From a virus (taxonomy: Duplodnaviria; Heunggongvirae; Uroviricota; Caudoviricetes), in the IMG/VR virus record IMGVR_UViG_3300043313_001192, positions 1 through 25,597 of that record: DNA of 25,597 nucleotides, one strand, 5' to 3'. The notes beneath the pieces are model-generated. The model was not told where the DNA came from, made no database searches, and worked only from the letters and a program-made list of their open reading frames with translations. The position numbers and the translations under genes are program-made. Shown one piece after another: positions 1-25,597 of the stretch; within the stretch, counting starts at the first letter, position 1, and every line of letters starts with the position of its first letter.

Positions 1-496
1 CGCTCTTGATGTCCCAGGTTTCCGGCTCCCCACTGCCGAGCCGCTCGGGTACCTGGACCAAGTAGCACTCCCCGGCCACGCACAGGTTCAACGCTGCGTC
101 GCGGAGCAAGGTGGCCTGGCTGCCGGTGGTGCTGATGATCCGGTTGAGAACAGCCCGACAGTCGTCAACGTACTCCTGCGGCAGGGTCCCGTCGTCGGCC
201 AGGTTCTGCAGCTGGACCGGGGGTTGGTGGGGGTCGACAACAAATGCCGGATAGAGCCGAGCACGGCCGGTGACGTTGCCGAGCAGCCCGAAGGCGTACT
301 TGATCTCGGCGATGATGTCGAAGTACTCCCAGGCGCGACGCTGCCAGACGACCTCGCTGCGACGACGCAGCTGCTCGACGTCGCGGGGCTCGTTGAGCTT
401 GACCCGCTGGGCGGACGCCTGGAGTGCGCGAGGCGCGTTGAACGGAATGATCTTGGCGACTTCATCGGGAGCGGAATCCCGGACGAAAATGCCCAC
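1..496 (-). CDS. Phage portal protein, N-terminal 165 aa (runs off the left edge of the window)
   Basis: Manual translation from GTG at 496 (AGAGGAG RBS upstream): MGIFVRDSAPDEVAKIIPFNAPRALQASAQ...WQRRAWEYFDIIAEIKYAFGLLGNVTGRARLYPA...LLRDAALNLCVAGECYLVQVPERLGSGEPETWDIKS, open to the edge. The WQxxAW and NLxVxGEC blocks resemble actinophage portals, and it lies downstream of terL. Not in the ORF track. Confidence 0.8.
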   Translation of the reverse strand, partial: MGIFVRDSAPDEVAKIIPFNAPRALQASAQRVKLNEPRDVEQLRRRSEVVWQRRAWEYFDIIAEIKYAFGLLGNVTGRARLYPAFVVDPHQPPVQLQNLADDGTLPQEYVDDCRAVLNRIISTTGSQATLLRDAALNLCVAGECYLVQVPERLGSGEPETWDIKS

Positions 497-558
497 GACC
501 GCTCCTCTCAGGTCCAGGCGTCGTGCGACGTAGGCCAGAGGCCCCAGCGGGTGGGGCT

Positions 559-579
559 GACTGTACTCCTAAACACCGG
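559..579 (-). promoter_or_regulatory. Candidate late promoter upstream of the portal gene
   Basis: Minus-strand CCGGTGTTTAGGAGTACAGTC with -10-like TACAGT; 16/21 identical to the element upstream of terL (3733-3753). Confidence 0.5.
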
Positions 580-620
580 AAAAGTTGATTGTAAACACTG
601 ACCACTCTGGCAGGAGTGGG

Positions 621-902
621 TCAGGTGTTCTCGGCAACCAGCCCGGTGATCGCAGAGAAGGCGAGTGCCTGAGCAGCCACGCCCCACGGTCGGGGCGCCA
701 GCTCACGGGCCAGCGCGACCGCGCCACCGGCGTAGATCGAGACGCACCACGGACAGGTGATCAGGTAGCCGATCTTGGTGTCCTCGGGGTGGAAGCGTTC
801 CAGCAGCTTGTCCCGGAGGTCGGCGGTGATCTCGTCGTCGTTGACCAGCTTGGTCAGCCGAAAGACCGCCAGCGCGTCAACCACCAGCCCGAGCAGCGTC
901 AC
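621..902 (-). CDS. DUF1360-family membrane protein
   Basis: LAVFRLTKLVNDDEIT...YLITCPWCVSIY signature; GTG start at 902 overlaps the upstream stop (GTGA). Confidence 0.8.
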   Translation of the reverse strand: MTLLGLVVDALAVFRLTKLVNDDEITADLRDKLLERFHPEDTKIGYLITCPWCVSIYAGGAVALARELAPRPWGVAAQALAFSAITGLVAENT

Positions 903-1249
903 CGGGTCGCCATCCGCAGCGACCGGCTGAACGGTCGGTAGCTGCGCAGCGAGGAGCCGCATCCGCAGCCACCCGCCCGGCTGATGGTGACCTCGCCGTC
1001 GGCGGTGGTGGCCACGATCTGGTGCCGGTTGCCGCTCACGTCCTCCAGTCGCTCCTCGTAGAGCACACCAGCACCGGACCCATTGCCGCTCTCGACCAGG
1101 ACGAGCACCCGGTCAGCAGTGACGATGGCGCGAGACTTGGGGTAGGGGTTCGTTCCGAACGAGAAGGTCACCTTGGCCGGGTAGATGTCGTTGCGCACCT
1201 TCACCGCGCCGTCGATCACCTGGTGCGGTGTGGGGGTTTCATTCAGCAT
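899..1249 (-). CDS. Hypothetical phage protein with C-terminal GGCGCG motif
   Basis: Coupled to both neighbours; GGAAG RBS-like sequence; GC3-biased codons. Confidence 0.75.
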   Translation of the reverse strand: MLNETPTPHQVIDGAVKVRNDIYPAKVTFSFGTNPYPKSRAIVTADRVLVLVESGNGSGAGVLYEERLEDVSGNRHQIVATTADGEVTISRAGGCGCGSSLRSYRPFSRSLRMATR

Positions 1250-1862
1250 CACCCGACCTGCTTCCTTCCGTGGTTAGCGGAACAAGTATTGCCTCCACCA
1301 TCGCACGGGGCAGGTACACCGCGGGAGGCATCCGCAGTCGGGTCGCGGTGGCCGAGGAGTCCGGAGGCGGGGCCGCGTCGCTCTCGGACTCCAGCCAGTC
1401 CAGGACGGTGTCGCGCTCCTCCAGCAGGGGAATGCTCGGGATCATCGAGAGGTAGGCCGCACCGGCGTCCTCCGGTGGGTCGAAGACGTGCAGCCGCCGG
1501 TGCACTCCCGCGTCGGCCACCAGGGCCACGCCGGGCACCGGCTCGGCCAGCTTGGGCGCACCGTTCAGCGATACCGGGGGCTTGCTCCGCTTGGGTCTGC
1601 CAGTACGCGAGGTCTCCGTGGTGCTGCGCACCCGGACCCGGACGGCCTGGTGACTCAGGCCGACGATGTCGGCCAGCATGTGCAGCGGCACGCCGCGGCG
1701 ATGCAGCTGCTGGAGGCGCTCCGAGAGATCGGCCGAGACTTTCCGGATCGGGCTGTGCGACGGAACAGACTTGTGCACTCTGCGTACCGAGCGACGCAGC
1801 TCGGCGAGTTGCTCGACCTCTTCCGGCAGCACCGTGGGAATCGCGATCATGGGCTTCGGCAT
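1239..1862 (-). CDS. Helix-turn-helix DNA-binding protein
   Basis: RGVPLHMLADIVGLSHQAVRVRVR HTH-like segment; ATG start; TAGACT -10-like sequence upstream. Confidence 0.65.
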   Translation of the reverse strand: MPKPMIAIPTVLPEEVEQLAELRRSVRRVHKSVPSHSPIRKVSADLSERLQQLHRRGVPLHMLADIVGLSHQAVRVRVRSTTETSRTGRPKRSKPPVSLNGAPKLAEPVPGVALVADAGVHRRLHVFDPPEDAGAAYLSMIPSIPLLEERDTVLDWLESESDAAPPPDSSATATRLRMPPAVYLPRAMVEAILVPLTTEGSRSGDAE

Positions 1863-1916
1863 GGGGTCCCTGTAGTCCTCACCTTGGGCTACGGCGAGTC
1901 TACAGAGTGGGAATGG

Positions 1917-2228
1917 TTATGGGTCCACATCCGAGACGGGCGATTTGGCTGAAGCGACGTCGGCCAGACAGGCTGCGTAGCCTGCCACATCCAGAGCGGA
2001 ATCGTAATGGCTCGGGTTGTTGGTCAGCCGGGCGATCTTGAGCAGGATCATCATCTGGGCGACGTCGGCCGAGGTGATCGCCGGGTCCCGCTTGGCGGCC
2101 AGGTAGGCGTTCCAGAGCCGGGCGATGTTGGCGAAGGAGTCCTCGGGCTCCTCGTAGGCGGTGGCCCGGTCCTTGGTGACGATCGTGGCCGCCTCCTCCA
2201 GGAGCTGTCGGCGCAGGTCAGCGTTCAT
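1917..2228 (-). CDS. DUF6378-family protein
   Basis: LLEEAATIVTKDRATAY..PEDSFANIARLWNAYL...DVAQMMILLKIAR...HYDSALDVAGYAAC; ATG 2228 overlaps the terL stop (ATGA), so the true start is downstream of the ORF-track start. Confidence 0.85.
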   Translation of the reverse strand: MNADLRRQLLEEAATIVTKDRATAYEEPEDSFANIARLWNAYLAAKRDPAITSADVAQMMILLKIARLTNNPSHYDSALDVAGYAACLADVASAKSPVSDVDP

Positions 2229-3727
2229 GGGCGGTACCTCACGGAGAATCCAGGGCTGCGGGTCCCACGGCCGAACCGGCCGTGCACGGTGCCACCGCGG
2301 GTGGGGATCGCCGAGGGGACCGGACGCGGTGGAATCCGCAGAGCCGCGGGCGAGTGGGCACGGATCGAGTTGAGGTACAGGCCGTCGGGTGGCTTGATCA
2401 TCAGCGCGGTGGCGCCCCAGACCATCGCGTCCAGCCGGTCCGGGGACTTGCGGTCCATCGGGGTCCACGACGTCAGCTGGGACTCCAGGTCCGGCCACCA
2501 GCCGAGCAGGTGGCCGCGGTGCTGCTCGAAGGCCAGGCTGACGGGCTCCGCTCGGGTCTGCTTGCCGTAGCGCGCCCGGACGTCGAGCACCTTGATGTTC
2601 GGGTCGATGTTGACCAGCGCCGAGCGGACCAGCGCACCGCCCTGGTTGATCTCAGCAACCACCGGGCAGCCGTACTCACGGGCCTTGAGCACCACCTGTG
2701 ATGCCCAGATGTTCGGCGAGCCGAGCACCGAGGCGTCCTCGACCACGTAGAACTGGCGCTTGTAGAGGTCCTGCTCGGTGGTCGAGGCGCAGACCAGGAT
2801 GCCGCACTCGTCGGTCGGCTCCTCGGCCACCGACGGGTCGACGGCGATGACGTAGACCAGTGGGACGTAGGGAAGGCGCTCCACCCGGTCCACGTCGAGG
2901 ATCAGCTGGGTCCACAGCGCGCCCTCGACGTCTTCGAGCATCTGCCCGTCCAGCTCCTGCTTGGAGAGCCGGGTGCCGCCGAAGAGGCCGTAGATCATCC
3001 GCAGGTACTCGGGGTCGAGGTTTCCGGCGTTGGCCGCGGTGGTGTCCCGACGGAGCACGACGGCCGGGTTCTCCTCGACCAGCTCCAGCAGCTTCTTCAT
3101 CACCGGGGTGCGCTTGGGGGTGGTCAGCGCCATGATCTGCGGGCGCTGCCGGTCCTTGCCGTAGCCCCACGGCAGACGAGCACCAATCCGGACGTGGTCC
3201 CAGGTGGTCAGGCCCGAGGCGTCCGGGGCCTGGCGCCAGGTGGCGATCTCGTCGCACAGCGCCCAGTGCCCCTGGGGACCACGCAGCACGTCGGGCTCCT
3301 CGGCGGTGAACAAGGTGGCCTGGGAGCCGTTGGGCCAGGTGACCCGTCGCTTGGAGGACTCGTAGTGGGCGCGCTCGCCGGGGCGTCCGACCTTGAGCAG
3401 GCCGGAGTCGCCCTCGACCAGGACGTCACGGGTGTCAGCGGCGGTACGGGCGACCAGCAGCCCGCGCGAGCCCGGCATCGTGATCGCCTTCTCGTGCGCC
3501 CACTCGGTGCCGGTGCGGGTCTTGCCCGCACCACGACCGGCCATCATCAGCGCGATCCACCAGTTCACTTCCTCGCGGCTGGGGAAGGTCTGGGAGGGCC
3601 GTCGCCAGAACTTCCAGTCGTACTGCAGGTCGTCGAGGTCCAGTCCCTCCAGCGCGGCCTCGCGCCCCTTGTCGTCCAGCAGCGAGATCTGCTGGGCCAG
3701 AGACATCTCTTCGGGGGCGATTGTCAC
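2225..3727 (-). CDS. terL: Terminase large subunit
   Basis: RPSQ adenine-binding motif, Walker A AGRGAGKT, Walker B ALCDE, coupling motif TTP, nuclease motifs IAVDPS and SPDRLDA. Confidence 0.95.
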   Translation of the reverse strand: MTIAPEEMSLAQQISLLDDKGREAALEGLDLDDLQYDWKFWRRPSQTFPSREEVNWWIALMMAGRGAGKTRTGTEWAHEKAITMPGSRGLLVARTAADTRDVLVEGDSGLLKVGRPGERAHYESSKRRVTWPNGSQATLFTAEEPDVLRGPQGHWALCDEIATWRQAPDASGLTTWDHVRIGARLPWGYGKDRQRPQIMALTTPKRTPVMKKLLELVEENPAVVLRRDTTAANAGNLDPEYLRMIYGLFGGTRLSKQELDGQMLEDVEGALWTQLILDVDRVERLPYVPLVYVIAVDPSVAEEPTDECGILVCASTTEQDLYKRQFYVVEDASVLGSPNIWASQVVLKAREYGCPVVAEINQGGALVRSALVNIDPNIKVLDVRARYGKQTRAEPVSLAFEQHRGHLLGWWPDLESQLTSWTPMDRKSPDRLDAMVWGATALMIKPPDGLYLNSIRAHSPAALRIPPRPVPSAIPTRGGTVHGRFGRGTRSPGFSVRYRP

Positions 3728-3732
3728 CGAGC

Positions 3733-3753
3733 GAGCGTACCTCTAACCACCGG
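3733..3753 (-). promoter_or_regulatory. Candidate leaderless late promoter of terL
   Basis: CCGGTGGTTAGAGGTACGCTC; -10-like TACGCT lies 6 nt before the GTG start, with no SD sequence; similar to 559-579. Confidence 0.5.
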
Positions 3754-3758
3754 TCGGT

Positions 3759-3778
3759 TTGACAGTGATGATATAGTG
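3759..3778 (+). promoter_or_regulatory. Candidate rightward extended -10 promoter
   Basis: TTGACAGTG followed by TG-A-TATAGT in the AT-richer divergent intergenic region; similar arrangement at 4340-4356. Confidence 0.45.
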
Positions 3779-3841
3779 GTGTGAACAGATGTTGAGAGTG
3801 GACGTCGGGTACAACAGCAGAGATGGAGAGACGAACAGACA

Positions 3842-4321
3842 ATGTATGAGTCTGAAACAGAAGTCGAGATGCCCTGGGTTTACAACGATGGGGGCTACAA
3901 GACCTCCGGGTTCACGGCCAAGGAGGGCAACCAGGTGGTCATCGCGCTGGCGATCGCCACCGGCCAGGAATACCGCGAGGTCTACCACCAGATCTATCGA
4001 CGGCAGGTCGAGTACGTGAACGGCCTGCGGCACGGACGGATCAAGAAGGCCGGAGCTGCGATCAGCGACGTCGGCGTGTGGCCTGAGGTGAGCAAGGGGT
4101 ATCTGCGCGACCTGGGCTGGACCTGGACGCCGACGATGACAGTCGGCAGCGGGGTGACGATGCACCTCTCGTATGAGGAGGTGCCGGATGAGCCGGTGCT
4201 GGTGTGCAGCGTCAGTCGAAGCCTGGTCACGGTCTTCCACGGCGTCGTCCAGGCCACCCACGACCCGTCTCGCGCGGGCAGCAGAGCTGTCTACGGATTC
4301 TGGGTGCCGCCCGTTTCCTGA
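3842..4321 (+). CDS. Phage C39/papain-like fold protein, apparently catalytically inactive (alternative start 3869)
   Basis: Matches my recollection of the phage family YxDGG...GDCVxRAIAIATG...LGWxWTPTMxIGSG...VSxH...HDTHD.SRxGxRCVYGYW, but has GNQV, VSRS and QATHD at the Cys/His/Asp positions. Confidence 0.7.
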   Translation: MYESETEVEMPWVYNDGGYKTSGFTAKEGNQVVIALAIATGQEYREVYHQIYRRQVEYVNGLRHGRIKKAGAAISDVGVWPEVSKGYLRDLGWTWTPTMTVGSGVTMHLSYEEVPDEPVLVCSVSRSLVTVFHGVVQATHDPSRAGSRAVYGFWVPPVS

Positions 4322-4339
4322 CGTTGGCGGACGGCGGGC

Positions 4340-4356
4340 TTGACAGTGTGTATGAT
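4340..4356 (+). promoter_or_regulatory. Candidate promoter for the GHKL gene leader
   Basis: TTGACAGTGTG-TATGAT (TGTG-extended -10); predicted TSS about 4362-4364. Confidence 0.55.
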
Positions 4357-4363
4357 CTCCAAC

Positions 4364-4501
4364 GTTGGGGAATCTCAACTCGCCGCCGGTCGGACACCGG
4401 CACTCACCTCTCGCCTACCACGGCACGAGGTGCCCACCGCTGAGATGCACAGCCTTCCACGGCTGGCACGGAGGCGGCAGACCGTCGGTTTCCACACCGA
4501 C
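4364..4501 (+). ncRNA. Structured 5' leader or small RNA: five tandem hairpins, three with a T(T/A)CCAC loop
   Basis: GTTGGG-GAAT-CTCAAC; GCCGGT-CGGAC-ACCGGC; CACCTC..GCC-TACCAC-GGC..GAGGTG; CAGCC-TTCCAC-GGCTG; GTCGGT-TTCCAC-ACCGAC. Confidence 0.5.
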
Positions 4502-4517
4502 TGAAAGAAGGTACGAC

Positions 4518-6887
4518 ATGGGTGCACCAATGCGCCTGAAGAACTCCCATCGGCTCATCGACGGGATCGCACGAGACGGCCGCGAGTTCGGCCACATGAC
4601 CGAGAACCTCCGCGACGCCCTGCTCAACGGCGCGCGCCGCGTCGAGTTCGGGATCATGGGCCTGAGCGACCCGACCGCGGTCTGTGTCGCTCGACGGGTC
4701 ATCGCCGATGACGGCGATGGCATGGGCAAGTCCACGCTCGGTGACACCTACGCCGCGTTCGGCGAGACCGCCACCAAGTACGACTTCGACGTCCAGCTGG
4801 ACGCCGACGGCAACGTCACCACCGACGTCGTCGAGGTCGGTGAGATCGACCAGATGCACGCCCGTCGTGGTGTCGGTGGTCGCGCCAGCCTCTCCCAGTG
4901 GAACCCGCTGGGAGTCGTCACCGTCACGGTGCACCAGGGCGTGGCCAACATGGTCTGGATGTTCCGCAGCATCGAGGGTGTCCCCGAGATGCGCGAGTGG
5001 TCCGACTTCGGCAAGCGCGCCAAGGTGCAGCCGCCGTACGCCGAGCCCGCGGAGCTGTCCTTCGACGACATCCGCATCGACCGCTCGTTCGCGCGGATGA
5101 TGCTGGTGCGCGGTGGACTGGTCGGCACCGAGGACGACGCCGACGAGTTCATCGAGACCTTCGGCGAGGACGAGGTGATGGACAACCCGTTCTACGGCAT
5201 CGACTGGCAGGACGCGGTCCCGCAGTGGGTCGTGCACCACTGGGGCGAGGACGGCCTGGCCTACCGCGAGGACGGCGAGCTGGCTCACGGCTGCGTGAAG
5301 ATCCTGCTCGGTGAGAACCTGCAGCACTCGACCGCGATCACCGGCGACCCGGCGTTCCCGAACGAGGCGGTGCCGACCCGCTACAACGGAGCGCTCACCG
5401 CGGCCTGGCTCGACCTCTCGCAGTGGGAGGTCAAGGTCTGGACGATGGTGAAGTTCGACCCGACCAAGACCGTGCGGTCCGACCCGACCAAGACCGAGGG
5501 GGACAAGCACGTCCCCTACCAGCTGCACGGTCACGCCGGTCACTACAAGCTCGACGGCGGCAAGCCGCGTGACCGCTCGGAGATCTCCGGCCGGATCCAG
5601 CGCGGTGCCTACGGAATGCGCACCCACGGTGGGCGTGCCGCCTACCAGACCGTGCTCGATCTCGGGCAGTACGGCAACGCCGCGCTGATCGTCTCGGGGT
5701 CCGAGAAGAGTTCGTCCTACGACGCCTCCCGCACCGACGGTGCGCTGGCGGTGGTCTACGGCAACGAGCTGCACGCCATCGCCAACTCCGGGAAGCTGCA
5801 GGGCGAGGGCTACCAGTACCGCAACATGGGCATCTCGACCAAGGGTGGCTTCGAGAAGCGGGTCAGCCTGTTCTTCTTCCTGCCGCGCGCCACCGACCAC
5901 TCCCAGGGCGTCTTCCAGGCGCTGGCGCGGGACAGCCTGAAGTGGACCGGCATGGACCGGCTGCCGCTGACCGACGAGGCGGGCATCTACGCCGCCGTCC
6001 GCGACGCACTCCCCGATGACTTCCTGGAGCTGATGAACGGCGAGGCCACGGCCAGCGAGTACAAGGTCGACCAGTCCCGCTACAAGCACCTGGAGAGCCT
6101 GCTCAACGCGGGCAAGGCCGAGGGCAAGGGCGCCACCAGCGCCCCCACCTCGGAGGTCAGCGTCGGCATCGAGCAGCCCACCGGCACGATCACGGGCGTC
6201 GACGCAGGACCGCAGGGAGCCCCTGGCGACACCCCGCGCACGCCGTGCCCGCTGTGTGGACTGGTCGTCCACGCGGACGACTGCAAGAACAAGCCTGCTC
6301 CGCGCATCCGCACCAGTGACGTCCCCACCGGCAGCAAGCTGCGTCGTCGCAAGGTCGCACCGGACGAAACGGGCACGCTGACGGCGCGCAAGTCCAGGGC
6401 CAAGGCGCACGTCGGGGAGATCAAGCCCGACCACGTCGAGCTGCAGGCGCCTGACATCGACTGGTCCGACGAGCCGGTGGACGGCGACGAGCGTGTCCCG
6501 GTGACCTGGGTCGCTCGCGGTGAGACCGCACTGACCGAGAAGGGTGACACCGGCACGATCGTGATCTGGCGCCAGCACCTGGCGGTCAAGGCGATCTTCA
6601 AGGAGGGCGAGAAGGCCGGGCGCGACAAGGACGAGACCGAGGCGGTGGTGCGCGAGTGGATCGGGCGCAACCTCACCGACGGGCTGATGGGCATGCTCGC
6701 GCTGGCCGAGCGGGACCTGGGCGTCAAGCGGATGACCCGTGTCGACCTGGAGGAGATGATCGAGCGGCTGGGCCAGACCGATCTCTGGCTGATGCTGGTG
6801 GCCAGCCTGTTCGCCGACACCGCCTCGCTGGCCAGTCACATCAAGGGCACCGCGCGTCGGACGGCGCGCAAGACCAAGGCTGCCTGA
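4518..6887 (+). CDS. Large GHKL (HATPase_c/MORC/TopoVIB-like) ATPase domain protein, 789 aa
   Basis: ATG 4518 with GAAAGAAGG RBS; N-box-like TENLRDA, G1 IADDGDGMG, G2 RRGVGG; CPLC-x4-H-x3-C putative zinc knuckle; strong C-ending codon bias. Confidence 0.7.
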   Translation: MGAPMRLKNSHRLIDGIARDGREFGHMTENLRDALLNGARRVEFGIMGLSDPTAVCVARRVIADDGDGMGKSTLGDTYAAFGETATKYDFDVQLDADGNVTTDVVEVGEIDQMHARRGVGGRASLSQWNPLGVVTVTVHQGVANMVWMFRSIEGVPEMREWSDFGKRAKVQPPYAEPAELSFDDIRIDRSFARMMLVRGGLVGTEDDADEFIETFGEDEVMDNPFYGIDWQDAVPQWVVHHWGEDGLAYREDGELAHGCVKILLGENLQHSTAITGDPAFPNEAVPTRYNGALTAAWLDLSQWEVKVWTMVKFDPTKTVRSDPTKTEGDKHVPYQLHGHAGHYKLDGGKPRDRSEISGRIQRGAYGMRTHGGRAAYQTVLDLGQYGNAALIVSGSEKSSSYDASRTDGALAVVYGNELHAIANSGKLQGEGYQYRNMGISTKGGFEKRVSLFFFLPRATDHSQGVFQALARDSLKWTGMDRLPLTDEAGIYAAVRDALPDDFLELMNGEATASEYKVDQSRYKHLESLLNAGKAEGKGATSAPTSEVSVGIEQPTGTITGVDAGPQGAPGDTPRTPCPLCGLVVHADDCKNKPAPRIRTSDVPTGSKLRRRKVAPDETGTLTARKSRAKAHVGEIKPDHVELQAPDIDWSDEPVDGDERVPVTWVARGETALTEKGDTGTIVIWRQHLAVKAIFKEGEKAGRDKDETEAVVREWIGRNLTDGLMGMLALAERDLGVKRMTRVDLEEMIERLGQTDLWLMLVASLFADTASLASHIKGTARRTARKTKAA

Positions 6888-6902
6888 GGGCCGAAGAACA
6901 AC

Positions 6903-6932
6903 GGAGGGGCGCACCTGGTGGTGCGCCCCTCC
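6903..6932 (+). terminator. Strong GC hairpin after the GHKL gene (terminator or processing stem, no U-tract)
   Basis: Perfect 13-bp stem GGAGGGGCGCACC-TGGT-GGTGCGCCCCTCC, 15 nt after the stop. Confidence 0.65.
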
Positions 6933-6970
6933 CCGGCGTAGAGTGACCCCGGCGCTGAGGAGCAGACACA

Positions 6971-7648
6971 ATGACGAAGCTAGAGAGATCAGACCGGCCG
7001 ATGACTGTCGGCACGTTGGTCGAGGATGAGATCACCCTGCAGGTGATGAAGGTCTTCGACATCGCACCCGAGGATCTGAGCGAGCGGATCTCGTTCTACC
7101 CGTGGGTCGTCGAGGACGTGCTGCCCCCCGACTGGGGGCTCGGCCTGATCGTCGGGGCCTCGGGCACCGGCAAGACCACCATGCTCGGTGACATCGGCGG
7201 CTATCGCCCGCCGGTGCGCTGGGAACGCGACCTGCCGGTGGCCGCGCACTTCCGTGACTTCGAGGACGCCATGGACCGGCTCGGCGCCGTCGGGCTGAAC
7301 TCGGTGCCCACCTGGGCCAAGCCCTACCACGTGCTCTCCACCGGTGAGCGGTTCCGCGCCGACCTGGCCCGTGCGCTGACCGACGACGCCCGGATCGACG
7401 AGTACACCTCGACGGTCTCGCGCACCGTCGCGCAGGCAGCGTCGCGATCACTCGGCGGGTGGATGAAGCGGAACAACGCCCGCCGAATCGTGCTGGCCAC
7501 CTGCCACTTCGACGTCATCGACTGGCTGGAGCCGGACTGGGTGATCGACACCGACCACGGCACCTTCACCGACGACCTGAGCGTGAAGCCGGAGCGCTGG
7601 TGGCTGGAGTTCGTCCGGGAGCAGGACGGGGCCGTCCGGTGCGAGTGA
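6971..7648 (+). CDS. Soluble ABC-type ATPase of the phage acetyltransferase-associated clade
   Basis: Walker A GASGTGKT, signature LSTGE, Walker B IDEYTS, H-loop ATCHFDVIDWLEPDW; no TM partner nearby. Confidence 0.9.
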   Translation: MTKLERSDRPMTVGTLVEDEITLQVMKVFDIAPEDLSERISFYPWVVEDVLPPDWGLGLIVGASGTGKTTMLGDIGGYRPPVRWERDLPVAAHFRDFEDAMDRLGAVGLNSVPTWAKPYHVLSTGERFRADLARALTDDARIDEYTSTVSRTVAQAASRSLGGWMKRNNARRIVLATCHFDVIDWLEPDWVIDTDHGTFTDDLSVKPERWWLEFVREQDGAVRCE

Positions 7649-8184
7649 GCCTGCGGATCTACCGGCTGGCCAAGGCCCAGCCGGTCTGGGAGCTGTTCGC
7701 CCCGCACCACTACCTGACCCCGGTGCTGACCAAGGGCACCCGCTGCTGGGTCGGCGTGCTGGAGGACACCGACGAGCTGGTGGCGTTCACCTCCTCGATC
7801 CGGATGCCGTCGGGCACCTTGAAGAACGCGTGGCGCGAGCACCGCACCGTGGTGCTGCCGGACTACCAGGGACTCGGCATCGGGTGGCGGATGGCGGAGT
7901 GGCTCGGTGAGTACCACATCCGGCAGGGCGAGCGGCTGTACTCGCGCACCACCCACCCACGGATCGGTGCCGCCCGTGACGCCAGCCCGCTGTGGCGCAA
8001 GACCGCGAAGAGCGGACTGCTGCGCAAGCCCGAGTGGCGCACCGGCGACAAGTGGACCCGCAACAACGACGGTGACCGGGTCCGGATCGCGTTCTCGCAC
8101 GAGTACATGGGAGACAAATCGGACGACACCACCAGACGGGTGACATCGGTCGGTGGTGTGGTGTTAGATCAACCGCACGGGTAA
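7645..8184 (+). CDS. GNAT acetyltransferase, Mom-like
   Basis: GTG 7645 overlaps the ABC stop; WELFAPHHYL motif, acetyl-CoA motif RTVVLPDYQGLGIG, TTHP. Confidence 0.85.
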   Translation: MSLRIYRLAKAQPVWELFAPHHYLTPVLTKGTRCWVGVLEDTDELVAFTSSIRMPSGTLKNAWREHRTVVLPDYQGLGIGWRMAEWLGEYHIRQGERLYSRTTHPRIGAARDASPLWRKTAKSGLLRKPEWRTGDKWTRNNDGDRVRIAFSHEYMGDKSDDTTRRVTSVGGVVLDQPHG

Positions 8185-8220
8185 AGACGGAACGACCAGG
8201 GCGGGGCGGACGGAGCGACT

Positions 8221-8523
8221 GTGAGTGATCGGGCCGTGCTGAAGTGGCCGGTGGCTGTCGACGACCGGCCGCACCGGATCGGCGGCGGGCCGGTGGTGCA
8301 CGTGGACTGCCAGAACCCGCACGACCCGAGCGTGATCACGATCTGGACGATCGAGCCGCGCTACGCCCAGCCCGAGCCCAAGCGTCGGGTGCAGGTCTTC
8401 GGCACCGGCCAGCCGCTGCCCTTCTTCGCCGAGCACCTCGGCACCGCGATAGCGCTGGATGGACAACTTGTCTGGCACGCGTTCCAGCTGCCGGACCCCA
8501 GGAACAACGACGAAAGTGAGTGA
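8221..8523 (+). CDS. Hypothetical phage protein
   Basis: GGAG RBS; VLKWPV...VFGTGQPLP...HLGTA...LVWH pattern typical of a common small phage family. Confidence 0.8.
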   Translation: MSDRAVLKWPVAVDDRPHRIGGGPVVHVDCQNPHDPSVITIWTIEPRYAQPEPKRRVQVFGTGQPLPFFAEHLGTAIALDGQLVWHAFQLPDPRNNDESE

Positions 8524-8527
8524 CCAG

Positions 8528-8809
8528 ATGACGAAGATCGACAAGCGCGAGGAGCTGCTCGCCGCAGCAGCGGCGGGCCTCGGCCTGGTGGCCCAGGGAC
8601 TGGTCGTGGTCAGCGACGCCACCCAGCACGCCGCGGTGGCGCTGGCGAAGGTGGCCAGGTCGCTGGAGGAGCAGCAGAAGGAAGCCCCCGAACCATCCGA
8701 CGGGCCGGGAACGGCATCGCCCGGCTCGTCGGATGTCACCGACCCCAGCGACCCCAACGGGTTCCCCCCGCAGGAGCGCGGTCCGTGGGGCCAGCCACCG
8801 ACGATGTGA
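8528..8809 (+). CDS. Hypothetical protein (alternative GTG start 8516)
   Basis: Follows the CAACGACGAAAG motif; GC3-biased. Confidence 0.65.
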   Translation: MTKIDKREELLAAAAAGLGLVAQGLVVVSDATQHAAVALAKVARSLEEQQKEAPEPSDGPGTASPGSSDVTDPSDPNGFPPQERGPWGQPPTM

Positions 8810-8847
8810 TCTAGACCGGTTGTGACCTGACGAAGTGGTGTGCTAAC

Positions 8848-8866
8848 GTTTACGTCGTAGGTAAAC
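8848..8866. promoter_or_regulatory. Palindromic operator GTTTAC-N7-GTAAAC overlapping a TGTGC-TAACGT -10
   Basis: Same spacing as the sites at 16382 and 17446. Confidence 0.6.
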
Positions 8867-8890
8867 AACGACGCAGAGACGAGGCAGCAC

Positions 8891-9688
8891 ATGTACTTCC
8901 AGGGCATCGACGAGCCGGACACCGAGCCGCGCCGCAACAAGTACAGCGAGAAGAAGAGCAAGTTCACCGAGGAGGTCGCCGAGACCGTCGCCGACGGCGA
9001 CCTGTACCTCTCGATGCGGGCTCGCTCGCACGAGCGGTTCTACGTGCCGGTCGAGGCCGGTGAGCACGGCCTGGAGGAGTCCGGGCTGCTGTGCGTGACG
9101 CACAAGTTCGAGAAGCCGTTCCCCGACCTCAAGGGCCGCTGGAAGGCGTACGACGGCGGCGGCAACCTGGTGATCAAGCTCAACAAGACCCTCGACGGCA
9201 ACGTCGGCTACGAGGCGATGCGCTCGATCGAGCAGGCGCTGTACGCCACACCGCTGGGCCGCGCTGTCGGCCGCGACACCCTGCGCGGGATGGCCGAGTC
9301 GCTGTGCACCACCTTCGGCATCAACCTCGACCGCGACGAGGAGCGCTCCACGTTCACCGTGGACCCGGACGCCGAGAAGCGGGCCAAGAACGCGCTGCGC
9401 GACCTGCTCACCTACGCACCCGAGGGCGGCTACGACGCCCGCCTCGGTGAGATCGGCGCCGACGCCGACGGGGTCGGCTTCGCCGCCGACGCGGGCGAGT
9501 ACACCGAGCTGATCAACGGCCACACCGACGGGTTCGGCAACGGCGACGCCGGTCAGGGCAACCCGCTGCCGTTCCTGTGCCAGCCCGTCTTCTACGCGGT
9601 GCTCGGCTACAAGGGCAACGGCCGGTCCTTCCAGGCCCGGATCAACGCGCTGATGGAGGCTGTCGGCCTCGACGAGCACGACCTGTGA
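8891..9688 (+). CDS. Hypothetical protein, 265 aa
   Basis: GAGG RBS, strong codon bias, own promoter/operator upstream. Confidence 0.85.
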   Translation: MYFQGIDEPDTEPRRNKYSEKKSKFTEEVAETVADGDLYLSMRARSHERFYVPVEAGEHGLEESGLLCVTHKFEKPFPDLKGRWKAYDGGGNLVIKLNKTLDGNVGYEAMRSIEQALYATPLGRAVGRDTLRGMAESLCTTFGINLDRDEERSTFTVDPDAEKRAKNALRDLLTYAPEGGYDARLGEIGADADGVGFAADAGEYTELINGHTDGFGNGDAGQGNPLPFLCQPVFYAVLGYKGNGRSFQARINALMEAVGLDEHDL

Positions 9689-9692
9689 CGAG

Positions 9693-9717
9693 CAACGACA
9701 ACAACGACAACAACGAC
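9693..9717 (+). repeat. Tandem CAACGAC(AA) x3 in an intergenic leader
   Basis: CAACGACAA CAACGACAA CAACGAC directly before the AGGAG RBS. Confidence 0.85.
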
Positions 9718-9731
9718 TAGGAGACACAGCG

Positions 9732-9932
9732 ATGGCAAAGGACTGGAAGTTCCCGCAGGACTCCAAGACCGACAAGAGCGGCTACATGGAGCATCAAGGC
9801 CGCGCGCCCGAGCGCGGCGAGTTCAACGACCAGCAGCTGGCCGACAACCTCGGCATCGGCGTGCAGAACGCACACCAGCGGATCGAGGACGTGACCGAGC
9901 ACCGGACCAGCGACCTGGGAGACGACGACTGA
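9732..9932 (+). CDS. Small hypothetical protein, possible HTH
   Basis: AGGAG RBS; NDQQLADNLGIGVQNAHQRI resembles an HTH. Confidence 0.7.
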   Translation: MAKDWKFPQDSKTDKSGYMEHQGRAPERGEFNDQQLADNLGIGVQNAHQRIEDVTEHRTSDLGDDD

Positions 9933-10447
9933 TGAGCGGGCTGCAGGTGCTGCAGGAGTCACTGCCGAGGTGGGTCCAGGTGCAGCGGCACACGGGTGAT
10001 CCCGTGGTCACCCAGCACGAGGCCGACGGGATCCAGGTCGTCGAGGTGATGGGGTTCCCCGAGTCCCCGACCGACGCCGAGCCGGGCACCTTCACCGACA
10101 CCTCGCCGGACCGGGTGCGCGCCGACGTGCACTTCGTGGAGATCGCGCCGACCGCGGACTTCCCGGACCGCGAGGAGCTGATCACCGCGGTGCGCGGTGC
10201 GCTCGGGGAGGGCGAGTTCGTCGCCATGACCGCCGAGGACCTGTCCAAGGGTCCCTCCTACATCGCGCTGGGTGGCTGGCTGGGCTCCCAGGATCTGGCA
10301 CTGATGCTGATCGGTGCCGTCGAACTGGCCGGGATCGCTCCGGCGATCACCCCGGCGGCGCTGGGTATGACCGGGGCGAGCGCGGACATGCTGGCCGGGA
10401 ACGGTCTGGTCATGATCGGCCCCTCGAAGGTCTGGGGCGAGTCGTGA
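9932..10447 (+). CDS. Hypothetical phage protein
   Basis: TGATG coupling; GC3 bias; GPSYIALGGWLG motif. Confidence 0.8.
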   Translation: MSGLQVLQESLPRWVQVQRHTGDPVVTQHEADGIQVVEVMGFPESPTDAEPGTFTDTSPDRVRADVHFVEIAPTADFPDREELITAVRGALGEGEFVAMTAEDLSKGPSYIALGGWLGSQDLALMLIGAVELAGIAPAITPAALGMTGASADMLAGNGLVMIGPSKVWGES

Positions 10448-10773
10448 CCGGCCTGAGCGAGGTGCTGGGCGAGATCACCCGGCTCGGCCATGAAATCGAC
10501 GAGCTGAAGATCGAGCGCTCGCACCTGACCGGCCAACTGGAACGACTGGCTGGCACCTGGGACAAGCGCTACCCGCAGCCGATGATGACGCCCAGCCACC
10601 AGCACCGGCTGGTCTGCAGCCGGTGCTACTTCCGCTACATGGACACCACCGAGACTCATGTCCGCTTCGGCACCGACTGCACCTACTGCGGCCGGGACGC
10701 CGGGATGGGCGTGGAGATCCAGCGCACCTGGTTCGAGCGGCAGCTGCAGGACGACGAGGTGACGACGTCATGA
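10444..10773 (+). CDS. Coiled-coil plus CxxC...CxxC zinc-finger protein
   Basis: CSRC and CTYC; GTGA overlap. Confidence 0.75.
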   Translation: MTGLSEVLGEITRLGHEIDELKIERSHLTGQLERLAGTWDKRYPQPMMTPSHQHRLVCSRCYFRYMDTTETHVRFGTDCTYCGRDAGMGVEIQRTWFERQLQDDEVTTS

Positions 10774-11588
10774 AGATCCACTGGCCCGACATCGTGCGTA
10801 TCGCCGAGGTGCTGGTGCGCGCTGAGACCGACTCGCTCGACGTGCCGCCGACCCTGCGACGTGTGCACTACCTGCTGGTCTCCAGCGTCGCCGCGACTGC
10901 GGCGGGCTACCGCAACACCCAGGGCTGCTACAAGGGGCTCTCGGACAAGCTGGCCCGCGCCCGTGAGACCGGCGGATTCCCTCGGCTGACCGACCTGACC
11001 CGTCGGGTGCAGTACCCGCTCACTTTCACCGACGAGCAGGACGCCCGCGACTGGCTGGCCGAGCAGTTCATGCTGGACCGGCGGTCGCTGTTCACCCGAC
11101 GCACGGTGATCGCGGTGGAGAAGGCCGGACTTGTCCCGCTGATCCGTTCCCGGTTCGGCTGGATGGACGTGACCGCGCTGTCCGGCTACTCCTCGCTGAC
11201 CCACGCCCAGTCGCTGGTGCGCTACGACGTCATCGTCTACGCCGGTGACTACGACCCCTCAGGGCTGGACATCAGCCGGGACATCGGCGCCCGCACCGGT
11301 GCCGAGGTGGTCCGGGTGGCGCTGTCGCGTGACCAGGTCGACGAGTACGCGCTGGTCCCGATGCCCGCCAAGGGCACCGACTCCCGGCTGGCCTCGATGA
11401 TCGCCAGCGAGGGCTCGGCGATGCAGGTCGAGCTGGACGCGATGGACCCGGCGGTGCTGCTGGACCTGATCGCCGAGGGCGTGGCCGAGGCCACCGATCT
11501 GGAGATCCAGGAGAACGGGTGGCCGGTCACCGACGACCTGGACGCCGAAGAAGAGGCGATCCGTGAGCGACTGCGTGAAGGAGTCTGA
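10770..11588 (+). CDS. Topo VI-A/Spo11-like WHD+Toprim protein (Mini-A-like), 272 aa
   Basis: ATG 10770 (ATGA overlap); TLRRVHY (catalytic Tyr position), AVEK (Toprim Glu), GYSS, YAGDYDPSG (DxD), ELDAM. Confidence 0.85.
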   Translation: MKIHWPDIVRIAEVLVRAETDSLDVPPTLRRVHYLLVSSVAATAAGYRNTQGCYKGLSDKLARARETGGFPRLTDLTRRVQYPLTFTDEQDARDWLAEQFMLDRRSLFTRRTVIAVEKAGLVPLIRSRFGWMDVTALSGYSSLTHAQSLVRYDVIVYAGDYDPSGLDISRDIGARTGAEVVRVALSRDQVDEYALVPMPAKGTDSRLASMIASEGSAMQVELDAMDPAVLLDLIAEGVAEATDLEIQENGWPVTDDLDAEEEAIRERLREGV

Positions 11589-11589
11589 G

Positions 11590-11799
11590 ATGGACCGTCT
11601 TGAGGAGGGCCAGGCAGTCCGAGCGATGCTGCTCGGCTCCCTCCTCGGGGCGGTCATCAGGAATGACGTCCCGGTGCTGATCCGCAGCAGTGAGGAGTGG
11701 GTCGACGAGAACGAGATCATCCAGGCGTTCTCGGTGGTCACCGAGTCGGGGCTCAAGTACCGGATCAGTGTCGAGTTCGAGGGAGAGGAGCCCAGATGA
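11590..11799 (+). CDS. Hypothetical protein
   Basis: AAGGAG RBS before ATG 11590. Confidence 0.7.
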   Translation: MDRLEEGQAVRAMLLGSLLGAVIRNDVPVLIRSSEEWVDENEIIQAFSVVTESGLKYRISVEFEGEEPR

Positions 11800-12278
11800 G
11801 CTACCAGGAGGGCGTCACCGTGCTGGCGATGCGCGAAGGTGACAGCGAGAAGCTGTTCGTCTTCGGCGAGGGTGTCTTCGTCGGGGATCGGCTGATGCCG
11901 GGCACGCCCGAGGAGGGGGTGCCGCCGGACGACTACGAGGCGATCTCCGCGGTGCTGGAGGAGGACGACCTGGTCCCGGTCGAGGAGCACCGGTTCGTGG
12001 TCTGGTACGACGAGTGGCTCCGTGACGGGCGCCCGGTCAAGAAGACCCGCGAGCAGGTGATCGCCGACATGGAGGCCCAGCGTGCTCGCCCGATGGCCGA
12101 GCGGGTCCGCGAGCTGTACCTGGAGACCCGGCTGAACCCGTGCATCTACCTGGACTCCGGCGACATCGTCTACGGCTACCAGTGCTGGTGGGCTCCGGTC
12201 TCCCGGACCGACGAGCGGTTCCCCACCGCCGAGCGGATCATGGTGCCCGTGCCCGAAGGCAACGGACGGTGGCGCTGA
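11796..12278 (+). CDS. Hypothetical phage protein
   Basis: GAGGAG RBS, ATGA overlap; FGEGVFVGD...NPCIYLDSGDIVYGYQCWW motifs. Confidence 0.8.
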   Translation: MSYQEGVTVLAMREGDSEKLFVFGEGVFVGDRLMPGTPEEGVPPDDYEAISAVLEEDDLVPVEEHRFVVWYDEWLRDGRPVKKTREQVIADMEAQRARPMAERVRELYLETRLNPCIYLDSGDIVYGYQCWWAPVSRTDERFPTAERIMVPVPEGNGRWR

Positions 12279-12463
12279 TGGACGAGATCGAGTTCAAGCC
12301 GGAGCGGGTCGCGCTGCACCGGTGCCGGTGCCTGGTCCTGCCGATCGACCGGTGCCCCGCGCTGGTCCCGATGGACCAGCCGGTCTGTGACGACTGCGAG
12401 GTGGCTCACTTCGGTGAACACCGGGAGAGGGACGCCGTCATGGTGCCGCTGGGACAGCCATGA
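12278..12463 (+). CDS. Small Cys-rich protein
   Basis: TGATG coupling; CRC, CP and CDDCxxxH. Confidence 0.65.
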   Translation: MDEIEFKPERVALHRCRCLVLPIDRCPALVPMDQPVCDDCEVAHFGEHRERDAVMVPLGQP

Positions 12464-12726
12464 CCGAGGAGATCCGCAGGGACGCGATGGACTGGGTCAA
12501 CTCGGTGATCGCCTCCGACGAGGCCGAGGCGTGGGAGAACGCCGAGCAGTTCGTGACGCTGACCACCAACGACGAGACCAAGGGCATCTTCATCAACGGC
12601 ATCTTCGACGACGCGGTCGAGGCACTGGCCTGGGCCGACGCGCACCAGCAAGACCTGAACAAGGGGATGGCCCCCGACGAGGACCCGTTCGTGGTCACCG
12701 TGCACCCGGTCGTCCCGATCACCTGA
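12460..12726 (+). CDS. Hypothetical acidic protein
   Basis: ATGA overlap, GC3 bias. Confidence 0.75.
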   Translation: MTEEIRRDAMDWVNSVIASDEAEAWENAEQFVTLTTNDETKGIFINGIFDDAVEALAWADAHQQDLNKGMAPDEDPFVVTVHPVVPIT

Positions 12727-12755
12727 ACACCCAACGACGAAAGCAGAGCATCACC

Positions 12756-13055
12756 ATGAACATGCCGTCCACGCCCGAGCTGGAGAAGCAGAGCGAGATC
12801 GTGCGCTCCGGCAAGGCCGAGCTGATCCAGGAGTTCTACGACTGGCTGCACCAGGAGAAGGGCTGGGTGCTGGCCCGCTGGGTGCCCACCGAGGAGCGTC
12901 ACTCCGGTGACGGGATCTACGGCGAGCAGCCGGTGCCGGTCTACGTCCAGCCCGAGCAGCTGATGGCCGACTTCTTCGGCATCGACCGGGACAAGATCGA
13001 GACCGAGCGCCGAGCGCTGCTAGAGGCCGTGCGGGAGGCGAACACCAGTGGCTGA
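12756..13055 (+). CDS. Hypothetical phage protein
   Basis: ATG 12756 after CAACGACGAAAG; IQEFYDWL...LMADFFGIDRDKIETERRALL. Confidence 0.8.
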   Translation: MNMPSTPELEKQSEIVRSGKAELIQEFYDWLHQEKGWVLARWVPTEERHSGDGIYGEQPVPVYVQPEQLMADFFGIDRDKIETERRALLEAVREANTSG

Positions 13056-13497
13056 GGTGGAGATGGACCCGAAGGTCTACCGGGTGGTCTCGCGGAAGAT
13101 CTGCTGGCCGAACCCGGACGCCACCTGCCTGCACGGCGGCTGCGGCTACTGCGAGGACGGCCGCTGGAAGACGCTGGCCCAGATCATGCGCTACGCCCGT
13201 GGTGCCGGTGTGCTGCCGCACCGGGGCCGCGGTGAGCAGGACGCAGTCGAGGCGTTCACCTACGGGCTGCGCAACGGCTTCTTCGGACGGGTGTCGCTGC
13301 GCACCTCGAAGCAGGCGCTGAGCAAGTGGACGGTGATCCTGCCCGCGCTGGCGCTGAAGAAGATGGCCGAGGGGATGCCGTACCGGCACGAGTCCAACAA
13401 GGCAGAGATCGCGGCCTGGATGCTGCAGTACCGACGCGACATCTTGGAGGAGTCCTACCGGAAGTCGGCCCGGACGATCCTGGTGGAGGTGGACTGA
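13048..13497 (+). CDS. Hypothetical protein with Cys cluster (C-x7-CxxxxCxxC)
   Basis: GGGAGG RBS; ICWPNPDATCLHGGCGYC. Confidence 0.75.
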   Translation: MAEVEMDPKVYRVVSRKICWPNPDATCLHGGCGYCEDGRWKTLAQIMRYARGAGVLPHRGRGEQDAVEAFTYGLRNGFFGRVSLRTSKQALSKWTVILPALALKKMAEGMPYRHESNKAEIAAWMLQYRRDILEESYRKSARTILVEVD

Positions 13498-13724
13498 TGG
13501 GCGTGGCAGTGACGTCGGTCGAGGGGTACCTGTTGATCGAGTGCAAGTTCGACTACGACGAGGACTGGAGGCTGTACCAGAAGCTTCCCGAGACCATGTC
13601 GATCGAGCAGGCTCGGCCCGTGGTCGAAGAGCTTGAGAAGACGGTTGCTCAGTCCCCGGACTTCGAGGAGATGGAGTTTCGGCTCACCTACGTGCGGGTC
13701 GAGACCACGAAGGAGGTGCTGTGA
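13497..13724 (+). CDS. Hypothetical protein
   Basis: GGAGG RBS, TGATG coupling. Confidence 0.7.
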   Translation: MGVAVTSVEGYLLIECKFDYDEDWRLYQKLPETMSIEQARPVVEELEKTVAQSPDFEEMEFRLTYVRVETTKEVL

Positions 13725-13981
13725 TGCCCAAGCGACACCACCCCTACGAGACCATCTGCCCGGACTGCAACCAGACGGTCCAGGTGGATGACCAGGGGCT
13801 GTTCGCGCAGCACCGGGTCAAGGCCCTCACGACCGACAAGTGGGGTGGCCCGGTGAGCTACCAGTCGATCGGACCGGACAACCCGTGGTGTGCTGGCTCA
13901 CGGACGGCTGACCTGAACCCGCCGAAGGGATCGGTGCACGGGATGCAGGGCGGGCTGCCGACGCTGGGGAAGAGGCGCTGA
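13721..13981 (+). CDS. Small zinc-binding protein (CPDC...H...C)
   Basis: AGGAGG RBS; C-terminal VHGMQGGLPTLGKRR tail. Confidence 0.75.
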   Translation: MMPKRHHPYETICPDCNQTVQVDDQGLFAQHRVKALTTDKWGGPVSYQSIGPDNPWCAGSRTADLNPPKGSVHGMQGGLPTLGKRR

Positions 13982-14217
13982 TGGATGCGGAGACCCGAGA
14001 GATGCACCTGACCGCAGGCGAGCACTACGGCCGCAAGGCGACCTGCGGACTCAAGGTCGACTACAAGTCCGAGGAGTCGGCCAACAAGGCGGTGGCGGCG
14101 ATGGGTGCCAAGGGCTCCAAGGTGATGGAGGCGTACCCGTGTTTCTGGTGCGACGGCTGGCACATCGGGCGGGCGATGACCGATGCCGAAGTGTCGAGGT
14201 TCAGCAATGGTCGGTGA
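13981..14217 (+). CDS. Small zinc-finger protein (C..K..Y...A / YxCxxCxGWH family)
   Basis: CGLKVDYKSEESA...AYPCFWCDGWHIG; TGATG coupling. Confidence 0.8.
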   Translation: MDAETREMHLTAGEHYGRKATCGLKVDYKSEESANKAVAAMGAKGSKVMEAYPCFWCDGWHIGRAMTDAEVSRFSNGR

Positions 14218-14545
14218 GGAGGCCGAGCGCAAGGCGCGCGAGGCCCACACCACCCAGTGCGAGGACGTCAACTGCCGCGCGCACGGGCCGTTCCTGCGCC
14301 GGATCAAGGTGCTGGAAGTGGCCCTGGATCGGGAGCGCCGGGCCAACCGGGTGCGGCTGGCCGGAGCCTGGAACGCGTTCCTGGAGCTGGCCCTGCAGGA
14401 CACCCTGGAGGACGGCACCCCGGTGCTGGCCTACGTGCTGCTGACCAACCCCGACCTGCGGCTGCGCCTCTCGGACGCGATGAACCCACGCACCACACCA
14501 ACGACGAAAGAGACGACTGATGAGCTACCCGACCAAGCCCGGTGA
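14207..14545 (+). CDS. Hypothetical protein
   Basis: GAGG RBS before ATG 14207; GC3 bias. Confidence 0.7.
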   Translation: MVGEEAERKAREAHTTQCEDVNCRAHGPFLRRIKVLEVALDRERRANRVRLAGAWNAFLELALQDTLEDGTPVLAYVLLTNPDLRLRLSDAMNPRTTPTTKETTDELPDQAR

Positions 14546-15056
14546 CACCTACACCGCACGGGTGATCGGCACCTACCCCGAGCTGCCCGAGTTCCCGTTC
14601 GACACCAAGGAGAACGACCCGCAGTTCTACTTCGAGAAGGACTTTGACTCCGAGGGCAACCAGACCATGCGGTTCGGTGGCCCGAAGGGTGAGGTGGTGG
14701 TCACCCTGCGCGACGGGGTGTTCACCCACACCCGTCCGGACGGCACCGTGCTGCGCCGCGCAGAGTGGAACGCCAAGAACAGCAGCTGGGACGTGAAGAC
14801 CCAAGCGTCCACGCTCGCCACCTACGACAGCTACATCCACCGCGACGGCGTGACCTGCATCCTGCTGGAGGACGGCACCTGGTTCATCCCGTACGACGCC
14901 GGTGGCGAGGGTGTCACCTGCGAGCGTGAGCACGGGCCGAGCCAGCGCGACGACCGAGCACTGGGCTGGGACCGAGCGCACACGATGCTGTGCCACGACG
15001 TCTACCCGAAGTGCCAGCACCGCAACCCCTGGATGAGAACCCGAGCAACGACATGA
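14520..15056 (+). CDS. Hypothetical protein
   Basis: Follows CAACGACGAAAG; strong codon bias. Confidence 0.8.
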   Translation: MSYPTKPGDTYTARVIGTYPELPEFPFDTKENDPQFYFEKDFDSEGNQTMRFGGPKGEVVVTLRDGVFTHTRPDGTVLRRAEWNAKNSSWDVKTQASTLATYDSYIHRDGVTCILLEDGTWFIPYDAGGEGVTCEREHGPSQRDDRALGWDRAHTMLCHDVYPKCQHRNPWMRTRATT

Positions 15057-15568
15057 GTGAGGACTGGAGCGACATGAGCGACGACAACGAGAACGGAACG
15101 CCGAGCGAGCAGGGCGAGGAGCAGAAGCCTGAGCCGAGCCCCTACCTGACCCGGTCCACGATGCTGCCCGTCGAGGGCGTCATCTACTGCCTGACCCACA
15201 CCGTGGTGCACGAGGACACCGAGAACCCCTACGGCGAGGGACCGGAGAGCTGGTGCAAGAAGGAGGAGCACCGGTCGATCTACTACCGCGGCCACAAGGG
15301 CGACCTCGACGAGCGCGTGGAGACCGAGCCCAACGGTGCACCCCGACCGCGGATCGCCGCAGCGACCAGCAACAGCAGCAAGCTCACCAAGGCCGAGCGG
15401 GGGCTGGTGGTGCGGCTGACCCGGACGCTGCACACCACCCTGAAGCAGACTCGCGAGACGCTGAACCAGATCCTGGGCAAGGACTCCGCCGACGACCTGG
15501 GTGAGAGCGACACGCTGCTGGACCTGACCGGGTCGATCCTGGACAAGCTCGGGGACGACGATGAGTAG
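15053..15568 (+). CDS. Hypothetical protein (alternative start 15074)
   Basis: ATGA overlap; YCLTHTVVH...C...H motif. Confidence 0.75.
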   Translation: MSEDWSDMSDDNENGTPSEQGEEQKPEPSPYLTRSTMLPVEGVIYCLTHTVVHEDTENPYGEGPESWCKKEEHRSIYYRGHKGDLDERVETEPNGAPRPRIAAATSNSSKLTKAERGLVVRLTRTLHTTLKQTRETLNQILGKDSADDLGESDTLLDLTGSILDKLGDDDE

Positions 15569-15935
15569 GCCGACGATCCCGATCGAGCCGGTCCGGGTCG
15601 GTGACCGCTACGAGCGCTCGGACGGCGCCAAGGTCACCATCACGGGCGTCGAGCTGCACCGGGCCGACTACTCGGTGCTCACCGAGGAGGGCACGATCTG
15701 GTCCTCGCACACCCCGCTGCCGGTGCCGGAGACCTGGACCAAGATCGCCTCCGGGCCGGTGCCGCCGGAGGAGAAGACGTGGTGCGTCACGCACCCGCTG
15801 CGTGAGGCCGAGCCAGGGCAGATCTTCTGCCCGGACTGCATCGACCAGGTCGCCGGGAGCTGGTCGAAGTACGCACCGGACGAGGCCGCGGACCTGGTCG
15901 AGCACCTGGTCGCGGAGCAGAAGGGGAAGTCGTGA
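15561..15935 (+). CDS. Hypothetical protein with CxxH...CxxC zinc finger
   Basis: CVTH and CPDC; overlaps both neighbours. Confidence 0.75.
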   Translation: MSRPTIPIEPVRVGDRYERSDGAKVTITGVELHRADYSVLTEEGTIWSSHTPLPVPETWTKIASGPVPPEEKTWCVTHPLREAEPGQIFCPDCIDQVAGSWSKYAPDEAADLVEHLVAEQKGKS

Positions 15936-16393
15936 GCGCGATCGTGAGGAAGGGCGACCGGTTCGCCGCGATGGGGGCCGTGGTGGAGGTACGCCGAGCC
16001 GGGACGACATGGGCCGACATCAAGGTGGTCCAGACACACGGCGCGTCCTGGACCAAGCGGCAGCCGTTGCCGTTCCCCTCGGACTGGCGACGGCTGCCCC
16101 CGCGTCAGGAGGTCGCGATCTGGGAGCCGGAGTGGACCATCCACCCTGGCGTGCACTGGCGCGAGATCATCGAGGAGTCCGGGAGGTCCCAGGCACAGGT
16201 GGCCAAGGAGATGGGCGTCTCGGAGAAGCACCTGTCCCAGATCCTGACCTGCACCGTGCTGCCCGGTGTGGACGCCACGATGAAGTTCGCTGGCGTGATG
16301 GACGTGTCGCCGCGGCTGCTGTGGCGGCTGGCGAGCGACCACAAGCTGGACCTGGCGCTGGGCAAGGTGGACTTGACGCACGATTACCTTTAA
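15932..16393 (+). CDS. XRE-family HTH regulator with HigA-like C-terminal domain
   Basis: IHPGVHWREIIEESGRSQAQVAKEMGVSEKHLSQILTC...FAGVMDVSPRLLWRL is a HigA/VapI-like pattern; ~65-aa extra N-terminal domain. Confidence 0.8.
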   Translation: MSAIVRKGDRFAAMGAVVEVRRAGTTWADIKVVQTHGASWTKRQPLPFPSDWRRLPPRQEVAIWEPEWTIHPGVHWREIIEESGRSQAQVAKEMGVSEKHLSQILTCTVLPGVDATMKFAGVMDVSPRLLWRLASDHKLDLALGKVDLTHDYL

Positions 16394-16435
16394 GGTAAAG
16401 GTATAACTATACCTGTCAGACGGGTGTGGTAGACT
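16382..16435. promoter_or_regulatory. Two adjacent palindromes plus an extended -10 promoter
   Basis: TTACCTT-T-AAGGTAA (16384-16398), AGGTATA-AC-TATACCT (16399-16414), TGTGG-TAGACT (-10 at 16430-16435); AT-rich island. Confidence 0.65.
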
Positions 16436-16488
16436 GTGCTCGTACCGCTTGCGATGAAAGACAGACCGAAGCCACGAATGTAGGGACG

Positions 16489-16686
16489 ATGGACGACTCT
16501 GAGAAGCAGGTGCCGCAGCGAGAGACCTGCGTCTACTGCAAGGTCGCCATCTACCTGGGGATCGTGGTCAAGGACGAGTGGGCGCATGGCTCCGGGTCTC
16601 GCTGGTGCCAGACACCGAACGGGTACACCGCCACGCCGCTGCGCGAGGCGACACCCACCTACCACGGAAATGAGGACGTGCTGTGA
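16489..16686 (+). CDS. Small zinc-binding protein (CVYC...WAH...C)
   Basis: ATG 16489 after AGGGA; Cys/His pattern. Confidence 0.7.
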   Translation: MDDSEKQVPQRETCVYCKVAIYLGIVVKDEWAHGSGSRWCQTPNGYTATPLREATPTYHGNEDVL

Positions 16687-17018
16687 CCGACTTCCCGACC
16701 CACACGATCACGGTCACGAAGGTCTCCTACGAGGAGCCGCGCGGCAACTACCTGACCGAGCTACCGGTGTGCGAGTACGAGATCGACCACGGAGTGTGCG
16801 AGGTGCGCGGCGAGGAGTGCATCGTCGAAGGGAACGTGCAGGAGCTGGGGCTGCACGCCGCGCTGTACGGGGTCTGGGACACCTGGGACCAGCTCAACCG
16901 GCTGGAGGCCGGACGCGAGTATCGGGTGCGCGGCTGGGTCTCGAAGTTCGACATCCCCGGTGAGCCGATCGAGTACGACGCCGGGATCGAGGAGGTGGAC
17001 GAGGATGACGACGCCTAA
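16683..17018 (+). CDS. Hypothetical acidic protein
   Basis: GAGGA RBS, GTGA overlap. Confidence 0.75.
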   Translation: MTDFPTHTITVTKVSYEEPRGNYLTELPVCEYEIDHGVCEVRGEECIVEGNVQELGLHAALYGVWDTWDQLNRLEAGREYRVRGWVSKFDIPGEPIEYDAGIEEVDEDDDA

Positions 17019-17442
17019 CCAGCAGTCCTACTGCTTCGGGCACTACCTCGACGAGGACGGTGTCGTGCAGCACTGCCTGGGTCCGTTCGAGCACTGGGGC
17101 GAGCACAGCAAGGACTGGCCGCAGAGCGAGCCGCCGAAGCCGGAGCCGACACCGGAGAAGACGCAGGTCGCGCCCGCGATCCGCCAGATGACCGAGGACG
17201 TGCTGGGTGGGGCGCCGGTGGAGATCGGCAAGCGCTACTGGCACCCCGAGGACGGGCTGATCGAGATCACCTCGGGCCAGTACTGGGGCACCCACGGGCT
17301 GTCCAACTTCTGGTACTGGACGGTGGTCGAGACCGGGGAGGAGAAGAACGGCTACGGCGGCGAGTGGGAGCGAGACTTCCCGTGCGCGCAGGGCTGCAGG
17401 CCCTCGCAGGGGGATGTGTGCGGCGGACCGCGGTGCACATGA
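17005..17442 (+). CDS. Hypothetical Cys/His/Trp-rich protein
   Basis: GGAGG RBS before ATG 17005; GC3 bias. Confidence 0.75.
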   Translation: MTTPNQQSYCFGHYLDEDGVVQHCLGPFEHWGEHSKDWPQSEPPKPEPTPEKTQVAPAIRQMTEDVLGGAPVEIGKRYWHPEDGLIEITSGQYWGTHGLSNFWYWTVVETGEEKNGYGGEWERDFPCAQGCRPSQGDVCGGPRCT

Positions 17443-17445
17443 GGT

Positions 17446-17465
17446 GTTTACCTGTATGGTAAACT
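17446..17465. promoter_or_regulatory. Palindromic operator GTTTACC-N5-GGTAAAC overlapping an extended -10 (TGG-TAAACT)
   Basis: Perfect 7-bp arms; intergenic; matches 8848 and 16382. Confidence 0.65.
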
Positions 17466-17505
17466 TCTGCCAACGACATAACGACGCAGGACGAGAGGAC
17501 GAGAC

Positions 17506-18537
17506 ATGGGAGCCATCGACGCCTTCCACGTGAAGCAGGTGATCTGGGAGACGCTGCACACGCACGCCTTCCACCGGTTCGCCGACATCTACAGCGCCTC
17601 GCTGCGCGGCGAGGCCCTGGTCGAGGAGACCGTGCCGATGGCCGAGATCCCGGACTTCGTGCGCAGCGGCGACGCCTCGGTGGCCCGCGAGGTGCGGGTG
17701 GCCCGGATGAGCGAGACGTTCTACGTGGCGCCGCTGATGTCGCGGCTGGTTACCGCCGCGGCGGAGTCCTGGCCGCAGGACGAGCTGGTGCTGGCTGAGG
17801 ACTGGCCGACCACGCACGGGTTCATGTACATCCCTGGCGGGGTCTCCACGGTCGACGTGCGCGGGCAGGTCAACGTCACCGAGATCTTCACCTGGGAGGT
17901 CCGCGGAGCCCAGACCGAGGTGGTCTGGTGGACCAACAAGACGTACGACGCGCCGGTGCTGCGCGAGCGGATCGGCTGGGAGGCGATCCCGCAGTACACG
18001 CCCTGGCACCTGACCGTGCTCAAGCACGGGCGGGCGCTGCCCCAGGCGATGGTGATGGGCACCGTGATCCCGCCCGAGGTCGGCCGGGAGATGCGCTGGA
18101 TCACCGGGCCGAACGGGGAACGCTCGCTGTACTTCCCGCAAGGCTGGACACCCGAGGAGCTGCAGCCGCACATCGGGGTGGACCGGGTCTCGGCCTGGCT
18201 GGTCTCAGCGCTCCGGATCATGCAACAGCCGCTAGCTGCGGTGGAGCGCAAGGGGATGCCCGCCAACCTGCGGCGCGGGCTGATGCGGCACCCGGTCCGG
18301 CTCAAGCAGAAGGCGGTCACCGTGATCGACTTCCGGCGACGGGCAGGCGACTTCGAGCACGTCGGGGAGCGAGAGTATTCGCACCGGTTCCTGCGCCGAG
18401 GACACTGGCGGCGTCAGCCGTACAAGAACGTCGACGGGGAGTGGGACCAGCGCCGAATCTGGATTCATTCCACGATCGTCGGCGATCCCAGCAAGCCGCT
18501 GATCCTGCGCGAGCACGTGAACGCACTCACAAGGTGA
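17506..18537 (+). CDS. Conserved phage protein of unknown function (C-terminal RGHWRxQ family)
   Basis: REYSHRFLRRGHWRRQPY...RIWIHSTIVG; GAGGA RBS. Confidence 0.85.
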   Translation: MGAIDAFHVKQVIWETLHTHAFHRFADIYSASLRGEALVEETVPMAEIPDFVRSGDASVAREVRVARMSETFYVAPLMSRLVTAAAESWPQDELVLAEDWPTTHGFMYIPGGVSTVDVRGQVNVTEIFTWEVRGAQTEVVWWTNKTYDAPVLRERIGWEAIPQYTPWHLTVLKHGRALPQAMVMGTVIPPEVGREMRWITGPNGERSLYFPQGWTPEELQPHIGVDRVSAWLVSALRIMQQPLAAVERKGMPANLRRGLMRHPVRLKQKAVTVIDFRRRAGDFEHVGEREYSHRFLRRGHWRRQPYKNVDGEWDQRRIWIHSTIVGDPSKPLILREHVNALTR

Positions 18538-18583
18538 TCAGCGGTTAGGGTTGGCGAAGTTGAAGTGAGACAAGGACGAAGCG

Positions 18584-19141
18584 ATGACCGTTGACCCACC
18601 GGAGGGGTACGAGCCGGACCCGGACGAGCCCGGCTACTCCCCCGAGCCGGTGGGGAGCCGGGCGATCCCGGACCCGCCGCCGGGGCTGGACGTGCCGTTG
18701 GGCGAGGTCCGGGACTGGCTCCGGGCGCGGGTCGAGAAAGGCGTGCACTGCCCCGCCTGTGAGCAGTTCGCGAAGGTCTACCGGCGGCAGATCTACGCGG
18801 GCATGGTCCGGGCGCTGGTGCTGATGTGGCGCGAAGGTGACTTCGGCCGACGGCTCTACGTGCACGTGCCCTCGATCGACCCGGCTCGCGGCGGCGACGT
18901 GGCCAAGCTGGAGTTCTGGGGGCTGATCGAGGAGGAGCGCGCCTCGCGGGTGGACGGGGGCCGAGCCGGGTTCTGGCGAGTGACCAGGCGCGGTGAGGAC
19001 TTCCTGCAGCGCAAGACGATGGTGCCCAAGTACGCCCGGATCTACGACGGGCGACTGCTCTCGTTGACCGGGCCGCTGGTGGGTGTTGACGACGCACTAC
19101 GAGGTGCGTTCCGGTTGGACGAGTTGATGGAGGGGATCTGA
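18584..19141 (+). CDS. CPxC plus winged-helix-like phage protein
   Basis: CPACEQFAKVYRR...GDVAKLEFWGLIEE...FWRVTRRGEDFL (wHTH wing-like). Confidence 0.75.
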   Translation: MTVDPPEGYEPDPDEPGYSPEPVGSRAIPDPPPGLDVPLGEVRDWLRARVEKGVHCPACEQFAKVYRRQIYAGMVRALVLMWREGDFGRRLYVHVPSIDPARGGDVAKLEFWGLIEEERASRVDGGRAGFWRVTRRGEDFLQRKTMVPKYARIYDGRLLSLTGPLVGVDDALRGAFRLDELMEGI

Positions 19142-19146
19142 GCGAG

Positions 19147-19338
19147 ATGACCGAGGACGAACGCAAGCAGCTGCGGACCGACGCGCAGCGGGCACGTGAC
19201 GAGGGGATGCGACGCCTCGTCGAGGCCGACCAGTACGACGTGGTGATGCCACGAGGAGTCCCGAAGAAGGTGCCGCGCAACGTGTGCCGGTGCCCCGTCC
19301 TGGACGTGGGTGATTTCTGCCCGGTGCACGGAGGCTGA
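19147..19338 (+). CDS. Small Cys-rich protein (CRCP...CPVHG)
   Basis: Cys/His motif; GC3 bias. Confidence 0.7.
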   Translation: MTEDERKQLRTDAQRARDEGMRRLVEADQYDVVMPRGVPKKVPRNVCRCPVLDVGDFCPVHGG

Positions 19339-19383
19339 TCGACCATCGAAATCTGAGCGGGGGGAGGAGCGAGGGAGTGACGT

Positions 19384-19599
19384 ATGACGAAGCACCGACA
19401 GGGCAAGGGATCGGGAACACCGGAGGAAGAGCGGACCTACACCCGACGGCAGTGGCTGACCCGACGGGCGATCATGAACGGCGCGCCGGTGATCCTGGCC
19501 CAGGAGGCGGTGTCCTCGGTGGCGATCGAGCACGACTGGGACATGGACACCGAACGCAAGACGATGGCCGAGTGGGACATGATGGAGCACCACCAATGA
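19384..19599 (+). CDS. Hypothetical protein
   Basis: GGGAG RBS; AQEAVSSVAIEHDWDM. Confidence 0.75.
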   Translation: MTKHRQGKGSGTPEEERTYTRRQWLTRRAIMNGAPVILAQEAVSSVAIEHDWDMDTERKTMAEWDMMEHHQ

Positions 19600-19638
19600 C
19601 CACAGCGACACACGACACACAGAACTCGGGACCTGCAC

Positions 19639-19842
19639 GTGCCTACTCAGCGAGAACAGCCAGATCCGGGGGCACCGCGCCCACGCCCGATCCTGCCGCC
19701 GGACACGACGTCGCGGCGAGCCACGGGGAAGAGCCAGCACACCCAGCACACCCAGCACACCCAGCACCCCCGGCACCGTCGGGTGACCTGGAAGAAGCGG
19801 CTGTGGAACCGGATGTGGGGCCGCAGTGACCGCGATCGGTGA
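19639..19842 (+). CDS. Small basic protein with QHT repeats (frame uncertain; alternative 19596..19829)
   Basis: Better GC3 than the alternative frame; contains a CCAGCACAC tandem repeat (~4 copies, 19733-19768). Confidence 0.45.
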   Translation: MPTQREQPDPGAPRPRPILPPDTTSRRATGKSQHTQHTQHTQHPRHRRVTWKKRLWNRMWGRSDRDR

Positions 19843-19843
19843 G

Positions 19844-20488
19844 ATGCAGGTCTACACCGGGGCCGGGTGGGTCCGGCTGGCACCAGGTTCGTCGGTGGCG
19901 GTGGACCCGGAGACCGTGGGGTGGCCACCCGCGATGCCGAAGCCGATGAAGTGGGAGCCCGCCGATCACGGAGGACCGGAGCCGGAGGACGACCCGGTGA
20001 TCTCCGAGCTGTGCGAGGTGCTGCTGTGCCCCAACTGCGACATGGAGCTGTCGGCTGCTGCGTGCACCCCGCAGCACGCCTACCTGGCCGACAACCCGGT
20101 CGAGCACCGGCTGCTGAAGCCGCTGCTGGAGCCGTACCTGAAGCAGCTGCGCTTCGATGAGGGGCGGCTGTGCTCGTCGTGCACGTTCGCGGCCGGGCAC
20201 GACGTCGTGCTGGCGAGTGAGCCGTGCAACCACGTTGACGCTCGCGGGGACCAGGTGCTGATCAGCACCGTGCAGTGGCAGGAGCTGGCCGGGGAGTTCG
20301 CCAGAGCCCGCGGCGCGCTGGCCGGGATCGAGGACCGGCTGCGGGACTCAGAGGAGGATCTCGGGGCGCTGCTGACCTGGCACTACTACCACCGCGACGA
20401 CGCGCCGCACCTGAGCGTGAGCAAGTACTGGCGCGAGGTGGCCGCGAACGCCATCAAGAGACTGATCGACGGAACGGAGAAGACATGA
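19844..20488 (+). CDS. Cys-rich hypothetical protein (alternative start 19826)
   Basis: CPNC, C-x3-H, CSSC, CNH. Confidence 0.75.
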   Translation: MQVYTGAGWVRLAPGSSVAVDPETVGWPPAMPKPMKWEPADHGGPEPEDDPVISELCEVLLCPNCDMELSAAACTPQHAYLADNPVEHRLLKPLLEPYLKQLRFDEGRLCSSCTFAAGHDVVLASEPCNHVDARGDQVLISTVQWQELAGEFARARGALAGIEDRLRDSEEDLGALLTWHYYHRDDAPHLSVSKYWREVAANAIKRLIDGTEKT

Positions 20489-20901
20489 GTGACGAGGACG
20501 AGCACGAGCTGGAGACGGCAGCGGTGCCCTACGACGAGCACCTGCGCGAGCGCGCCCAGGCGCTGCTGGACTCGGTGGCGCCCGGTGGGGTGCCGCAGGA
20601 GGTCGCCGAGGGGTTCCTGCGCGAGCTGGGGGCGATCGTGGCCGAGCGCCGCGACATGGAGATGTGGAACCAGCGCGGGATGAGCGGTGCGCAGTGGGTC
20701 GCGTCCTACCCCTCGCAGGAGAAGGCCGCGGAGGCGGTGCAGTACCTGATGACCCACGAGCACGGGCACCACTTCGCGGTGCTCGGGGAGGGACAGGACC
20801 TGGTGGTGTCCAAGATGGGCACCGAGTGCCTGCAGAAGTTCCACCAGGCCGAGAAGGAGCGCGGGGAGCGGCTGGCCGGTGGAGATGGGGGGACCTCGTG
20901 A
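20485..20901 (+). CDS. Hypothetical protein
   Basis: GGAG RBS, ATGA overlap at 20485. Confidence 0.8.
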   Translation: MSDEDEHELETAAVPYDEHLRERAQALLDSVAPGGVPQEVAEGFLRELGAIVAERRDMEMWNQRGMSGAQWVASYPSQEKAAEAVQYLMTHEHGHHFAVLGEGQDLVVSKMGTECLQKFHQAEKERGERLAGGDGGTS

Positions 20902-20972
20902 TCGGGTTCTTCATCACCGTCGGGGTGGTGGTGCTCCTGCTCTGGTGGACGAACACCGGAACGAGCCCGTGA
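20898..20972 (+). CDS. 24-aa single-pass membrane microprotein
   Basis: GTGA overlap; MIGFFITVGVVVLLLWWTNTGTSP. Confidence 0.5.
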   Translation: MIGFFITVGVVVLLLWWTNTGTSP

Positions 20973-20976
20973 TCAC

Positions 20977-21108
20977 GTGATCTGGTGGCACGAACGGGTG
21001 CTGCGGCACACGCTGCGGCGCAACACGATGATCTCGGTGCCGATGTGGGACCGGACGTCTCGGGGCGTGCTGGTGACGTGCTCGTGCGGGAAGACGTGGG
21101 CTCGGTGA
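20977..21108 (+). CDS. 43-aa zinc-binding microprotein (H...H...CSCG)
   Basis: Manual translation MIWWHERVLRHTLRRNTMISVPMWDRTSRGVLVTCSCGKTWAR; fills the gap; below the ORF-track cutoff. Confidence 0.6.
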   Translation: MIWWHERVLRHTLRRNTMISVPMWDRTSRGVLVTCSCGKTWAR

Positions 21109-21114
21109 GTGGCG

Positions 21115-21495
21115 ATGAACGGAAGATGCGAGGTAGTCAGGGTGAGTGAGCCAGGTGAGCGGGAGAACTTCCGCACCTTCGACGACGTGCTGACCTGCTC
21201 GACCCCGGACACGGTGGACGAGTCGGATCCGGCGTCGCTGGAGGCGTGGAAACGCCAGGCGGTCGGGATCTGCAAGCAGTACGTGTGGAAGCAGTACCGA
21301 GTACCGCCCTACGAGCTGCTGTTCGGGCGCGCGGACGTGCTGGTCACCGGAGACCCCGTCGAGGCGGCGGCGTTCCAGCCCGGCGATGCCTGCGAGACGT
21401 GCCGAGAGGGCACCGAGGTCGCCGTTGCGTACCTGAAGGAGCACCCGGAGGCGTCGGTGACCCAGGTGAACCTCGCGGTGACCGAAGTCTGGTAG
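21115..21495 (+). CDS. Hypothetical protein with CxxC (start uncertain, 21109-21142)
   Basis: GC3 bias; CETC. Confidence 0.7.
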   Translation: MNGRCEVVRVSEPGERENFRTFDDVLTCSTPDTVDESDPASLEAWKRQAVGICKQYVWKQYRVPPYELLFGRADVLVTGDPVEAAAFQPGDACETCREGTEVAVAYLKEHPEASVTQVNLAVTEVW

Positions 21496-21577
21496 CGATC
21501 TGGTAGGTGCTGTTTACCTAAACGGGTGCACAGTGGGTGGTAGTGGGTGTGGGGCTCGGGGGAAAGGGGGGAGGGTG

Positions 21578-21724
21578 ATGATTCGCCTGTGCAAGCAACT
21601 GTTCGTGTGCAGTCGCCGAGGGCATGTGGAGTGGCCCGAAGGTGCGGCGAACCCGCTGTGCTGGCGCTGCGGGAAGTGGCTGGAAGGGACCGAGCCGCCG
21701 CCGTTGACGTCCAGGCGCCTGTGA
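21578..21724 (+). CDS. Small C-x3-GH...CxRC zinc-finger protein (DUF1660-like)
   Basis: GGAGG RBS; VCSRRGH...LCWRCG. Confidence 0.65.
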   Translation: MIRLCKQLFVCSRRGHVEWPEGAANPLCWRCGKWLEGTEPPPLTSRRL

Positions 21725-21763
21725 GCTGAGTCAGCGAGCTGAGTCGGGCGCAGACTGGTGGTT

Positions 21764-21937
21764 ATGCAACCACGAGGACGCGCGCGCAAGCGGTTGATCT
21801 ACGTCGGTGTGGGGGACCTGGTGCGGCGGTGGCACGCCCGGTTCGGGGTCTGCCGCCGCGAGGGGCATTCGCCGTTCTGGTACGAGGAGTGGGGGATCTT
21901 CTGCTACCGATGTCACCGACGGGTGGCGCCGAGTTGA
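21764..21937 (+). CDS. Small C-x3-GH...CxRC zinc-finger protein (57 aa)
   Basis: Manual translation MQPRGRARKRLIYVGVGDLVRRWHARFGVCRREGHSPFWYEEWGIFCYRCHRRVAPS. Confidence 0.6.
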   Translation: MQPRGRARKRLIYVGVGDLVRRWHARFGVCRREGHSPFWYEEWGIFCYRCHRRVAPS

Positions 21938-21950
21938 AGGATGGGCGGGC

Positions 21951-22367
21951 TTGGAGACAGGTGACTTAGCCTACCTGGCCGGGGTGCTGGACACCCGTGC
22001 GGTGGTGCGGGTGCGGGTGTTGCCGGGGAACGGGACGGTGCTGCCGTATGTGGCGATGTCGTGCGGGGACGCGGAGCTGCTGAGGTGGCTGGGAGAGATC
22101 TCGGGGGTGAAGTCGATCGTGACGTCGAGGGACTACGACAAGCACCGCTGCCTGGAGCACTGTGAGCGGGCGCACGAGCACATCCGGTCGGTCTCGGGGC
22201 GGTGGTCGCTGACCGGGGTGCGGGCGACCGTGGTGCTGGTGGCGACCCGGCCGTGGGTGCGGTTCGGGGAGGAGAAGTGGGACCGGGGGATTGCGGCCGG
22301 GCTCGCAGCGCCGCGCAAGGAGGGGGTGCTGCGAAAGATGACGGCGCTCGGCTGGCCGGTGCCGTAG
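21951..22367 (+). CDS. Degenerate single-motif LAGLIDADG-like protein with His/Cys insertion
   Basis: DLAYLAGVLDTRA motif, downstream beta pattern, DAELLRWL helix, WSLTG; TTG start after GAAGGA. Confidence 0.65.
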   Translation: METGDLAYLAGVLDTRAVVRVRVLPGNGTVLPYVAMSCGDAELLRWLGEISGVKSIVTSRDYDKHRCLEHCERAHEHIRSVSGRWSLTGVRATVVLVATRPWVRFGEEKWDRGIAAGLAAPRKEGVLRKMTALGWPVP

Positions 22368-22379
22368 CCTGATGGCGCA

Positions 22380-23120
22380 ATGACAGCGACGGATGAGACG
22401 GAAGACCGAACGATGAGCACGATGAGCACCGAGAGCTTCAACTTCGATGACTGGCGCGTAGGGAACACCTACTGGACTTCGGACTGGCACTGGGGCCATG
22501 ACCGGATCCGGGAGCTGTGCGGTCGGCCGTTTGGGTCGGTGGGCGAGATGAACCGGGTGCTCCTGGAGCGGGTGAACGACGTGGTGACCCGTCGGGACAC
22601 GCTGGTGATCCTCGGCGACGTGATCATGGGGCGGTTCGAGGACACCATCCAGCTGATGCAGCAGATCCAGGCGCGCCGGATCTGGATCATCCCCGGCAAC
22701 CACGACCGGTTCTCACTCGCCTACCGCAACCGCGGCGGGCCGGAGGCCCAGCGGACCGCCCGCGAGCTGTGGCGGCTTGAGTACGAGCAGGCTCGGGTGG
22801 GGGCGGGTCGCGGAGGAGGGCGGCTGATCCGGGCCGAGCCGGACGTGGTGCCCTCGGTGTGGCACACCGAGATCGGAATGCAGCCGGTGGCGGTCTCGCA
22901 CTACCCCTACCAGGGTGACTCCGGCAAGACCGACCGGCACCGCTGGCTGCGGCCGGTGGACGAGGGTCTTCCGCTGATCCACGGGCACGTGCACACCGCG
23001 TGGAGGACTTCGGGGCCTCAGTTCAACGTCGGGGTCGACGTGAACGACTTCGCCCCGGTCGGTGAGGCGGTGCTGTCCGCGTGGCTGGACCGGCTGCGGA
23101 TGGACACGTACGCGGGCTAG
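22380..23120 (+). CDS. Calcineurin-like metallophosphoesterase
   Basis: SDWHWGH, LGD, GNHD, SHYP, HGHVH, NVGVD. Confidence 0.93.
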   Translation: MTATDETEDRTMSTMSTESFNFDDWRVGNTYWTSDWHWGHDRIRELCGRPFGSVGEMNRVLLERVNDVVTRRDTLVILGDVIMGRFEDTIQLMQQIQARRIWIIPGNHDRFSLAYRNRGGPEAQRTARELWRLEYEQARVGAGRGGGRLIRAEPDVVPSVWHTEIGMQPVAVSHYPYQGDSGKTDRHRWLRPVDEGLPLIHGHVHTAWRTSGPQFNVGVDVNDFAPVGEAVLSAWLDRLRMDTYAG

Positions 23121-23127
23121 CGCTGAC

Positions 23128-23160
23128 GTTGGGGAATCCTTAGAGTGGCAATCTGATTGC
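23128..23160 (+). promoter_or_regulatory. GTTGGGGAATC-NN-TAGAGT-GGCAATC promoter with GCAATC-T-GATTGC palindrome
   Basis: Near-identical to 23913-23938. Confidence 0.6.
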
Positions 23161-23177
23161 TACTCAAAGGGGACCTG

Positions 23178-23678
23178 ATGGACAGAACGACGATAACGAC
23201 GAGGATCGCGGTGGGACTGGTGGCGCTGACGATGGCGCTGGTGGGGCCGGTGCTGATCGCGGCGCCAGCTGGGGCAGCCGGAGGGTCGTGTGCGGGCTAC
23301 GTCAAGGCTGCGCACGACATCCGCTGGAGTTCCTTCGCGGGGCACCGGGTGGTGGCGGACTTCATCTCGTGCGGCTACCGGCCCTCGGGGTTGATCGGGC
23401 CGGTGCGCTACGGGATGCGCGGGATGAACCGGCCGACGCTGGCGCTGCAGAACCGGATCCCGTTCGCGGGCGGGGAGACGCTGCGGGTGATCACGCCGGT
23501 GTACCACTACAGCACGACGTCGCGTTACTTCAAGTACCGCTGGGTGCTCTCGCAGGGGCACGTCGCGACACCGCGGCTGACCCAGAACTGGCACATGGAG
23601 CTGCAGGTGCGTCGGCAGGGGTCGCCGGTGGCCAGGATGTGCTTCGTGGGGCGCTCGTGCAGCGCCTGGCAGAACTGA
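23178..23678 (+). CDS. Secreted or exported protein with Sec signal peptide
   Basis: AAGGGG RBS; N-terminal R, hydrophobic core and APAGA|A cleavage-like site; 4 Cys. Confidence 0.75.
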   Translation: MDRTTITTRIAVGLVALTMALVGPVLIAAPAGAAGGSCAGYVKAAHDIRWSSFAGHRVVADFISCGYRPSGLIGPVRYGMRGMNRPTLALQNRIPFAGGETLRVITPVYHYSTTSRYFKYRWVLSQGHVATPRLTQNWHMELQVRRQGSPVARMCFVGRSCSAWQN

Positions 23679-23688
23679 GAAGGGTGGG

Positions 23689-23913
23689 ATGGAGAGCGTG
23701 GAGATGGAGAGCGGGAGACAGATGAGGGTCAACGTGGCCGCGGTGGCCGGGATCGTGGTGGGGCTGCTGTGCGCGGTGTGGCTGCTCGCGCACCCGGAGT
23801 CCCCGGTGCTGGTGTTCGTGGCGATGATCGGGTTCGCACTGTTCCTGGTGCTGGGCCTGGTGATGACCGCGGTCTGGGCGGTGCGGACGGTGCGGCGGCT
23901 GCGGGCGCGCTAG
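23689..23913 (+). CDS. Two-TM membrane protein (alternative start 23722)
   Basis: Two hydrophobic segments and a basic C-terminal tail. Confidence 0.7.
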   Translation: MESVEMESGRQMRVNVAAVAGIVVGLLCAVWLLAHPESPVLVFVAMIGFALFLVLGLVMTAVWAVRTVRRLRAR

Positions 23914-23938
23914 TTGGGGAATCTGTATAGTGACAATC
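23913..23938 (+). promoter_or_regulatory. GTTGGGGAATC-TG-TATAGT-GACAATC promoter
   Basis: Near-identical to 23128-23153; near-consensus -10. Confidence 0.6.
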
Positions 23939-24102
23939 ACCAGCGCCACTCCGCTCCGGCGGGCGACGCTGAGACCGCCCTGACGGGTCTACTCATGCGG
24001 GGGAGACCTGGCGGGTGCGGGATGTGGGGGAGGGACCGGCCGGACCAAGGTGCTCTTGGTCCGGCCGTGTCTGTCTCCGGGGGGCGGGGGCGGGAGCGGG
24101 AG

Positions 24103-24504
24103 CTAGGTGATCTCGTTGCGGAGGGCGCGGGCTCGGTCGGGGGGAACGATGTCGTCCGGGCCGTCGGTCAGGAACCGGGGGAGGCCACAGGTGAACACCA
24201 GGAGCCAGCCGAGGGAGAAGGCGGGGATGACCCAGAGGATGGCGGGGAAGGGCAGGTGCTGGGCGAGGTAGATCGTGGTCAGGACGACCAGGGTCAGGCC
24301 CAGGTAGGAGAGGGTGGCGCGGACCAGGCGCTGGCGCCGCCGGTTGGCCAGGTAGCGGGCCTTGCGGGCGACCAGCTGGGGGGCGGTGACGAGCCGGGTG
24401 TGGTCGCAGAAGCCCCATCGGGCGGCGTCTGCGATGCAGGCGTTCGTGTGCTGGGGGAGCGGGCCGAAGCTGCGGTGCCGGGGGTCGGTCGGGAGATCGG
24501 GCAT
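24103..24504 (-). CDS. Two-TM membrane protein, 133 aa
   Basis: ATG 24504; MPDLPTDPRH...TLSYLGLTLVVLTTIYLA...AILWVIPAFSLGWLLVFTCGL; the upstream extension in the ORF track is repeat-derived. Confidence 0.65.
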   Translation of the reverse strand: MPDLPTDPRHRSFGPLPQHTNACIADAARWGFCDHTRLVTAPQLVARKARYLANRRRQRLVRATLSYLGLTLVVLTTIYLAQHLPFPAILWVIPAFSLGWLLVFTCGLPRFLTDGPDDIVPPDRARALRNEIT

Positions 24505-24524
24505 GCCCCGAGTCTGGCGCGAGC

Positions 24525-24652
24525 TGGGGGGATGGGGAAGTGGGGAAGCCCAAGTCGGGGGATTTGGGGGCGGGTGGGGAGGGGGTGGTGGGGGACGGGG
24601 CGGATGGGGAGATCGAAAAGGCCAAGGTGGGGGAGGCGGGGCGAGGGGTGGG
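24525..24652 (+). repeat. G-tract cluster (G-quadruplex-capable)
   Basis: More than 10 runs of G4-G6 separated by short loops; non-coding. Confidence 0.7.
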
Positions 24653-24762
24653 AGCTGAAAGTGCGCCATCTGGGGCATGCGTCCGGATCGTTTCGAGTCG
24701 CGCGTGAGAGCCGCTCCCGCTCCCGCGTGGGGCGAGCCTCGCGAGGCGTCCCGCGCGGCTGA

Positions 24763-24822
24763 CGCGCCCTGTGACGTGCCCTGTGACGCGCCTAGGCGTG
24801 CACAGGGCGAGCACAGGGCGCG
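24763..24822. repeat. 60-bp imperfect palindrome centred on CCTAGG
   Basis: CGCGCCCTGTG..GCCCTGTG..CGCGCCT|AGGCGTG CACAGGGC..CACAGGGCGCG. Confidence 0.85.
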
Positions 24823-25400
24823 TGTGAGCCTCTCGCGCGTGTCAGGGGCAGGCAGGGCGAGCACAGGGCGAGCACAGGCGAGCACAGGGGCAGGCAACGC
24901 GTGAGCAAGGCACAGGGGCGAGCACAGGCAAGGCATGAGGCATGAGGCATGAGGCATGAGGCAAGGCATGAGGCAAGGCATGAGGCAGGCACAGGGCAGG
25001 GAGGCAGGCAGGCAAGGGAGGCAGGGGAGAGCACAGGCAGGGAGGCAGGGGAGAGCACAGGGGAGAGCACAGGGGAGAGCACAGGGGCAGGGACAGGGAG
25101 AGCACAGGCAAGGCACAGGGCACAGGCAGGGACCTAGGGCAGGGACCTAGGGCAGGGCACAGGCAGACAGGCAGGGGCAGGCACAGGGCACAGGGCACAG
25201 GGCACAGGGGCAGGGCAGGCAGGCGAGCACAGGGGCACAGGGGCGAGCACAGGCAGGCACAGGGCACAGGCAAGGGCACAGGCAGGAGAGGGGCACAGGC
25301 AGGCACAGGGCCACTGTCAGGGAGGGAGAGCCTGCCCTCGAAAGGGAGGGGGAGGACAGGCAGGGTGACAGCGACCCTGTGCCTGTGCACCCTGTGCCCT
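24800..25400 (+). repeat. Oriented GCACAGG/GGCAGG/GGCATGA simple-repeat array
   Basis: About 28 GCACAGG copies (manual count) in 24800-25310, 6 GGCATGA, 2 GGGACCTAGGGCA; almost no T on the + strand; inverted CCTGTG copies at 25376-25398. Confidence 0.9.
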
Positions 25401-25452
25401 CTTGTCTGTCCCTCACACCTATGCGACGGGCGAGCGCTCACGTGCACCCGGT

Positions 25453-25542
25453 GACTGGACACTGTGCTGCACAGTGGTCTAGTCCACGACGCCTGTGATT
25501 TGGCAGTGGCGCAACAGTGCACTAGGCTGACGTATGTCAGCC
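25453..25542. other. Two hairpins distal to the repeat array
   Basis: GACTGGAC-ACTGTGC-T-GCACAGT-G-GTCTAGTC (25453-25484); GGCTGAC-GTAT-GTCAGCC (25525-25542). Confidence 0.6.
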
Positions 25543-25597
25543 CCACCCCCACCGCATCGGAGCCCCACCATGACCCGCATCGCCCCCCTCGCGCCCC

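Follow-up and report, generated by a model that had tools for sequence, protein, structure and literature searches.

A leader RNA with repeated UNYCAY hexaloops upstream of a MORC-like ATPase gene in a phage genome

RNAs of the CsrB/RsmZ type carry GGA in their repeated loops and are independent transcripts with a terminator of their own. Type III toxin-antitoxin loci consist of tandem near-identical repeats, a terminator and then an endoribonuclease toxin gene, and the translational operators known from phages (MS2 coat operator, T4 gp43, gp32 and RegA) are a single hairpin or an unstructured site, usually including the Shine-Dalgarno sequence (SD) or the AUG. ANTAR-target RNAs are hexaloop hairpins with a dimeric reader (PMC3369931), which in actinobacteria are often adjacent to the ribosome-binding site (RBS) and repress translation (PMC8164766). 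Cuckoo RNAs are trans-acting sRNAs of Alphaproteobacteria with an anti-SD-like loop, CCUCCUCCC (PMC4615179). For the proteins considered here, the sections of the MORC survey that we draw on define the MORC family in its strict sense by a GhXhhpXXRhl motif in the S5 domain, and describe proteins of the MORC/MutL fold as acting on DNA (PMC2292703).

The locus presented here belongs to a complete virus record with direct terminal repeats (176,996 bp, 66.6% GC), the first 25.6 kb of which constitute the window, that is, the whole stretch of 25,597 nt that was analysed. The phage terminase is nearest to those of actinobacterial phages (DSL-LC01, 55%; Microbacterium phages of 186-195 kb, 47-49%). 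The stretch 4364-4517 sits between a 159-codon ORF ending at 4321 and the gene of a 789-aa ATPase, and comprises the following features together with their immediate surroundings:

4351-4356, plus strand: candidate −10 hexamer TATGAT, seen in the sequence; promoter scan silent
4364-4374, plus strand: GTTGGKGAATC motif inside hairpin 1 (4364-4379), from the repeat count in the genome
4385-4401, plus strand: P1, conserved 5′ hairpin GCYRGU-CGGAN-ACYRGC, from 6 loci
4405-4432, plus strand: P2, hairpin with loop UACCAC (4416-4421), from fold, ensemble and covariation
4437-4477, plus strand: P3, hairpin with loop UUCCAC (4455-4460), from fold, ensemble and covariation
4484-4501, plus strand: P4, hairpin with loop UUCCAC (4490-4495), 22 nt 5′ of the start codon, a position kept in 7/9 loci
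4506-4511, plus strand: SD-like AGAAGG, mostly unpaired, from sequence and ensemble
4518-6887, plus strand: predicted MORC/MutL-fold GHKL+S5 ATPase of 789 aa with an ExxxD N-box and an unclassified C-terminal region, from AF2, Foldseek, VIA and profile searches
6246-6284, plus strand: zinc knuckle C-x2-C-x4-H-x3-C (residues 577-589) followed by a basic linker, a candidate RNA-loop reader, from invariant Cys/His

The leader RNA in the window

Both the MFE and the centroid structure fold the leader into five consecutive hairpins (4364-4379, 4385-4401, 4405-4432, 4437-4477 and 4484-4501; z −2.2), reproducing the arrangement given in the preliminary description of this locus, whose coordinates for the three hexaloops and TATGAT were all correct, with the ATG at 4518. 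In the ensemble the hexaloops are fully unpaired and their closing pairs have probabilities of 0.88-1.0. Among 3000 dinucleotide shuffles, one gave three loops of equal length that agree to within a single mismatch. The leader holds the sole triple of stem-closed TNYCAY loops on either strand of the 177-kb genome as well as the two longest TWCCAC-closing stems of that genome. The antisense strand folds more stably than the sense strand (z −3.1); a reading of the loops on that strand, as GUGGAA, found no support.

TATGAT had been called a good −10. The hexamer is present, and homologous leaders carry −10-like hexamers just 5′ of P1 (judged by eye), but no −35 stands at the canonical spacing; because the −35 spacing is wrong and the promoter scan returned no plus-strand site, its role as a −10 is plausible rather than established. 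A perfect TTGACA stands just 5 nt 5′ of TATGAT (window 4340-4356), an odd promoter geometry. At the other end, the last stem does come close to the RBS, P4 ending 4 nt 5′ of AGAAGG, but it does not sequester the SD-like site.

Hairpin 1 coincides with a motif that recurs throughout the phage. GTTGGKGAATC has eight exact copies in the genome, three of them in the window (4364-4374, 23128-23138 and 23913-23923) and the others at genome positions 38814, 67969, 106929, 115372 and 129083, with one-mismatch copies at 72255 and 112730. All eight lie on the plus strand whatever the direction of the neighbouring gene, nearly all at gene boundaries, and 30 Markov simulations produced none. The motif is non-palindromic; it probably serves as a DNA operator close to where transcription begins, and is a candidate for a polar operator or promoter element. 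It was not found in homologous leaders, nor was hairpin 1, which is outside the conserved RNA family: five hairpins fold in the window, as had been described, but the conserved unit has four.

Constant loop, fixed spacing and linkage to one ATPase clade

Two or three hairpins with the loop U-N-Y-C-A-Y are found in nine of the 12 loci of one ATPase clade (about 27-50% identity). In a tree of 73 ATPase rows (quick IQ-TREE, SH-aLRT only; short rows L057, L059, L066, L068 and L069 left out) the motif is confined to this single 12-row clade (SH-aLRT 100), where nine rows have loops, two have P1 only and one has neither, and UNYCAY loops occur in 0/61 rows outside it. Among the homologues, which come from unrelated assemblies, the full form, P1 plus three loops, is present in L001, L002/L003 and L020; two clear loops are present in L004, L016, L017 and L018, while L014 and L015 retain P1 alone and L012 retains nothing. 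In L005 the start deposited for P0005 was placed 28 codons too far 5′, and the surplus codons (4537-4621) are leader RNA with two loops, which a model trained without L005 ranked as its best non-training matches.

Loop positions U1, C4 and A5 are invariant in all 20 hairpin copies. The four pairs that close each loop are intact in 91% of cases and show 19 double-sided changes, a result that none of 500 shuffles reached and that lies far above the slid controls; since the hairpin copies are related, these counts are to be taken as support and not as probabilities. P1, in 6 loci, has 100% of cells paired and two pairs with compensatory change. Loop conservation and compensatory stem changes among homologues, the check proposed in advance for this element, were thus both found. 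In the core stems G-U pairs outnumber C-A pairs by 8 to 3, which favours the sense strand only modestly, and the whole-leader count is indecisive.

The loops recur with a period of 35-45 nt, and the last one lies 20-24 nt 5′ of the AUG in 7/9 loci. A coding N-terminal extension was considered, the frame being open from 4365, and rejected: the period is often not a multiple of three, which makes the repeats non-coding, and in several homologues stop codons interrupt the frame. No U-tailed terminator was found at 4364-4517 (actinobacterial terminators can lack U tails), and no processing site is evident between the leader RNA and the ATPase gene. Antitermination, one of the roles first suggested, is without support because no terminator was found; a free-standing sponge RNA is unlikely given the fixed distance of 20-24 nt from the start codon with no 3′ terminator found.

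Rfam 15 gave no match in the window at gathering score, and none over the L001 and L002 leaders even at E 5. A blastn search of the leader against GenBank phages returned only chance pieces of 24-32 nt, tblastn of the ATPase matched no cultured phage, and scans of IMG/VR and GTDB seeded with proteins of the close clade gave no match. As a leader, the double-loop pattern is absent from 301 sampled Actinomycetota genomes (three had low-complexity matches); its 47 matches in IMG/VR are nearly all in open frames, with none near an ATPase homologue, and the matches of the IMG/VR DNA pattern scan were discarded as coding repeats or unrelated sequence. We found no published description of a UNYCAY-loop leader in a literature search of limited coverage, with Rfam as the one RNA catalogue compared. 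The leader RNA is real and conserved and apparently represents an undescribed family. This agrees with the original proposal of a cis-regulatory leader not described before, or an RNA that partners the ATPase, in which the stems vary and the loops stay constant.

Each of the known systems shares part of this architecture. Like ANTAR-target RNAs, the leader has multiple hexanucleotide loops, each on a stem of 3 bp or more, and its most frequent unit, read on the antisense strand, is similar to the 13-nt consensus published for ANTAR targets; unlike them, it lacks A1/G4, its sense loops having U1 in 20/20 and C4 in 20/20 copies and its antisense loops G at position 1 in 7/20, including all three window copies. 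It also differs in having up to three copies at 35-45 nt plus a separate P1, in front of one gene family rather than a regulon. No ANTAR protein was matched in the phage genome, in a search that gave no match in control genomes either. With CsrB/RsmZ RNAs and CsrA/RsmA leader sites it has in common several hairpins whose stems vary around a constant loop, but its repeated sense loops are devoid of GGA (only P1 has CGGAN), it is positioned in cis with no terminator found, and the phage genome encodes no homologue of CsrA or of KhpA/B. Cuckoo RNAs (PMC4615179) likewise consist of 2-4 hairpins side by side, differing in their stems but identical in a pyrimidine-rich loop motif; here, however, the loop is UNYCAY and not CCUCCUCCC, and the element is a cis leader and not a trans sRNA. 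It departs from type III toxin-antitoxin repeat RNAs in its differing stems, in that no terminator was found and in the GHKL fold of the downstream product. As in phage translational operators, a phage protein is proposed to bind mRNA structure beside the RBS and so limit its own synthesis, but here the site is multivalent, the SD stays free and a GHKL ATPase is put forward as the ligand.

The downstream ATPase and its relatives

Pfam, PHROGs and PADLOC returned no match for the window ATPase. A word-index search found four homologues at 39-50% identity, and a profile search 15 proteins with E values under 1e-30 plus about 100 that are more distant. The AF2 model built from 91 sequences has a pLDDT of 89, and its best Foldseek matches are MORC3, MORC2 and MORC4 (E about 1e-7), with SMCHD1 also matched. 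In VIA, whose matches cover residues 1-513, the model aligned with MutL (Z 15.8, rmsd 4.5, 292 aligned) and Morc3 (Z 14.6, rmsd 4.1, 306 aligned), about 1 Z unit apart, and a profile match to MutL had an E of 6e-5. As modelled, the protein is a member of the GHKL superfamily, with a Bergerat fold plus an S5 domain.

In the N-box (residues 29-33, window 4602-4616) the catalytic Glu is kept in 15/15 close homologues, which rules out an earlier candidate reading with His at that position, and the Mg-binding Asn is replaced by Asp in the same 15/15. This Asn is present in 74/75 distant relatives; the close clade has ExxxD in place of the canonical ExxxN, and its nucleotide or metal chemistry may be altered. 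An atlas search with the C-terminal third gave no usable family, and no nuclease or toxin domain was recognised in the protein. The CCHC knuckle is present in 7/7 full-length motif-bearing proteins versus 0/33 distant GTDB homologues, a correlation that amounts in effect to one evolutionary event because kin share traits; it has no significant Pfam match and persists in members of the clade whose loops are degenerate or missing (L012, L014 and L015). It resembles the CCHC knuckles of retroviral nucleocapsids, which read hairpin loops.

No gene other than that of the ATPase is shared by all homologous loci. In the window it is followed by an ABC ATPase and then a GNAT gene (6971-8184, a split ABC ATPase + GNAT pair, phrog_11143), an arrangement also seen in L004, L005 and L012; the ABC part is found in L002 and L015 as well, and Eco57I-like or Dam-like methylases occupy this position in other loci. 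These neighbours suggest a link of the close clade to DNA modification. No SFII helicase or nuclease recurs beside the ATPase homologues within flanks of 3-10 kb, many contigs being short. Judged against the sections of the survey of prokaryotic MORC/paraMORC ATPases drawn on here (PMC2292703), the window clade is alike in its GHKL+S5 fold, its sporadic mobile distribution and the DNA methylases beside some loci; it differs by having no conserved SFII helicase/nuclease neighbour in these flanks, and by its ExxxD N-box, CCHC knuckle and dedicated leader RNA. A Topo VI-A/DUF2399-like Toprim protein (phrog_6247) is encoded at window 10773-11588; the idea of a split type IIB topoisomerase gained no support, as no Toprim neighbour recurs in the limited flanks fetched for homologous loci. 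Long strand-biased low-complexity non-coding arrays were observed at L012 2897-3524 (GGC-rich) and window 24760-25540 (GCACAGG-rich).

A sister subfamily of ~630-aa GHKL proteins (L021-L069), recovered from 52 GTDB genomes of at least 6 phyla (Planctomycetota, Actinomycetota, Myxococcota, Chloroflexota and others), has neither UNYCAY loops nor the knuckle. Its members have a leader of their own: in about 140 nt 5′ of the GHKL start, two or three repeated hairpins with CUAG..CUAG or CAAG..CUUG stem bases and variable loops, ending just before the SD, were found in 24/58 leaders versus 1/56, 1/54 and 4/51 control windows. These hairpins contain many G-U pairs, and the count of 32 G-U versus 4 A-C places the fold on the sense strand. 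Leader type therefore follows protein lineage and not host phylum, since a subfamily spread over at least six phyla has its own. A third leader type, with two GCAUWGC hairpins, was seen in L065 and L070 (upstream of 3001), belonging to a further GHKL subgroup (Acidobacteriota, Gemmatimonadota). The outgroup ATPases L107 and L109 are leaderless and are overlapped by a conserved upstream ORF of 115-124 aa (L107, 978-1352; L109, 658-1005), which may replace RNA-based control.

Function of the leader

The explanation that we favour, and hold to have about an even chance of being right, is that the leader is a multivalent translational operator on the ATPase mRNA bound by the ATPase itself. The hairpins would be transcribed as the structured 5′ leader of this mRNA, and the encoded MORC-like ATPase, dimeric or oligomeric as GHKL proteins generally are, would recognise two or three UNYCAY loops, possibly via the clade-specific CCHC zinc knuckle and basic linker. 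Occupation of the last loop, about 22 nt from the AUG and next to a free SD, would block 30S loading; repression needs such steric blocking because the SD is not sequestered. Synthesis of a DNA-clamping protein, too much of which is probably harmful, would thereby be under negative feedback; repression, as opposed to activation or stabilisation, is a sign of regulation that we likewise infer. The sister subfamily is a counterpoint to self-binding, for it has a leader yet no knuckle, and we know of no prokaryotic GHKL protein that has been shown to be a sequence-specific RNA binder.

Much of the same evidence would fit an RNA that is a stoichiometric partner of the ATPase, as a processed small RNA or nascent scaffold that inhibits the protein (antitoxin-like), assembles it or targets it. 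Strict linkage to the gene, clade-specific motifs, three evenly spaced sites, the persistence of P1 after loop decay in L014 and L015 and the change of the N-box Asn to Asp in 15/15 close homologues all speak for a partner, but neither a terminator nor an evident processing site was found before the gene, the fixed AUG distance suits translation control better, some relatives (L107 and L109) are in operons without a leader, and the ATPase has no recognised nuclease or toxin domain and no PADLOC match; on balance we consider a partner RNA unlikely. A host RNA-binding protein coupling ATPase synthesis to host state is somewhat more doubtful still. Nova-type KH domains recognise YCAY, which makes KhpA/KhpB or NusA candidate readers, and the invariant C-A of the loop core lies within YCAY. 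Most of the loci that bear the motif have a high GC content, and they probably have actinobacterial hosts in common; the phage itself has no CsrA or KhpA/B homologue. A reader of this kind is, however, hard to reconcile with the absence of a host gene with a double-loop leader in the 301 sampled Actinomycetota genomes, with the different leader of the sister ATPases of Actinomycetota, and with the single occurrence of the motif in the phage genome.

It appears improbable that the repeats act as DNA, with the ATPase or a repressor binding them at the promoter as operators or as extruded hairpins. Action on DNA is what the cited sections report for MORC/MutL-fold proteins (PMC2292703), the unit seen most often, GGC-N6-GCC, forms a spaced palindrome, and a fold is predicted for the antisense strand too. 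Yet the arms vary (GGC, GCC, GGT, AGC, CCC) and stay complementary around a constant spacer, the reverse of a dimer operator; sense-strand G-U pairs are present, and the copies are all co-oriented, 3′ of the −10 and fixed relative to the AUG. We regard as least credible, and as very improbable, an action of the loops by base pairing with start regions or an antisense RNA. The invariant CAY is complementary to AUG/GUG, and the complement RUG-RNA resembles a start plus second codon, but the loops do not covary with the start codon of their own gene (in the window and in L018, CAC loops accompany AUG starts), and 6-nt loops on 3-bp stems are typical of protein sites.

Most likely, then, the leader is autoregulatory and represents a variant within the class of multivalent protein-binding leaders. 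The locus contributes a phage RNA motif that has covariation support and is apparently uncatalogued, together with a testable protein-RNA pair. We further speculate, tentatively and with the chances against it, that a radiation of mobile MORC-like ATPases in phages and bacteria consists of sequence-specific RNA binders, in which each subfamily would have its own repeated-hairpin RNA, with UNYCAY loops in the window clade and CUAG/CAAG stems or GCAUWGC loops in sister groups. The RNA would gate the enzyme itself, serving as its cofactor, its inhibitor or a scaffold for targeting, and the two together would form a GHKL conflict system under RNA control. In eukaryotes, MORC proteins silence mobile DNA. 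Should the phage ATPase indeed read its own leader, it would be, to our knowledge, the first prokaryotic MORC/MutL-fold protein shown to bind RNA sequence-specifically. The subfamily-specific leaders constitute a natural swap experiment and possibly a source of orthogonal translational repressor-operator pairs for actinobacteria.
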